Shown: positions 1-64,000 of the stretch, one piece after another
Position numbering within the stretch: the first letter of the stretch is position 1
Layout: every line of letters starts with the position of its first letter
Virus record (IMG/VR): IMGVR_UViG_3300008117_000049
Coordinates: 1-64,000 of that record
DNA: 64,000 bases
DNA from: a virus
Strand: one strand, 5' to 3'
The notes under the pieces: model-generated
Seen by the model: the letters and a program-made list of their open reading frames with translations, nothing else
The model's database searches: none
What the model was told of the DNA's origin: nothing
Program-made: the position numbers and the translations under genes

Positions 1-2
1 AG

Positions 3-104
3 TACGCTAATGGTTCTGGAGAAGATACATACAATGTTCCTGGAAACTTGAACTATGTGTCCGACAACAATGTTGACTTTATTATCAAGTCAAACGAGGA
101 TTAA
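3..104 (+). CDS. 3' end of an upstream structural gene (probably major tail protein), partial
   Basis: Open frame from the window start ending ...NNVDFIIKSNED-TAA at 104; lies upstream of neck and tail genes. Confidence 0.4.
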   Translation, partial: YANGSGEDTYNVPGNLNYVSDNNVDFIIKSNED

Positions 105-116
105 TAGTTAGATAGA

Positions 117-161
117 AAGGCGACGCAATTGGTTAAAAACTTTTCCAATTTGCGTCGCCTT
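117..161 (+). terminator. Long GC-rich hairpin (terminator or processing stem)
   Basis: AAGGCGACGCAATTGG (117-132) pairs with CCAATTTGCGTCGCCTT (145-161), one bulge; weak U-tract. Confidence 0.55.
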
Positions 162-182
162 ACTACTACCAAAGGATAACAA

Positions 183-1289
183 ATGACTGCTTTGTGGATT
201 CAACCAGAAGAGTTGGGCGATTACGCTAACTCTGAATTCGCTCTAGAGGCTGCTCAAACGGCTTCGCATTTGCTTTGGGCTATGTCTGGTCGTAAATATT
301 CTGGCGAAACAATTGTTACTGAGCGTTATACTTGCGTGCTTCGCCGTTCTCGCCTTGGTGCCTCAAATAAAAACACAGACGGTGTTTTGTTTGGCGGAAC
401 TGTATATAATATTCCGTCAGGCGATTTTGATTATGATGAATATGCTTCTTTGACAATTGACGGCATATCGCCAGAATCTCGCATCAAACTTCGTGGTGGC
501 CCAGTTACCAGAATTATTACAATTAGAAATCGCACTGGTGAGTTGATTGACCCGTCTAATTATTATTTAGTTGACCACTCAACTATCCATGTAAGTCTTG
601 GTACTCCTTGGACACCTTGTAATACAGAAATTACATACGCTTACGGTCAGAACCCACCAACATCTGGAAAGATGGCGGCTAGGACTTTGGCGATTGAGTT
701 CGCCAAACTTTGGTCTGACGATGAAACTTGTGCTCTCCCGCAGCGTGTGACTTCAGTTTCTCGTCAAGGTGTGTCTTTTACTATTCTTGACCAGCAAGAT
801 TTTATTCAAGAATTACGCACTGGTCTTTATGCGGTAGACCTGTTTTTGAAAACCGTAAACCCAGACGGTGCTCGCAGAAAAACTAAAGTTTATTCAGTAG
901 ATACTCCAAGAGCCAGAAGATATACGCCTAAAAGTCTTGTCTATACAACAGGCGTAAAAGACCTAATTGTGCCACCTGGAACTGGAAATACTGGCTCAAC
1001 TACTCTTGGCTTAGCAAACATAAATGCTACTTTCCTGACTAGCCAAGCGGGTTGGACACCAGCATTGACGCTAAAAAGCCACTCTGGTGGCAGGTCGCTT
1101 ACGCTAAGTAATACATCAGCAAATGTCAATACTTCGGCTTCTACTATAACATTGACGGCTGGCTATTCAGAAACGCTAGCGACAATAGGTATGGTTGACC
1201 CAGGCAGTTGGGATTTATACGCAACTCACACTAATAACAGCGTTGTCTTGATTACATCAGGAAACTTAAAAATCAACCTAAACGGTTAG
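183..1289 (+). CDS. Head-to-tail adaptor with C-terminal extension
   Basis: CALPQRVTSVSRQGVS motif resembles actinophage head-to-tail adaptors; AAGGA RBS; position. Confidence 0.65.
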   Translation: MTALWIQPEELGDYANSEFALEAAQTASHLLWAMSGRKYSGETIVTERYTCVLRRSRLGASNKNTDGVLFGGTVYNIPSGDFDYDEYASLTIDGISPESRIKLRGGPVTRIITIRNRTGELIDPSNYYLVDHSTIHVSLGTPWTPCNTEITYAYGQNPPTSGKMAARTLAIEFAKLWSDDETCALPQRVTSVSRQGVSFTILDQQDFIQELRTGLYAVDLFLKTVNPDGARRKTKVYSVDTPRARRYTPKSLVYTTGVKDLIVPPGTGNTGSTTLGLANINATFLTSQAGWTPALTLKSHSGGRSLTLSNTSANVNTSASTITLTAGYSETLATIGMVDPGSWDLYATHTNNSVVLITSGNLKINLNG

Positions 1290-1328
1290 TTCTACAATAG
1301 AAATAGCCCTAAAAGAAAGTAAATAAAC

Positions 1329-1523
1329 ATGGTACATATTCAGACAAATTTCACCGCAGAAGCGATGAACACAGGTAAGAAAGCAACAGTTGCTGCTCCA
1401 GTAAAGGCAAAGAAAGTAAAGCCTGAGCCAGTGATAGTTGAGACACCAGTTGTTGAAGAAGTCGTAGAAACTCCAGTTGCTGAAGAGGCTCCTGTTGTTG
1501 AAGAGGCTCCAGTAGCCGAATAG
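1329..1523 (+). CDS. Small Glu/Pro/Val-rich protein
   Basis: ETPVVEE/EEAPV repeats; sits between structural genes. Confidence 0.6.
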   Translation: MVHIQTNFTAEAMNTGKKATVAAPVKAKKVKPEPVIVETPVVEEVVETPVAEEAPVVEEAPVAE

Positions 1524-1532
1524 TAGGCACTT

Positions 1533-2036
1533 ATGTCAACAGCGACAATCGCAGATGTTTCTGAAGATGCTCTCCATTTAAAAAATTTGATGGATGGCAT
1601 ACTTTCTCGTATTGAGACAGTTTTTCAATCATACAATGTGCCATTGCCGTCTCGTCGTTATTGGACTATGGGAGAAGTTGCTGTTGATTGCGAACAAGTA
1701 GTTGTCAATTTTTTACAAATGTATTTAGGAACTCCTGGCGACGAGCAATCTGCTCCACAGCGTTGCCATGTTCCAAGAACCGCTACGGTAATTATTAGTA
1801 TTTCAAGACCTGTAGCCACTGTGGGTCAAAATGGCAGACCGCCTAGTGGCGATAAAATTACCGAAAGTTCTTACACATCTGCCATTGACGCTTGGGTGTT
1901 GATGGAGTGTATTCGTGAATTTGATATGTGGGATGATTCTGGATATGGATTGGGAGTAATTGCTACTCTTGATAGTTCTGGACCTGAAGGTGGTTTTCAG
2001 ACTGTCAATATGCAACTAACGCTGGCGGTTCCATAA
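1533..2036 (+). CDS. Putative tail terminator/completion protein
   Basis: 167 aa; synteny between adaptor and tail chaperone; C-terminal GPEGG motif. Confidence 0.5.
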   Translation: MSTATIADVSEDALHLKNLMDGILSRIETVFQSYNVPLPSRRYWTMGEVAVDCEQVVVNFLQMYLGTPGDEQSAPQRCHVPRTATVIISISRPVATVGQNGRPPSGDKITESSYTSAIDAWVLMECIREFDMWDDSGYGLGVIATLDSSGPEGGFQTVNMQLTLAVP

Positions 2037-2037
2037 A

Positions 2038-2601
2038 ATGCCTAGAGGATTGCCAGATAGTTGGTTCCTTTACGGTGCCCAGAAAATATACGGTGGATTA
2101 AAAAGAAGTTCTCGCGGGTTTAATGGCAGACCGTCTAGGGTTTCTAATCCAACTCATTACTCTTACAAATTTCAAAAATTAATTTTGTATAAACCTGTTT
2201 TAGATGCAGAACTAAGAACTTCCAAAGGAGATTTATGGAAAACTTTAGAATTCAGGGGAAAAATTGTTTTACTATTAGCGAAACAACAAGTAGGTAAAAA
2301 AACTGGTGCCTTGGCTCTTTCTATTAAAATGAGCCACAAGCCCACCAGAAACGGTCAAGAAGTAAAAATTGGCTCAGATAATAAAATTGCTTATTTACAT
2401 CATCAGGGAACTAGACCCCACCTAATTACTCCTAAAAATCACCCTCAACTTGTCTTTATGAGCAGAGGCAGGATTATTAGAACACAGTTGGTAAGGCACC
2501 CCGGCACTAAGCCAAATCGTTATCTTTCTGACCAACTTTATGTTTTTCAAGACTTAGGGGCAATATATAAAGGAAAATCTTTCCCCAAACCGCCAGTCTA
2601 A
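2038..2601 (+). CDS. Neck/tail-completion protein (HK97 gp10-like)
   Basis: Basic protein with HQGTRPH and VRHPGTKPNRYL motifs. Confidence 0.55.
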   Translation: MPRGLPDSWFLYGAQKIYGGLKRSSRGFNGRPSRVSNPTHYSYKFQKLILYKPVLDAELRTSKGDLWKTLEFRGKIVLLLAKQQVGKKTGALALSIKMSHKPTRNGQEVKIGSDNKIAYLHHQGTRPHLITPKNHPQLVFMSRGRIIRTQLVRHPGTKPNRYLSDQLYVFQDLGAIYKGKSFPKPPV

Positions 2602-2687
2602 AAATCAACTGTTTTTTTATAAAGTAAAATAGTTGTAGGTTGAAACCCAACCTGTAATTACACATTCAAAAGAAAGACTATGTAAAT

Positions 2688-3023
2688 ATGGCCAGATTCA
2701 AAGACTTTGGTAGCGGAGAAAACTCTAAAGCCGAACCTATTTCGTTTAAACTTTGGGGCGAAGAGTTTCATTGCGTACCATCAATTCAAGGAAAATTACT
2801 TCTTGAAATTGTTTCAGATTCTTCCTCAGACGACCCAGCAAAATCAGCATTAGTTATGGACAAGTTTTTTGCCGCTGTACTAAAGCCCGAAAGCAAAGTA
2901 GCATTTGACACTATCCTTTCCGACCCTGAAAAAATCACAACTTTAGATACTTTAGGTGAAATTGTTGCTTGGTTGATGGAAGAGTATTCAACCCGCCCAA
3001 AAGAGCAGTTGACGGCCTCTTAG
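2688..3023 (+). CDS. Tail assembly chaperone (G)
   Basis: Lies upstream of the tape measure gene; slippery heptamer CCCAAAA at 2996-3002. Confidence 0.75.
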   Translation: MARFKDFGSGENSKAEPISFKLWGEEFHCVPSIQGKLLLEIVSDSSSDDPAKSALVMDKFFAAVLKPESKVAFDTILSDPEKITTLDTLGEIVAWLMEEYSTRPKEQLTAS

Positions 3024-3406
3024 AGTGGGCTACTAGCCTCTGGCCTTATGTAAACGGAAAAGCATTAATGAATGGAATACATCTAGCAAGTATGGAGGCA
3101 GATGACATGCTAGATGTCATTCATTATCTTTTTGAAGAAGATTTGCGCTACTCCACTGGAGAACAGGCTCAGGCGGTAGAAAAAACTAGGGAAATTATTT
3201 ATGGGCAACTTTACGGAGTTGATTACATATTTAAAAATGTCTCTAATAAATCAAGTAAATCAAATTCATTTAATGATTTTGATAATTTACAACCATTTGA
3301 CCCAAGAAAAAAAGTGACAAAACCTTACATACCGCCAACTGAATTTGACCCTGACACTGGAATGCCTTTAAGTGGAAACGGTCTTTTAGAAGCACCGCTG
3401 AACTAG
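2996..3406 (+). CDS. Tail assembly chaperone, -1 frameshifted extension (GT)
   Basis: The -1 frame is open from C CCA AAA (2996-3002), giving ...PKRAVDGLLEW... to the stop at 3406. Confidence 0.7.
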   Translation, partial: PKRAVDGLLEWATSLWPYVNGKALMNGIHLASMEADDMLDVIHYLFEEDLRYSTGEQAQAVEKTREIIYGQLYGVDYIFKNVSNKSSKSNSFNDFDNLQPFDPRKKVTKPYIPPTEFDPDTGMPLSGNGLLEAPLN

Positions 3407-3419
3407 GAGGTGAGCCAAT

Positions 3420-6400
3420 ATGCCAGTAGTTGGTGAAGCCCATATTATAGTTAGGGCTATTACTACTAATGTTGCTAAAGACATTAAAAATGGTTTTAAT
3501 GGCGTTAGTGGAGTTGGCGGTAAAAATGCCGAGCAAGCGGGTCAGAATCTTTCTTCAAGATTTATGCGCGGGTGGAGCAAAAATATGGACACCAACCCGT
3601 TTACTCAATTTGCTAATGGGTTAAAAGAAATGTACCCGCAAGCGCAAGCGGGTTATGATGCCATCAATGCTTTAGCGGTCAGTGGTTATAAATTTAGTAG
3701 CGTTGGTTATATAATTGCTGCTTCTATTGGAACACTAATTGGTGCGCTAGTTGCTTTAGTTGCTGCCGCTGCTGGCGCGGCTGCTTCATTTACAGCAATA
3801 ATTGGGTTATTTATTGCAATGAAGGCCGCCACAGCAGTGGCAAAAATGGCGTTCAACGGCGTAGGCGAAGCCGTACAAAAAGCAACTCAGCAACAAAAAG
3901 CACAAACAGAAACTTTAAAAAACCTTCGTGAAGAACTTCAACAATTAAAATTTGATGCTGAAGACGCTGCCTTGGCTCAGGAACAGGCTGCTATATCTTT
4001 AGAAAAGGCTCGTGAAGGATTAGCAAGAACCGCAGACCTGCCAGCAGATAGTAGGGCTAGAAGAGAAGCCGAACTTGCTTACAAACAAGCAGATTTAAAC
4101 TATCGTAGAGCAAAAGACAGAAGTGCTGACTTAAACGAAGAATTGCGTACAGGTGCAAAAGCCAGAGCAAAAGCAGCAGCCGACGACCCTTACGCAAATC
4201 TAACTGCCACGCAAAAAGGATTTGCTAAATTTTTAGTAACTTTACAGCCAATTCTAAAAAATCTTAGAGAAGCCGTTGCCAGTGGATTTTTACCGCTTCT
4301 TCAAAAAGGTCTTAGCAAATTAATTTCTTCTGGAACTTTTAACGATATATACAACGGAATTGCTGGAATTGGAAAAGCACTAGGTAGTGCAGTAAAAGTA
4401 ATTTTAGATTTCTTTTCCTCAGCGGAAGCGGGAAAATATCTAAGAGAAATATTTGAGTCAATTCAATATGTTGTACAACAATTTGGCCCAATTCTTACAA
4501 AATTCTTTAAAGCGTTCTTTAAAATTATGGCTGCTTCTAGCCCTATTGTTAATAGACTTGCTGATTTTATATCTAGATTGCTTGACGACTTCAATGCGTT
4601 ATTAGACAAAACTGGCGATACTGGACTACGCAAATTCTTTATTACCGCCGCGGACATGGCTGGCAAATTTGGAAAAATTGCTGGAAACATACTAAAAGCA
4701 TTTGGCTCAATTATTATGGCCAACTTTGGGCCTGGCACTGGTGGAGATTATCTGCTCAATTGGTTAATTGAAGCGACCCAAGGTTTTGGAACAATGGGTA
4801 AAACTGGTAATTCACTCAAAACTTTCTTTAATGAAATTGGTGTAAATACCAAAAAAATGCTTGGTGGTATTGGTGGTATTTTTAAGGCTCTTGTGGAGTT
4901 TGGTGCTGACCCTAGAGTTGGAGAATTCTGGGTAATTATTAAACAGGCTTCTCCTTATTTTTCTAGTATCTTAAAAAAGGCTGGTCAAGCACTACCTACA
5001 GTGGCAAAATTAGTTGTAAAAATTGTTGAGATTGTTGACAAACTTACAGACAACGCAGCAATTGATAACTTCTTTAAAACTTTACTAAAAGGTGCAGATA
5101 CTTTTTCAAAAATTATTAGCAACCCTGTTGTAAATAGTATTCAATCTTTTACTGGAAAAATTCACGCCGTCACTCTTGGTCTTATGGAACTTAAAAAGTT
5201 TGCAGAACCAGTAACTCAATTTTTATTTGAAGGATTTAGAAGAGTAAATGCTGCTGTTGGTAAAACAATAGACCTTTTTCATGGTGCAAAAACTGCGGTT
5301 CAGACGGTTGCTAGGGCAGAGCAGGGGCTCCGTGAAGGTATTAAGAAAACTATGGCAAGTTTTAGGGCTGCTGCTGAAGTTTGGCCTAAATACACTAAAG
5401 GTGTAAACCAAGCAAGGCAATACTTATCTATTTTTGGTGCTAAGGCTGGTAGCACCCTGACAAACGCAACGAAAAGAACTAGAGAATTAATTGCTAGTCA
5501 AAATATTTTAGCGCGTGGTTGGGGTAGAACTCGTTTAGCAGTGGAAGCAGCCAATTTAAGATTTAAGATATTTTCTACTTTAGCGAAACAAAACTTAGCC
5601 GAACTTACCTATAGTAATAATAAATTTGTTGCTGGTTTTGCTAGAGTAGGTTCATTTATGATGGGCCACCCTATATTAATGATAATTGGCCTAATTGCCG
5701 CAGCGTTTATTACGCTTTACACAACTAATGAAAAATTCAGAAACGCTATAAATAGCACATTTAAACCAGCCTTGGATGCTTTAGGTGAAGCATTTAGAGT
5801 AATTATGGCTGCTCTTCAACCAGTAATAAATGCTTTCCAAGTTCTTATGAAAACATTATTTGGTGGAGAAAAAGGAGACGGTCAAGGTCCATTAACTAAA
5901 TTTTTCTTACTACTTGCAACTCTTATATCAGACTTAATAGTAGTAATTGCCCCGTTAGTTGCTGAATTAATATCAAAACTTATGCCAGTTGTAACTATGT
6001 TACTTCAGGTGCTTACTCCAATTATTTCAGTAATTATGAAAATTTGGTACGCTTTACAGGGCGCAATATTTAAAGTTTTGACTGTAATTATTAAAGTTGT
6101 AGTAGAACTTGTAAAAGTCATTATAAATTTGCTAATGCCAATTATAGATGCAGTAATGGCTTATCTTGAACCGCTTTTACAATACTGGGTACTAATGGCA
6201 GAATTAGTAGAAGCATTTTTTGATGCTCTTATGACTAATGACTGGGAAACATTTGGAGAAAAGTTTAAAACAATTGGTCAGGGGATAGTCCAATCTTTGG
6301 CAGATATGTTTACTGGGCTGGTAAACCTAGTTGTAGAGTTGCTAAATCTACTTATCAAACTTATGTCATATACATTAAGACCCGTCTTTGACATTTTAAA

Positions 6401-6740
6401 ACAACTTAGCGGTGGCACCATAGACATAAATGCCTCCATTGATGCTGGACTAATTCCAAAAATGCCTCCAATTACTGTGCCTCAAATGTTTGAAAAAGGT
6501 GGAATTGTTAGCCCGTCTGCTGGCGGTACTTTAGGAATTATTGCTGAGGCTGGTAGGCCAGAGCGTATCGAGCCACTTGACCCAGACGGATTATCTAAGA
6601 GAGATAAAGCAATGATTCAAATGATGGGTGGCAGCGGTATCAATGTCACTGTAAACGGCACTCCAGATATGGATGTCAATGCTCTTGCTGCTGAAGTAAG
6701 CCGAAGACTTGCTTTCCAGATGAGAAAGGGTGCTGTCTAA
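3420..6740 (+). CDS. Tape measure protein
   Basis: 1106 aa, Ala/Gly-rich amphipathic helices and coiled coil, C-terminal IAEAGRPERIEPL motif; follows the chaperone. Confidence 0.9.
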   Translation: MPVVGEAHIIVRAITTNVAKDIKNGFNGVSGVGGKNAEQAGQNLSSRFMRGWSKNMDTNPFTQFANGLKEMYPQAQAGYDAINALAVSGYKFSSVGYIIAASIGTLIGALVALVAAAAGAAASFTAIIGLFIAMKAATAVAKMAFNGVGEAVQKATQQQKAQTETLKNLREELQQLKFDAEDAALAQEQAAISLEKAREGLARTADLPADSRARREAELAYKQADLNYRRAKDRSADLNEELRTGAKARAKAAADDPYANLTATQKGFAKFLVTLQPILKNLREAVASGFLPLLQKGLSKLISSGTFNDIYNGIAGIGKALGSAVKVILDFFSSAEAGKYLREIFESIQYVVQQFGPILTKFFKAFFKIMAASSPIVNRLADFISRLLDDFNALLDKTGDTGLRKFFITAADMAGKFGKIAGNILKAFGSIIMANFGPGTGGDYLLNWLIEATQGFGTMGKTGNSLKTFFNEIGVNTKKMLGGIGGIFKALVEFGADPRVGEFWVIIKQASPYFSSILKKAGQALPTVAKLVVKIVEIVDKLTDNAAIDNFFKTLLKGADTFSKIISNPVVNSIQSFTGKIHAVTLGLMELKKFAEPVTQFLFEGFRRVNAAVGKTIDLFHGAKTAVQTVARAEQGLREGIKKTMASFRAAAEVWPKYTKGVNQARQYLSIFGAKAGSTLTNATKRTRELIASQNILARGWGRTRLAVEAANLRFKIFSTLAKQNLAELTYSNNKFVAGFARVGSFMMGHPILMIIGLIAAAFITLYTTNEKFRNAINSTFKPALDALGEAFRVIMAALQPVINAFQVLMKTLFGGEKGDGQGPLTKFFLLLATLISDLIVVIAPLVAELISKLMPVVTMLLQVLTPIISVIMKIWYALQGAIFKVLTVIIKVVVELVKVIINLLMPIIDAVMAYLEPLLQYWVLMAELVEAFFDALMTNDWETFGEKFKTIGQGIVQSLADMFTGLVNLVVELLNLLIKLMSYTLRPVFDILKQLSGGTIDINASIDAGLIPKMPPITVPQMFEKGGIVSPSAGGTLGIIAEAGRPERIEPLDPDGLSKRDKAMIQMMGGSGINVTVNGTPDMDVNALAAEVSRRLAFQMRKGAV

Positions 6741-9415
6741 TGGCTACTACTACTCCAAACTTATTCACTAACCCCTCTTTTATTGCTAACTCAGATGGTT
6801 GGTCTGGCTTTACTTTATCTGGCTCTAATCCAACTATTTCTTTAGACAGTAGTGAGCCCCTTTATGGAACTGGATATTCCGCTAAAGTTGTTTTTGCTAA
6901 TTCAAGCCCAAATAGCGGATTAAAAACTCATCAAGATTATAGGGTTTCAGTAAATGCTGGAAGTTCATACACTTTTTCTGCTTATGTAAAAGTTCCTGCT
7001 GGCAAGGCAACTTCTGATTTTAGACTTCGTGCTTACTTTTATGGAAGCACAAACAGCACTATGGACTCGGTTCCAACTACTATCAGTTCATATGACGGTT
7101 GGGTTAGATTAGAGTTTTCATTTATAGTACCTGCTAGCGTTACTCAGTTTGAAGGTTTTGTTTATAGAAGTAGTTCTACCAGTGGTGATGGCTATTATTT
7201 TCTAGTCGATGCTCTGCAGTTTGAACCTGGCACGACTGCTACTTCACTAATATATAACCAAGGTCAAAAGAACAAACTTGTAGATACATCTTTATCTAAC
7301 AAATATATTGACCACCTAACTGGTATGAAACTCAAGGCCGATATACGCCTTGGTAATTTTGTGTTCAATCGTATAGACGAGTATGGTGTTGTTTGGGTTG
7401 TAGATAATGTCGAGGGCTGGTGGAATCTTCCAGAAGTAAGCATGCAAGATTTGCCTCGCGGGTGGGGCGACGGCTCATTTACAACTTTTGGAAGATTTGG
7501 TGCTAGGCAACTTACAATTACGGGAAGTTTTTTACTTCAAGATACTGATACTCAACTTGAGGCAGCCAGAGAGCGTCTTATAAAAGCCATAAATCTTGTA
7601 AAAAAAGACGCTTGGTTGATTCTAAATGAAGATACACCAAAAGCACTAAAAGTTAGACTTAGTGGCACACCTCAAATTCAAACAGTTTCTCCTAGAGGTA
7701 GGACTAATTTTTCAATAGGTCTTACCGCTGCCAATCCAATAAAATTTAAGTGGGCAGACGCTAGAGATGATGGCTATGCGTTAGAAACAATCAACACCGC
7801 TTCAATTATTAACAATGTGTCAAAAATTATTAGAAATGAAGGAAATACCCCAGTAGGAGTTATTTTTGAAATTATTGGTCCAACCACTGGTCCAACATCT
7901 TTATTCAACAAAACTTCTAGTCAGTTGCTTGATGTAATTTATAGACTTGACAAATATAAAACTTATTCTGTATATAGCACTCAAGTTTTAAACGGAGAAT
8001 TAATTTTTACAACTAATAGCGTTCCTCATGGCTATTCCGTTGGTGATTCCGTTGACATACTTAATGTTGTTGATACATTTGAAATCTCTAATGTTGTGTG
8101 TTCTGCTACAGATTATCTGGATATAAATACAAAATTAAAGCACAATTTTTCTGCTGGTCAAAAAATTTATTTGACTGGAATTAACGCTTTGGCTGGCTAT
8201 TCTGCAGTAGTAAACGGTGAGTATCCAATTACAAATGTTTATGCTACCGATGAAAATAAGTTTAGAGTTTCTGTTTCTGGCTTATCTACCGCTGCCGCTT
8301 GCTCAGCGCCTTCTACTTCAAAATTTGCGGTTTGGTCTAACAGTTCCAGCGTTAGTTATGATGAACTTACTAATAAAGCAACTGTAATTACGCAAGCGGC
8401 ACACGGTTTTTCTACTCAAGACCAAATTGTTTTATCAAATGCTGGGCCAGTATATAGCGGAACTCACGCAATAACATCTGTTCCAACTACTACCTCATTT
8501 GAAGTTTATCTTTACAACTCTCAAACTATTTCTGCTGTTACTGGTTATGAAGCAACATTGTCTCTTGCTACTATAACTATTGCGTCTGACTTAGGTGCTC
8601 AAGCCAATGATTACATAACAATTGACAGCGTAAATGAAAATTTTAATGGCACTTATAAAGTTGTGTCAGCAAACAGCACGGCAATAAGTTTTTATAAGGA
8701 ATTTTCAAATATTATATCTTTTGCTAATATTTCTTCAAGTCCGGGCACCGCTTATCTTTCTGATTTGAGTTCTAGGTCTTCTGCCTCATTTACTGACGGC
8801 AGAGTTTATTATGGAAACATTTTTAATGGCTCTTACAATGTAACAAGCATTAATCCCAGCACTCCAGACAAATTTACAGTTGTTCGGCCAGTTTATTATT
8901 CTAATGTTGGAGTATCTTATATTGGTTCTTACGATGGAGATACTGTGCCAATTATTAGGTCTTACGCCGAAACTTTGAGTATTGATACTTACAACAGAGA
9001 AATTGCTTTAAATGGTGAAATTGGTGGCTATCGTTCAAAATTAGATACCGTTATAGATTGGATTGAACTCCAACCGGGTGACAACGAAATTTCTTTTGAA
9101 GACTTAAATAAAATAAATGCGGCACGAGTTTCTTATGACCACCCAAATACAACAGCAACTATTACAACAGAAACAGAGCACGGCTATACCGCAAACACAT
9201 CTGTAAAAATTGTTGGACTACAGTCTAATGACGCAAATGTTTTTGCTAATGCTACGGTTACTGTAGTCGCGGTTCCCACTACAAAAACATTTACATTTGT
9301 TCCAGCAAGTAATAGCGGGTCAAATGTTAGCGACACATCGGTCTCCACTGGCCATGTTTATGAAGTTACTAAGGCTTCTGTAAATATTTACTATCGGTCA
9401 GGTTGGATTGGCTAG
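6740..9415 (+). CDS. Distal tail (Dit-like) protein with N-terminal carbohydrate-binding-like domain and inserted beta-repeat domains
   Basis: NLFTNPSF...YTFSAYVK...W.R...VDALQFE (CBM-like); Dit core ending WIELQPGDNEI; repeated HG(F/Y)..G..V.I...NG.Y units. Confidence 0.7.
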   Translation: MATTTPNLFTNPSFIANSDGWSGFTLSGSNPTISLDSSEPLYGTGYSAKVVFANSSPNSGLKTHQDYRVSVNAGSSYTFSAYVKVPAGKATSDFRLRAYFYGSTNSTMDSVPTTISSYDGWVRLEFSFIVPASVTQFEGFVYRSSSTSGDGYYFLVDALQFEPGTTATSLIYNQGQKNKLVDTSLSNKYIDHLTGMKLKADIRLGNFVFNRIDEYGVVWVVDNVEGWWNLPEVSMQDLPRGWGDGSFTTFGRFGARQLTITGSFLLQDTDTQLEAARERLIKAINLVKKDAWLILNEDTPKALKVRLSGTPQIQTVSPRGRTNFSIGLTAANPIKFKWADARDDGYALETINTASIINNVSKIIRNEGNTPVGVIFEIIGPTTGPTSLFNKTSSQLLDVIYRLDKYKTYSVYSTQVLNGELIFTTNSVPHGYSVGDSVDILNVVDTFEISNVVCSATDYLDINTKLKHNFSAGQKIYLTGINALAGYSAVVNGEYPITNVYATDENKFRVSVSGLSTAAACSAPSTSKFAVWSNSSSVSYDELTNKATVITQAAHGFSTQDQIVLSNAGPVYSGTHAITSVPTTTSFEVYLYNSQTISAVTGYEATLSLATITIASDLGAQANDYITIDSVNENFNGTYKVVSANSTAISFYKEFSNIISFANISSSPGTAYLSDLSSRSSASFTDGRVYYGNIFNGSYNVTSINPSTPDKFTVVRPVYYSNVGVSYIGSYDGDTVPIIRSYAETLSIDTYNREIALNGEIGGYRSKLDTVIDWIELQPGDNEISFEDLNKINAARVSYDHPNTTATITTETEHGYTANTSVKIVGLQSNDANVFANATVTVVAVPTTKTFTFVPASNSGSNVSDTSVSTGHVYEVTKASVNIYYRSGWIG

Positions 9416-9455
9416 TGTATAATAATTATAAAGACAGATACAAAGTTAGGTAATT

Positions 9456-12400
9456 ATGACTGACACATCAGTAGAGTATAGATATTTCATAACAAATATT
9501 GTTACTAATCAAGTAATCGCTGAGGTTCCATTAACTGGCGTATCTTACGAAAAAGGGCTAAAAGACGCTGGTTCTTTTTCTGGAACTTTAAGTCTTTCTG
9601 TTGAAACAGATGGATTAGATGTGTACAACTCAACTTTGCCTGGAAAAAACGCTATTTATGTTCTTAGAAACGGACTATGCGTTTGGGGTGGAATAATTTG
9701 GACTAGAAGTTACGATGTTGTAGCAAAAACAGTCACTATCAATGCTAATGAATTTACAAGTTATTTCCAGCACAGAAAGATTTGGAAAACTTGGAATCTT
9801 ACTCACTCTAATACATTGGTTTATGTAGACCCCAAAAAAGATACGCAACTAATTGTTGAATTAGATACTGACACTGGGGACACTATAACAATTGAAGAAG
9901 GAGTTGCCGTAGAACTTTCTTTCCTAGACAAACGCGGATATAACCTTAGCGGTCATTTTAGAGTAAATAAAGATTTTTACAACGCAACAAAAATAACTGT
10001 TGATAAAGAGGCTCTTCAATGGAATGTTTCTGGTGTTGACCACACATTCAAGACTGCAAAAGACGGAATATTTGATGTTGTAAAAAGAGAAGTTACTGAG
10101 GGTAGTAAAGAAGTAGTCATAACAACAGACGAGCCACATATGCTGAGCGTTGGAAACGAAGTTGCCATCACTAATCTTGACAAAGATGTGCCTATTGCCC
10201 AATATAAAACTTATAAAAGTCAAGAAAAAGAATACCCAATAGCCGCTATTTCATCTACATCTGTTATTTACAGATATGCAAGCACTGGCTCAAAAAAACC
10301 TACTGTTGTTGAAGGTCAAAATATTATTACTAATATTGACACAACTGGAATTTCCGTGGGAGCAAGAATAACTCAGTTGGCGGACAAAAAAATTCCTGGT
10401 AGCGACACTGGTTCTGTGCCAACCGTGGGTTTTGATTGCCGTGTCACTAAAGTTGATGATATAAATAATACAATAACTTTTAGCGCTTTTTTAGGAGCAA
10501 ATCCAAACAACACCAGTGCCGAAAAAAGCGGACTTGTTTCATTAAAATTTGAAAATCAAAAAAATTCTTACATAGTTACATTAGATGAAACTAGGAAAAG
10601 ACTTCTTTATTCTATCCAACCTAAAGATTACAGTTGGGTTGGAAAAGTAAAAGCGGGCACTTTAATAAAAACAAACGGAATTACTGGATTTCAAACAGAC
10701 AGCAGCACTCCACCTAAGTCAGATAAAGTTTATGGTGAATTAGGTGGTAAAAAAACTAGGTATCCAATAGGCAATGGTTCAACTCAACTTCTTATTAGTG
10801 AAAATAGAATTAAATTAATTGACACTAATGAGCCATTAAATAATGTTTCTAAAATAAAACCTGGAATGCCTTTTTATTATGTTTCTGGGGCAACTGAAAG
10901 CATAAGTTATTCAATTGTAAAAGATGTTGATTATGCAAACAATATTTTTACATTAGAAAATATGCCTTGGGCTAACGCTGATTCTGGTATTACATTTGAC
11001 ATTGCCGAAGAAGACTTCCACAAGGTGTTGGGCATAAGTACGCCAAAAACTGTAAAAACTATGGCCGACTATTATTATGCAAGTTTAGACACAGATTTTG
11101 TTGGAGTGCCTTCTATTATATTTAGTAGAGCAGTTACAGATATTACAAAAACTAAAACTTTTTTGAATACATACAAATCTCCAACTGTAGATGCTACTTT
11201 TTCAATTATTAGCGTAGAAACACACGATTATCCATACACAAAAAGTAAAGCAGCCTTATGTGTAAATACTGAAACTGGAGAATATGCTCCCGTTATAAAA
11301 GTTATTGACAGCAAAACTTTTGTTGTCAATTCTTCTTGTGAAGCAAAATATACAAATTCCAGTACTAAACAAGAAACAGCAAAAATTGCTTGGAACGGTA
11401 AGTATCCCGCAACTATGTACACTCACACTGACACATATGAGCAAGTCAGGTATTTCTTAGGAAAAGTTTATGAAGACTTCGTTTCAGTAAAAAATTACAA
11501 TCCTTTCTTAAACAACTTAGAAAAAACTCAAATAAAAAGCGCTAAATTTGATGCTGAAAACGATGTTGCAACAATATATACAGGTTTTCAAAAACCAGTA
11601 TTTAGCAAAAAAATTTATTTAGATTATAACAGCGGAAGTCCAAAAATTGTAGCAAAAATAGGCCTTTTTGAAGCGTACTCTCAATTTGATATTGAGGAAG
11701 ATAAGGGCAAAGAAATAACAATTACTGGCTCAGATACATCTATAAATGGCACATTTTTTATAAGAGAAATAAGTGCTAACAAAGATTATATTTATTATAA
11801 CTTAGCAGACGCTGAACAAAATATTGATAGTTATTCGTTAAGTAGCGTAAGTGCTAATGGAAGTCAAATAACTTACACAACAACCGATAACCACAATATA
11901 AAAGTTGGTCAGTTTGTAACGGTTGGTGGCGGCAGTAATAATAATTTAAAAGTAACAAGTGCTGAAGTTGTTAGCGTAACATCAAACACCGCAGTTGTTT
12001 TAAAATCCGTCAGTGGCTCGGATAACAGCCCAAACTATTCTATTTTTACATCAGATAGATTAACTGATACCGAAACTTTACCGCTAAACTCTTCTGTAAT
12101 AACTTTTGGAAAGCATGACTTATCCGCTGGAAATAACATAGAAGTTAGCGGACTTGCTAGAGAAAATTATGACGGAACTTGGAAAGTTTCTTCTGTTCCA
12201 GACCCCGTTTCTTTTACTTATAAACCATCATTTGAAACACTTAAAATAACTGATGTTAAATTAGAGTGGCTAGTCAATAGTTATGTTGTAACAGTAAAAC
12301 TAAACAAAAAACCAAATTTTGGTAAATATGCTTATATTGAAAAACATACAAAAATAAAGGTAAGCGGTTTAGGGTCTCCTTACGATTCGGCTTCGGGAAA

Positions 12401-14162
12401 TGCTTGGAGTTTAGATAAATATACCGAATACAGTTCTAATGATGAAACCTCATATTTTTTCTCTTACAAAATAACTGGTGCTAACGGCACTAGAGAGGTT
12501 CATCCGCTAAGACCAGTAAATTATGCTGAAAGAAAGTATGGTACTTCAAAAAGCATAACTAACGCTGTTTATGTAGCAGAAACTGGCGGTACTAAAACTC
12601 AACAAAGCAAAACTGGTAGAGGCAATACAACTTACACAACTGGCACTAATCACGGCTATTCTCAGGGACAAAAAGTTGTTGTGTCTAATATTGGTGGTCA
12701 ATTTACTCAATTGACGGGAAATACAAACGCTTATTCTCAATATATAGTCACTATCTCTTCCGTTCCCACCTCTAATACTTTTGTTGTTAGCAACCAAACA
12801 AATGTAGACAACGAAAGTCTTTGGAAATTAAAAAACAATTCTGATTTAGACATTGGAAAAACAAATACCAATACCCAACCTGCCAATGCTACGGTTATTG
12901 CTTACGATGGCTCCAGTGTTAGACCAGAAGACAATTACCCAACGGTAAAAATTGATGATTTACCTGCTGTAAACAACTCATCAACTTTGACCACAACAAT
13001 AACTGGAAAAGCCTTTAACGCTAAAACAAAAACCGTTTATTTACAATTATCTTCTGACCCAGGTTTTGCCGCTGGTCAAACTATTTTTATTAAAAATGCT
13101 GACGACCTTATAGAAAATCTTTTTGACGGATACTATACAATTAGTGAATTTACTAAATGGACAGACAATAAGTATCAACTTGTTTATAAATCAACAAACA
13201 AAAAACAAAAGAAAAATATAGGCGAATTTGATAAAAAACAAAAATTTGTTGCTTACAAAAAGCAAGGCTCTACTGTTGCCACAGTAAGCGTTTATGCTCA
13301 AGTAATAGTTGGAAGTTACGGCTCATTTACAGAAAATTCTGACCCGCAAATAGAATTTTCTACTTACGAAGATTCTGGCAATTATCAAAGGGTTCCAAGT
13401 TACAGAGGGCACGAACTAAAAAATGTTGGAGAATATTTGTCTGAATACTCCGACAAATATATTGTCAAACCGGGTAGCACAAAAATTATTAGAAATGTCT
13501 ATGGTTTTGAATATCGTATTGATTGCGTTTATGACCAAATAAATTCTACTTTTAGAAGAGTATTTACTTTCTTACCTATTACATACCCTAATCCGCCTAT
13601 TCACGGTGAAGTTTCTCCGCCTAGTAGATTTGGTGCTGATAAATATGTATTTGAATATCCCGGCAATATTAGCAATGTTTCTTTAGAAGAATCTGCCGAA
13701 GATGCCTCTACAAGATTCTTTATGGTTGGTAGTGACGGTGGAACTGGAACTAGCGATGCGTCTAAATCTTATGTTGGAGTTGCTCATAAAAATCTTTTAG
13801 CGGACAACTGGCCATTGCTTGATTCAGATGAAAATAACGACAAAATAGATTTAATTTCTGAAATATCGGAAAATGCTTACAGATACTTAAACGAAACTAA
13901 ACCACCGTCTGGAACTTTTCAAATTGGAGTTGTTGGAAACTTAGACCCTGTTGTAAATACATACAAACCTGGCGATTGGTGTAGCATTATAGTAAATGAC
14001 AAGTTTATAAAAGACAGGTTGGCTAGTGATTTGGAGCCTAGAGACGATGTAATTGTAAGAAAAATTATTTCTTACAGCGTTGATGTACCAGACGCTCCGT
14101 CAATTCCAGAAAGCGTTACCATAAGTCTAATTACAGAGTGGGATGTTGATAAGCGTGGCTAG
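9456..14162 (+). CDS. Minor tail/baseplate hub (Tal-like) protein with a large repeat insertion
   Basis: N-terminal WGGIIW and C-terminal FEYPGNI / YKPGD hub-like segments split by about 1100 aa of repeated beta domains. Confidence 0.7.
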   Translation: MTDTSVEYRYFITNIVTNQVIAEVPLTGVSYEKGLKDAGSFSGTLSLSVETDGLDVYNSTLPGKNAIYVLRNGLCVWGGIIWTRSYDVVAKTVTINANEFTSYFQHRKIWKTWNLTHSNTLVYVDPKKDTQLIVELDTDTGDTITIEEGVAVELSFLDKRGYNLSGHFRVNKDFYNATKITVDKEALQWNVSGVDHTFKTAKDGIFDVVKREVTEGSKEVVITTDEPHMLSVGNEVAITNLDKDVPIAQYKTYKSQEKEYPIAAISSTSVIYRYASTGSKKPTVVEGQNIITNIDTTGISVGARITQLADKKIPGSDTGSVPTVGFDCRVTKVDDINNTITFSAFLGANPNNTSAEKSGLVSLKFENQKNSYIVTLDETRKRLLYSIQPKDYSWVGKVKAGTLIKTNGITGFQTDSSTPPKSDKVYGELGGKKTRYPIGNGSTQLLISENRIKLIDTNEPLNNVSKIKPGMPFYYVSGATESISYSIVKDVDYANNIFTLENMPWANADSGITFDIAEEDFHKVLGISTPKTVKTMADYYYASLDTDFVGVPSIIFSRAVTDITKTKTFLNTYKSPTVDATFSIISVETHDYPYTKSKAALCVNTETGEYAPVIKVIDSKTFVVNSSCEAKYTNSSTKQETAKIAWNGKYPATMYTHTDTYEQVRYFLGKVYEDFVSVKNYNPFLNNLEKTQIKSAKFDAENDVATIYTGFQKPVFSKKIYLDYNSGSPKIVAKIGLFEAYSQFDIEEDKGKEITITGSDTSINGTFFIREISANKDYIYYNLADAEQNIDSYSLSSVSANGSQITYTTTDNHNIKVGQFVTVGGGSNNNLKVTSAEVVSVTSNTAVVLKSVSGSDNSPNYSIFTSDRLTDTETLPLNSSVITFGKHDLSAGNNIEVSGLARENYDGTWKVSSVPDPVSFTYKPSFETLKITDVKLEWLVNSYVVTVKLNKKPNFGKYAYIEKHTKIKVSGLGSPYDSASGNAWSLDKYTEYSSNDETSYFFSYKITGANGTREVHPLRPVNYAERKYGTSKSITNAVYVAETGGTKTQQSKTGRGNTTYTTGTNHGYSQGQKVVVSNIGGQFTQLTGNTNAYSQYIVTISSVPTSNTFVVSNQTNVDNESLWKLKNNSDLDIGKTNTNTQPANATVIAYDGSSVRPEDNYPTVKIDDLPAVNNSSTLTTTITGKAFNAKTKTVYLQLSSDPGFAAGQTIFIKNADDLIENLFDGYYTISEFTKWTDNKYQLVYKSTNKKQKKNIGEFDKKQKFVAYKKQGSTVATVSVYAQVIVGSYGSFTENSDPQIEFSTYEDSGNYQRVPSYRGHELKNVGEYLSEYSDKYIVKPGSTKIIRNVYGFEYRIDCVYDQINSTFRRVFTFLPITYPNPPIHGEVSPPSRFGADKYVFEYPGNISNVSLEESAEDASTRFFMVGSDGGTGTSDASKSYVGVAHKNLLADNWPLLDSDENNDKIDLISEISENAYRYLNETKPPSGTFQIGVVGNLDPVVNTYKPGDWCSIIVNDKFIKDRLASDLEPRDDVIVRKIISYSVDVPDAPSIPESVTISLITEWDVDKRG

Positions 14163-17100
14163 CGATAGAAGTAGAAAATTTAGGTCAATCACTGCTCGTA
14201 TTACAGAGATAGACAAAAAATTAGGTTCGGTTTCAAAAACTATTCAAACTGTTACGGATGGTTTAGGAGACGATGCTGTTTCTGAAAATTCTCTTCAAAG
14301 TGGTTCTATAACATCCGATGCTTTACAAATAGAAGCAATTACGGCAGACAAAATAGCGCCTAGCGTTTTTGAAAATGCTTCTTCTGGAATTCAAAGAGTC
14401 CCAGCATCTCTTAAATCAGTTGACTATTGGAATTCTGCTATATATGGCAATATAACTGCTTTTACCGAAGCCTATTTTGCCGATAAAGAAAATAAAAATG
14501 TTGAGGCTACAGAAAATGGAATTTTATTTAGTCCAGAATCAAACAGTTCCGTAATTATTAGTAAAGCAGAAATGCTTGAAAATGGACTAATTTTATTGAC
14601 AACTGATGTAGCGCATAACTATGAAACTTTTGACTACATAAATGTACAAAATTTAGGTTCTCCTTTTGATGGCGAGTGGGTTATAACCGATGTCCCGACT
14701 ACAACAACAATAATTTACACTCTCAATCAATTTGAAGAAACAAGCACCAATGTTGATGAAGATGTAAATGCTTACATAGTTGTTGGTGGCAGTTTTGGAG
14801 ACAGTAACGAAGCAGAAACTCCAAACTACAAACATTCAATTATTAGAAAATCTTTTGTAGATGGTGTTGTGACACTAACTCTTTTTGATGAAACCGACAC
14901 AACTGAAAACTATCAAACTCATGGTTATAAAGTTGGCTATACGGTAAATGTTATTGGTTTAGGTTCTCCTTATGACGGAGTACACAGAATAACTTATGTG
15001 CCAGAAACCGAAAACAACATTATTCAATACAGAGTTGATAACAAAACAATTGCCGAGTTTGAGCCAAAAATTGCTTTGACATCTGCTTTTGGAGATGGCG
15101 AAAAAATAACTTACCAGTCTTCTACAATTCACGAAATATCGGTAAATCAGGTTGTAAAAATAACTGGTTTTACAACTACTACTGGATATAACTTAACGGG
15201 CAGGGTTAGTGGAGTTTATGGTGGCGGTTCTACTTTTACTATAGATTCAACTGTTGTTCCAGCAACTAATTCACCAGAAACTGGTGGTACTTATGAGTGT
15301 AAAATTGCAACAGTCACGGCGGATGCCGATTCTGTCTTGTTCTTAACTGGAAAAAATCCAGTTCCAACTAGCAGAAATGTTTTAGTAAGTTGGTCTTCCA
15401 ATAAACCAATAAAAGTTTATGCCGTAGTTTGGCTTTCTAATTTACCAGACAGTAAATTTTTTACAGAAATAGACAGTCTGACAAATCCAAATGTATATGA
15501 CCTAACTGGAATAAACAATTATTTATGGGAAATTACAGAAGACATCACTAACTACGCTATATATGCTGAAGTTTTGGCTGGTGGTGAAGAAACATTATTA
15601 CAAGAATTTTATGTTTTTGAAGCAGTAGGCAATCAAGATAAAAAAATATATAAAATTATTGGGGCTTCCGTTGAGCCAGTTGCCAACAATGTAAATAAAA
15701 TAACTGTTTATACAAACGCAGTTCATCCTTATTCTGCTCAAGATTTGGTAATTCTTAGCAATATGGAAACAATTTCTAATTCTTTAAACAATAAAAAGTT
15801 TGAAATTGCGTCTGTATCTGAAGATAAAAAAAGTTTTGTAGTTGAAAATCCAACATTTACATTGTCGGTAGAAACAACAAACGGAAGTTTTTTAGTAAAC
15901 ACTTCTCCTACTAAAAGTATTTCTGACGATATTTCTATTGAACAACCTTTTACTTCTAACAACATTACTGCGTTATCAAATAGTTTTGTAACTGCTCTAG
16001 TTCCTACAATTACTACTACAAACACAAAAACTGGCTTAGTTGCTACTTTAACTGCTGGCAGTAATGCCGTAACTCTAACAACTGGGAACACAGAGGGGAT
16101 GTTTGTTGGTCAATCTTTGCTAAAAACTTCAGGCACTGGTGCTTTTGTTACAGCGGGAAGTTCTTATGTTGCCAACATTTCTAGCACTACTCAATTTACT
16201 ACTACAGCAAATCACGCGACCAGCGGAGCAATAACTTTTAACGCAGCAACAGAAACTACATCTTTTAATTCTTTTAGAGTTAGCAACGCCAGCGGGCAAA
16301 CGAACACCGTTAATTTGACTTTTTATGTACCAACAACCATTGTTGACGACCAAACTGGCTTAGTTGCTACTTTAACTGCTGGAAGTAATACCATAAATCT
16401 TACAACTGGAAACACTAACGCAATTTATGTTGGTCAATTTTTGACTAAAACTAGCGGTTCTGGCGCTTTTGGAAACTCTGGTCTTGTTTATGTTACTAGC
16501 GTAAATGCTGACAGCACCACTGAATTTACGGTTGATTATGACCACGACACTAATGGTTCTACTACATTTAAAGTTTCTTCAGTTGGAAAAGTTTCTTTAG
16601 ATGCCAGCGTTATTGGTGGCAACAAACAAGGGCAAGTAACTACATTAGGCTCCAATGGCCTTACACAAAAAAGCACTGAGGGCGGACAGTCCGTAAATCT
16701 TACTGACGACAATAATACTGACAACCATTTATCTATAAAAACTACCGAGCAAGAAGTAGTTGCTTCTATTTCTAGTACTGGTGCTGGAACTTTCAAAACT
16801 TTAGATGCCGATTCTTTGTCTGTTGATACGGACATTACTATTGGTAGTGCTAACACCGCTTTAGTCGGAACTTTTATTGATGCTAATTACAACGGTAAAT
16901 CTTATGGTGGTGCCTTACTAAATAGATTTGCTAGAGGCACAATATATCAAGCGTATTGGCTAACTCCATCAACTGTCTCAACTCAATATCTGGGGCTTGC
17001 TGCTGGAACTTTTAAACTTGATTCAAACAGGCTGTATCAAGTATTTGCTAGTGCTTCTGGTATGAGGGCAAGCGTAAATACAAATGTTGCTCTTGAACTA

Positions 17101-19020
17101 ATGGTAAGCACTACGCCAATAAGAGTTGAAGATTCTTCCGAACTTTCTCATATGTCTTACACCCACCCAAGTCAGAGATACGAAACAACATATCCATACA
17201 ATTCCAGTGGGACCGCCGACAATGTTTACACTACTACTAACAACTCTTCACATACTCATAATGTTAATATTGCTCACACTCACTATGTAGATGTTTTTAA
17301 CTCTAGTTTTTGGCGTGATTTACTAGGTCATTTCTATTCAACTAGCCCGACTCCTACTTCTGAAAATACAACCACTTTTGCTATTTCAAGTTGGTCTAGA
17401 GCCACTTCAGGCGCAAACGCAAACGCTGTATTTACGCTACCCGCTGGTGCTGGGTCTTACTTAAATTCTAATATTTCTAATGCTTCAAGAATGTTTATTG
17501 GTGTAGAAACTAAAAATTATAATCAAACCGACTACATAGACGGAACATACGAACTTCATAAAATAAGTGACACCAGTTTTAGAGTGGTAACTTCGGCAAA
17601 CACCACTATAAGCACAATTACTAGAAAAACTAATTTAGAAGCAACTTTATCTACTGGAACCTCACTTGTAACTCTAACTACTGGAAATACTTCAGGTTTG
17701 ACCGAGGGACAAAGATTTATAAAAACAGGCGGGACTGGTGAATTTGGAAATTCTGGAGAAGTATATGTAAATACTGTAGCGAATTTAACTTCTTTTTTTG
17801 TTGTAGATGCTGGCGGAGTTGATGTTGTAAACCATAGTGTTGCTGGTCCAATAACATTTGAAGCCAGTGCTGGAAGATTGACTTTAGTAGACCCAATTAT
17901 GAGCAATACTCAAGCAACTTTTACTGACTCGTCTGTAGTTGCGTCAAGTGATGGAACAAATCACACATACGCTGTCAAAAACTTATTTCAAACTGGTCAG
18001 TTAGTAGATGTTGATTCAAGTAATAATTCTTGGAACATTACTGGTGGAACTATTGTTTCAGCAGACTCTACTCATTTTGTAATCAAACCATCTGGTACAG
18101 CGCAAAATAACGGAAATACAAATACCGCTACTACCGTGACTGCGTATTGGAACGATAGACAAAGACAACTTCATAGAAATTATTTGCCAGCAAATACAGA
18201 TTTATATTATGTTTTACGATTGAGACATCAGGTAACGCCAAGTTCATATTCAATAACTCTTGCTGAAAATCCAAATAGTATGTTGGCAATTACTGATTTA
18301 GGTCAAGCAAAAGATATGACTTTTGTTGCTCAGGGTGATACAAGTGGCACTACTTGGACATCTGGGCTTCCCATTGGTTATAGCAATGTTTCTTCTACAG
18401 ACACTACAACCGTTACCGAAACTCAAACCTTGTCAGTTTCAGACAGTGCTTATTACGATAATTACGGTAAGGGCGACAGTTTAAGCATTCCTTATGCTTA
18501 CAAATATTATTTGTACCAAGGCAATCCTGGCACAGCGTCTGGAGTTAAAAAATCTGCCGTACTTTTCGCTGCTTTTAATTTTACTGGAAAAACTAACGGA
18601 CTTTCTATTAAAAAACTTGAAATCTATTTACGGAATAGACATTCTTATCTATCCACTGGCTTAACTGTTTATTTAGGTGCTCATTCTGCAACTTCTTTAG
18701 GGAGCACCGTTCCTTTAGCCCTTGACTCTTGCGTGGCAACTACATCTACTTTTACTAAAGGTCAAGGTAAATGGATAACTTTACCATCAAGTTGGCACAG
18801 CACATTTAGCAATGGTGGTGGCGGTAGAGGTATTTTGATTGGCTTGACTGATGAAAACCCAGACACTTATTACGATGGGATTGATAATTATGGATATTTT
18901 GATGGAGTAACTCAAGATGACCCGCCTAAAATTAGAATTACTTATACTTACGAAGCGCCTGTAGGCTCTAACAATAATTCTGGTGGTGGGGGCAGCGGTG
19001 GCGGATACATTCCAATCTAA
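14155..19020 (+). CDS. Large minor tail / receptor-binding protein
   Basis: About 1620 aa, Thr/Ser/Gly-rich with internal repeats; GTG at 14155 overlaps the previous stop. Confidence 0.7.
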   Translation: MASDRSRKFRSITARITEIDKKLGSVSKTIQTVTDGLGDDAVSENSLQSGSITSDALQIEAITADKIAPSVFENASSGIQRVPASLKSVDYWNSAIYGNITAFTEAYFADKENKNVEATENGILFSPESNSSVIISKAEMLENGLILLTTDVAHNYETFDYINVQNLGSPFDGEWVITDVPTTTTIIYTLNQFEETSTNVDEDVNAYIVVGGSFGDSNEAETPNYKHSIIRKSFVDGVVTLTLFDETDTTENYQTHGYKVGYTVNVIGLGSPYDGVHRITYVPETENNIIQYRVDNKTIAEFEPKIALTSAFGDGEKITYQSSTIHEISVNQVVKITGFTTTTGYNLTGRVSGVYGGGSTFTIDSTVVPATNSPETGGTYECKIATVTADADSVLFLTGKNPVPTSRNVLVSWSSNKPIKVYAVVWLSNLPDSKFFTEIDSLTNPNVYDLTGINNYLWEITEDITNYAIYAEVLAGGEETLLQEFYVFEAVGNQDKKIYKIIGASVEPVANNVNKITVYTNAVHPYSAQDLVILSNMETISNSLNNKKFEIASVSEDKKSFVVENPTFTLSVETTNGSFLVNTSPTKSISDDISIEQPFTSNNITALSNSFVTALVPTITTTNTKTGLVATLTAGSNAVTLTTGNTEGMFVGQSLLKTSGTGAFVTAGSSYVANISSTTQFTTTANHATSGAITFNAATETTSFNSFRVSNASGQTNTVNLTFYVPTTIVDDQTGLVATLTAGSNTINLTTGNTNAIYVGQFLTKTSGSGAFGNSGLVYVTSVNADSTTEFTVDYDHDTNGSTTFKVSSVGKVSLDASVIGGNKQGQVTTLGSNGLTQKSTEGGQSVNLTDDNNTDNHLSIKTTEQEVVASISSTGAGTFKTLDADSLSVDTDITIGSANTALVGTFIDANYNGKSYGGALLNRFARGTIYQAYWLTPSTVSTQYLGLAAGTFKLDSNRLYQVFASASGMRASVNTNVALELMVSTTPIRVEDSSELSHMSYTHPSQRYETTYPYNSSGTADNVYTTTNNSSHTHNVNIAHTHYVDVFNSSFWRDLLGHFYSTSPTPTSENTTTFAISSWSRATSGANANAVFTLPAGAGSYLNSNISNASRMFIGVETKNYNQTDYIDGTYELHKISDTSFRVVTSANTTISTITRKTNLEATLSTGTSLVTLTTGNTSGLTEGQRFIKTGGTGEFGNSGEVYVNTVANLTSFFVVDAGGVDVVNHSVAGPITFEASAGRLTLVDPIMSNTQATFTDSSVVASSDGTNHTYAVKNLFQTGQLVDVDSSNNSWNITGGTIVSADSTHFVIKPSGTAQNNGNTNTATTVTAYWNDRQRQLHRNYLPANTDLYYVLRLRHQVTPSSYSITLAENPNSMLAITDLGQAKDMTFVAQGDTSGTTWTSGLPIGYSNVSSTDTTTVTETQTLSVSDSAYYDNYGKGDSLSIPYAYKYYLYQGNPGTASGVKKSAVLFAAFNFTGKTNGLSIKKLEIYLRNRHSYLSTGLTVYLGAHSATSLGSTVPLALDSCVATTSTFTKGQGKWITLPSSWHSTFSNGGGGRGILIGLTDENPDTYYDGIDNYGYFDGVTQDDPPKIRITYTYEAPVGSNNNSGGGGSGGGYIPI
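16028..16382 (+). repeat. Intragenic 31-bp identical direct repeat marking a duplicated tail-protein domain
   Basis: AAACTGGCTTAGTTGCTACTTTAACTGCTGG at 16028-16058 and 16352-16382; a third diverged protein copy near 17630-17870. Confidence 0.85.
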
Positions 19021-19048
19021 TCAAAAATTAGTTAGGTATAATTGAAAT

Positions 19049-19366
19049 ATGATTCAAGTAAATGACATAGTTATTGCCACGCTACAAGACGGGAAGTCTG
19101 TTGCTACGCAAAACTTTACCGTAACCAAAATTGACGGAACTAGATACTTAGGTGGACCACTAGAGTGCGACACCGAGGCTGGCTGGGTTGTAGAAATTCT
19201 AAAAAAGAACCTTGACAATCTAGCATTACCGCAAACTATTTCTGAAATTAGAGCAATTGACCGTAGCAATAACTCACACGATTTAGTTGGTAAAGGAATT
19301 TCTTGGAGAGATTCAAATGGAAATTTATTTGATGTCGCAAACATCATTAGTTGGTCGTTAGTTTAG
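19049..19366 (+). CDS. Hypothetical protein (leaderless)
   Basis: TATAAT-N6-ATG. Confidence 0.65.
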   Translation: MIQVNDIVIATLQDGKSVATQNFTVTKIDGTRYLGGPLECDTEAGWVVEILKKNLDNLALPQTISEIRAIDRSNNSHDLVGKGISWRDSNGNLFDVANIISWSLV

Positions 19367-19408
19367 TAGTTGTGCTAATCTCTTAGAAAGACATATGAAA
19401 GAAAACAA

Positions 19409-19879
19409 ATGTATGAAGTGAAAGATGGTGCCAGAACTTTACAGTTTGATGGCTTAGTTTTAGGGAAGTCTTCATCTTGGCGTAAAGGTTCTTATCGTTG
19501 GATTGAGTTTGAACTTTACCGAACAGAAAGTGGTTCTTATGTTTTATCTAGAATTGGCGTTTCTCTTATTTACCATGGTGCTGGTTGCCCGCTTGTAAAA
19601 AAGTATGGACTAAAAGAAGCATTTGTAAAAAACCTACACAAAGACGCTATCCCCTGTGAAGAGTGCTATCCAGATGAAAGCGTGGATTTAGTATTTCCTG
19701 AAAGTTATAGATACTGGGCTCAAGTCTCAGAAGACCCAAAGGCTGTTTTAGAAGCACTATATAAATATGATGTTGGCGGTGCTAGATACCTTACTAATGT
19801 CGCTCAAAGATTATTAGAAGTGGCGGCTAAGCAAGACTCAGGTATTGATTCTATTTATAGAGTAGAAATAATCCCATAA
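19409..19879 (+). CDS. Hypothetical phage protein with a Cys/His cluster
   Basis: H..GC...CEEC motif; clean ORF. Confidence 0.65.
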   Translation: MYEVKDGARTLQFDGLVLGKSSSWRKGSYRWIEFELYRTESGSYVLSRIGVSLIYHGAGCPLVKKYGLKEAFVKNLHKDAIPCEECYPDESVDLVFPESYRYWAQVSEDPKAVLEALYKYDVGGARYLTNVAQRLLEVAAKQDSGIDSIYRVEIIP

Positions 19880-19893
19880 GGAAAGAAGTAAAT

Positions 19894-20175
19894 ATGTCAG
19901 ACTCAGAAAATGCTCCAGTCAGCAATCAAAATCCTGAGCCGACATTTCAGCCGGGTGAAGCAGATATTTCCCATATGGCTGTAATTTCAATCCATATGAA
20001 CGAATTATATAAGCATCTTCAAAAACACGGCTTTGATAAAGAAGAGGCACTACACCTAACTGGTATGGTTTTGTCTTCTGGAATACTTTTCAAGTATGAT
20101 GCTTTTACAGACGCTACCCTAGACATAGAAGATGACCAAGATTTTGGCGATTTAGGTGGCGAAGACTTCGTATAA
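19894..20175 (+). CDS. Hypothetical acidic protein
   Basis: Clean ORF with purine-rich RBS. Confidence 0.6.
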   Translation: MSDSENAPVSNQNPEPTFQPGEADISHMAVISIHMNELYKHLQKHGFDKEEALHLTGMVLSSGILFKYDAFTDATLDIEDDQDFGDLGGEDFV

Positions 20176-20208
20176 ACGCTAAAATTTCAAAGAGACGATT
20201 GGACATAA

Positions 20209-22032
20209 ATGACAAGTGGATTGGCTAACACCAAACTTCACCTAGTAAATAGCGTAGAAAAAGCAAACGAGTTTTTGACTTGGCTAAGCCAAAGAAGACC
20301 GCATAATGCTATTGCTATTGATACCGAAACAGGCGAATTGCCTAATCGCCCACACTCAGATGCTTTGTCGCCTTGGCACGGCAGACTTCGTTTAGTTCAG
20401 GTTGGCGACGGTGAGCAGGGCTGGTCTATTCCTTGGGATGAATGGGCTGGTGTTTTCTATGAGTCAATGGAAAGATTTGACGGTCAGATTGTTTGCCATA
20501 ACATAGCCTTTGAAGCAAAGTGGTTTGAGATGCAGTCTCGCTGGTCTATCCCTTGGCATAGGGCCCACGACACAATGATTATGTCGCAGATTATTGACCC
20601 CATTGGCTCGGCTGCTCTAAAGAAACTTACATCGCAATATGTAGATTCAAAGGCTGCGGCCCTACAAACTCACTTAGAAAATTCTTTACACGAAAACGGT
20701 TGGACTTGGGGAACTGTCCCAGTCAATTTTGAACCTTACTGGTCTTACGGTGCCTTAGACACGGTGCTTACTATGAAGTTATTTGAGAAGTTCTGGGAGA
20801 AGTGTGGTCCAAATCAAATCTATTCTGTTCCTTATGAACTAGAAATGGCTACTCGCAAAATTGCTACTCGTATGGAACTCAACGGTGCTCGTGTTGATTT
20901 GGAATACTCTAAGAAAAAGTTTGACGAACTAAATGAATATGGAGAAAAAGTCCGTAAATGGGGACTAGACACTTATGGTGGCTCAATAACTAGCAACATA
21001 CAGTTAGTTCGTATCTTTGAAAAACTTGGTGCTGAAATTACTGAGACAACTCCGTCTGGTCAAAAATCTGCTTCTAAAGACCAACTCAGAATGTTAGTTC
21101 GTGATGGTTCGCCAGAAGTACAGCAACTAGCAGAAGTGGTTCTAAAACAGCGTAAGGCTGACAAACTCGCTAATACTTATTTCAAAAACTTTCTTGAGGG
21201 AAACATAAACGGTATTGTTCATCCGTCTATCAGAACTTTGGCTGCTAGAACTGGTCGTATGTCTATTACGGAGCCAGCACTTCAAACTCTTCCGTCTGGA
21301 GACGCTACTGTTCGTAGAGCGTTTATTCCTAAAGATGAAGACCACCTAATTATTTCTTCTGACCTTGACCAAGTAGAGTTTCGCCTTACAGCAAACTTTA
21401 GTAAAGACCAAGACCTAATCAACCTGTTCAATGAAGCAGACCGCACTGGCGGAGATGTTTTTACTGAGATTATGCGTCAGGTGTATCAAGACCCTAATGC
21501 TCAAAAATCTGACCCTAGAAGAAAACTAATCAAGGGTGTGGTCTATGGAAAACTTTATGGTGCTGGAGTATCAACTATGGCTCTGACTGCTGGAGTTACA
21601 GACGCACAAATGAAACCAGTTGTTGATGGATTTGATGCTAGTTATCCTGGTGTTCGTATGATGGCTCAGACTATTGAAGATGCTGGTATGCGTCGTCTGC
21701 GTTCTGAGGGAGTTGGCTATGTTCAAACTAGAACTGGTCGTCGTTTGCCTTGCGATGATGACCGTGTTTATTCACTAACCAATTATTTGATTCAGGCTTC
21801 GGCTGCCGAAGTGTTCAAGCAAAACCTAATCAAACTTGACCAAGCAGATTTGACTGACTTTTTGATTGTTCCTGTGCACGATGAAATTGTTCTAAATGTT
21901 CCAAAGAACAATGTGGAAGAGATTATGGAAACCGTAAAGCAATGTATGACCACTAGACAGGGTTGGGAAGTTCCACTGACTGCTGGAGTAGATGGACCGT
22001 TTGAAAACTGGGGAGCAAAATACGATGCCTAA
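20209..22032 (+). CDS. polA: DNA polymerase family A (3'-5' exonuclease plus polymerase)
   Basis: Exo DTET, HNIAFE, YGALD; motif A DLDQVEFR; motif B RKLIKGVVYGKLYG; motif C VHDE. Confidence 0.95.
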   Translation: MTSGLANTKLHLVNSVEKANEFLTWLSQRRPHNAIAIDTETGELPNRPHSDALSPWHGRLRLVQVGDGEQGWSIPWDEWAGVFYESMERFDGQIVCHNIAFEAKWFEMQSRWSIPWHRAHDTMIMSQIIDPIGSAALKKLTSQYVDSKAAALQTHLENSLHENGWTWGTVPVNFEPYWSYGALDTVLTMKLFEKFWEKCGPNQIYSVPYELEMATRKIATRMELNGARVDLEYSKKKFDELNEYGEKVRKWGLDTYGGSITSNIQLVRIFEKLGAEITETTPSGQKSASKDQLRMLVRDGSPEVQQLAEVVLKQRKADKLANTYFKNFLEGNINGIVHPSIRTLAARTGRMSITEPALQTLPSGDATVRRAFIPKDEDHLIISSDLDQVEFRLTANFSKDQDLINLFNEADRTGGDVFTEIMRQVYQDPNAQKSDPRRKLIKGVVYGKLYGAGVSTMALTAGVTDAQMKPVVDGFDASYPGVRMMAQTIEDAGMRRLRSEGVGYVQTRTGRRLPCDDDRVYSLTNYLIQASAAEVFKQNLIKLDQADLTDFLIVPVHDEIVLNVPKNNVEEIMETVKQCMTTRQGWEVPLTAGVDGPFENWGAKYDA

Positions 22033-22495
22033 GCGTCTCATACTGAGTGTAGACCCTGGAAAAGCAAGCGGTATTTGTCTTTTTCAATACGAAGATGGGC
22101 GAGAGCCAAAGTTAGTTTGGTCTGGTGAATACCAACAAGAAGAATATGCTGAGCCAATTAGAAGTGCTTTGCGTTCTTCTATTGAGTTTGCTATTCCGCT
22201 AGATATAGTCTGTGAAAGATTTACCATAAATGCTCAGACTGTCCGCAACGCACAAGCCCCCTACTCTCTAGAACAAATTGGTATATTAAAGCAAATTCTT
22301 TTAGACCACAAAATGCCAACAGAAAAGATTATTTTTCAATCCCCGGCCGACGCTAAGGCTATGTTTGACAATACCAAGTTGAAAAAACTAGGTTTTTGGC
22401 ACAAAGGTGGGGAAGGACACGCCCTTGACGCAATAAGACACGCCGTGCTACGATTGGTCAAACTTGGGTGGATACCCACTAAACTACTTGAATGA
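22025..22495 (+). CDS. RuvC-like Holliday junction resolvase
   Basis: ILSVDPGKASG, VCERF and HALDAIRH motifs. Confidence 0.75.
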   Translation: MPKRLILSVDPGKASGICLFQYEDGREPKLVWSGEYQQEEYAEPIRSALRSSIEFAIPLDIVCERFTINAQTVRNAQAPYSLEQIGILKQILLDHKMPTEKIIFQSPADAKAMFDNTKLKKLGFWHKGGEGHALDAIRHAVLRLVKLGWIPTKLLE

Positions 22496-22537
22496 CAGAG
22501 ATACTATCAAGAAATTTGAATAAATATCTAAAATCCG

Positions 22538-22546
22538 TGATAGTAT
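22538..22546 (+). promoter_or_regulatory. Extended -10 promoter (TGa-TAGTAT) for the helicase operon, part of an ATACTATC-N30-GATAGTAT unit
   Basis: TGATAGTAT about 26 bp upstream of ATG, with GAAAGGA RBS. Confidence 0.55.
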
Positions 22547-22572
22547 GTATGTAATGACGAAAGGAACCGATT

Positions 22573-24396
22573 ATGGCTATCAATGTTGAATTAGACGAAA
22601 CTGGCTTAGACATTATTATTGACGCTGATTGGCGATACAAAGAACTTTGTAAAAGCCTACCTGGAGCCACTTTTGATGGCTCAATTAGTAGATGGAAAGT
22701 ACCTGTATCTTGGTCTGCTTGCCTTGCTCTACGCTCCACTTTTAAAGATGATTTGGTGCTTGGAAATGCTCTAAAACTTTGGGCATCAAATGAGCGTGCC
22801 ACAAGAATTGACCCCGCTATGTCTCTTAGAGATTTGGAAATCTTACCTGATGGTGAAACTGGTAATGAAGACTTGTTTCCACATCAGAGAGTTGGCGTAA
22901 AGTATTTAGCAACCGCTAAGCGTGCTTTATTGGCAGACGAGCCGGGCTTGGGTAAAACTGCTCAGGCTATTCGTGGTCTAAAAGAAATCAAAGAAAACGG
23001 TGAAGATGTATTCCCTGCTTTGATTGTTTGCCCCAATACTTTGAAGAAAAACTGGAAACGAGAGTTTGCTAAGTGGTGGCCTGAAGTAAATGTTCAGATT
23101 ATTGCTGGAACTGCTACTCAAAGACGCAAGCAATTTGAAGAGCAAGCAGATGTGTATGTAATCAACTGGGAGTCACTACGCACTCACTCACGCTTAGCAC
23201 CTTATGGTGCGATTGCTCTTGCTCGTTGTAAGGCTTGTAAGGGGCACGATGACCGTGTAACCGAAAACAGGTGTGAAGTCCATGAGCGTGAACTAAACAG
23301 AATTGATTTCAAGGCTGTGGTTGCCGATGAAATGCACCGTTCTAAAGACCCTAAGTCTAAGCAGAGCCGTGCTTTATTCGCAGCGACTGGCGATGCCAAT
23401 ATTCGTTTTGCTCTTACTGGAACTCCTATGGCAAACAATGTTTTAGATATGTGGGCTATTCTTCACTGGATAAATCCTAGAGAATTTCCCACTAAAACCA
23501 AGTGGATTGACCGTATGGTGGACACAATGCTCAACGCTTTTGGTGGAATGATGGTTCTCGGTCTAAAGCCACATATGGAAGAAGAGTTTCACAAAACTGT
23601 GGACCCCCTTATGCGTCGTATGCTAAAGGCTCGTGTGCTACCTTGGCTACCTAAAATGGTTTTTGAGCGTAGAGATGTTGAGATGTCCACTAAGCAAGCA
23701 AAAGCCTATGCTCAAATGCGAGACAATATGATTGCTTTGCTAGAAAATCCATCTGGCAGTTCTGAAATGCTGACTGCTCCAAGCGTTCTAACTCAGACGC
23801 TTAGGCTTTTACAATTTGCTAGTTCTTATGCCGAACTTGTAGTTGATGAAAAGACTGGCGAACCGAGGGCTGTTTTGTCAGCCCCATCTTGTAAAGTAGA
23901 TGCTCTAATGGATGACATCAAGAGCGGAGACTTTGGCGACGACAGCGTTGCTGTATGTGCCGTATCTCGTCAGTTGTTAGAACTTCTTAGTGCTGAATTA
24001 ACTCAGGCTAAAATTCCACACGGAATGATTACAGGTGCTCAAAGCGATGATGAACGCCAAGAGGCAATTGACGATTTCCAATCTGGTCGTATCAAGTGGA
24101 TTTTATTCACGGATAAGGCTGGTGGTGTAGGTGTTACCTTGACAGCAGCACGCAGATTGATTATGCTACAAAGACCTTGGTCTCTTGTAGACCACAAACA
24201 GGCTCTAGACCGTGTTCACCGCATTGGTTCTGAAATTCACGATTCAGTGATTATTACGGACTATGTTACTGAGGGCACTATTGAAGAGCGTGTTATTCAG
24301 GTTTTGGAAACAAAGGCTGAGAACTTTGAAGAAATTGTTCGTGATAAAAGTAGGTTATTAGACTTGCTAAAAAATGATAAAGCAGGTAAGTTGTAA
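22573..24396 (+). CDS. SNF2-family (SF2) helicase
   Basis: LADEPGLGKT, VADEMH, ALTGTP, AGGVGVTL and QALDRVHRIG motifs. Confidence 0.92.
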   Translation: MAINVELDETGLDIIIDADWRYKELCKSLPGATFDGSISRWKVPVSWSACLALRSTFKDDLVLGNALKLWASNERATRIDPAMSLRDLEILPDGETGNEDLFPHQRVGVKYLATAKRALLADEPGLGKTAQAIRGLKEIKENGEDVFPALIVCPNTLKKNWKREFAKWWPEVNVQIIAGTATQRRKQFEEQADVYVINWESLRTHSRLAPYGAIALARCKACKGHDDRVTENRCEVHERELNRIDFKAVVADEMHRSKDPKSKQSRALFAATGDANIRFALTGTPMANNVLDMWAILHWINPREFPTKTKWIDRMVDTMLNAFGGMMVLGLKPHMEEEFHKTVDPLMRRMLKARVLPWLPKMVFERRDVEMSTKQAKAYAQMRDNMIALLENPSGSSEMLTAPSVLTQTLRLLQFASSYAELVVDEKTGEPRAVLSAPSCKVDALMDDIKSGDFGDDSVAVCAVSRQLLELLSAELTQAKIPHGMITGAQSDDERQEAIDDFQSGRIKWILFTDKAGGVGVTLTAARRLIMLQRPWSLVDHKQALDRVHRIGSEIHDSVIITDYVTEGTIEERVIQVLETKAENFEEIVRDKSRLLDLLKNDKAGKL

Positions 24397-24399
24397 ATT

Positions 24400-25356
24400 A
24401 TGAATGAAGTAACGACAGAAAAGAAAGAACCTTATGTTCTTTCAAACTCAGAAATCCAAGTATTCAAGGATTGCCGTCGCAAGTGGTGGTTGAACTACTA
24501 CCGTCGCTTACAGCCAAAGCAAAAGCAATTTACAGGTGCTCTTGCTTTAGGTTCTCGTATTCACGAGGCTCTAGACCGTCACTACTCAACAGGTCAAGAC
24601 TTGCTTGAGGCTCACGCTGAACTTGTAAAGCGAGACATTGACGCATTAGTGGCAGAGTATAGAGATACTTATGACCTTGAAGCCGAGGCTGAACTTGGTC
24701 GCATTATGCTTGAGGGCTACCTTGAGTGGATGGCAACCGAGGGTATTGACGCTGACCTAGAACAAATCTCTACTGAAGAAGTAATTCAAATGCCATTATT
24801 TGATGGTGAAGTTGTGCTTCAGGGAAAGATTGATATGCGTGTTCGTCGCAAGAGCGACGGTGTGCGTATGTTCCGTGACTTCAAAACCGTTGGTGGGTCA
24901 TTCTCTGACTTTGCTAATCAGGCTCAGATGAACGAGCAAATCTTGACTTATATGCTTTTGGAAACTGCTCAGAACAAAAACCCAGAAGAGCGTGCCGAGG
25001 GTGGCATTTTTACTATGCTCAAAAAAGTAAAGCGTACTGCTAATGCTAGACCACCTTTCTATGAGCAAATTGAAGTCCGCCACAACCAGTTCACTATGCG
25101 TTCTTTCTGGCAAAGAATTCACGGAACTATCTCTGACCTTATGGGAGTCAAAAAGGCTCTTGATAACGGTGCAGACCCTAATTTTGTCGCTTATCCACGC
25201 CCAGGTAAAGACTGTAAGTGGAAGTGTCAGTTCTACACTATTTGCCCGCTAATCGACGACGGTTCCGCCGCCGAAGCAGCAATCAGTGAGATGTACGAGG
25301 TCGCCGACCCGTATGGTTACTACAAAACAGACGAAAAGAAAGGTAGTGAGAACTAA
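24400..25356 (+). CDS. PD-(D/E)XK exonuclease (RecB/Cas4-like)
   Basis: GKID...DFKT, QILTY and C-terminal CKWKCQFYTIC cysteines. Confidence 0.85.
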   Translation: MNEVTTEKKEPYVLSNSEIQVFKDCRRKWWLNYYRRLQPKQKQFTGALALGSRIHEALDRHYSTGQDLLEAHAELVKRDIDALVAEYRDTYDLEAEAELGRIMLEGYLEWMATEGIDADLEQISTEEVIQMPLFDGEVVLQGKIDMRVRRKSDGVRMFRDFKTVGGSFSDFANQAQMNEQILTYMLLETAQNKNPEERAEGGIFTMLKKVKRTANARPPFYEQIEVRHNQFTMRSFWQRIHGTISDLMGVKKALDNGADPNFVAYPRPGKDCKWKCQFYTICPLIDDGSAAEAAISEMYEVADPYGYYKTDEKKGSEN

Positions 25357-26114
25357 TGTCAGAAGTACATCGTTCCCTTACTATGATGGTCTATGGCGAG
25401 TCTAAGGTTGGTAAATCAACCTTTGCTGTCACAGCACCATACCCTCGCCTGATGCTAGATGTTGAGGGCGGACACCGTTTCTTGCCTATCAATGTAAAGT
25501 ATTGGGACCCAATGCGTGAAGAGCCACCTGTGGCTGACGGCACTTGGGACACAGTAGTTGTTCAGGTTCGTGACTACGATGTAGTCCTAAAAGCGTTCCA
25601 GTGGCTACAGTCTGGTAAGCACCAATTCAAGTCGCTTATCATTGACTCAATTTCAGAACTTCAAGTGAAGTGTATGGACAACATTGCTGGTACAGAGCAG
25701 ATGAAGATGCAACAGTGGGGCGAACTACTTCGCCACATGGGACATCTACTGCGTGACCTGCGTGACCTAACCTCGCACCCAACTCAGCCGCTTGAGGCTG
25801 TAGTTATGACTGCTATGGCTAGCCGTGGTCAGGACAATCGTATGCACCCTTATCTACAGGGTCAGTTGAAAGTTCAGGCTCCGTATTTCTACGATGTTCT
25901 TGGCTACATTGCCAACGAAACAATTCCAAACCCAGACCCAACTCAGTTGCCTTACAAGGCACGCCGTATGTATGTGGAGCGTACTGATGAAGTTGAGGCT
26001 GGAGAGCGTGTTCAAGGTCGTCTTGGTGCTATTGTTGAGCAACAGGACTTAGGCGTTGAAAGAATGCTTGACATGATTTTCGGTCCAAAGACCGAGAAAA
26101 AGAAGTCGGCTTAG
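25356..26114 (+). CDS. AAA_24 / Sak4-like P-loop ATPase
   Basis: GESKVGKS Walker A, LDVEGG, IIDSISE; flanked by exonuclease and SSB-like genes. Confidence 0.8.
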   Translation: MSEVHRSLTMMVYGESKVGKSTFAVTAPYPRLMLDVEGGHRFLPINVKYWDPMREEPPVADGTWDTVVVQVRDYDVVLKAFQWLQSGKHQFKSLIIDSISELQVKCMDNIAGTEQMKMQQWGELLRHMGHLLRDLRDLTSHPTQPLEAVVMTAMASRGQDNRMHPYLQGQLKVQAPYFYDVLGYIANETIPNPDPTQLPYKARRMYVERTDEVEAGERVQGRLGAIVEQQDLGVERMLDMIFGPKTEKKKSA

Positions 26115-26163
26115 GCAACTAACCGATTTACTAACCCACCTAACATAAGGAAAAGTGATTGCT

Positions 26164-26709
<546 letters not shown>

Positions 26710-26721
26710 GAATCATTAGAC

Positions 26722-26765
26722 AGGGACATTGCCTACTATAATCATTAGTGGGCGATGTCCCTTTC
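26722..26765 (+). terminator. 17-bp hairpin after the SSB-like gene
   Basis: AGGGACATTGCCTACTA / TAGTGGGCGATGTCCCT with G-U pairs, followed by TTCT. Confidence 0.6.
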
Positions 26766-26784
26766 TACATATACACATAAGGAA

Positions 26785-27801
26785 ATGATGTCTAAAGTTT
26801 TTTTGACTGGTATGTCTGCTCCGCAAGCATCTCCAAGTGCTAATCAAAAGTCTTTTACTTTTGCTGGACTACTAAATAAAGTTTTGACCGATGCTGGGCA
26901 CGAAGTAAATTGGGCTAGCCCAAGTGTCTATATGACAAAAGACGCTTTAGAAAAGTATGACGCTGTGTTGGTTGGAGTATCTCCACTAACTAGCGTTGGT
27001 GCTAACCGAGTTTATGGTGCTCTCAATGTAATAAATGAACTAAAAGACTCTGACAAACTGACCTTATTTATTGACACCCCAAGTCCAAGTCAAATAGAAC
27101 CTAGCCTAAAAAGCGTAATTTCTAACCCAGCAACGCTTACTAAAATTTTCTTTTCTTACAGGAAAGAATATTCAAATGTTGTGGCGGATAAAGACATTTT
27201 TAATAGAGTTTTATCTGGAATCAAATATTTATATGAAAATGATTGGGCACCGACAATCTATTCAAAACTTCCCTGGAAATCAGATATTAGGATTTGTAAA
27301 AACGCAAAAACCAATTTGATTGGGATAAATCTTGATGCTCACATAATCAAAGAATTAGGGCTAAATCCAAATAGAGCACCTAAGTGGTCTGTTGATTCTT
27401 TGTCTAGCCCTTGGGCTATTTCTGCTGTGGCAGGATTAGTTTTGCCTAACTCGTTGATGAAATGGAATAAAGGCACTACTGATGCTCAAGTAGAAGAACA
27501 GATATCTCGTTCTATTGGTGCCATTGTGTCCCCTGATAAAAAAGACGGAACATATTGGAATTACAGATACATACAAGCAATGAACACAAGAACTCCAGTT
27601 ATTACTGATTGGAAAGAAAGTGGTGTTCTTGATGAAACTTGGAACTTACTCGGCAGCAGTATTGAGTCAATGAGCCAAGAAAAAAGAGATTTGGTTGCTA
27701 CTGCTCAGCGGGAAGTTTATCTCGCTAAAATCCCTAGCAAACTAGAAGCCGTAGAAATTCTACAAAATTCAATATTTAGGAGAAACAATGCCGAAAATTA
27801 A
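26785..27801 (+). CDS. Putative GT-B-fold glycosyltransferase-like protein
   Basis: KVFLTG...LTDAGHEVNW...YDAVLVG Rossmann-like N-terminus; C-terminal RYIQAMNTRTPVITD resembles a GT-B motif. Confidence 0.45.
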   Translation: MMSKVFLTGMSAPQASPSANQKSFTFAGLLNKVLTDAGHEVNWASPSVYMTKDALEKYDAVLVGVSPLTSVGANRVYGALNVINELKDSDKLTLFIDTPSPSQIEPSLKSVISNPATLTKIFFSYRKEYSNVVADKDIFNRVLSGIKYLYENDWAPTIYSKLPWKSDIRICKNAKTNLIGINLDAHIIKELGLNPNRAPKWSVDSLSSPWAISAVAGLVLPNSLMKWNKGTTDAQVEEQISRSIGAIVSPDKKDGTYWNYRYIQAMNTRTPVITDWKESGVLDETWNLLGSSIESMSQEKRDLVATAQREVYLAKIPSKLEAVEILQNSIFRRNNAEN

Positions 27802-28213
27802 TCTTGATTGGGTTACCAATCAATTTGCCAAAATAAACATTCACAAGGGGACTGGTTTAGCAATCATTGAGTTGCTAAAGGCTTGGGAAAAACTAGACAT
27901 CAAAAAGCCAGAAACCGCTAAAACTGTGCTTGATGTATTCCATGAACTTGCTCAAGGACACGCTATTGTCAAAGACGATGATTTTACTTGGGTACAGGCT
28001 CGTCGTGGAGATATCAAAGTCAGAGATGTTGTGCGTGTAAAAGCAGACGCTTACAACATAGAAGACATTGCTTACCTACACAATGGGCGAATTGGAGTAG
28101 TTATTGCTATTCGTTCTGGAGACATCATTGTTGATATTACAGACGAGCAAGAGCCAGAACTAAAAGGCGTTCATTACGCCCCAGAAAACCTAGAAAAGAG
28201 AGTGTCCCAATGA
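27788..28213 (+). CDS. Hypothetical protein, possible C-terminal SH3/KOW-like domain
   Basis: DVVRVK...NGRIGVVIAIRSG. Confidence 0.6.
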   Translation: MPKINLDWVTNQFAKINIHKGTGLAIIELLKAWEKLDIKKPETAKTVLDVFHELAQGHAIVKDDDFTWVQARRGDIKVRDVVRVKADAYNIEDIAYLHNGRIGVVIAIRSGDIIVDITDEQEPELKGVHYAPENLEKRVSQ

Positions 28214-28419
28214 AAACTAAATTAGTTTTTACTTGTGCTGGAGAAACTAAATCTGAGATTGAAGCAAGGGCAAAAGAAAAAATTGCTGACTACTTAGAGA
28301 TAGACCAGTACGATGTTGACCAGAAATGCGACATAGAACTTAGCGTTGAAGAAAAAAGTGTCCCTCACGACGAAACAATTACCTTTTATCTAGCAACGGT
28401 TTATGTAAGAGTGAAGTAA
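28210..28419 (+). CDS. Hypothetical protein
   Basis: Translationally coupled ORF. Confidence 0.6.
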   Translation: MKTKLVFTCAGETKSEIEARAKEKIADYLEIDQYDVDQKCDIELSVEEKSVPHDETITFYLATVYVRVK

Positions 28420-28949
28420 TGGGTAATTCAGCACACGAAAATAAATCTTGGGCTGCGTCTGTTATCTATAAACTAAAGCCTAAAACTGTTTTAGACATTG
28501 GTCCTGGTGAGGGTATTTACGGAAAGATTGTTCGTAAATATTCACCTAGCACTGAAAAACTGGTTGGTGTTGAAATCTGGGCTCCATACATAGAATCTTT
28601 TAGATTGCGTGAGTTTTATGATGAAGTCTGGGTTTGTGATGCTCGTCTTTATTCAGATTTCAAATATGACTTAGTAATTCTTGGAGATGTTTTAGAGCAT
28701 ATGTCAAAGGAAGATGCTATTGCCTTATGGAATAAAATTTCAAAACAAGCAAAATACGCACTTATTTCTATACCAATAACGCATTTTCATCAAGACGCTG
28801 CTAATGGCAATCCTTATGAAACACATGTCAAGGAAGACTGGACTACCAAAGAAGTTCTTGATAGTTTTCATAGTATAATACTAAAACACGAGTTTAGTAT
28901 TACTGGAACATACTTAGCAAAGTTTGACAAACCTAAGAAAAAGAAGTAG
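28419..28949 (+). CDS. Class I SAM-dependent methyltransferase
   Basis: VLDIGPGEG motif I; YDLVILGDVLEH. Confidence 0.85.
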   Translation: MGNSAHENKSWAASVIYKLKPKTVLDIGPGEGIYGKIVRKYSPSTEKLVGVEIWAPYIESFRLREFYDEVWVCDARLYSDFKYDLVILGDVLEHMSKEDAIALWNKISKQAKYALISIPITHFHQDAANGNPYETHVKEDWTTKEVLDSFHSIILKHEFSITGTYLAKFDKPKKKK

Positions 28950-28981
28950 CATACTAATACAAATGACAGAAAGACAAAACT

Positions 28982-29473
28982 ATGCAAACATTTCTACCAC
29001 TAACTAGCAACGCTGACGACATAGCCAAAGTGCTTGACAACAAGCGTCTCAACAAGCAAGCCCTTGAGGGTTGGCAGATTCTTATGACTCTGCTAGAACT
29101 AGACCCTGACGGCAATCATCGTGTCCCTAAAGGCTGGGTCAATCACCCAGCAGTCAAAATGTGGCGTGGTCACGAGATGGCTCTGTTTATGTACATCAAC
29201 GCAATGGTAAATGAGTGGCTCAACCGCGGGTTCAAATCAACCATTGGCACTAAGGCTTGGAACACTATTCAAACTGCTCTCAGCAAAAACATTATTAGCG
29301 ATGAAATAACCTCACCAGCGTGGCTTGAAAACAAGCAACTGTTTGAGCAAATTGCTTCTAGCCATCGTCTTGCTTTGCTTACCAAGGATTACGAGTGGTA
29401 TTCACAGTTTGGCTGGGCAGAAGACACTGGCTCTAAGCCTGAAACATATGAATATCTCTGGCCCGTTGCCTAA
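28982..29473 (+). CDS. Pyrimidine-dimer DNA glycosylase / endonuclease V-like (MSMEG_6728 type)
   Basis: MQTFLP...LDNKRLNKQALE...WVNHPAVKMWRG...SHR. Confidence 0.8.
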   Translation: MQTFLPLTSNADDIAKVLDNKRLNKQALEGWQILMTLLELDPDGNHRVPKGWVNHPAVKMWRGHEMALFMYINAMVNEWLNRGFKSTIGTKAWNTIQTALSKNIISDEITSPAWLENKQLFEQIASSHRLALLTKDYEWYSQFGWAEDTGSKPETYEYLWPVA

Positions 29474-29490
29474 ATAATAAACGGCGTGTT

Positions 29491-29516
29491 GCCCTGTTTT
29501 ATTTTATAAAACAGGG
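29491..29516. terminator. Hairpin downstream of the glycosylase gene
   Basis: CCCTGTTTT / AAAACAGGG. Confidence 0.45.
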
Positions 29517-29540
29517 TAATCTTTTATAGAGGTAAATTAT

Positions 29541-29888
29541 ATGAAAGATTCACGCAAAGGCGAAACGCTTTGGAGCGAATGGTTCGGCATTGACTATAAA
29601 AGAAATATTCCAAACTCACTAATCTTTTATACAGAAGAGCATGTTTATCTAGATAATGAAATAGTAAAACGAGCACTTGCTTCAGCCCTACAAAGAGACG
29701 GCACAACCGACTCTCTTGGTGGGGCTTTTCGCTTATTAGACGGAGTTATCAGCGTACATCACGGGCACGCTGGCTTTGTCGGTGGCGAAGATGAACTAAC
29801 AAAATGCGACACAAACGGAATGACAATCTATGAAGATAACGCAGAGGGCGTTATCCCGATTACATGGGTTGAGATAGATGTCAATTGA
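29541..29888 (+). CDS. Hypothetical protein
   Basis: GAGG RBS; clean ORF. Confidence 0.6.
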   Translation: MKDSRKGETLWSEWFGIDYKRNIPNSLIFYTEEHVYLDNEIVKRALASALQRDGTTDSLGGAFRLLDGVISVHHGHAGFVGGEDELTKCDTNGMTIYEDNAEGVIPITWVEIDVN

Positions 29889-30345
29889 AAAAACCAAATG
29901 GATAAACGATTCCTTATGCTCTAAAAAAGAAAATGAAAAAATAATTGAGTATTTCTTTTCTGAGAAATTAGAAGAAAAACATATTGCTAAAAACTTATGT
30001 TTTAGTTGTCCCGTAAGAAAAGACTGTATCAAATTTGCTTTAGAAGAAAAAGAAATATGGGGAATTTGGGGTGGCAGAGATGAGCACGAAATTCGTAGGA
30101 TTTTATCCGTTGATGCCAACGGAGACGAGTGCCGTAGAGATAGATACCCGCAATGTCCTTATTGTTTTGCTAGAACCGAGAAACTAAAAACTTATATTGT
30201 TGATTTACCTGGCGGTGGCAGATGGACAACTGCTCGTATGGTTGAGTGTGTAGATTGTGGTTTTGCTTGGAAGAGCAGAACAAGTGCTAATGCGGTAAAT
30301 GCTTATCACGCAATAAAAGCAGATAAGAAGAAAAACAAAAAGTAA
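29878..30345 (+). CDS. whiB: WhiB-family transcription factor with C-terminal Zn ribbon
   Basis: C...CFSCPVRKDC, GIWGG; extra CPYC...CVDC. Confidence 0.85.
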   Translation: MSIEKTKWINDSLCSKKENEKIIEYFFSEKLEEKHIAKNLCFSCPVRKDCIKFALEEKEIWGIWGGRDEHEIRRILSVDANGDECRRDRYPQCPYCFARTEKLKTYIVDLPGGGRWTTARMVECVDCGFAWKSRTSANAVNAYHAIKADKKKNKK

Positions 30346-31551
30346 TTACAGTCTTACTGGAATTACGCTGATGTTCTCTCTTGGGTCATAATCTCCACCA
30401 AAAACCAATGTCAATAGTCCGGGCTTAGATTCTAAGCCAGCCCTATCTCTAAACCAATCTGAGCCTGGGTCAGTTGTTGGACATTGAATCCAAAGACGCT
30501 CTCCAATATCCATACTTCTAAAGTTATGGTAATGACCAGATACCCAAATGTCTGCCCCGCCTAATGCGGTTTGACCTGCTGATTGCTGAGATAAATATTT
30601 CAAGACATTGTTCTGAGTTGCTTGGTGTCCGTGAAAAATTCCAAGCAGTGTTCCATTGACGGCAACTGTCAAGGTTTGATGTCCAGAAGATGGAAAACGA
30701 AACTCTACATGAGATAGTGCTGGGTTCTCGGCACAAGCGTCTTGAACAGCGGAAGCAATTTCAACATTCCAGCCGTCTGCTGGGTCGGTAGCAACTTGGC
30801 GAGACACTTCATCGTGATTTCCATTTACTACTGGCACTATCAGCCTTTCACAATATGGGGCTAATGCTTTTATTTGTGCCATAAGTAATCTACGAGCAAC
30901 TCTTACTTGCTCTGTTAGACCTAAGTCGGATGCCGATACGCTTTGTAATCTTCCGCCTTGACTTGTATTACCTTCTACATGGTCGCCAGGCAAACCTAAA
31001 ACTATTGTTCCAAGGTTCAAACCTAACTTTTGTAATCCTTTAAATCTTTCAACTGACTGCTCTGTAAGATTTAGCAATCTATCTATTGACTCTTGAGTTC
31101 CGCCAGAGCCAGTTTTCTTACCAATCTGTTGGTCGCTAGGAAAAACTCCGTAAGCACCCTCGCCAGTAAAAGTTTTAATTCCACGGCGTGGTCGCCACTT
31201 TTTTACTTCATCAATTAATTTTTCTGCGTCTAGTCGGTCTGCTTGTTCAACGCCTACTGGAAGAAGATTTACTCTTACTGACTCAAGCCACTCTCCAGAA
31301 TAAACTTGCCAACGAGAACGACGCAGTGAAGAAACTGCCCAAGCATTTGGGTCTAAACCAAAATCTTCAAGAATTGATTTTGTATCTGGCAATTGTCCTG
31401 CTGGGCTTGGTTTGGAAACAATAAAACCACCCCTAGATTCATCAACATCTAAGCGTGGTCGCCATTCTTCTGGTGTCTGTTGTATGTATCTTCTATCAGA
31501 GCCAGTAGTTCCTGGGCTGGACATATTTTCAAGTCTGTCTGAAATGGTCAT
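30346..31551 (-). CDS. Calcineurin-like metallophosphoesterase
   Basis: SDQQ, GDHVEG, GNHDE, HGH and GHYH motifs. Confidence 0.8.
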   Translation of the reverse strand: MTISDRLENMSSPGTTGSDRRYIQQTPEEWRPRLDVDESRGGFIVSKPSPAGQLPDTKSILEDFGLDPNAWAVSSLRRSRWQVYSGEWLESVRVNLLPVGVEQADRLDAEKLIDEVKKWRPRRGIKTFTGEGAYGVFPSDQQIGKKTGSGGTQESIDRLLNLTEQSVERFKGLQKLGLNLGTIVLGLPGDHVEGNTSQGGRLQSVSASDLGLTEQVRVARRLLMAQIKALAPYCERLIVPVVNGNHDEVSRQVATDPADGWNVEIASAVQDACAENPALSHVEFRFPSSGHQTLTVAVNGTLLGIFHGHQATQNNVLKYLSQQSAGQTALGGADIWVSGHYHNFRSMDIGERLWIQCPTTDPGSDWFRDRAGLESKPGLLTLVFGGDYDPRENISVIPVRL

Positions 31552-31823
31552 TATTTACCTGCTACTAAATTGAAGCAACCGCAGTCTTTACGCCTATGTC
31601 TGTCAACGGTGCTTAGGCTTATGTCATATCCTTCTTCACGAAGTATTTTTGACAGGGCTACATTTGTAACTCTGCCGGGAACTCCCTCTGGAACATCAAA
31701 AGTTTCAGTGAGAGTTTTTTTATCTTTTTCTGACAACACATTTCCAGAAAGCAAAAGACCAATCTTACAAAGTTTGATATTTGATTCTTTAGATGCCGAC
31801 TGTAATTTGTCTGATAGCGACAT
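31551..31823 (-). CDS. Small HTH-like/Cys protein coupled to the phosphoesterase
   Basis: CKIG...LSKILREEG...RHRRKDCGC. Confidence 0.65.
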   Translation of the reverse strand: MSLSDKLQSASKESNIKLCKIGLLLSGNVLSEKDKKTLTETFDVPEGVPGRVTNVALSKILREEGYDISLSTVDRHRRKDCGCFNLVAGK

Positions 31824-31870
31824 TTATAATCCTTTGGTCAGGTGTCATTATTTATGATACTTGATAGCGG

Positions 31871-32212
31871 CTAAGAGCGAACCCCTAAATCGCTCTTTTT
31901 TGAACGGCGTGTCTTGGCTGGTTCTACGGGCTGTGCTGGGATAAGAAAGTCTTTTATTAGTGTAAGTTCCGTCGTTGTTTTTAGTGCGTGGGCTTCAATT
32001 GTGTTTACTCTGTCAGCCAGCGATGTTCCGCCATTTTCCCAGAGTTGATGTTCTACTCTGGACAATCTGTCTGAAACAGTTCTTCCGTTTTCATCAACTC
32101 CTATGGCATCTCCAATTCGTTTTGCAACTTTATAGATGGCTAATAAAGCCCCAAAAATAACACCGACGGCAGTTATAACAGCAGCAACTGTAAAAATAAG
32201 TTCTTGTGGCAT
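31871..32212 (-). CDS. Membrane protein
   Basis: N-terminal TM helix, then NGGTSLADRV coiled-coil motif. Confidence 0.65.
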   Translation of the reverse strand: MPQELIFTVAAVITAVGVIFGALLAIYKVAKRIGDAIGVDENGRTVSDRLSRVEHQLWENGGTSLADRVNTIEAHALKTTTELTLIKDFLIPAQPVEPAKTRRSKKSDLGVRS

Positions 32213-32398
32213 AGGTTAGAATATAACTCTCACTCGGTCTTCCATAGAAGATTTTTATAACAATAGTTTATCTAATAAACGGGTACTCTATTTTAAAAAA
32301 TTGGCGTTTCTAGGTGTATTTGTCTGGGTGAAGTGCTACTATTTTTTAGATAAGACAAGAGAAAGAGACGGTATTTTGGAAAGGATATTTAGAGACTG

Positions 32399-35032
32399 AT
32401 GTCCTCTGACCACAAAGATAGATTGAAAAAAGCCACCCTATGGTACGCAACTCAAGGGTGGAAATTGCTTCCTTGCTACGGAATAAATGATTCTGGTCGC
32501 TGTACCTGTAATGGACAGCACGACGAACCTAAAGATGTAGGTAAGCACCCAGCCATTGGCGACTGGAATACTCGCTCTACTGACGATAAATCAACCATTG
32601 AAACTTGGTGGAATAACTCTCCAGACAACAACATCGGTGTTGTGTGCCACAAATCAGGCTTTTTTGTAATTGATATTGACCCCCGCTCTGGTGGTATTGA
32701 TTCTTGGGAAAAGTTCCAAGAACTTATGGAATATGATTTGCCTCAAACCGTTGAAGCCTATACAGGTGCTTATTCATACAACGGTAAAAATTCTCGTGGT
32801 CGCCACATCTACTACCGTGTAGCCGATAACGAAAAACTTATTGGAAATCTGAAGTCTATGAATTTGCCAGGTATAGACATAAAACATAACGGGTATGTTT
32901 TACTTGCCCCATCGCGGCACTTTTCTGGAATTCAATATGAGTGGGTAGAGGGTAAAGCACCTTGGCAAATACCTATTGCCGAAGCCAACGAAAAAATGCT
33001 TTCAGTTTTACGCAAAGGTGGTCGTAGAAACTCTGGAACTTCTCTTGGCGTTAGCGATTGGGATTCTTTTGCTGGACTTGAGTACCGTGGCGAGTCCGTA
33101 GATATTGCTAAGTTTTTTGAAGAAGGTATTGACGAAGGCTCCCGTGCTGTTGATATCTACAAACTTGCCTGTGCTTTAGCAAACAAAATGGGAGTTGAAA
33201 CCGAATACAAGCGTATGGCTATTGAAACTCTAATGATTCGTTTCAACCACGAAAAAGTTAGACCGCCTATGGAACTTGAGGGACCTAACTCTCTACTTAT
33301 GCACACTCGTCGTGCTATAGAGTTTGTGGCTTCTAATCCAGTTACCGAACAAGTTTGGCCTGGGCTTCAGGATTGGGCTATTAAAAATCAAGCACAGAAT
33401 AGTGTTGGTTATCAAGGCACCCCAGAAAGACAGAGCACATCTGACCCAGACGATGTTGAATACCTAACTACTGACCTACACGGAACCGTTGGCGGTGCGA
33501 TTGATGAAGCAGCAAGAAACGGTATGTCAATTGCTCAAGCATTTGGCTCTGGCGACATTGATATTCCAAAAGACCCTGACGCAATTACGGAAGCCGAGGG
33601 TGGAACTCCTGGCAAGCGTTCTTTGTCTGATATTGGTAATGGTCGTAGGTTAGTGGATTCTTTTGGCTCTTCTATTCGCTATACGCCGGGAATTGGTTGG
33701 TTTATTTGGAACGGTCAGTATTGGAGAGCAGACGCAGAAAATCTTGGTATGCAAGAACTTGCTAAAAAACTTGCTCCAATTATTGCTTCTGAAGTTACTC
33801 AGTATGATGACCCAGATAAAAAGAACGATGTTGTGAAATGGGCAAATCAAGCAAAAGGAAATGGTCGCCTAAACGGTGCTATTGAAAGTTCTAACTCTGA
33901 CCCAAGAGTTGTTACTCAAGTTGAGCATTGGGATAGCGATAAAAACTTGCTTGGTGTTGCTAATGGAGTTGTAGATTTGAAAACTGGCGAACTGCTAAAG
34001 GGAAAGCCAGAACTACACATTACTAAACGAGCACCTGTCGGATACACTCAGGGGCTTCGCAATGTGCGTTGGGAAGAGTTCATCAACTACGCTACTGGTG
34101 GAGATAAAGAACTTCAGGATTGGTTACAGCGTGCTGCTGGCTACACTCTTACTGGCTTAAACAATCAAGATGTTATGTTTTTAGTTTATGGTCCGCCAGG
34201 TTCAGGTAAAAACACATTTGTTGAAGCATTAGTAAAAGCATTAGGAACACAGCAATACTCTTGGCCACTTGATTCAAGTATCTTGGCTCAGGGCGATGGT
34301 ATGTCTTCAAGCACTGACCTTTATCACTGGGCTGAGTTGCGTGGTCGCCGTATGGTTTGGGTTGATGAGTTGCCAGAATCAGAAAGACTAAAAGAGAACT
34401 CGGTAAAGAAACTTACTGGTTCATCTGAAATCTCTGCTCGTTCTCCTGGTGAAAAGCCTTTTACATTTGAGTCGATGGCTAAGTTGTGGGTAACTACTAA
34501 CCACAGACCGATAATTACAGATGAAGCAATGTGGAGAAGACTTAGACCAGTTCCTTGGTCAAATGTTCCTGAGTCGCCAGACCCAGAACTAAAAGCGTAT
34601 CTGTTTGACCCTGAAGGTGCTTTGCCAGCAGTATTGGCTTGGGCTGTTGAAGGTGCCGTAAAGTATTTGAACTCTAGTGCTAGAGACCCGCTTGGTTGGT
34701 GTTCTGCGGTTAGAGAGTCTGCTGAGATGTACCAAAAGAACGAAGACCGTATCGGTATGTTCCTTGAAGAAGTGGCAAAAGAGTCTGAGGGCACTATGCT
34801 TTCTGTAAAAATTCTTTACAGTGTCTATCGTGCTTGGTCGGAAGACCGTGGTGAAAGACCACTAACTCAAATCCGTTTTCAGCGTAAGTTGTCGGATAGA
34901 GGTCTTACTATAGACGGTCAAGGCTCTAAAGCGGTAGTAAAAGATATGATGCTTTTACCTAAGCCAGTAGAGCCACAGCCAGAAATCAACTGGGCTGAAG
35001 TAGAACTGAGAAGTAGAAATCACTTGTTCTAG
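32399..35032 (+). CDS. Bifunctional primase-polymerase / D5-like SF3 helicase
   Basis: KHP, VIDIDPR, GRHIYY (Prim-Pol); GPPGSGKN Walker A; TNHRP and WRRL (D5/P4 helicase). Confidence 0.92.
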   Translation: MSSDHKDRLKKATLWYATQGWKLLPCYGINDSGRCTCNGQHDEPKDVGKHPAIGDWNTRSTDDKSTIETWWNNSPDNNIGVVCHKSGFFVIDIDPRSGGIDSWEKFQELMEYDLPQTVEAYTGAYSYNGKNSRGRHIYYRVADNEKLIGNLKSMNLPGIDIKHNGYVLLAPSRHFSGIQYEWVEGKAPWQIPIAEANEKMLSVLRKGGRRNSGTSLGVSDWDSFAGLEYRGESVDIAKFFEEGIDEGSRAVDIYKLACALANKMGVETEYKRMAIETLMIRFNHEKVRPPMELEGPNSLLMHTRRAIEFVASNPVTEQVWPGLQDWAIKNQAQNSVGYQGTPERQSTSDPDDVEYLTTDLHGTVGGAIDEAARNGMSIAQAFGSGDIDIPKDPDAITEAEGGTPGKRSLSDIGNGRRLVDSFGSSIRYTPGIGWFIWNGQYWRADAENLGMQELAKKLAPIIASEVTQYDDPDKKNDVVKWANQAKGNGRLNGAIESSNSDPRVVTQVEHWDSDKNLLGVANGVVDLKTGELLKGKPELHITKRAPVGYTQGLRNVRWEEFINYATGGDKELQDWLQRAAGYTLTGLNNQDVMFLVYGPPGSGKNTFVEALVKALGTQQYSWPLDSSILAQGDGMSSSTDLYHWAELRGRRMVWVDELPESERLKENSVKKLTGSSEISARSPGEKPFTFESMAKLWVTTNHRPIITDEAMWRRLRPVPWSNVPESPDPELKAYLFDPEGALPAVLAWAVEGAVKYLNSSARDPLGWCSAVRESAEMYQKNEDRIGMFLEEVAKESEGTMLSVKILYSVYRAWSEDRGERPLTQIRFQRKLSDRGLTIDGQGSKAVVKDMMLLPKPVEPQPEINWAEVELRSRNHLF

Positions 35033-35079
35033 TGGTGTCTAACACATTAGATTCTATAAATATGTTGTAGGATAAACCC

Positions 35080-35132
35080 GTCGAGTTGCGGGAGAGTAAC
35101 AAGACTGGGTTGGGGTCGCAAGACCCCGCCCA
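35080..35132 (+). other. Structured 5' leader or small RNA with two hairpins
   Basis: -10 TAGGAT at 35068-73; GTTGC-GGGAGA-GTAAC hairpin; GGGGTC-GCAA-GACCCC GNRA hairpin. Confidence 0.5.
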
Positions 35133-35150
35133 CCTAAAAGAAAGATAAAT

Positions 35151-36002
35151 ATGAAAATCGTTATAGCGACACCAATGTATGGCGGTAACTCAAAGAGTGT
35201 GTATGTGTCTTGTCTGACACAACTTACTGGTGAATTGGCTAAGGCTGGGCACTCAGTAAATATTATGTCCATCACAAACGAAAGTTTGATTACTAGAGCA
35301 AGAAACACTCTTACTCATATGTTTTTGAAAAGCGATGCTGACGCTTTGCTTTTTATTGATGGAGACCACGGTTGGGTTTCTGAAGACATAGTAAAAATGG
35401 TTAACTCAGGTAAAGATTTGATTGGTGCTATCTACCCAATGAAATCAATAAATTGGGATAATGTTCGCAAGGCTGCTCTTGCTGGGAAACCAAATCTAGA
35501 ACTTTACTCTGGAAATTTTGCCGTGAACTTTTTACCAGAACAGCAGAACTTTAAGGCAGATGAACCTTTCAAAGTTCGTGATGTTGGTACTGGAATGATG
35601 TTTATTCGTAGAAATGTTTTGGAAGAAATTGCTAAATCAGATTTAGTAAAGAGATACCACAACAATTCTCCTAGCGTAGAAATACCTATGGGAGAAGAAA
35701 TAGTTGAATTCTTTACAACTTACATTACCCCTGAGCCAGAATCTATTTTGCTTTCTGAAGATTATGCTTTCTGCGACATCTGGCGTAAGTTGGGACACGA
35801 TGCTTGGGCTGCTCCTTGGGTAAGAATTACTCACGCTGGAGAATTTAATTTCCCAGGTTATTTCTTGAGTACTTTAGAAATTCAAGGTCAAGTAGAAGAT
35901 GACCCAGACAAAACTCCTAGTCAGCCTGTTCCTGCTGAATTGAGTCAAGAAGATTCTTTACAGTTGTTGGATACCATTGTCGCTGATTCTGAGTCGGAAT
36001 AG
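35151..36002 (+). CDS. GT-A-fold glycosyltransferase-like protein
   Basis: IATPMYG, SLITRARN, LFIDGD (DxD), GTGMM and LSEDYAFC motifs. Confidence 0.75.
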   Translation: MKIVIATPMYGGNSKSVYVSCLTQLTGELAKAGHSVNIMSITNESLITRARNTLTHMFLKSDADALLFIDGDHGWVSEDIVKMVNSGKDLIGAIYPMKSINWDNVRKAALAGKPNLELYSGNFAVNFLPEQQNFKADEPFKVRDVGTGMMFIRRNVLEEIAKSDLVKRYHNNSPSVEIPMGEEIVEFFTTYITPEPESILLSEDYAFCDIWRKLGHDAWAAPWVRITHAGEFNFPGYFLSTLEIQGQVEDDPDKTPSQPVPAELSQEDSLQLLDTIVADSESE

Positions 36003-36588
36003 AATCTTTATTTAGACCGTCAGCAATCTTTCTAAACGAATCCCCTTTAGAACGCTCAAAAACAATTCTGTCTTTGACTTCTTGAGGGGTTTTGTTCATC
36101 GGCCCCATGTCTTTACCCCAAACTATTCCCCTAGCCCTGCGGTCTTTGTGGACATCTTTCTGACGCTCAGAAATAATTCCACGCTCCATCTCAGCCAAGG
36201 CAGACATAATTGTGACAACAAAACGACCTTGATATGAAGAAGTGTCCAAATTTAGGTCAAGCATAACTAAACGCCAACCGTTGCTATTGGCTCGGTCAAT
36301 GATGCTCAAAAAGTCCTTTGTAGAGCGTGCTAGACGGTCTATGCGGGTGACAAATAAAGCGTGTGCTTCTTTGTTATCTAGTCTTTTTAAAGCCCCTGAA
36401 AGGGCTGGGCGACCCGAAATAGACTTACCTGAGCGACCCTCTTCTCTAACTAACTCAAACTGCGTGTAGCCAGCCAACTCTGCTGCTTGCCTAAGTTGTC
36501 GCTCTTGGACATCTAGGCTTACGCCATCACTAACTTGAAGTTGTGTAGATACACGAGCATAGAGCAAGGCTAGTTCATTATTGGTCAA
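35917..36588 (-). CDS. Serine recombinase (resolvase/invertase family)
   Basis: YARVST catalytic Ser, SGKSISGRP, RIDRLARS, AEMERGIISER. Confidence 0.9.
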   Translation of the reverse strand: MTNNELALLYARVSTQLQVSDGVSLDVQERQLRQAAELAGYTQFELVREEGRSGKSISGRPALSGALKRLDNKEAHALFVTRIDRLARSTKDFLSIIDRANSNGWRLVMLDLNLDTSSYQGRFVVTIMSALAEMERGIISERQKDVHKDRRARGIVWGKDMGPMNKTPQEVKDRIVFERSKGDSFRKIADGLNKDSIPTQNQRQWYPTTVKNLLDSIQQEQAD

Positions 36589-36919
36589 GGTTCTCCTGTT
36601 TGGCTTCTGCTAGTTGAGCCTTACGCTTTATCTTATACTCTTTAGCCAAATGCTCGTCTGTCTTGTTTTTAGAATGTACAGTTTTTACCTTATCCATTCC
36701 ACAACTGCGGAAGCAGTCTGAGCCAGTTAGAACATCTATCCACTCAACGCCCTTTTCAGTTTTTACATGCTTTACAAATCGGTGTCGGCCGGGCCAACCT
36801 TTTATTTTTAGTTCTGTGCCGGGTTTTACATAACGACCATTGATTTGTAGTTCCGTTGTGATTTCCCATTTATCATTTGGTCTTGGTCCAGACGGAACCG
36901 TTGCTTTTCTTTTTTTCAT
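36578..36919 (-). CDS. Hypothetical basic protein
   Basis: AGGAG RBS before ATG at 36919. Confidence 0.65.
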   Translation of the reverse strand: MKKRKATVPSGPRPNDKWEITTELQINGRYVKPGTELKIKGWPGRHRFVKHVKTEKGVEWIDVLTGSDCFRSCGMDKVKTVHSKNKTDEHLAKEYKIKRKAQLAEAKQENLDQ

Positions 36920-36957
36920 AGTTTTACTCCTATACCTATATGTATATAGTATCACTT

Positions 36958-38049
36958 TTATTTGTTTATGTCAATACCCAAATATTCGTGAGAATAACTC
37001 CAACGATTAGGGTCTATGCTCCAGCGTGATTTTCCATCTAGATTTTGTCCGTCTGTTCTACGCATATGATTTTTAGATGTTGGCTTCCATAGCGGTGAGT
37101 TATCACGATACCCACCCAGCCTTGGGTGGCTAGTTTTTGAGAAATATCTTTTTCCGTTGTCCAAATAATGTTGAGCAACCGCCTCAGAAAGTTTTGGTCC
37201 TAATCCAAAGCCTTGAAAGTCTGGGTGAATAACAAGTCTGTGCTCTCTGTAAGCATTTTGAACTGTTCCAGATGGATAAGCAATAGACGCTACAAAACCA
37301 ACTAGCGAGCCGTTCCAGAGTGCCAAGTAGCAGTGTGCTGATTTGTTGAGCGATTCGGAGAGATAGTGGTGCGAAGCGAAGTGGCTCCAAATTTCGTTTG
37401 AGCAAGCAAAGACTTCAAGAACCATTTCTGGTCGATGAAGATACCTTCCCGAAGCCCACTCGCCTCTGTCAGTGTCAATAATCCAATCTGGTTCTAAATA
37501 CTCAAGGATATCTCTGTGGCAGGTTGCTAAAACTATATTTTGAATATTATTCTTTTTTACATATCGAGACATTGCTGTTGAAGCAGCCTTAGCAACATTG
37601 CGGTCAATTACAGATGTAAATTCATCTATGCGGGCAAAGTCGTGAAGAGAGCGTGCTAGGTCTGCTCTAAACTGCTGACCGTTAGACAATACTGAATATG
37701 GTTTTACCCACTCTGGAACTGACATAAGACCAGCGGCAGAAAGTTTTTCTAGTGCCTCTACTGGCGTATCAAAATGAGATGCTATTGATTTATTGTTATC
37801 CCAAATTGGCTTAGATATTTCACTACCGAATTGAGATAAAAGTTTAGATTTACCTGTCCCAGATGCCCCAACAATTACTCCTATGCCCCAAGTTTTAGGT
37901 AAATCTGTTGGCAAAAGATACGGATAGAACTTTTCTTGACCATTAGATATATAATCAAACGGTTTTATAAGTTCCTGTGTAATTTCATCAAGATTTACGC
38001 TTGATGTGAGTGGCTCTTTTGAGCGTTCTAGTTTTATCCAATCGGTCAT
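36958..38049 (-). CDS. ABC-type ATPase fused to a GNAT acetyltransferase
   Basis: GASGTGKS, LSNGQQFR, ARIDEF, ATCH; RLVIHPDFQGFGLG acetyl-CoA motif. Confidence 0.8.
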   Translation of the reverse strand: MTDWIKLERSKEPLTSSVNLDEITQELIKPFDYISNGQEKFYPYLLPTDLPKTWGIGVIVGASGTGKSKLLSQFGSEISKPIWDNNKSIASHFDTPVEALEKLSAAGLMSVPEWVKPYSVLSNGQQFRADLARSLHDFARIDEFTSVIDRNVAKAASTAMSRYVKKNNIQNIVLATCHRDILEYLEPDWIIDTDRGEWASGRYLHRPEMVLEVFACSNEIWSHFASHHYLSESLNKSAHCYLALWNGSLVGFVASIAYPSGTVQNAYREHRLVIHPDFQGFGLGPKLSEAVAQHYLDNGKRYFSKTSHPRLGGYRDNSPLWKPTSKNHMRRTDGQNLDGKSRWSIDPNRWSYSHEYLGIDINK

Positions 38050-38090
38050 AAAAATAGCCTATCAGGTTTAGTGGGATAATTTAATTACAT

Positions 38091-38228
38091 ATGGAACAAC
38101 AAAATAAAGGTCAAGACCCAAATAAATGCAAGGTCTGCGGTAAATTTTTTGTAGTTAAAGTGCTGGCTCGCTGCTGTGAAGAGAAGCACAACGGGGTAGT
38201 TTTTGTTAGAAACAAAGACAAAATGTAA
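38091..38228 (+). CDS. 45-aa Zn-finger-like protein (not in ORF track)
   Basis: MEQQNKGQDPNKCKVCGKFFVVKVLARCCEEKH... Confidence 0.55.
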   Translation: MEQQNKGQDPNKCKVCGKFFVVKVLARCCEEKHNGVVFVRNKDKM

Positions 38229-38230
38229 AT

Positions 38231-38377
38231 TTAGTTAGATAAGGCTTGAACCTGAGCCTCTAATTCTTCTACTTTAGTAACTAAAAGCACTACTACTTCT
38301 GCCACGGTTTTTAAATCTTCTGGACTGACATATCCGTCTTGACCAAATTTTTCCAGCAATAATTTAATTTCTTCCAT
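38231..38377 (-). CDS. 48-aa coiled-coil protein after a tail fibre gene (not in ORF track)
   Basis: GGAG RBS; MEEIKLLLEK...KVEELEAQVQALSN. Confidence 0.55.
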   Translation of the reverse strand: MEEIKLLLEKFGQDGYVSPEDLKTVAEVVVLLVTKVEELEAQVQALSN

Positions 38378-38386
38378 AATTTACTC

Positions 38387-39811
38387 CTAAGCCCATCCGC
38401 CAGAAATAATTGCTGGTGCTGTTGAACCAATTTTAGTAATTTGTTGATAAGAGTTGGCAAGCATGGTAGCCGTAGAACCTCCACCAGTAGAGATTTGATA
38501 TTTAAATTCTACGGTTCCACCAGTTGTGGCATTGCTCCGAAAATATCCCTCAACAAAAATAGTTGAGTTAGAAGTAGTTGACGACAGTGTTGGTGAAACG
38601 CTTGTAGCAGTTGTGGTTAAAACCCTACTAGAAAGAACTCCACCAGAAGTTCCAGAAATAAACATAGAGTTATAATAAATGCTGACTGGTGCGTTAGCAA
38701 AAGTTGGGACTAACTGAATAGCGGCAGGTACTGACGAAAAAGAAAAGTTAACTGAAAGATTTAATTTAAAGAAATAAGTTTTACCTGCTTCTAAAGTTAA
38801 AGTTCTAGCACCTGTTGGAAATATGGACTGCGGTGTGTTAGTTGTAGCAGCAGTTGCGTTTGCATTTGAATAAGCCCACGCTGGGGCAAAAATTGTACCT
38901 TTACCAGCCGATGTTCCAGTTGTTGTAAGTGTGTAAATATCTCCGTTGTAATCTAACAACCCAGAAGCGGCTGTAGTAGTTGAATTAGCAATTAATGGAG
39001 TAGTTAGAGTTGGGCTTGTAGAAAATACAAGATTTCCAGAGCCTGTTTCATCGGAAATTGTACCTGCTAATTGAGCAGAAGTTGTAGCAGCGTAGTAAGT
39101 GTTGCTAAGAGTCGGTTGTACCCAGAACGGGGCGTTTGTGCTTGAGTTAAAGGCAAGTGTCGAGTTGTTTGTCGCGGTTCTAGCCAAGAAAGTAGTGGTG
39201 TTTGCTGCTGATTGATAAGGCAATGAGCCAGCATCACCAGCACCTATGTTTACTGAGATGCTAGTAGTGGCTGCGTTTAGGTTTGCTACTTGAGTAGTAG
39301 ATGTAACTGTAAAAGGTGATGTACCAGTAGCAACATTTGAAGTGAATGTAGGTGCCGTTACTACTTGAGTAAAGGAACCACCGCTAAGAAACTGGAACGC
39401 TGAACCAGATTGTTTTGTAATGGCTGCGTCACCTAAAGTTATACTTCCTTGACCAGCGGTGTTAGAAAAAATTTGTCCAGTTGCTCTTAAATTTCCAGTA
39501 ACATTCAAACTTGTTCCAGTAGCCACACCTATATTTGGGGTAGTGAAAGTGGGGCTAGTTGAGAATACTAAATTGCCTGTTCCTGTTTCATCTGAAATAA
39601 GTCCAGCAAATGTAGCAGAAGTCATTGTGCCGTTTAGCAGTGACACATCGGTTGAATACTTTAGGGAAGTCCAAGCGGTTGACCCGTTTCCAATTTTGAA
39701 CTCTAGAGTGTCTGTCTCAAAACCAATTTCACCTGAAGCAAGCGTAGGATTTGCGGTAGTCCAGTTTGCTGCGGTGTCTCTACGGACTTGGACTTTAGTT
39801 GATACTGGCAT
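38387..39811 (-). CDS. Tail fibre protein with Mtd-like N-terminal domain
   Basis: VQVRRDTAANWTTANPTLASGEIGFETD...FKIGNG; DETG.GNLVFSTSP repeats. Confidence 0.75.
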   Translation of the reverse strand: MPVSTKVQVRRDTAANWTTANPTLASGEIGFETDTLEFKIGNGSTAWTSLKYSTDVSLLNGTMTSATFAGLISDETGTGNLVFSTSPTFTTPNIGVATGTSLNVTGNLRATGQIFSNTAGQGSITLGDAAITKQSGSAFQFLSGGSFTQVVTAPTFTSNVATGTSPFTVTSTTQVANLNAATTSISVNIGAGDAGSLPYQSAANTTTFLARTATNNSTLAFNSSTNAPFWVQPTLSNTYYAATTSAQLAGTISDETGSGNLVFSTSPTLTTPLIANSTTTAASGLLDYNGDIYTLTTTGTSAGKGTIFAPAWAYSNANATAATTNTPQSIFPTGARTLTLEAGKTYFFKLNLSVNFSFSSVPAAIQLVPTFANAPVSIYYNSMFISGTSGGVLSSRVLTTTATSVSPTLSSTTSNSTIFVEGYFRSNATTGGTVEFKYQISTGGGSTATMLANSYQQITKIGSTAPAIISGGWA

Positions 39812-39814
39812 TTA

Positions 39815-40048
39815 CTACCCCTTTACTGGTGGTAGTACGCTTAGTTCTTCTTGATAAGTCTGAATTACGGTCTCTATCTCTCTGATTGCCGTATCTGCTT
39901 CGGTAACTAATTCAGGCTTACCGTTTCTTTGGGCAGCAAGTCTATTTATTTTATGCTGATAACCTTCAGCAGCAAGTTGCTGAATACGCTTGGTAAGAAC
40001 TTCTCTACGCTCTTCAATTGGCAATAGAGCAGCAAAGTCAATTGTCAT
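39815..40048 (-). CDS. Small helical protein between fibre genes
   Basis: AAGGA RBS; coiled-coil character. Confidence 0.6.
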   Translation of the reverse strand: MTIDFAALLPIEERREVLTKRIQQLAAEGYQHKINRLAAQRNGKPELVTEADTAIREIETVIQTYQEELSVLPPVKG

Positions 40049-40067
40049 TATTTATTCCTTATTAGGC

Positions 40068-42002
40068 TTAGGCGCTTCCACCATCAATAGTAACAGCATA
40101 CAAGGTTCCAACATTGCTTACTGAAACCATAGCCGTGCCGTTTGAATACTGAACTTCAAATGGATTGACTTGCTGAGTAGCGTGGTTCTTGACCACAAGA
40201 CCAGCGGCTGAGTTTGCTGCGTTCTGGAAAGTTTGTAGTGCAGTAAATGTTCCAGTGCTGGCAAATCGTGGAACTACTGTGGTGTCAATTGAAACTGAAC
40301 CAGTTGAGGTAATCGTGGTGAACGACATACCTGTTCCAGCAGAAACGCTAGTAACTCCTGTTGCGGTTGGTGCTGCCCAGTAAGGTGCTCCAGTTGTGTT
40401 GGCTGATAGCACATAGTTGTTTCCAGCAGGTGCTGAAAGAGTGGTAGTTGTGTTAGCAGCAGAGTTGTAGAAAATAAGGTTGGCAGCACCAGTGATGTTG
40501 TTTGCCTGAGCAACGGTAGCCGAACCGACATAAGTGGTGTTGGCAAGAGTTCCACTAGTTGGCAAAGTTACTGCTGTGTTAGCAGTGGCTGTCAGGTTGA
40601 TTGAGTACGCACCAGTTGTTGCCAGCGTTGCACCATCGGCGATGGTCAGCGTGGCTGAAGTGGTAGGTGCTGTAATTGTTACCTTGTTGACGCTTGTGGC
40701 AGTTGCTACTCCAAGAGTTGGAGTCACAAGTGTCGGGCTAGTAGCAAATACAAGAGAACCGCTACCAGTCTCGTCTGTTACAGCGGTAGCAAGGTTAGAA
40801 CTGCTTGGCGTTGCCAAAAATGTTAGAACACCTGTTCCAGCACCAGTAAGGTTTGCCAACGGGTACTGAGTACCATTTACCAAGTTGGCAAACGATGGAA
40901 CACCAATGTTTGGCGTGGTAAGTACTGGGCTTGTGCTAAATACAAGGTTTCCAGAACCAGTTTCGTCTGAAATAACTCCAGCAAGTTGGGCTGAAGTAGT
41001 TGCTCCGTAGTATGTGTTGCTTAGTGTTGGGGTTACCCAGTATGGAGCATTTGTGCCTGTGTTGTAAGCAAGAACTTGGTTGTTAGTGGTGGTTGCGGTG
41101 AGTTTAGATGTGGTATTTACACCAGACATGTAAACAATTTCACCCTTGTTTGCTGTACCGCCAGTTAGGTTAGAAGCAAGCGAAGCAACACCAGTAAGCG
41201 ATGCGGTGATTGTTCCAGCAGAGAAGTTTCCAGATGCGTCACGAGCAACAATCGCAGATGCGGTGTTGGCTGAAGCAACGCTGTACCCAAGAACCTGAGT
41301 AGATGAAAGAACGGTTGTTCCGTTGATTTCATAAACTTTTCCAGAATCAATGTTGATGTCTTCAGAAGATGTCCAAGCACTGGTGCTAGAAACCCATTGC
41401 CAAGTTTTATTTCCTCCAGTGGTGGCTAATACAGTAAGACCAGCACCATTTGCAGTTGCGTTAGTTGAACCGCTTGTGTCAAATGTAAGGCTTCCACCGC
41501 TTGCTACTGGGTTATCTAAGGTAAAAGCAGTGGCGTTTATAATGCTGACAATTGTGGTACCAGTTAGTGTTGATGTACCAGCGGTTTTTGTAATTGTTTG
41601 ACCGACAAGTAGGCCAGCGGTATTGGAACCTGTAATTGTGGCACTTGAGGTAGTTGCTGTACCAGTTCTTCCAGTTACTACTGCTACAGACGCTAACTCA
41701 ATGTTTTTATCGTCTACTTGAACTGTTGAAGAGTTCAGAGTAGTAGTGGTTCCGTTTACAGTTAGGTTTCCGCCAACGGTGACATCGCCAGATGTGGTGA
41801 CGCTAGTAACGCTGGCTGCTCCGCTAAGTAAAGAAGCGTCGCTCTGATAGAGCAACGATGTCCAAGTATTAGCACCGTCACCAATCTTAAATTTATTATT
41901 GGTAGTGTCAAAACCAATTTCACCAGCCGCTAGGGTTGGGTTGGTTGAAGTCCAGTTAGCAGCCGTATCTCTACGGAGTTGAATTTTGGTCTGAACGGCC
42001 AT
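40068..42002 (-). CDS. Tail fibre protein with Mtd-like N-terminal domain (paralog)
   Basis: IQLRRDTAANWTSTNPTLAAGEIGFD...FKIGDG; GNLTVNGTTTT motif; ends IDGGSA. Confidence 0.75.
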   Translation of the reverse strand: MAVQTKIQLRRDTAANWTSTNPTLAAGEIGFDTTNNKFKIGDGANTWTSLLYQSDASLLSGAASVTSVTTSGDVTVGGNLTVNGTTTTLNSSTVQVDDKNIELASVAVVTGRTGTATTSSATITGSNTAGLLVGQTITKTAGTSTLTGTTIVSIINATAFTLDNPVASGGSLTFDTSGSTNATANGAGLTVLATTGGNKTWQWVSSTSAWTSSEDINIDSGKVYEINGTTVLSSTQVLGYSVASANTASAIVARDASGNFSAGTITASLTGVASLASNLTGGTANKGEIVYMSGVNTTSKLTATTTNNQVLAYNTGTNAPYWVTPTLSNTYYGATTSAQLAGVISDETGSGNLVFSTSPVLTTPNIGVPSFANLVNGTQYPLANLTGAGTGVLTFLATPSSSNLATAVTDETGSGSLVFATSPTLVTPTLGVATATSVNKVTITAPTTSATLTIADGATLATTGAYSINLTATANTAVTLPTSGTLANTTYVGSATVAQANNITGAANLIFYNSAANTTTTLSAPAGNNYVLSANTTGAPYWAAPTATGVTSVSAGTGMSFTTITSTGSVSIDTTVVPRFASTGTFTALQTFQNAANSAAGLVVKNHATQQVNPFEVQYSNGTAMVSVSNVGTLYAVTIDGGSA

Positions 42003-42052
42003 TTGTTATCCTTTTTAAAATGCTTTATAGTGGAAGTCTATATAAAAGTTTA

Positions 42053-42739
42053 TCACGCATTGCCGCCTTCAATTTTGGCAACTCCTAGCGTAGATGTGTC
42101 TTCTCCCGCTGTTGTTGGGATATTGTCTATCAAAACTACCTCTGTTCCAGAAGCACCTGCTTTGATAGCAATTTTTAGTGTCCCAGCATCAGTTCCGTCT
42201 TTTAGGAACTCAATTGAAGAATTGGCTCCTGGCGACGCTGGAGAAGTGTTTTGTTTTTGAAGCGTAAGAGAGTTTCCGCTTATGTTATTAGCGGTTAGAT
42301 TACCGCTTTGGTCGATTCCAGCGACTACAACATTGGCAGACGACATAACCTGAAGAATATTGGCAGTCCCCCCAGCACCCTTGATAATCAAAGTTGCTGC
42401 GTTTGCTGAGCCAGCAACCATAGTCTGAGTTCCAGTAAAAGTTTGAGTAGCACTGAGGAACGGAATTACAGCACTATCTACAGCCAAAGTTCCAGTAGTT
42501 GTGATGGTTCCACCAGTAAGACCAGTGCCACCAATAACGCTAGATACGGTGTTAGCCCAAGTTGTTACATAATTTGTGTTTCCAACTTTGGTAAGAACTT
42601 GACCTTGAGTCCCCCCGACAGCCACTCCTACTGGAGTTACAACAGCATCCCAAGCGGTACCTGTCCACTTCCAAGTACGCTCGCCTACGGAAAATGTATC
42701 ATTTACTGACGGTGAGTTAGGAAAATCTACGGCGGTCAC
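42053..42739 (-). CDS. Virion fibre/decoration protein
   Basis: DFPNSPSVND...WKWTGTAW N-terminus; GGTQGQVLTK motif. Confidence 0.6.
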   Translation of the reverse strand: MTAVDFPNSPSVNDTFSVGERTWKWTGTAWDAVVTPVGVAVGGTQGQVLTKVGNTNYVTTWANTVSSVIGGTGLTGGTITTTGTLAVDSAVIPFLSATQTFTGTQTMVAGSANAATLIIKGAGGTANILQVMSSANVVVAGIDQSGNLTANNISGNSLTLQKQNTSPASPGANSSIEFLKDGTDAGTLKIAIKAGASGTEVVLIDNIPTTAGEDTSTLGVAKIEGGNA

Positions 42740-43569
42740 TATGCCACCTGCTGTGCGGTAACAATAAGTGCTGCGGTGGATGGTCTGGTTGGGTTAATGT
42801 CTGATGGGTAGGACTCTAGGCTTACCGTTGTATTAGTCGCTGACCACATAATTTCTAAATACTGACCTGCTGTAAATTGAAGAAAGTAATTCCAACCGAC
42901 AATCATGTGTGCTTGTGAACCCGGACTATTGTCTTTTCTTGCTGGAATAGAGACAAATCCTGTAGAGCCAGCAACATTTGTACCATTTATACGAAGCCAA
43001 ACATAGATGTTTTCTAAAGAGTTAGATGTATTTTGGAATTGCCCAGACCACTGAATGTTGTACAACCCTGCGGTTGGAAAATAAATTCTGCTTGTGTTTG
43101 AAAAGTAGACATCTCCAGAAAAATCTATTGTGTCCCAAGGCATAGCGTAAGCGACAGTAGTGTCAGTAATTTCTTGTCTACCTAAATATTGAAACCCGCC
43201 ATATTTTCCAGCAAGCGTTCCTGTTGCCCCAGCAGGACCTGTAGCACCTGTCGCTCCAGCAGGACCCGCATAACTTGTTGAGGTCTCTACCCAATAGCCG
43301 TCATAGTAAAAGTAAAGTTGTGCCGTGTCTGAACGAAACCATAGGTCGCCTTGAACCACATTTGCCGTAGGTGCGGTCTCTGAGATTGTGTATTGGCCAG
43401 ACTCGCCTTGAGGTCCAGCAGGTCCTTGAGGTCCAGTGGGACCTGTTGCTCCTTGAGGTCCCCAGCCAGTAATTTTTACTTGATTATTGACTTCTTGAAC
43501 AATAACTTTGTTATTGTCTCTGGCGTTTATCTTTACTAAGGGTCTCTCGTCGTTGATTTCAACTGCCAT
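42739..43569 (-). CDS. Collagen-like fibre protein with a C-terminal beta-sandwich domain
   Basis: Gly-X-Y repeats (GPQGATGPTGPQ); GDLWF motif. Confidence 0.65.
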   Translation of the reverse strand: MAVEINDERPLVKINARDNNKVIVQEVNNQVKITGWGPQGATGPTGPQGPAGPQGESGQYTISETAPTANVVQGDLWFRSDTAQLYFYYDGYWVETSTSYAGPAGATGATGPAGATGTLAGKYGGFQYLGRQEITDTTVAYAMPWDTIDFSGDVYFSNTSRIYFPTAGLYNIQWSGQFQNTSNSLENIYVWLRINGTNVAGSTGFVSIPARKDNSPGSQAHMIVGWNYFLQFTAGQYLEIMWSATNTTVSLESYPSDINPTRPSTAALIVTAQQVA

Positions 43570-43937
43570 TAGCGAGTCACCTCGGCTGAAACCTTGAAGT
43601 TGCCTTCAAGTAATCTAGTTACCACTCCACCGCCAGACACCAACTCTAGGTCGTAGACATACTGACCTGCGGTTAGGGCCGCTGTGTTAGTGGCTGAAAT
43701 TAGTAAATCTACTGTCCCTGCGGTTCCACCTAAAGTAATAGTCCCAGTATTACCAGCGGTGGTGGATAGGGTGGCAATTATGGTGTTGGAAGTTACATCT
43801 GACCTGACTTGCATACGGGCTGTATAGCCAGTCAAGTTATACGCGTCTCTTGCTGAGTCAGTCCAAGTAACTTGACGCTGAAAGGTAGCACCTTGCTGGC
43901 AGGTGATGTTGTAAAGTCCAGCAATTCCACAGGTCAT
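43569..43937 (-). CDS. BppU-like / fibre-anchoring structural protein
   Basis: NLTGYTARMQVR...YVYDLEL...RLLEG motif. Confidence 0.6.
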   Translation of the reverse strand: MTCGIAGLYNITCQQGATFQRQVTWTDSARDAYNLTGYTARMQVRSDVTSNTIIATLSTTAGNTGTITLGGTAGTVDLLISATNTAALTAGQYVYDLELVSGGGVVTRLLEGNFKVSAEVTR

Positions 43938-44049
43938 AGAAGCCTCAATCGGGAGAATGTAGTCCTTATTATTTTACAATAAAACGAATTGTATGACTTT
44001 TAGACAAGACCAAATCAACCAACGGGGTTGGTTTATTTGGCTTTATTGG

Positions 44050-44253
44050 TTAGCGAAGTAGCAGTTTGGCACTTTCGTCAATAACTTCGGTGGCAGAAGG
44101 CTCTATGGCACTTCTGTTTTCGTTCCAATGGTGGAAACAAAATAGCAGGTCACCAGACTCCAAAGCGACATAAACATATGCTTGCGCTCCGCAAGCATCG
44201 CAGCGGTCTTCCGTTGTTATTACATAGTCGGGAACTTCTACTTTTGTGTCCAT
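44050..44253 (-). CDS. Small actinobacterial-type Zn-binding protein (leaderless)
   Basis: DRCDACGAQAYV...LLFCFHH; TATAAT-N6-ATG. Confidence 0.7.
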   Translation of the reverse strand: MDTKVEVPDYVITTEDRCDACGAQAYVYVALESGDLLFCFHHWNENRSAIEPSATEVIDESAKLLLR

Positions 44254-44279
44254 AATGAAATTATAAGGTAAAATAAAAT

Positions 44280-44507
44280 ATGCTTGATTTACTAGAAACC
44301 CCCGAAACCCAAGAAACCGACAACAGCGACTCAAATCACTTTGCTCACTATGCCGAGAAAGTTTCTGTTACAGAGGGCTATGTTTTAGGAACTCCAGTAA
44401 TGGCAATTTGCGGAAAAACCTTTGTGCCGTCAAGGGACCCGGAAAAGTTTCCAGTGTGTCCAGTCTGCAAAGAAATTATGGATTCGCTATTCTTGCCAAA
44501 TGACTAA
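44280..44507 (+). CDS. DUF3039-like protein (leaderless)
   Basis: FAHY...G.PV.A.CGK.FVPSRDPEKFPVCPVCKEI. Confidence 0.75.
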   Translation: MLDLLETPETQETDNSDSNHFAHYAEKVSVTEGYVLGTPVMAICGKTFVPSRDPEKFPVCPVCKEIMDSLFLPND

Positions 44508-44573
44508 AACTAGCAAAAACCAGTTCAAGTTATACTTTTAAATCCAACCCCCAACTCTCCCGACAGGTGAATA

Positions 44574-46622
44574 ATGTCTATTTTTTCGTTTCGACTCAGT
44601 GAAGATTTTGTAGAAGAATACCGCTCAAAGCCATCTCCTTTCGGCTACAAAGATGCCGCTGGCAACTCTGTGGGCGAAATTACATTTCTTAGAACATACT
44701 CTCGTCTAAAAGAAAACGGAACCAAGGAAACTTGGACCGATGTGTGTGAGCGTGTTATCAACGGTATGTATTCACTACAAAAGGACTACTGTAAAACTGA
44801 GCGGTTGCCTTGGGATGGTGTAAAGGCTCAGTCGTCTGCTCGTGAAGCATTTGACAGATTGTTCCAATTGAAATGGACACCGCCTGGCCGTGGTCTATGG
44901 GTTATGGGAACTGAGATTGTAAATGGTCAGAAAAACTCCGCTGCCTTACAGAACTGTGCTTTTGTTTCTACTTTAGAAATGACCAAACAGAATCCAGGCA
45001 AGCCATTTGCTTTCTTGATGGAAGCCTCAATGCTAGGCGTGGGCGTGGGCTTTGATGACAAGGGTGCGGACAAGGGATTTGATATTCACGAACCTATTGG
45101 AAAATCTGAAACATACCTTATTCCAGACACCCGTGAGGGTTGGCAGGAAAGTACCGTTGCTCTAATCAACTCATACCTAAAGCCAGAGCAGAGTGCTTTG
45201 GAGTTTGATTACAGCGAGATTAGACCTTACGGAACTCCTATCAAGACTTTTGGTGGTACCGCTTCTGGTCCAGACCCGCTACTAAAACTTCACTCTGGTA
45301 TTCGTAGATTGTTTGATGGTCGTGCTGGTGAAAAACTAACTCGTGTAGATATTGCTGACATTGGAAATATGATTGGCGTTTGTGTAGTTTCTGGAAATGT
45401 TCGTCGTTCTGCTGAACTTCTTATTGGTCGCATTGATGACGACAATTTCTTGAACCTCAAGAACTCTGAGCGTTTCCCCGAAAGAAACTCTTATGACCCT
45501 GAAAATCCAGGCTGGGCTTGGATGTCAAACAACTCAGTTGCCGTTGAAGTTGGAACAGACTTTGACCCAATTGTTGAGGGTATTGCTAGAAATGGTGAGC
45601 CTGGTGTTATCTGGATGGATGTATCTCGTAAATATGGTCGCTTGATTGACCCAATCAATAACAAGGATGCCAAGATTATGGGCTACAACCCTTGTGCTGA
45701 GCAGAGCCTTGAGTCTTATGAAATGTGTACTTTGGTTGAGACCTATCTGAACCGCCACACTGACATTGAAGATTACAAGAGAACTTTGAAGTTTGCGTAT
45801 CTTTATGCCAAGACCGTAACCCTATTGCCAACGCACTGGGAAGAAACCAACGCCATTATGAAGAGAAACAAGCGTATTGGAACTTCTATGTCTGGTATCG
45901 CTAACTTTGCTGACAACCGTGGGTTGCCAACTCTAAAAACTTGGATGAACGATGGCTATTTGACTATTCAGCGTTATGACGAAATTTATTCAGACTGGTT
46001 AGGTGTTCGTGAGTCAATCAAGACAACAACCGTAAAACCATCTGGAACTGTTTCTATTTTGGCTGGAGAAAGTCCCGGCGTTCACTGGACACCGGGCGGT
46101 GAGTATTTCTTGCGTGCTATTCGCTTTGGAAACAATGACCCAATGTTGCCTCTATTCAAGATGGCCAACTACCGCATTGAACCTGCCTCTGAAAGCCCAG
46201 ACACTACTTCGGTTGTGTTTTTCCCAATCAAGTCTGGTGCTAAGCGTGCTGAGCGAGATGTGTCTATTTTTGAAAAGATGAACTTGGCTGTGACTGCTCA
46301 GCGTTATTGGTCAGACAACTCTGTATCAGTAACCGTCTCTTTTGACCCTGAAACTGAAGCAGACAAGATTGGAACTGTGCTTCACATGCACGATGGACAA
46401 TTGAAGACTGTATCGTTCTTGCCTAGTGGAAACTTTGTTTATCCTCAGATGCCGTACACCCAAATTACCAAAGAAGAGTATGAAGAAGCAGTTGGAAACT
46501 TATTCCCAATTGACTTTGCTGGTGTCTATGCTGGTATGGCTTCGGATGCCATTGGCGACGCTTATTGTACGACAGACGCTTGTGAGATAAAACTTATTAC
46601 TGAAAACCTAAAGGATAAGTAA
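44574..46622 (+). CDS. nrdJ: Class II (adenosylcobalamin-dependent) ribonucleotide reductase
   Basis: RTYSR, PPGRGLW, NCAF, GNVRRSA, NPCAE and TTVKPSGT motifs; C-terminal CTTDAC. Confidence 0.92.
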   Translation: MSIFSFRLSEDFVEEYRSKPSPFGYKDAAGNSVGEITFLRTYSRLKENGTKETWTDVCERVINGMYSLQKDYCKTERLPWDGVKAQSSAREAFDRLFQLKWTPPGRGLWVMGTEIVNGQKNSAALQNCAFVSTLEMTKQNPGKPFAFLMEASMLGVGVGFDDKGADKGFDIHEPIGKSETYLIPDTREGWQESTVALINSYLKPEQSALEFDYSEIRPYGTPIKTFGGTASGPDPLLKLHSGIRRLFDGRAGEKLTRVDIADIGNMIGVCVVSGNVRRSAELLIGRIDDDNFLNLKNSERFPERNSYDPENPGWAWMSNNSVAVEVGTDFDPIVEGIARNGEPGVIWMDVSRKYGRLIDPINNKDAKIMGYNPCAEQSLESYEMCTLVETYLNRHTDIEDYKRTLKFAYLYAKTVTLLPTHWEETNAIMKRNKRIGTSMSGIANFADNRGLPTLKTWMNDGYLTIQRYDEIYSDWLGVRESIKTTTVKPSGTVSILAGESPGVHWTPGGEYFLRAIRFGNNDPMLPLFKMANYRIEPASESPDTTSVVFFPIKSGAKRAERDVSIFEKMNLAVTAQRYWSDNSVSVTVSFDPETEADKIGTVLHMHDGQLKTVSFLPSGNFVYPQMPYTQITKEEYEEAVGNLFPIDFAGVYAGMASDAIGDAYCTTDACEIKLITENLKDK

Positions 46623-46846
46623 TGGCAAAAGTAATTGTTTACAGCAACCCAAACTGCACTGCTTGTGAGCAGACAAAAAGATTTCTTACTGTAAAGAACA
46701 TTCCTTTTGAGTCAAAGATGATTTCAGATAGCCCTGAAGTTTTTTCTTTGATTGATGAAAAAGGATACAAGTCTGCTCCAGTAGTAGTTGCTGGGGAAAA
46801 CAGTTGGTCTGGGTTTAGATTAGATAAGTTGAGTGAGTTGCTCTAA
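46622..46846 (+). CDS. nrdH: NrdH-like glutaredoxin
   Basis: CTAC, APVV, WSGFR. Confidence 0.85.
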   Translation: MAKVIVYSNPNCTACEQTKRFLTVKNIPFESKMISDSPEVFSLIDEKGYKSAPVVVAGENSWSGFRLDKLSELL

Positions 46847-47028
46847 TGCCAACTTATGAATATTTTTGCCCTGAGTGTGGGTTAGATTATTCTGAAGAAA
46901 GACCTATTACGGCAGAAGAAAAAGAATTGACTTGCGCTGCTGAAGGTTGCGGTGCTAAACTCAGTAGAAAGTTTGCAACACCACCTATTGTTTTCAAAGG
47001 CACTGGCTTTAGTTCCAATAGGGGATAA
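46846..47028 (+). CDS. FmdB-family zinc-ribbon protein
   Basis: MPTYEYFCPECG...C...FKGTGF. Confidence 0.8.
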   Translation: MPTYEYFCPECGLDYSEERPITAEEKELTCAAEGCGAKLSRKFATPPIVFKGTGFSSNRG

Positions 47029-47035
47029 GGAAAAT

Positions 47036-47347
47036 ATGTCGGAATTTGATTTTGGACTCCCGTTTCTTTCTGAAGAAAAAGGTGCTCCACCTTGTTCCGA
47101 AACTGACCCTGAAGCCTTTTTTCCGCAAGACATAGAAGGAAAAATAACTGCTATTTATTACAACGAGCGCGGGGCTAAGCAGGTTTGTAGTACTTGTGTA
47201 TATAAAATCGATTGTATGATTTTTGCCATAAAAAATGGAGAAGTCGGTATATGGGGCGGTACTACTGACGGACAAAGAAGAAACATTAAAAGAGCGGCTA
47301 AATACAACAAAAAATCTATTGAAGAAATAGCCCTAGAACAAAAGTAG
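47036..47347 (+). CDS. whiB: WhiB-family transcription factor (second copy)
   Basis: CSETDPEAFFP, AKQVCSTC.....C, GIWGGTT. Confidence 0.9.
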   Translation: MSEFDFGLPFLSEEKGAPPCSETDPEAFFPQDIEGKITAIYYNERGAKQVCSTCVYKIDCMIFAIKNGEVGIWGGTTDGQRRNIKRAAKYNKKSIEEIALEQK

Positions 47348-47407
47348 TAAAATAGTAATAGCCCTTGGGAGAGAGGCAAGTAATCGTATCTACCCAAGGG
47401 AGAAAAT

Positions 47408-47677
47408 GTGAAAGTCGCATCAATCATCTTCAAGAGAACTATCGCTCTTGTAATTTTAAAAGTCAGTGCTGTTTTAGCCGCTGGTTCTATCGGTGGCGTT
47501 GAACTCTGGCAGTCAGCCCTAATCGCCGCTTTTGTTGGAATTATGGAAGTTGCTGAAAGTCTGGCTCGTGCCTATGTCGTTGATGGAAAACTAGACGAAG
47601 ACGAAATAAATGTCGCCTTTGCTAGTTCAGCCGAGGCAGCGTTGGCTGAAACAAAGAAAAGCAAAATTAGCGAGTAG
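47408..47677 (+). CDS. Small membrane protein (holin-like); paralog of 60193-60489
   Basis: Two hydrophobic helices plus DGKLDEDEINVAF. Confidence 0.6.
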   Translation: MKVASIIFKRTIALVILKVSAVLAAGSIGGVELWQSALIAAFVGIMEVAESLARAYVVDGKLDEDEINVAFASSAEAALAETKKSKISE

Positions 47678-47718
47678 TTTGTCTTTGCATTTTTACAAAT
47701 GCTTGCTAAACTATTTGC

Positions 47719-47837
47719 GTCGCAACCGCGACAAACATCTAAGTATAAATAACTTAATATTGTTCACAACAACTGCTTAGGTGTACGACCAAAAAAATTC
47801 TCCCCGTCAAGTTAGCGCCTGGCGGGGAGAAGTTTTT
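47719..47837 (+). ncRNA. Candidate small RNA
   Basis: TTGCAT / TGcTAAACT promoter, 5' hairpin, 11-bp stem with G-U pairs, terminator; no ORF. Confidence 0.45.
47791..47837. terminator. Bidirectional intrinsic terminator
   Basis: TTCTCCCCGTCA / TGGCGGGGAGAA flanked by an A-tract and a T-tract between convergent genes. Confidence 0.8.
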
Positions 47838-47846
47838 AATTGGTGT

Positions 47847-48317
47847 TTAGTTTTTGATTTTGGTTCTAGCAACTCCGTAATATAGCGGATTTGAGGAACT
47901 TAGACCCAGTGCCTTAGCAATCTTGGTCAGGGAAACTCCGTTGTCTTCATACTCGTGGCGAAGAGCCTCGTGGTAATCTTCAACGCTTTTATCCTTAGCG
48001 GCCTTGATACGCTCTACTGCTTCGGCTAACTGCTCTGGAGTAGCCTTGCTACGAGAACGCTTTGTTGATGGTGCTACATCTGCCGTAGTAACACGACGAC
48101 GGACACCAGCGTAGGTAACGCCAACTGCTTGGGCAATTGCGATAAGCGAGCCACCCTTGTTGTAATACTCAACAAGTAGGCGTGTGTATTCACGACTTGC
48201 GTCGTGCTGTGGCGACTTAGTGTTGCGAGAACCATAAGCCTGTCTTGCCAAAGGCAAGAGTTCAATAAGGCGTGGGGCGTAAGCCTCTACCAGTTCGTTG
48301 TTTCTCATATATACCAT
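47847..48317 (-). CDS. Double-HTH DNA-binding protein
   Basis: SLIAIAQAVGVTYAGVRRR and SLTKIAKALGLS helix-turn-helix-like segments. Confidence 0.7.
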   Translation of the reverse strand: MVYMRNNELVEAYAPRLIELLPLARQAYGSRNTKSPQHDASREYTRLLVEYYNKGGSLIAIAQAVGVTYAGVRRRVTTADVAPSTKRSRSKATPEQLAEAVERIKAAKDKSVEDYHEALRHEYEDNGVSLTKIAKALGLSSSNPLYYGVARTKIKN

Positions 48318-48453
48318 CTTCTTTCTATATCTGGGCTTGAAAAACCTTTATACCTGATTATAGACACGCCGTTTATTAGAAAGCAAATTAATACAATAAG
48401 CCCACGGCGAACATGTATGATAGTTTCTATACAAGAAATTACATAAGGAAGTT

Positions 48454-48594
48454 ATGGGAAAAGCAAAGAAATCGGCTCCTTCAACCCCTGCTAAAAAGGG
48501 CGACAATAATGACCGCAACAACGGCAAGGCGTGGAAGAAACGCCCCAAGGTGTTTGACAAAATCAAACGCAAATTAGTAACTAAGGAAAAGTAA
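48454..48594 (+). CDS. 46-aa highly basic protein (not in ORF track)
   Basis: AAGGA RBS; MGKAKKSAPSTPAKKGDNNDRNNGKAWKKRPKVFDKIKRKLVTKEK; stop abuts the next start. Confidence 0.6.
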   Translation: MGKAKKSAPSTPAKKGDNNDRNNGKAWKKRPKVFDKIKRKLVTKEK

Positions 48595-48960
48595 TTGAAA
48601 AAATCAATCGCAATCGCAGGTATAGCCCTGCTTATGGTTGGACTAACTGGATGTGCAGGTAAGTTTGAATTGTTTCAAAAAGCCTACGAAACATGTGGTT
48701 CCCCCGCTGGAATTAGAGTATCCGATGAAGGAAAATCCATCACCATTGATGGCTATGGAGAAGATGACTACTCTGGAGCAGACCTCTACGACACCGTTTG
48801 TGTCCTAGACGCAATCAAGACTCCTGAGTATGTAATCTCAAACATGGAAACTACAAACTCGTTGATGGGTAGACAAAGTGCTACATTTGGTGATAATATA
48901 GATGTATCTTGGTCTTACCACCCAGATAACGGATTAGACATCGTAATCCATAAAAACTAA
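48595..48960 (+). CDS. Lipoprotein
   Basis: MKKS, hydrophobic core, LTGC lipobox. Confidence 0.7.
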   Translation: MKKSIAIAGIALLMVGLTGCAGKFELFQKAYETCGSPAGIRVSDEGKSITIDGYGEDDYSGADLYDTVCVLDAIKTPEYVISNMETTNSLMGRQSATFGDNIDVSWSYHPDNGLDIVIHKN

Positions 48961-48971
48961 ATAAAGCACTA

Positions 48972-49310
48972 GGGGATGACAGGTTTCGACTGGCATCTGA
49001 CATTTGGTGAAGCACGCAGAGACCGCCACGCACTCTTGAAGTGTGGCAAAAACAATAAATGCTGAATCTCGTTCCGCATTCGCTTTAGTAGCGTAAAGAC
49101 TACTTAAGCCCCTAGAAAAGCAGTAGTTCTCGCTGGGCATCTAGGTTTCAAATAAAGAGGACAAACAGCACCACGGTAACAACTCAAACCGTAATTGAGT
49201 TTGACTCAGCGTCTGGTAGGTCAATCGCTGGGAAAACAAGGAAACTACCTAAGCGTGTAGAAGAACAAATTGAATATGTTAGGACAGGGGTTCAATTCCC
49301 CTCATCTCCA
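48972..49310 (+). ncRNA. ssrA: tmRNA
   Basis: 5' GGGGATGACAGGTTTCGAC; 3' GGGGTTCAATTCCCCTCATCTCCA with G3-U acceptor pair; tag ORF 49061-49096 AESRSAFALVA-stop after ATAAAT. Confidence 0.95.
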
Positions 49311-49363
49311 CGCTTGCAGACAAAGGAGCGTAAAGCGGTCTGCCCTGTAAAGGAATTCTCCAA

Positions 49364-49430
49364 GGACTGGCGTAGCCAAGGGCTACGAGTCAACTCTTGA
49401 AGTTGGTAGTGCGAATCTACACAGTCCACA
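49364..49430 (+). ncRNA. Non-canonical tRNA-like cloverleaf
   Basis: Stems GGACTG/CAGTCC, CGTAGCC/GGCTACG, CAACT/AGTTG, GTAG/CTAC with T-loop TGCGAAT. Confidence 0.55.
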
Positions 49431-49450
49431 AAAATATTTGTGTGTTGCTA

Positions 49451-49480
49451 TTGACACGATTTCCATTTTGTGTATAAGAT
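49451..49480 (+). promoter_or_regulatory. SigA-type promoter
   Basis: TTGACA-N18-TAAGAT. Confidence 0.7.
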
Positions 49481-49486
49481 ACTAAT

Positions 49487-49666
49487 AACAAGTTCTCGAC
49501 GGAGAACTTGGAGTATGGCTGAACAACTCCAATCTTCAGATGGGGGAGTAAGGCACTATCGGATACTAGCGTATCGCCTTAGCGGGCAAACGGTAGGTGT
49601 GCTGAAAAGCGGGCTAAGAACCGAACTGAATTGGCACTGGTGGTAAAACGCAATCCACTTACTCAC
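49487..49666 (+). ncRNA. Unassigned highly structured ncRNA
   Basis: Own promoter and terminator, no ORF, at least six complementary stem pairs. Confidence 0.65.
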
Positions 49667-49669
49667 TAC

Positions 49670-49706
49670 AAAAACCCTTTGGGCACCTCTCGCTCAAGGG
49701 GTTTTT
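49670..49706 (+). terminator. Intrinsic terminator
   Basis: AAAAACCCTTTGGGC...GCTCAAGGGGTTTTT. Confidence 0.75.
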
Positions 49707-49823
49707 GACTACTAAGATGGTTAGATAAGATGTTGGCGTATAAATTTGTGTTTAGATTTATACGAGCCAAGTGTCCAAAAAACGATACATTATTATATAA
49801 CTTTTGAAGAAAGACTTAGATAA

Positions 49824-50210
49824 ATGACGGATAACTACCAACCACATTTTGATACTGACTTAGAGCGTGGCAAGGTTGGCGAGAACTTACTCAACACCTT
49901 TCTGGCTGATTTGGCTGGAAATAAGTTTGAGGTGAAGACTGACTATCGTGCTTGGGAAACTGGCAACTTTAGACAGCCAGACGCAATTGACAAAAAACAA
50001 TCTGGAATCAATATCACGGAGGCTGAATACTGGTGCTTTGCTGGGCCTAATGGCAACGGCTTTGTAATGATAAAAACTGATGCTTTGAAAGAAATGCTTA
50101 GAGCAACTGACTATCGTGAAGTACACCAACCAATCTCAACACTTGACACAAACGCCAGTATTGGTAGGCTGGTTCCAGTTTTAGATGTATTGAGAAAGAT
50201 AGGGTTGTGA
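49824..50210 (+). CDS. Putative PD-(D/E)XK-fold nuclease-like protein
   Basis: GE...FEVKTD...TGN...SGI..TEAEYW pattern. Confidence 0.5.
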   Translation: MTDNYQPHFDTDLERGKVGENLLNTFLADLAGNKFEVKTDYRAWETGNFRQPDAIDKKQSGINITEAEYWCFAGPNGNGFVMIKTDALKEMLRATDYREVHQPISTLDTNASIGRLVPVLDVLRKIGL

Positions 50211-50803
50211 TGAAAACACTAAAGGGCTACGCTCTGGCTGGTAAAAGCGAGAGCAGAGAGCGTGTAGAAAATGATTTCTATGCAAGAGACCCAAAAGCAC
50301 TAGATATGCTTTTTGCCGCGGAGCCTTTCGGCGACGGCGATTATTTAGAGCCTTGTGCTGGTCAGGGGCACTTGACTAAACGCATCAAAGAACTTGTTCC
50401 AAACGCAAAGGTAGACAGTATTGACATCGTTGATAGGGGGCTTAGTGGGGTTATTGTTGCTGACTTCTTAGAATATGAAACTGAGAAAAGGTATGACTAC
50501 CTAATCACCAATCCGCCTTATTCGCTTGGCAAGGAGTTTGTAGAAAAAGGCCTAACGCTACTAAAAGACGGTGGCAAGATGGCTATGTTTTTAAAGATAC
50601 AGTTTCTAGAGGGCGACAAGCGTAGAGAATTATATAAACAAAATCCGCCCAAATACATCTATGTTTTTACCAAGCGTATGGCTACTTTTAATAATGGAAG
50701 TGAAGTAGATGAAAATGGCAAACGCTGGGCAACCACGATGTGCCACGCTTGGTTTGTGTGGGAAAAGGGATTTACTGGGGAGCCTGTGGTCAGATGGATA
50801 TAG
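50210..50803 (+). CDS. Small amino-DNA methyltransferase (NPPY)
   Basis: LEPCAGQG motif I; ITNPPY; AWFVW. Confidence 0.85.
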   Translation: MKTLKGYALAGKSESRERVENDFYARDPKALDMLFAAEPFGDGDYLEPCAGQGHLTKRIKELVPNAKVDSIDIVDRGLSGVIVADFLEYETEKRYDYLITNPPYSLGKEFVEKGLTLLKDGGKMAMFLKIQFLEGDKRRELYKQNPPKYIYVFTKRMATFNNGSEVDENGKRWATTMCHAWFVWEKGFTGEPVVRWI

Positions 50804-50937
50804 TCGGTTGGGTGTTGCTTACTTACTTTTTGCTCATTGTATTAGTAAACTTATTCAATATTATTTACATAAAAACCTGTGTTGCCCCAACGCAGAAATC
50901 TATCGATAGAAAGATAAAAAGAAATGCAAGAAGATAG
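50794..50937 (+). CDS. Small membrane protein
   Basis: MDIVGWVLLTYFLLIVLVNLFNII; overlaps neighbours by a few codons. Confidence 0.4.
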   Translation: MDIVGWVLLTYFLLIVLVNLFNIIYIKTCVAPTQKSIDRKIKRNARR

Positions 50938-51265
50938 TTTTATTGAAAAGTTTAGGGCTAGTTTGGGCGATAAAGCCGCTACTTTTGGAGCAAGCCTTGA
51001 GAAAGTATTTTCGGCGGAAGAAGAGAAATCTGAAATCATCAACGCCCCTAAAGTAATAGAAACTGAAAAAATTAAAATAGACAAAGAAGACTATGAGATT
51101 TTGGCTGTGAGTTGGAAAGAGTTGGGTGCTAGCCAAGAGCGTGAAGAAATTCGTAGCATTCTTATTCAAGCCCGACGAATAGGAAATCAGCATTCAGATA
51201 AGAAGTTTGTAGATGGAATAAACTTTGTTCTAAATGAACTAGACGAAAGAGACAAAAATAAATAG
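50924..51265 (+). CDS. Hypothetical protein
   Basis: Coupled ORF. Confidence 0.6.
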   Translation: MQEDSFIEKFRASLGDKAATFGASLEKVFSAEEEKSEIINAPKVIETEKIKIDKEDYEILAVSWKELGASQEREEIRSILIQARRIGNQHSDKKFVDGINFVLNELDERDKNK

Positions 51266-52548
51266 TGAGTAAGTACTATGAAAACGCAGACGCTGTTGTC
51301 TATCACGGGAACTGCCTAGATGAACTAAAGAATTTAGAAGATAACTCCATTGACGCTGTTGTCACCGACCCACCTTATGAACTCGGTTTTATGGGCAAAA
51401 AGTGGGACAACACTGGGATTGCTTACAATGTTGATGTTTGGCGTGAGTGTCTTAGGGTATTGAAACCTGGTGGGCATTTACTAGCCTTTGGTGGCACTAG
51501 GACTTGGCATAGGTTGGCTGTTGCTATTGAGGATGCTGGTTTTGAAGTCAGGGACAGTATTGCTTGGATTTATGGTTCTGGTTTTCCAAAGTCGCACAAC
51601 ATTAGTAAGGCGATAGATAAGTTGCAGGGCGGACAAGTAAAAGTAGGCAAGGCTTTCAAGGTCGCTGGTGAATATGGCGATAGGAATTTGCCTAATCCAA
51701 AAGGTGATAAAGATGATATGCGACATGTGGCAGATACTGATGATGCTAAGAAGTGGGATGGTTGGGGGACAGCGTTAAAACCTGCACATGAACCTATTGT
51801 TGTTGCCCGCAAACCCTTGATTGGGACTGTGGCTGAGAATGTTTTGACTTACGAAACAGGTGGGTTGAACATAGATGCAAGTCGTATAGGAACAGAAACT
51901 ATTAGTGTTCATAATGCGCCTAAAGGCAGTTTTGCTGGTGGTGAACCTGATAGGGGAAGTGATACTGAGAGTTATAGAGAACATGTTGGGCGGTGGCCTG
52001 CAAACATAATCCTAGACGAAACAACAGCCGAACTATTAGATAAACAAAGCGGAGATAGAAAAGGGATGGCTACTCAAAAAAGTTCTGCATTGAAAATTTA
52101 TGGTGGAAATTCGCTGAATGAATCTAAAACAACTTTTCCTGAAATAAGACAAGGTTTCAATGATTCTGGTGGGGCGAGCAGGTTCTTTTATGTTGCTAAA
52201 GCAAATAAGAAAGACCGAAATGAAGGTCTAGATGCACTGCCTGACCATGACTGGAGTGGAGATGGCGCTGCTATTCCTGAAAGAGCAAACAGACCTTTTA
52301 TTCCAAGCAAGAACCACCACCCGACAGTAAAACCTACTTCGCTTATGACATACCTAATCAAGTTAGTGACTCCACCTAACGGAATTGTGCTTGACCCCTT
52401 TACTGGTTCTGGTTCAACAGGTAAGGCTGCGATTAGAAACGGGTTTAGATTTGTTGGAATTGAATTGACGGAAGAATATCTGCCAATCATTACAACCAGA
52501 CTTGACCATGAAATAAAGCAAAAGACCGAGGATTTGTTTAGTGAGTAA
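51265..52548 (+). CDS. Beta-class N4-C/N6-A DNA methyltransferase
   Basis: VTDPPY, HPTVKP, LDPFTGSGSTG. Confidence 0.92.
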   Translation: MSKYYENADAVVYHGNCLDELKNLEDNSIDAVVTDPPYELGFMGKKWDNTGIAYNVDVWRECLRVLKPGGHLLAFGGTRTWHRLAVAIEDAGFEVRDSIAWIYGSGFPKSHNISKAIDKLQGGQVKVGKAFKVAGEYGDRNLPNPKGDKDDMRHVADTDDAKKWDGWGTALKPAHEPIVVARKPLIGTVAENVLTYETGGLNIDASRIGTETISVHNAPKGSFAGGEPDRGSDTESYREHVGRWPANIILDETTAELLDKQSGDRKGMATQKSSALKIYGGNSLNESKTTFPEIRQGFNDSGGASRFFYVAKANKKDRNEGLDALPDHDWSGDGAAIPERANRPFIPSKNHHPTVKPTSLMTYLIKLVTPPNGIVLDPFTGSGSTGKAAIRNGFRFVGIELTEEYLPIITTRLDHEIKQKTEDLFSE

Positions 52549-54496
52549 ATATTTTGAAGAACCTGAAGCAACTATCTATCACGGAAATTGTCTTGAAGAA
52601 CTAAAAAATTTAGCGGACAACTCGGTTGATGCGATTGTGACTGACCCACCCTATGGGTTGGGAGACTCTGACCCGGACTATATCTTAAACGCCCTTAAGA
52701 TGTGGATTGGCGGAGACAGAGAACACATTCCTGCTGGTAAAGGTTTTATGGGAAAGCAGTGGGATGCTTTTGTTCCACCACCCGCTGTGTGGGATGAGTG
52801 TTTCCGTGTGCTAAAGCCAGGCGGACATATCTTGGTGTTTGCTGGAACAAGAACGCAAGACCTTATGGGATTGTCTGTTCGTATGGCTGGCTTTGAAATT
52901 AGAGATAGCATTGCCTGGATTTATGGTCAGGGCTTTCCTAAGTCGCTAGACATCTCTAAGCAGTTAGACAAGATGGCTGGGGCTGAGCGTGAAGTTATTG
53001 GCTCTGCTGGAAATGCTCCAGATTTACGAGATGTAGGTGCTAAGTCTAAAGAAGCCATTGGCATTGATAAATTGAGTTTTGGTCAAGTTCAAGATGCTGA
53101 ACGCACTGAAATCTTAATTACTGCTCCATCGACAGACGATGCTAAGAAATGGTCTGGCTGGGGAACTGCTTTGAAGCCAGCACTTGAGCCAATCATCGTT
53201 GGTCGTAAGCCGTTGTCTGAAAAGAATGTAGCAAGCAATGTTTTGAAGTGGGGAACTGGTGGTATTAACATTGACGGTTCTCGTATTGGAACCGAGCAAA
53301 GAACTGACACCATTACTGAAAATGGTTTTGGTAACAACTTTATGGATGATGGCTGGGTTCCATCTGGCAAGACTTATGAAAAAACTGTCACTGGTCGTTT
53401 TCCAAGCAATGTAATTCTTCAACACTCAGATGGCTGTACGCCAACTGGACAAGTCATAACTGGGAAAACTTCTGCTGGTAATCGCACTGCTACTTTTGGA
53501 ACGCAAGAGACAGTTTCAGGTGGAGATGGTTCGGGGGGATTTGATGGATACGAGTACAAAATTGAAGTTTACCAATGTGTAGATGGTTGCCCAATCAAAG
53601 AACTCAATGAGCAGAGTGGCGTAACTAAGTCTGGTCAGCCTAGAGAAGACAGGGGAACTGGTGGCATTTGGAGCGAGGGAAATGGAGTTCCTGTTGGTCA
53701 GCAGTATGGAGATGCTGGTGGAGCAAGTCGTTTCTTCCATCAAACAACTCCAGATGAAGAACCTATTGGTCGTTTTCCATCTAATGTTATCTTTGGACAT
53801 ACTGAAGAGTGCGTTGAAGTCGGTGTAGTAGAAGAAAAATACTCAATCAACAAAACAGAAGACTGGACTGGCTTTGGTCAAACAGAGCGACCAGACTATG
53901 TTGGTGAAGATAAAGTTGTAAGCACTTCAGTTTGGGAATGTGCTGATGGTTGTCCTATCAAAGAACTTGATGAACAAACCCAAGGAAAAATTACTCAAGG
54001 TCATTGGGCTCAGACTAAAGTCAGTGGGTATGGTGAGTTTGGTAGTGGCTCTGCTGAATACCTTGGAGTTGGTCGTAAAGCAGAAGAAAAGAGTGGTGGA
54101 GCATCACGCTTTTTCTATCAAGCAAAAGCCAATAAAAAAGACCGAAACGAGGGCCTTGGTGAAGACTTGCCTGAAAAGGGTAAGGTTTATAATGGAAAGT
54201 CTGCTGATAGTGCTGGCAACGCACCGGGTTCAGTAGAAGACAAATTCACTACTCAGCCAGCAAAGAACTTCCACCCAACCGTGAAACCAACGGCTCTTAT
54301 GGAATATCTTGTCAAGTTAGTAACTCCAAAAGGCGGAATTGTGTTAGACCCGTTTTCTGGAAGTGGTTCTACTGGCAAGGCCGCTGTGCGAAATGGCTTC
54401 AAGTTTATTGGAGTGGAAATTACTGAAGAGTATTTGCCTATCTTAAAAGCCAGAGTTGAGTTTGAAATCAACGATAAAAGAAGTAGCCTATTTTAG
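52541..54496 (+). CDS. Beta-class N4-C/N6-A DNA methyltransferase with a duplicated internal module
   Basis: VTDPPY, HPTVKP, LDPFSGSGSTG; two GRFPSNVI...GGASRFF modules. Confidence 0.92.
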   Translation: MSKYFEEPEATIYHGNCLEELKNLADNSVDAIVTDPPYGLGDSDPDYILNALKMWIGGDREHIPAGKGFMGKQWDAFVPPPAVWDECFRVLKPGGHILVFAGTRTQDLMGLSVRMAGFEIRDSIAWIYGQGFPKSLDISKQLDKMAGAEREVIGSAGNAPDLRDVGAKSKEAIGIDKLSFGQVQDAERTEILITAPSTDDAKKWSGWGTALKPALEPIIVGRKPLSEKNVASNVLKWGTGGINIDGSRIGTEQRTDTITENGFGNNFMDDGWVPSGKTYEKTVTGRFPSNVILQHSDGCTPTGQVITGKTSAGNRTATFGTQETVSGGDGSGGFDGYEYKIEVYQCVDGCPIKELNEQSGVTKSGQPREDRGTGGIWSEGNGVPVGQQYGDAGGASRFFHQTTPDEEPIGRFPSNVIFGHTEECVEVGVVEEKYSINKTEDWTGFGQTERPDYVGEDKVVSTSVWECADGCPIKELDEQTQGKITQGHWAQTKVSGYGEFGSGSAEYLGVGRKAEEKSGGASRFFYQAKANKKDRNEGLGEDLPEKGKVYNGKSADSAGNAPGSVEDKFTTQPAKNFHPTVKPTALMEYLVKLVTPKGGIVLDPFSGSGSTGKAAVRNGFKFIGVEITEEYLPILKARVEFEINDKRSSLF

Positions 54497-54538
54497 ACAA
54501 ACCTGATACTGTATTACTAATAAAACGAAAGGACATTT

Positions 54539-55810
54539 ATGACAACAATGATGCCACCCGAAAGAAAACTATTTACATCTGAATCTGTTACATCTGGACA
54601 TCCAGACAAGATTTGCGACGCTATCTCAGACGCAATTCTTGATGCTTATTTAGCAGAAGACCCTGAGAGCAGGGTTGCTGTTGAAACTGCTGTCACGACT
54701 GGAGTTGTGTTTGTGTTTGGCGAAGTTTCAAGCCACGCTAGTCCAGACATTCGCCAGATTGTTAGAGACACTATTCGCAAGATTGGCTACACATCTTCGG
54801 ACATTGGCTTTGACGCTGACACCTGTGCTGTCTTTCTAAGCGTTGGTCAGCAATCTTCAGACATCGCTGATGGAGTGAAAATGTCTGTTGAAGCACGCTC
54901 AGGTTCGCACTTGGCAGACGACCAGCAAGGTGCTGGAGACCAAGGAATTATGTTTGGTTATGCTACAGATGAGACAGATGAGATGCTGCCTATGCCAATT
55001 TACTTGGCACACAAGATTGCTCGCATTTTAGAAAAGGCTAGAACTAGCGGGTTTCTACCTTATCTAAGACCTGACGGTAAAACTCAAGTAACTGTGGGTT
55101 ATGACGGCGACATCCCTAAGTCAATTGAAACCATAGTTGTCTCTACACAACACGAGCCAAACATTAGCCAAGATGATATTGAGGAAGACATCATTATGCT
55201 TGTGCTTCCTATTCTCAAGAAAACTGAGTTGGCAATAAACAATCTAAAAATTCTGGTAAATCCAAGTGGTCAATTTATTATTGGTGGTCCAAATGGAGAT
55301 GCTGGGCTTACTGGTCGCAAAATTATTGTTGATACCTATGGTGGTATGGCTAGACACGGTGGTGGAGCCTTTTCTGGTAAAGACCCATCAAAAGTAGATA
55401 GGTCTGCTGCCTATGCTTTGCGTTGGATTGCTAAGAACATAGTTGCTGCGAAACTTGCTCGCAGAGTTGAAATTCAGGTCGCTTATGCGATTGGTAAGGC
55501 TAATCCAGTCGGTCTATACATCAACACTTTTGGAACTGGTGTAGTGAGTGATGACAGATTACTTAGTGCCATTGATAAAGTATTTGACCTTAGACCGTCT
55601 GCTATCATAGACGCTCTCCACCTAAAAGAACCTATTTACAGTAGAACTTCTGCTTACGGACATTTTGGCGACCCAGAACTTCCTTGGGAGAAACTAAATA
55701 GAGTGGTAGAACTAACTGACGCAGTAAAAGAACCTACTCAATCTAATTCTTTCAACTGGGAAGAATTTAGAGAGTGGCTTTATGGTTATGGAAAGGATAA
55801 CAATGACTAA
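54539..55810 (+). CDS. metK: S-adenosylmethionine synthetase
   Basis: [46 protein letters not shown]. Confidence 0.96.
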
Positions 55811-56075
55811 TACAACCGAAACAACATTCAAAAAGAAGTGCCAGATACTTTCTGATTTGTGGGTGCTTCACAGGGAAAACGAAAAATACAAAGAATTGTT
55901 TTACTTTAGCGACTTAGGTTATCCGCTTGCTTACTGTATAGCGGAAAAACTAATTGTAGGAGTTGGCCCTGAAGCAAAGAAAATTATTGAAGAAACTTTT
56001 GATTGGTTGCTAGATGCTCTCAAAAAAGAAGATATCGGATACGACAACCTAAAGAGTTTGATAGATGAGGTGTAG
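55803..56075 (+). CDS. Hypothetical protein
   Basis: AAGGA RBS; DLGYPLAY motif. Confidence 0.6.
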
Positions 56076-56082
56076 AAAGTTT

Positions 56083-56202
56083 ATGTATGAAACTATCTGC
56101 GAACACGACCTACTTCATGTGTTTGAACGCCACGAGTGTGACGGCTGTTGTGCCCAAGTAATTCTTACAGAAAAAGAGAAAGAAAAAGAAAATGCACAGT
56201 GA
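56083..56202 (+). CDS. 39-aa Cys/His-rich protein (not in ORF track)
   Basis: MYETICEHD...HECDGCC. Confidence 0.45.
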   Translation: MYETICEHDLLHVFERHECDGCCAQVILTEKEKEKENAQ

Positions 56203-56338
56203 TTTTGAGATTGTTAGTGCCATATTCCTAACAACGCTGATTGTTGGGTTGATATCTGGTCTTATTGGAACTATTGCTTCTAGAGAAAGACTTGCTAAAG
56301 AACTAGAAAAAGAAAGAAAGAAAAACTCAAATGAGTGA
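56192..56338 (+). CDS. Small membrane protein (not in ORF track)
   Basis: One TM helix plus a basic tail; overlapping starts and stops. Confidence 0.5.
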   Translation: MHSDFEIVSAIFLTTLIVGLISGLIGTIASRERLAKELEKERKKNSNE

Positions 56339-56543
56339 GTACATAGTTGTTAGAAAGATAGATTGCTTTATAGTATCTACTATTATATTGATTTTCATAG
56401 GCTTTCTTGTCTATGGCTTTTCAATGCTAAAGCAAAATCAAACTCCAACTCCAAGTCCGTCAACTTCTGGTGAAATGTCAGAAGAGTGTAAAAAGATTTG
56501 GTTAGAGCAGGGTGAGGCGGTTGCTGAACAAAATGGATGCTAA
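56331..56543 (+). CDS. Small membrane protein
   Basis: TM helix, PTPSPS linker. Confidence 0.55.
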   Translation: MSEYIVVRKIDCFIVSTIILIFIGFLVYGFSMLKQNQTPTPSPSTSGEMSEECKKIWLEQGEAVAEQNGC

Positions 56544-56676
56544 AGAACTGGGCGTTGCCATCGACGCTCTTGATGAAAGAGTTGAGTTGCTGGGTGTGGA
56601 GATTGAAGTTATTGGAGAGCACATCAAGGCTCTTGGTATGAAAATACAACGAGTACAAGAAGAAATGACAGAGTGA
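56533..56676 (+). CDS. 47-aa coiled-coil protein (not in ORF track)
   Basis: MDAKELGVAIDALDERVELL...; stop overlaps the next GTG. Confidence 0.5.
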   Translation: MDAKELGVAIDALDERVELLGVEIEVIGEHIKALGMKIQRVQEEMTE

Positions 56677-57560
56677 AAATTTATATCGCTGGTCCAATGA
56701 GCAAAGTGAAAGACTTCAACTTTCCTTTGTTTTTTGAGACGGAAAACAAACTAAAAGAACTTGGTTATGAAGTTATCAATCCCGCACATAACGATGGCAA
56801 AACTTTAGAAGAGGCTTTGAAAAATGCTGGTAGTCCTGAAAAACCTAGTAAATCTTGGAGTTCTTATATGCGTAGGGATTTGCCTAGCGTTTTGGCTGTT
56901 GATGCTATTTGCGTTTTACCCGATTGGCAAAAGTCTAAAGGTGCTTCGCTTGAAGTTCATGTCGCAGAAGCGTTAGGGCTACCTGTATATGTTCTCAAAG
57001 ACGGAAGACTAATTCCTAGAGTAACTGTTATTGGTATTGCTGGCTGGGCTAGAAGTGGCAAAGACACTATTGCTGATTACTTAGTAAAGAATAAAGGCTA
57101 CACAAAAGTCTCTTTCTCAACGCCAATGAAAGAAGCGATGTATCGCTTGAACCCACGCATAACGGTAAATGAAGTTGTGAACACTCCTTTACGAGTTGGC
57201 GTAGATGTTTATGGTTGGGAAGGTCTGAAAGAACGCAGTCCAGATGTTCGTGGATTACTACAACGCTTTGGAACTGAAGTTGGTCGTGAAATGTTTGATG
57301 AAGATTTCTGGGTTGATTATGCTTTGAACTCTATTCCAGATGGTGGAAAAGTAGTGATAGCAGATGTTAGATATCCAAACGAAGCAGACGCAATAAAAGC
57401 GTTGGGTGGAAAAGTGTTTAGAGTGCTAAGAACTGGTGTTGGACCTGCTAATGAACACGCTTCTGAACACGCTTTAAATGACTACAAGTTTGACGGTGAG
57501 TTCTCTAATGACAGGACAATAGATAATCTTTATTATATCATTGACGAGAACATAAGTTAG
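56673..57560 (+). CDS. Fusion of a DUF4406/nucleoside deoxyribosyltransferase-like domain and a deoxynucleoside monophosphate kinase
   Basis: IYIAGPM...NPA...W..SKGA.LE; IGIAGWARSGKDT, LQRFGTEVGR, DVRYPNE, HASE. Confidence 0.8.
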   Translation: MKIYIAGPMSKVKDFNFPLFFETENKLKELGYEVINPAHNDGKTLEEALKNAGSPEKPSKSWSSYMRRDLPSVLAVDAICVLPDWQKSKGASLEVHVAEALGLPVYVLKDGRLIPRVTVIGIAGWARSGKDTIADYLVKNKGYTKVSFSTPMKEAMYRLNPRITVNEVVNTPLRVGVDVYGWEGLKERSPDVRGLLQRFGTEVGREMFDEDFWVDYALNSIPDGGKVVIADVRYPNEADAIKALGGKVFRVLRTGVGPANEHASEHALNDYKFDGEFSNDRTIDNLYYIIDENIS

Positions 57561-57592
57561 TCGCTGTTTTTAGTCGGGGGTAAAATTACATT

Positions 57593-57937
57593 GTGAGTAA
57601 TATGCCAAGCAAAGTAATTGTAGGAACGCAGGTGTTCCAAGTAGTTTTACGCACTCGTCAAAATGACGGAATGCTCAACGACAATACTTTTGGCTACACG
57701 CTTGATACTGAAAATCTCATTGTCATAGACGCTAGCCTTGCTGTGAGCAGACAGAAAACAACTTTATTTCACGAAGTTCTACACGCTGTTCGTATGGTGT
57801 TTGATACATCTATAAAGCCTAAGAAAACAGACGACTTTGAAGTTTGGGAGCATTACTTTATTGGTCTTTATGAAGAGGGATTGCTTTTGGTTCTAAGAAA
57901 CAATCCAGACCTTATGAAATATTTATTAGAAGATTAG
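57593..57937 (+). CDS. HExxH metallopeptidase-like protein (leaderless)
   Basis: TLFHEVLHA; TAAAAT-N6-GTG. Confidence 0.65.
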   Translation: MSNMPSKVIVGTQVFQVVLRTRQNDGMLNDNTFGYTLDTENLIVIDASLAVSRQKTTLFHEVLHAVRMVFDTSIKPKKTDDFEVWEHYFIGLYEEGLLLVLRNNPDLMKYLLED

Positions 57938-58020
57938 TATATAAATCTATATAAAGACATGCCCACAGAGAACATTTATTTTTTCCTAATAGATAATTAG
58001 ATTTTGTGTTAGCATTATCA

Positions 58021-58120
58021 AGCAAAGGACTTATCACCCTTTGTGTCGAGTGGTTGTTCATAGTACTCGTCTCCTTTCGGTGAAGCCCCTCGGACTTTTA
58101 GTTCGGGGGGTTTCATTTTT
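58021..58120 (+). ncRNA. Candidate small RNA with an anti-Shine-Dalgarno tract
   Basis: TGtTAGCAT -10, two hairpins, CTCCTTTC, 15-bp terminator plus T5. Confidence 0.5.
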
Positions 58121-58157
58121 AAAAGAAAAACCCCTGCCAAAGCAGGGGCTTTTTTAT
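58121..58157. terminator. Bidirectional terminator ending the minus-strand lysin transcript
   Basis: CCCCTGC-CAAA-GCAGGGG with flanking A and T tracts. Confidence 0.8.
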
Positions 58158-58169
58158 TCCTTGTCGGGA

Positions 58170-58661
58170 CTAAGCCTTTTTAGTAGGAACAACTTTCTTG
58201 ACGGCTGCTGCTGCCTTAGCAACAACACCCTTCTTAGGTGCTCCATCAAATACTGCAAACAAATCACGCAAGTCTTCAATACCAGCGGTAATAAGGTTCT
58301 TCTTTACACCGTAAGTGACATGCAAATGATTTCCAGTTGAGGCGGTGCCAGTCGTTCCAACAAGACCGACGATGGTCTTTCCAGCCTCTACCTTGTCACC
58401 CTGCTTTAGAGTTGATGGTACTTGGAAGTGTGCGTAAAGAATGAAATGACCGTCGTAAGTAGACTGGATTAAGTAGTTACCTAGAACCTTAGTCTCTCCA
58501 ACTTCCATAACGGTTCCACCAGTAATAGCCTTAATCTTGCTACCACCAGGGACTGACCAGTCAACGCCACGGTGTGGGTTGGTTCTGTAAGAGGCGAAGT
58601 TCTTAAACTCGTCGCCACGCTTTGCCTTTGGAAAAGGCTCTACATAAATTGCTTCAGGCAT
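58170..58661 (-). CDS. M23 peptidase (endolysin)
   Basis: HRGVD, YAH, GTTGTASTGNHLH. Confidence 0.88.
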   Translation of the reverse strand: MPEAIYVEPFPKAKRGDEFKNFASYRTNPHRGVDWSVPGGSKIKAITGGTVMEVGETKVLGNYLIQSTYDGHFILYAHFQVPSTLKQGDKVEAGKTIVGLVGTTGTASTGNHLHVTYGVKKNLITAGIEDLRDLFAVFDGAPKKGVVAKAAAAVKKVVPTKKA

Positions 58662-58683
58662 TTATTTTTCCTTAATTAGTTAG

Positions 58684-59754
58684 TTATTTTTCTTCTGTGA
58701 TAGGCCCGCCAACAACCCAAGCAGAACAAGTTCTTGAAGCGGCGCACTTGAAATCAAATGCTTCGCAATAACCTAGTTCTGCTGTGTCAATAGCATCCCA
58801 CGCGTTTTGCTGACCAGAATCGCCAGCAGAAATTCCACCCTCGATACAGTCCAACATCTTTGGTGTGCGAATAAACATTACGCAGTTTCCGCACACACTC
58901 TTTTTTGCTTCAGCAACTGGAACATTCCAACGCTGTGCTTTTTCTATCCAGAACCCACTATTTGGTTCTTTAGGATTTAGTGGTCCATACCCAGCAGTCT
59001 TGATTGCTTTTTCTCTATTCTCTAGATTGATAGCAATATCTTGTGTTGCTGGTGGGCAGGAATCGTCGTCTAGGGCTGCTACCATCGACGCTAGTAATGG
59101 ACTAAGAGTTGATGCCTCTGAGTGCCTTGGGTGAAGTTTAGGAAGTAAGTCATTGTCTTGGACATACTTAGGATTGTTTGGCTTACCTGAACGAACAAGT
59201 TTTAGGAACGCATTTACACGAGCCATAGCCCACGAGTTGCGATTTTGGTCTGGGCGGTGTGAAGTTGAAAACGCACCTGCTCCACGACGATAGACGGCTT
59301 TTAGTTTTGCTAGCGTAACCTTGCGACCATTCTTTGCTTTGGCATTGTGGTCAGCAACTTTCTTTTCAAGAGCCTTAGTAATCTCGGCAGTAAAAGTAAC
59401 GCCTTTACCTGTGGAAGCAGAACCTTTTTTATTTTTGTCTGAGCCTTTTATTCTGTCTTTAGGTGGGGCTGGCTTAGAACCTGCTGTTGCTGTTATAACT
59501 ACTCCATCAGGGATTACTGCAAATCGGCACTTTCCGTCTGGTTCAACTTCAGCGTCAATAATGGCACACTCAGAGCCACCTCTGTAAAGAACGCAATTGG
59601 AACACTTTACTCCAATGGCAGCGACTTCGTTTGCTTCGGCAGATTCATAGCCAGCCCAAATGCCAGTCTCATCCTCGTTGAACTTGCCATACTTTTCAGC
59701 GAGTAGCAATAACGCATTGGCAAGGTCGCGTTCTTCTGGATTTAGATTGGGCAT
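58684..59754 (-). CDS. Multidomain protein with two Cys4 (HiPIP-like) motifs and a basic middle domain (leaderless)
   Basis: CSNC...C...GKC and CGNC...C...C..W; AVYRRG.GAF...W..ARVN.FL; TACAAT-N6-ATG. Confidence 0.6.
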   Translation of the reverse strand: MPNLNPEERDLANALLLLAEKYGKFNEDETGIWAGYESAEANEVAAIGVKCSNCVLYRGGSECAIIDAEVEPDGKCRFAVIPDGVVITATAGSKPAPPKDRIKGSDKNKKGSASTGKGVTFTAEITKALEKKVADHNAKAKNGRKVTLAKLKAVYRRGAGAFSTSHRPDQNRNSWAMARVNAFLKLVRSGKPNNPKYVQDNDLLPKLHPRHSEASTLSPLLASMVAALDDDSCPPATQDIAINLENREKAIKTAGYGPLNPKEPNSGFWIEKAQRWNVPVAEAKKSVCGNCVMFIRTPKMLDCIEGGISAGDSGQQNAWDAIDTAELGYCEAFDFKCAASRTCSAWVVGGPITEEK

Positions 59755-59783
59755 ACTTTTATTGTAAGACTTTTTGAAAACGG

Positions 59784-59978
59784 CTATTCGTCGTCTTTCT
59801 CCCGACGGATAGGAAAGGTTAGTACCCAAATAAGCAGGGTTACACCAATTAACTTGCCTACAATGTCTCTCGCTGAGCCTTCTAGAAGCACCCAACCGAG
59901 AGCAAGACCTAGTAGAGTCCACGCTTGGTCAAGTAGGTCTTTGAATAGTTCGCCGAGGAATTTAGTTAGTTTTTTCAT
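59784..59978 (-). CDS. Small two-TM membrane protein
   Basis: WTLLGLALGWVLLEGSAR. Confidence 0.65.
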   Translation of the reverse strand: MKKLTKFLGELFKDLLDQAWTLLGLALGWVLLEGSARDIVGKLIGVTLLIWVLTFPIRREKDDE

Positions 59979-60193
59979 TATTTATCTTCTTTCTTGCCAG
60001 CGAAGTACCCACCGATAATTCCGATAAGTCCAACGAGTGCGTTTTGTACCAGAGCAATTGCGTCTGGGTTGGTTCCTACTGCTTCGCCAGTTACCTGCTG
60101 GGCAGTCAGCATGGCTATATACTCACCAATTACAACTATGCCAATAAACACAAGTATGCCTAGGGTGATGATTAACATGAGTTTGTCTCTCAT
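59978..60193 (-). CDS. Small two-TM membrane protein (holin-like)
   Basis: Ends GLIGIIGGYFAGKK. Confidence 0.65.
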   Translation of the reverse strand: MRDKLMLIITLGILVFIGIVVIGEYIAMLTAQQVTGEAVGTNPDAIALVQNALVGLIGIIGGYFAGKKEDK

Positions 60194-60489
60194 TATTCTT
60201 TTTCTTTCTTCTTGGTTGGGATTACTTCGTCTGTGTCTTTTAGTTTGGTGGTCTGGCGGAAAGCAGCGTTGATTTCATCCTTAGTTAGTTTTCCGTCTTC
60301 TAGGAACGCTAGGGATAGAAGTTCTACAACCTTTGCAACCGCCATAATTCCACCCATGATTGCGCTAAACCAGATAGGAATTTCCACTCCGCTTACTGAG
60401 CCAGCAACTGAGCCAGCACCAATAACTCCTAGAGCAGAAGCAACGAATGTGGCTATTACTCTAAGAATTACATTTCCAAAGAGTTTCAT
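60193..60489 (-). CDS. Small membrane protein; paralog of 47408-47677
   Basis: Two TM helices plus DGKLTKDEINAAF. Confidence 0.65.
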   Translation of the reverse strand: MKLFGNVILRVIATFVASALGVIGAGSVAGSVSGVEIPIWFSAIMGGIMAVAKVVELLSLAFLEDGKLTKDEINAAFRQTTKLKDTDEVIPTKKKEKE

Positions 60490-63056
60490 TATTTTCTCCT
60501 ATAACTAGAACTTGAAGCCGCGGCTGTTGCCATAGCGGCTGTCTGGGCGATTTGTCCGACAACAAGTGTCGTTACAACTAATGTCTGAGCCTTTTCGCGA
60601 GCCTTTGGCGAGATGTCGGCTCCAACATTGCCAACAAGGTTGAATACAGCAACTACTGCCGCGGCTGCTTGTCCAACACCTGGGATATCGGCAATTGACT
60701 CGTCAAGAACAATGTCGTCTTGCTGGGCAGCAACTGCTAGGGCTTCTAGAGCCTGTTGATACTCTGGTGAGCCCTCAGTGGCTGTCTCAAAGGTTTCTAG
60801 GGCTGCCTCTACAAGTTGCTCTGCTTGTTCTGGGGTCAGGTCAGTTGGGACAACTTTGTCTAGTTCAACATCCATAAGGTCTTCAATAACTTCTGGAATA
60901 TTGGGGTCGCCCTCTGGCTCTGGTTCTGGCTCTGGTTCTGGAGTGTCTGCTATTACCTGCGCTTCTGACATAGCCTTGTTGAAATCATAAGAACTTGCTT
61001 CAACGGCTGATGCTTGAGAAACTTTTAGGTTTGTTTCTGCTGTCGTGGCCGAGGCTTCCATCTGTGACTTAGTGGCTAATGCTATAGATTCTTGGCCCTG
61101 GAAAGTTTGTAGATTTTGCTGTTCTGTGGCTAGTTCTGAGTTGGCTGTGTCCAATGCTGATTGAGCAGAGGTAAGGTCTGATTGCTTGTTATCTAGGGCT
61201 TCTTGTGCGTTATTGCGTAAAGTTATAGCATAAGACAACTCATCTTCAGCGTTATTCTTTAGTATAACTCGCCTTCCCTTCTCGTCAAGTTCTATCGCAT
61301 AAGCATCTGCTTTAATTTGCGCGAATGTCAGTGCTTCGTTGTAAGATAACTGCGCTTCTTGTAGTGGGGGAAGCAAAGCAGGGTCATTGATAAGTGGGGC
61401 TGTTGGTTGACCTAAGTAAGTAAGAGTTCCAACAATGTGCTTATACCAACCGCCACAAGGGTCGCCCCAAACGCCATTACTGGCAGAAATGGTTATTGAG
61501 TTGCCTTGTAGGTTTGGAACTATATTTATTCCGCACTCAGGGCGGTCTTTGGCTTCGTAGCGTAGAGAACTAGAAATAAATACTGCTCCGTCAGGGGCTG
61601 TGTAAGTTTTAGTCTGTCCCTCGTTGATAGCGACATCTAAGGTTCCCTCTACAAGAACTGGCTCTGTGGTGTAGTAGGTTTCATAGCGGTAGATTGTTTC
61701 TTCTCTGTAAGTAATTGTGGTGGTAGTGGTAGTGGCAGAAAGAGTTGGGTTCTTCATTTCTGGACCGTAGGTTCCATACCAATACCCGCCATCAAGTCCT
61801 GTAAGAATAACCTTGTAAGAATAGACAGTTGAATTTGGATTTACAGAAACGCTTCTGGTTGTCCAGTCGTGCCAGCCCTGTGGTGAGTTGTAAGACGCTC
61901 TACCGTTTTCTATTCCGTAAAGGTCATAAGTTATAACCTCTATCTTGTAGGTGTCCTGAATACCCCTGTTAGCATCTTGGTTCTTTACATCTACTGAAAG
62001 AGTAAGAGTGCCTGTAAGAGTTTCTTGCTTAGTGTAGGAAACGCTTTGGCTCATATACGAGAACTTGACAACGCCTTGGTTGATAGTTGGCTGTGAGCCT
62101 TGAGCACCTGTCCCAGCACCAGACCAAGTCGTGTGGTCTAGGGGTGGAAGAATGTTTTCGCTTTGTTGAGTGGTTGTAGTTACTTCTTCAACAATTATGG
62201 TTTCTGGAATTACTCGTATGTGTTCTTTTTGGTAAGTAGGTGCTGTCCAACTAGGGTCAGGAATAAGCAGAGTGTCATAGTTTTGCTGTGCTTCTAATAG
62301 TGCTTGTGCTTTATTGCTGGTGTTGATTTGGGCTGTGCTGAGTTCGCTGAAAGCATTGTTGGTGATGTTTATTTGATTAGTCAGTAAAGCGTCAGCAGAC
62401 GAGAGAGCCTGTTCTTTTGCTTGGACATCTGCCTTGACGACATTGAGATTAGTCAGTGAAGCGTCAGCAAGGGCTTTTGCTTGGTCTAAGTTGGTTTGTG
62501 CTGTGTCCCTTGTTGCTGTTTTATTATATACAGACTGCTGGGCTTCTTTGGCTAAAGACTGCTTGGCAAGATAGTCCTGAGTGGCTTTAGAAAGATTGAC
62601 TTGTGCTGTTTGATAGACGGCTAAGTCTGATTTGGCTTTGGCTATCTTGGCTTCTAGGTCTGCTATTTTGGCTTTGATATTGGCTAAGGCTGTGTCTAGG
62701 CTTGCTTGTAAGGCTGGGTCTGTGGCTTCGGTGGAGAGAGTTGCTAGTTTTGCCTTGTATTGTGATAGTGTGGTTTCAAGAGCAGAAATGTCTGACTCTG
62801 TAATGATTGGAGTTGCTAATGCAAATCGTGTTTGATTCTTTTGATTGGGGTAGTTATATAGTAGGTGTCCTGACACCTTTTGGTATTGCCCTTGTTGTGG
62901 CTGTAATTCAGACGCTATTCCAAAAGAAGAAGTAGCCGCCTGAGCCATACAAACTGGCGTAGAAAGAAATAGCACTGTCAGAGCAATCTGTGGTGCTTTT
63001 CTTTTTTTCTTGTTTTTTGAGTGCTCTCCCTCACCCCTGTTTTTCGGGGTAAGCAC
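60489..63056 (-). CDS. Large exported, membrane-anchored coiled-coil protein with lectin-like domains
   Basis: Signal-like N-terminus, long coiled coils, GYWYGTYGP and NGVWGDPCGGWYK segments, PE repeat, C-terminal hydrophobic helices; start uncertain. Confidence 0.65.
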   Translation of the reverse strand: MLTPKNRGEGEHSKNKKKRKAPQIALTVLFLSTPVCMAQAATSSFGIASELQPQQGQYQKVSGHLLYNYPNQKNQTRFALATPIITESDISALETTLSQYKAKLATLSTEATDPALQASLDTALANIKAKIADLEAKIAKAKSDLAVYQTAQVNLSKATQDYLAKQSLAKEAQQSVYNKTATRDTAQTNLDQAKALADASLTNLNVVKADVQAKEQALSSADALLTNQINITNNAFSELSTAQINTSNKAQALLEAQQNYDTLLIPDPSWTAPTYQKEHIRVIPETIIVEEVTTTTQQSENILPPLDHTTWSGAGTGAQGSQPTINQGVVKFSYMSQSVSYTKQETLTGTLTLSVDVKNQDANRGIQDTYKIEVITYDLYGIENGRASYNSPQGWHDWTTRSVSVNPNSTVYSYKVILTGLDGGYWYGTYGPEMKNPTLSATTTTTTITYREETIYRYETYYTTEPVLVEGTLDVAINEGQTKTYTAPDGAVFISSSLRYEAKDRPECGINIVPNLQGNSITISASNGVWGDPCGGWYKHIVGTLTYLGQPTAPLINDPALLPPLQEAQLSYNEALTFAQIKADAYAIELDEKGRRVILKNNAEDELSYAITLRNNAQEALDNKQSDLTSAQSALDTANSELATEQQNLQTFQGQESIALATKSQMEASATTAETNLKVSQASAVEASSYDFNKAMSEAQVIADTPEPEPEPEPEGDPNIPEVIEDLMDVELDKVVPTDLTPEQAEQLVEAALETFETATEGSPEYQQALEALAVAAQQDDIVLDESIADIPGVGQAAAAVVAVFNLVGNVGADISPKAREKAQTLVVTTLVVGQIAQTAAMATAAASSSSYRRK

Positions 63057-63064
63057 AAAAATTC

Positions 63065-63301
63065 CTAACTACCGGGCGACGGCTGTCCGTGTTGATTAGA
63101 CCAAACAACTTCACGAACATCTTCCAAAAGATTGAAAGACGCTTCTACCAATGCTTCGGTTTGAAGTAGTAGGTCTGCTTTAGAGTGTGGATAAAGTGGG
63201 TCAAGAAGTTGGTTATGAACCTCATTTATGACAGAAGTGGCTAATCTTATGCGACGCAAATTTGCTTCTACAAGAAGTTGATATTCGTCTAAGCCAGCCA
63301 T
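63065..63301 (-). CDS. Hypothetical helical protein (leaderless)
   Basis: TAAAAT-N6-ATG. Confidence 0.6.
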   Translation of the reverse strand: MAGLDEYQLLVEANLRRIRLATSVINEVHNQLLDPLYPHSKADLLLQTEALVEASFNLLEDVREVVWSNQHGQPSPGS

Positions 63302-63421
63302 AAATCAATTTTACCTTAGATTTTGTAAGCGATTTTTACTATACACATTTGGCTGACTTGTATAGTTTTTTGAGAAAACTATACAGGTTTTGTGGTCTTA
63401 TATTATAGAAAAAATGGTGAG

Positions 63422-63611
63422 ATACTGTGAGAAAAAATAGAAAAATAAAAAAGATTTGGGATAGTATCTAATGTATCTTTATTTTGGCCTATGTCCTAAT
63501 ACTATCGGGATATTTATATTTCTAAAAAAGATTTGCGATAGTATCCGAAAAGTGCTTTTTTCGGGATACTATTGGGTTTCACTAATTTATAAAAATGTTT
63601 TGCGATAGTAT
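63422..63611. repeat. Three tandem ATACTRTN-N30-GATAGTAT units in AT-rich non-coding DNA
   Basis: Units at 63422-63467, 63499-63544, 63566-63611; 23-bp direct repeat at 63446 and 63523. Confidence 0.7.
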
Positions 63612-63805
63612 GTGCGACCTATCTATACCTAAAAACCTAACTGATTGTTAATCCTATACGCGCATGCATGTGTGCATGGGGGTGGCGGGAAACACAGTCA
63701 GATAGATAATTAGATAGGATAGGTTTTTTAGGTGTGTTTAGGTAAGATAGGTTTTGTTTTTGTGATAGCATTTTTTCAAAGCCGATTAGATAGAAAAGAG
63801 TTCAA

Positions 63806-64000
63806 ATGAGTTTTCAAGGTTTAGACATTTCAGAAGAGCAAGCGTTCAAAGATTATATAAACATCAAGCGAGCAAATAACCGTGATGGCAGGATTTGTAT
63901 TTGTGGTCATGGTATGGGATTTCACACTTTCATAGATGCTCGTGGAATTCATAAGTGTAATGCTCAAAAACAGAGTTGCCCTTGTAAGTCTCCAAGACCA
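63806..64000 (+). CDS. Partial Cys/His-rich protein
   Basis: MSFQGLD...CICGH...H...C...CPC; runs off the window end. Confidence 0.55.
   Translation, partial: MSFQGLDISEEQAFKDYINIKRANNRDGRICICGHGMGFHTFIDARGIHKCNAQKQSCPCKSPRP

Follow-up and report, generated by a model that had tools for sequence, protein, structure and literature searches.

We have found that positions 49487-49668 (+) of the window, the stretch of 64 kb at the start of a viral record that is 135,336 bp long and bears direct terminal repeats, encode a phage RNA that is a member of the manA family (RF01745) and belongs to a short, divergent subclass of it. The family itself is catalogued; what is new is the subclass and its genomic context. 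Taken jointly, the evidence makes it likely, in our judgement, that the locus encodes a discrete, stand-alone manA-family phage RNA that acts in trans and probably associates with itself. An Rfam scan of the whole window matched RF01745 to 49492-49669 (+) with 64.9 bits (E 3e-14; gathering score 55.2), and the alignment spans model positions 1-192 of 192 and is thus full-length; a search of the whole genome gave the same result. Only two matches in the 64-kb window lie above the Rfam gathering thresholds, the phage tmRNA and the manA RNA, while the additional matches that a permissive scan of 49300-49850 returned at E<=10 are at chance level (AilA thermometer, 18.6 bits; NrrF, 12.1 bits). A full-length match of this kind is the outcome for which the original prediction had reserved the words 'real but not novel'.

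A second model, R1, comprises 48 sequences: the window RNA, its homologue in Rhodococcus phage Francesca (L001) and 46 unique cores of the short subclass. R1 finds the window RNA at 49487-49672 with 155.4 bits and the subclass loci with 75-166 bits, values that are high by construction since the model was built from these loci. It scores classical manA loci at 27.9-72.5 bits, and among chance matches to our search pattern it detects none at E<=0.001 except L199 (44.3 bits). Because the short subclass and classical manA recognise each other reciprocally, we regard them as one family with a distinct short subclass. The GACG loop, CUGAAnAA, UAAGG and GGUA-N6-AAUCC are invariant in 48/48 subclass sequences, the last three blocks being required by the search pattern, and the alignment to the RF01745 consensus shows all of these blocks in the window.

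The phage that carries this RNA has a G+C content of 42% and, according to ARAGORN run on both the window and the whole genome, possesses one tmRNA and no tRNA. Among the proteins encoded near the RNA are several DNA methyltransferases, a WhiB-family regulator (E 1.3e-12), a glutaredoxin and a class II ribonucleotide reductase. An actinobacterial host is suggested by this WhiB gene together with the homologue in a Rhodococcus phage, the one isolate to have it, and the window stretch recurs in many freshwater and lake metagenome runs. The RNA begins 175 nt downstream of the tmRNA. Contigs from the RNA libraries of four runs (three studies; 24 runs listed) cover 48984-49311, that is, the tmRNA alone, and such contigs cannot show absence; one of them stops at 49311, the mature 3' end of the tmRNA, which supports expression of the tmRNA.

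Motifs and fold uphold the proposal of a discrete, structured non-coding RNA of about 180-220 nt that runs from a promoter to a terminator beside the phage tmRNA (Table 1). The TTGACA motif of the near-consensus promoter is confirmed, although TATAAG at a spacing of N16 (11/12) is a better reading of the second hexamer than the TAAGAT at N18 first put forward (49475-49480; 10/12). TTGACA-N16-TATAAG is the sole match of at least 11/12 on both strands of the 64-kb window; mononucleotide shuffles average 2.4 matches at this level, so the count alone is not enriched, and what gives the promoter weight is where it ends, 8-9 nt ahead of the conserved RNA, and not its rarity. Transcription is predicted to start at about 49485-49487. 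The proposed intrinsic terminator is likewise present, as a hairpin of -23.8 kcal/mol (z -7.3) that 0/200 shuffles equal.

Table 1. Features of the manA-family RNA locus and its tmRNA neighbour, in window positions
Feature	Position	Strand	Description
Phage tmRNA	48972-49311 (ARAGORN; Rfam to 49313)	+	Tag AESRSAFALVA; neighbour, outside the RNA
Sigma-70-type promoter	49451-49478	+	-35 TTGACA 49451-49456, 16-nt spacer, -10 TATAAG 49473-49478
Conserved core, manA short subclass	49487-49668	+	Limits from RF01745, R1 and sequence identity
5' hairpin	49489-49510	+	9 bp, GACG loop within conserved CGACGG; 7 pairs, all compensatory; in MFE fold
Closing stem P1, 5' strand	49511-49515	+	GAGUA; pairs with 49660-49664
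CUGAAnAA-internal-loop/UAAGG arm	49518-49554	+	Stems 49518-49520/49552-49554 and 49526-49531/49544-49549; loop invariant
Two-hairpin arm	49556-49596	+	UAGC loops in 49562-49575 and 49576-49587; closed by 49556-49561/49591-49596
Arm P5	49599-49637	+	Outer stem 49599-49603/49633-49637, inner stem 49610-49612/49621-49623
Terminal hairpin	49639-49659	+	GGUGG-UAAAACGCAAU-CCACU; invariant GGUA...AAUCC
Closing stem P1, 3' strand	49660-49664	+	UACUC; pairs with 49511-49515
Intrinsic terminator	49669-49707	+	16-bp stem, 7-nt loop, U run 49701-49705, matching 5' A run

The region is densely paired, as had been claimed: the minimum free energy (MFE) of 49486-49712 is -84.6 kcal/mol (z -5.84), and 0/200 shuffles fold as well. 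RNAalifold predicts 30 pairs for the 48 sequences, and compensatory changes occur at 25 of these; we extended this set by helices of the window MFE fold to a structure of 49 pairs. In this structure 85.9% of cells are paired compared with 62.4% in shuffles, the covariation score of 0.604 (0.199 in shuffles) is reached by 0/500 shuffles, and controls in which the 3' partners were slid by 1-3 columns are paired in at most 49.8% of cells. The best-supported helices are the 5' hairpin, the closing stem, the CUGAAnAA/UAAGG arm and the terminal GGUA...AAUCC hairpin. All five pairs of P1 show compensatory changes, with 98.8% of cells paired and pair probabilities of 0.86-0.97; the CUGAAnAA/UAAGG arm is paired in 97.9-100% of cells and 6/9 of its pairs covary, and the terminal hairpin is paired in 100% of cells with covariation at 3/5 pairs. 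Heterogeneity of the alignment makes the middle arms less certain: the two-hairpin arm (helices 5-9) is paired in 58-86% of cells, the outer stem of P5 (helix 10) in 80% with 5/5 pairs covarying, and its inner stem (helix 11), which is weak, in 57.5%.

Covariation also separates the stems that had been drawn from the single sequence. It supports the 5' hairpin at 49489-49510, the GATAC/GTATC stem at 49562-49575 and the GTGG...CCAC stem at 49640-49658, and it lends no support to TTGGAGT/ACTCCAA (49508-49532), CTTAGC/GCTAAG (49578/49613) or the crossing CGGT/ACCG pair (49591/49620). For the GAGTAAG/CTTACTC closing stem, the 3' strand had been placed correctly while its partner had been sought at 49546-49552 instead of the true 49511-49515. 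Such alternative pairings arose because GGAGU-like and ACUCC-like segments each recur, and covariation decides among them. Taken together, the four unsupported stems have 50.6% paired cells against 48.9% in shuffles and do not outperform the slid controls. The CUUAGC/GCUAAG complementarity seen in the window has not been kept in L150 and L159, two of its nearest relatives, where GCUUAG is found instead. An all-against-all scan of alignment columns for loop-loop or pseudoknot partners, the two UAGC loops included, returned only 3-bp runs, mostly of conserved letters. The three copies of CTGAA that had been remarked on are present at 49519, 49602 and 49626, but only the first is conserved.

Relatives of the RNA were collected in several ways. 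Of 50,697 phage records searched by blastn with the window stretch, a single one matched, Rhodococcus phage Francesca, whose manA RNA (3982-4164) scores 72.9 bits with the Rfam model; blastn searches of the phage records with the subclass types L045, L027, L010 and L076 gave no match. Two exact-pattern scans of IMG/VR, with patterns taken from the conserved manA blocks, yielded at least 215 loci, which are not a random sample. Among the matches listed, the length of the second gap divides the loci into 98 long and 117 short ones. The long loci are classical marine manA, and the three of them scanned with Rfam scored 180-185 bits. Among the 117 short loci listed, 91 (46 unique cores) were judged true relatives from alignment A2, while the remaining 26 (19 unique) are chance matches, mostly in apparent coding regions. 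Two tRNA-adjacent loci outside the Rfam scan, L087 and L120, were both confirmed by R1. Members of the short subclass, about 175-195 nt in length, come from viral contigs, and each of six viral records searched whole holds exactly one copy. A pattern scan of 185,579 genomes, one per prokaryote species, gave 30 matches, of which one is a real member: L219, which lies on a contig of 91.6 kb from a MAG with the label Polynucleobacter and has a tRNA-Met 122 nt downstream. The other 29 fail R1 and have no adjacent tRNA. The short subclass thus occurs almost only on viral contigs.

Most members of the short subclass listed have tRNA or tmRNA genes nearby. Among the matches listed, 34 of the 46 unique short members have a tRNA or tmRNA gene on the same strand within 150 nt according to ARAGORN, 29/46 have one within 40 nt, and 16/46 are flanked by such genes on both sides; 12/46 have no tRNA within 150 nt. 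Counted by locus, 73 of the 91 short members listed have a tRNA or tmRNA within 150 nt, compared with 2/98 classical manA loci and 0/26 chance matches among those listed, and all 121 flanking genes within 150 nt of the 91 member loci listed lie on the RNA's own strand. These neighbour counts are lower bounds, since some tRNAs detected by Rfam, such as the one lying 7 nt upstream in L119, escaped ARAGORN. The gaps between RNA and tRNA are often 0-13 nt. In Francesca, the RNA lies in a long tRNA array between a tRNA-Met that ends at 3977 and a tRNA-Lys that starts at 4166, with gaps of 4 and 1 nt, and in L119 the gaps to the flanking tRNAs are 7 and 0 nt.

Comparison of the closest relatives also delimits the unit. 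The three closest ones listed, L067, L150 and L159, share more than 90% identity with the window between about 49487 and about 49668; their flanks beyond these limits cannot be aligned. L067 is nevertheless syntenic with the window at the protein level (ribonucleotide reductase 79%, glutaredoxin, WhiB, HTH protein 90%), with the gene order ribonucleotide reductase, glutaredoxin, WhiB, HTH protein, tmRNA, manA RNA and, 49 nt further on, tRNA-Gly. The WhiB and HTH genes are also present in L006, L074 and L197, where a tRNA-Gly follows the RNA after 30 nt. In relatives without an upstream tRNA, promoter-like hexamers end 8-14 nt before the conserved AACA start, and in those with an upstream tRNA, the RNA starts directly after the tRNA 3' end. 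On the downstream side the neighbour varies between a tRNA, an ORF and a terminator. The manA unit is therefore bounded differently in different phages, which is expected of a discrete RNA product and not of the leader of one gene. Together with the promoter and terminator found here, the tRNA-flanked relatives suggest a free-standing RNA rather than a switch for a neighbouring gene.

This differs from how manA has been described. Weinberg et al. (2010, PMC2864571) introduced the family as a riboswitch candidate that is nearly confined to marine metagenomes, T4-like cyanophages and two gamma-proteobacteria and often lies in the 5' UTRs of genes for mannose/fructose metabolism, nucleotide synthesis, chaperones and photosynthesis. 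The same description is given in a cyanophage paper (PMC9964418), Rfam 14 updated the structure of the family (PMC7779021), and manA goes unmentioned in a review of former orphan riboswitches. The literature that we searched yielded no link between manA and tRNA arrays; the genomic-context supplement of Weinberg et al., which lies outside the material searched, may show one. The window RNA shares with classical manA its phage-borne nature and its helix order, namely a 5' GACG hairpin, the closing stem, the CUGAAnAA/UAAGG arm, two further arms and the terminal GGUA...AAUCC hairpin. It differs in its Rfam score (about 65 bits compared with about 180 for marine cyanophage members), in being some 15-20 nt shorter and lacking part of a peripheral arm, and in having UAGC loops where classical manA has an ACCA loop. 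The carriers differ as well, being a WhiB-encoding freshwater phage and a Rhodococcus phage instead of T4-like cyanophages and gamma-proteobacteria, and so does the setting, which is a tRNA/tmRNA island or a unit with its own promoter and terminator instead of the 5' UTR of a metabolic gene.

The order of promoter, structured RNA, intrinsic terminator and ORF in the window also fits a transcriptional riboswitch, in which a manA aptamer and an expression platform at 49669-49707 would control the ORF at 49824-50210 and the methyltransferase genes behind it. The first description of the family points in the same direction, as does L159, in which the RNA precedes an RBS and an ORF by about 70 nt, with no canonical terminator between. 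We nonetheless consider such a switch unlikely. The terminator pairs with a probability of 0.99-1.0 whether P1 is allowed or forbidden, and there is no mutually exclusive pairing; the best duplexes between a terminator arm and the aptamer reach -12.2 and -10.1 kcal/mol, against the -23.8 kcal/mol of the hairpin itself, so that neither ensemble probabilities nor competing duplexes of the terminator arms with the aptamer gave an antiterminator. Even relatives whose RNAs are more than 90% identical share neither the terminator nor the gene that follows it, and the 16 of the 46 unique members listed that sit between two tRNA genes have no ORF to regulate. The ORF behind the terminator matches only phrog_13596, of unknown function, and nothing connects its product with genes for mannose, nucleotides or photosynthesis. 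A cis-regulatory reading is therefore disfavoured.

The tight same-strand packing against tRNA genes in many loci raises another alternative, that the RNA serves the neighbouring tRNA or tmRNA genes, either as a module for their processing or stabilisation or as a tRNA-shaped decoy for those host enzymes that handle tRNAs or attack them. Its terminal hairpin would stack on the closing stem much as a T arm does on an acceptor stem, if the covariation-supported structure is a guide. In the window, however, the RNA has a promoter and a terminator of its own and no tRNA beside it. ARAGORN calls it neither a tRNA nor a tmRNA, the Rfam tRNA model has no match in 49300-49850 at E<=10, and the conserved 5' hairpin and the internal loops have no counterpart in a tRNA. 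We find a role of this sort quite improbable, and a free-standing RNA that acts in trans remains our preferred reading.

Phage origin and a tRNA/tmRNA neighbourhood are also features of ROOL and GOLLD (PMC5737381, PMC12286853), and a minimised ROOL-like RNA or an entirely new class had been suggested for this locus. Either is now very hard to maintain. The full-length RF01745 match above the gathering score rules out a new class; in the permissive local scan of 49300-49850, ROOL, GOLLD, raiA and RNase P gave no match at E<=10, and neither ROOL nor GOLLD matches at the gathering threshold anywhere in the 64-kb window. The segments that had been likened to ROOL are, in the RF01745 alignment, the conserved manA blocks. 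Homology with ROOL is thus refuted, while a ROOL-like way of life is plausible. That the locus is instead a small protein gene is scarcely credible: contrary to the statement that the segment holds no ORF, a mechanical 58-aa GTG ORF at 49470-49646 does overlap the RNA and stays open in the three nearest relatives (L067, L150 and L159), but only in these, being interrupted in L001 and L006, while every forward frame contains stops in 48/48 of the aligned homologues and the substitutions in the helices are compensatory, a pattern of selection at the RNA level.

Two sets of structural studies bear on what a free-standing manA-family RNA might do. A cryo-EM preprint of July 2026 reports that manA RNAs form pentamer-based octamers and decamers and a 60-subunit icosahedral cage in vitro, held together by kissing loops and a GNRA-receptor contact, with an oligomeric state that depends on peripheral helices (Ren et al., bioRxiv 10.64898/2026.07.01.735769). 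The preprint still terms manA putatively cis-regulatory and gives no biological setting in the text available, in which the word tRNA does not occur. The RNAs studied there belong to the same Rfam family as the window RNA; unlike it, no construct named in the main text is of the short subclass, and the peripheral helices of the window RNA differ. Since peripheral helices set the oligomeric state and the window RNA lacks part of a peripheral arm, its assembly is not assured. ROOL and GOLLD, for their part, are phage and prophage RNAs that often lie near tRNA islands and form nanocages (Kretsch et al. 2025, PMC12286853; PMC5737381). Like the RNAs described here, they are phage RNAs of unknown function near tRNA islands, and RNA-only cages are their hallmark in these reports; the short subclass shares their niche (34/46 unique members listed), with the window copy lying beside a tmRNA. 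They differ in having no homology to it in sequence or structure and in their size, 500-800+ nt compared with about 182 nt for the window RNA. By analogy, the window RNA plausibly works as ROOL and GOLLD do.

As regards the ends of the transcript, processing by tRNA enzymes, self-assembly of the window member and any cellular role, we infer the following from the context and the homology described above. The RNA would be made as a discrete transcript of about 180-220 nt, from its own sigma-70-type promoter, with a start near 49486, to the terminator at 49669-49707. In relatives that lie in tRNA arrays, the ends would instead be set by tRNA processing, with RNase P cleaving where the following tRNA begins and the tRNA ahead of the RNA being trimmed at its 3' end. 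The product would then act in trans as a folded particle and not as a switch on the downstream gene. By homology with the manA RNAs seen by cryo-EM, it probably associates with itself through loop-loop contacts into pentamer-based oligomers, and it would in this respect be a small analogue of ROOL and GOLLD, the nanocage RNAs of tRNA islands.

What these observations mean for the family as a whole is a more tentative matter. For manA, an orphan among riboswitch candidates since 2010, the formation of RNA cages in vitro was reported in 2026 without a biological setting. The many members that sit flush between tRNA genes, and the one with a private promoter and terminator, argue for a free-standing product in the niche of ROOL and GOLLD. 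We therefore put forward, as a possibility that we rate somewhat below an even chance, that manA-type RNAs are not riboswitches but a third phage tRNA-island RNA besides ROOL and GOLLD that builds RNA-only shells, and that the short subclass shows the family's real mode of expression. The enzymes that process tRNAs would release the RNA from tRNA arrays, and phages that lack tRNAs would express it beside the tmRNA from its own promoter to its own terminator. If this is true, three unrelated families of cage-forming RNA would occupy one genomic niche, which would point to a shared role in the takeover of translation by phages; such a role might be to hold or shield phage tRNAs or tmRNA, or to trap a host factor. 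The purpose of phage RNA cages would then become approachable with an RNA of 180 nt, a member of which is present in the cultivable Rhodococcus phage Francesca.

The phage genome that bears the tmRNA gene carries no tRNA genes. The tmRNA gene is the sole part of the stretch covered by contigs from RNA libraries (four runs from three studies), which cannot show absence, and one of these contigs stops exactly at the tmRNA end, 49311. Three hairpins lie 3' of the tmRNA and 5' of the promoter of the manA RNA, and none of the three is accompanied by a T run. We suggest that these hairpins may be elements for 3' processing or stability of the tmRNA.

The phage tmRNA gene and the hairpins downstream of it
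Feature	Position in window	Strand	Details
tmRNA, phage-encoded	48972-49311	+	133.4 bits; tag AESRSAFALVA
Hairpin GCAGAC...GUCUGC	about 49317-49343		
Hairpin GGCGUAGCC...GGCUACG	within 49314-49440		
Hairpin GUAG...CUAC	within 49314-49440		

Further downstream, positions 50207-54496 hold three consecutive DNA methyltransferase genes, encoding proteins of 198, 427 and 651 amino acids; the latter two proteins have N- and C-terminal sequence in common, and their genes overlap by 8 bp.

Several other manA loci have tRNAs or tRNA-like sequence as neighbours. The only real subclass member among the prokaryote genome assemblies scanned (L219, 127.2 bits) lies on a 91.6-kb contig from a MAG that bears the label Polynucleobacter, with a tRNA-Met 122 nt downstream of the manA RNA, and this contig may be a phage that was binned with the MAG. 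In L064 (region 1120-1384), a classical marine manA RNA with a high score (184.6 bits) starts directly after a tRNA with a gap of 0 nt, and a tRNA within 150 nt of a classical manA RNA is found at only 2 of 98 loci among the matches listed, many of these contigs being short. Immediately 5' of the manA RNA in the viral locus L067 (7420-7470), and likewise upstream of that in L200, we observed a tRNA-like fragment consisting of a T-arm-like GGTTCAAGTCC hairpin and then ...TCCACA. This fragment receives no call from either ARAGORN or the Rfam tRNA model; it may be a tRNA that has decayed, or a minimal one, and that continues to offer a processing site. In three viral loci (L045, L128 and L130), the upstream tRNA is separated from the manA RNA by a spacer of ~120 nt that is conserved among them and may represent an additional structured RNA within the tRNA array, as may the stretch of about 130 nt from manA RNA to tRNA-Tyr in the L010 group (at least 23 loci with an identical core).

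Within the manA RNA itself, two small hairpins (columns 84-98 and 104-116 of the subclass alignment A3; window 49562-49587) have loops whose sequences vary in concert across the subclass. The loop pair is UAGC/UAGC in most members, and an all-against-all scan of alignment columns gave no convincing covarying partner for these UAGC loops. It is GUGGU/AACCA in the L045 type and, in swapped order, UAACC/GUGGU in L145. In these alternative loops UGGU is the complement of ACCA, a feature compatible with a loop-loop contact resembling the kissing loops of the manA cryo-EM preprint.
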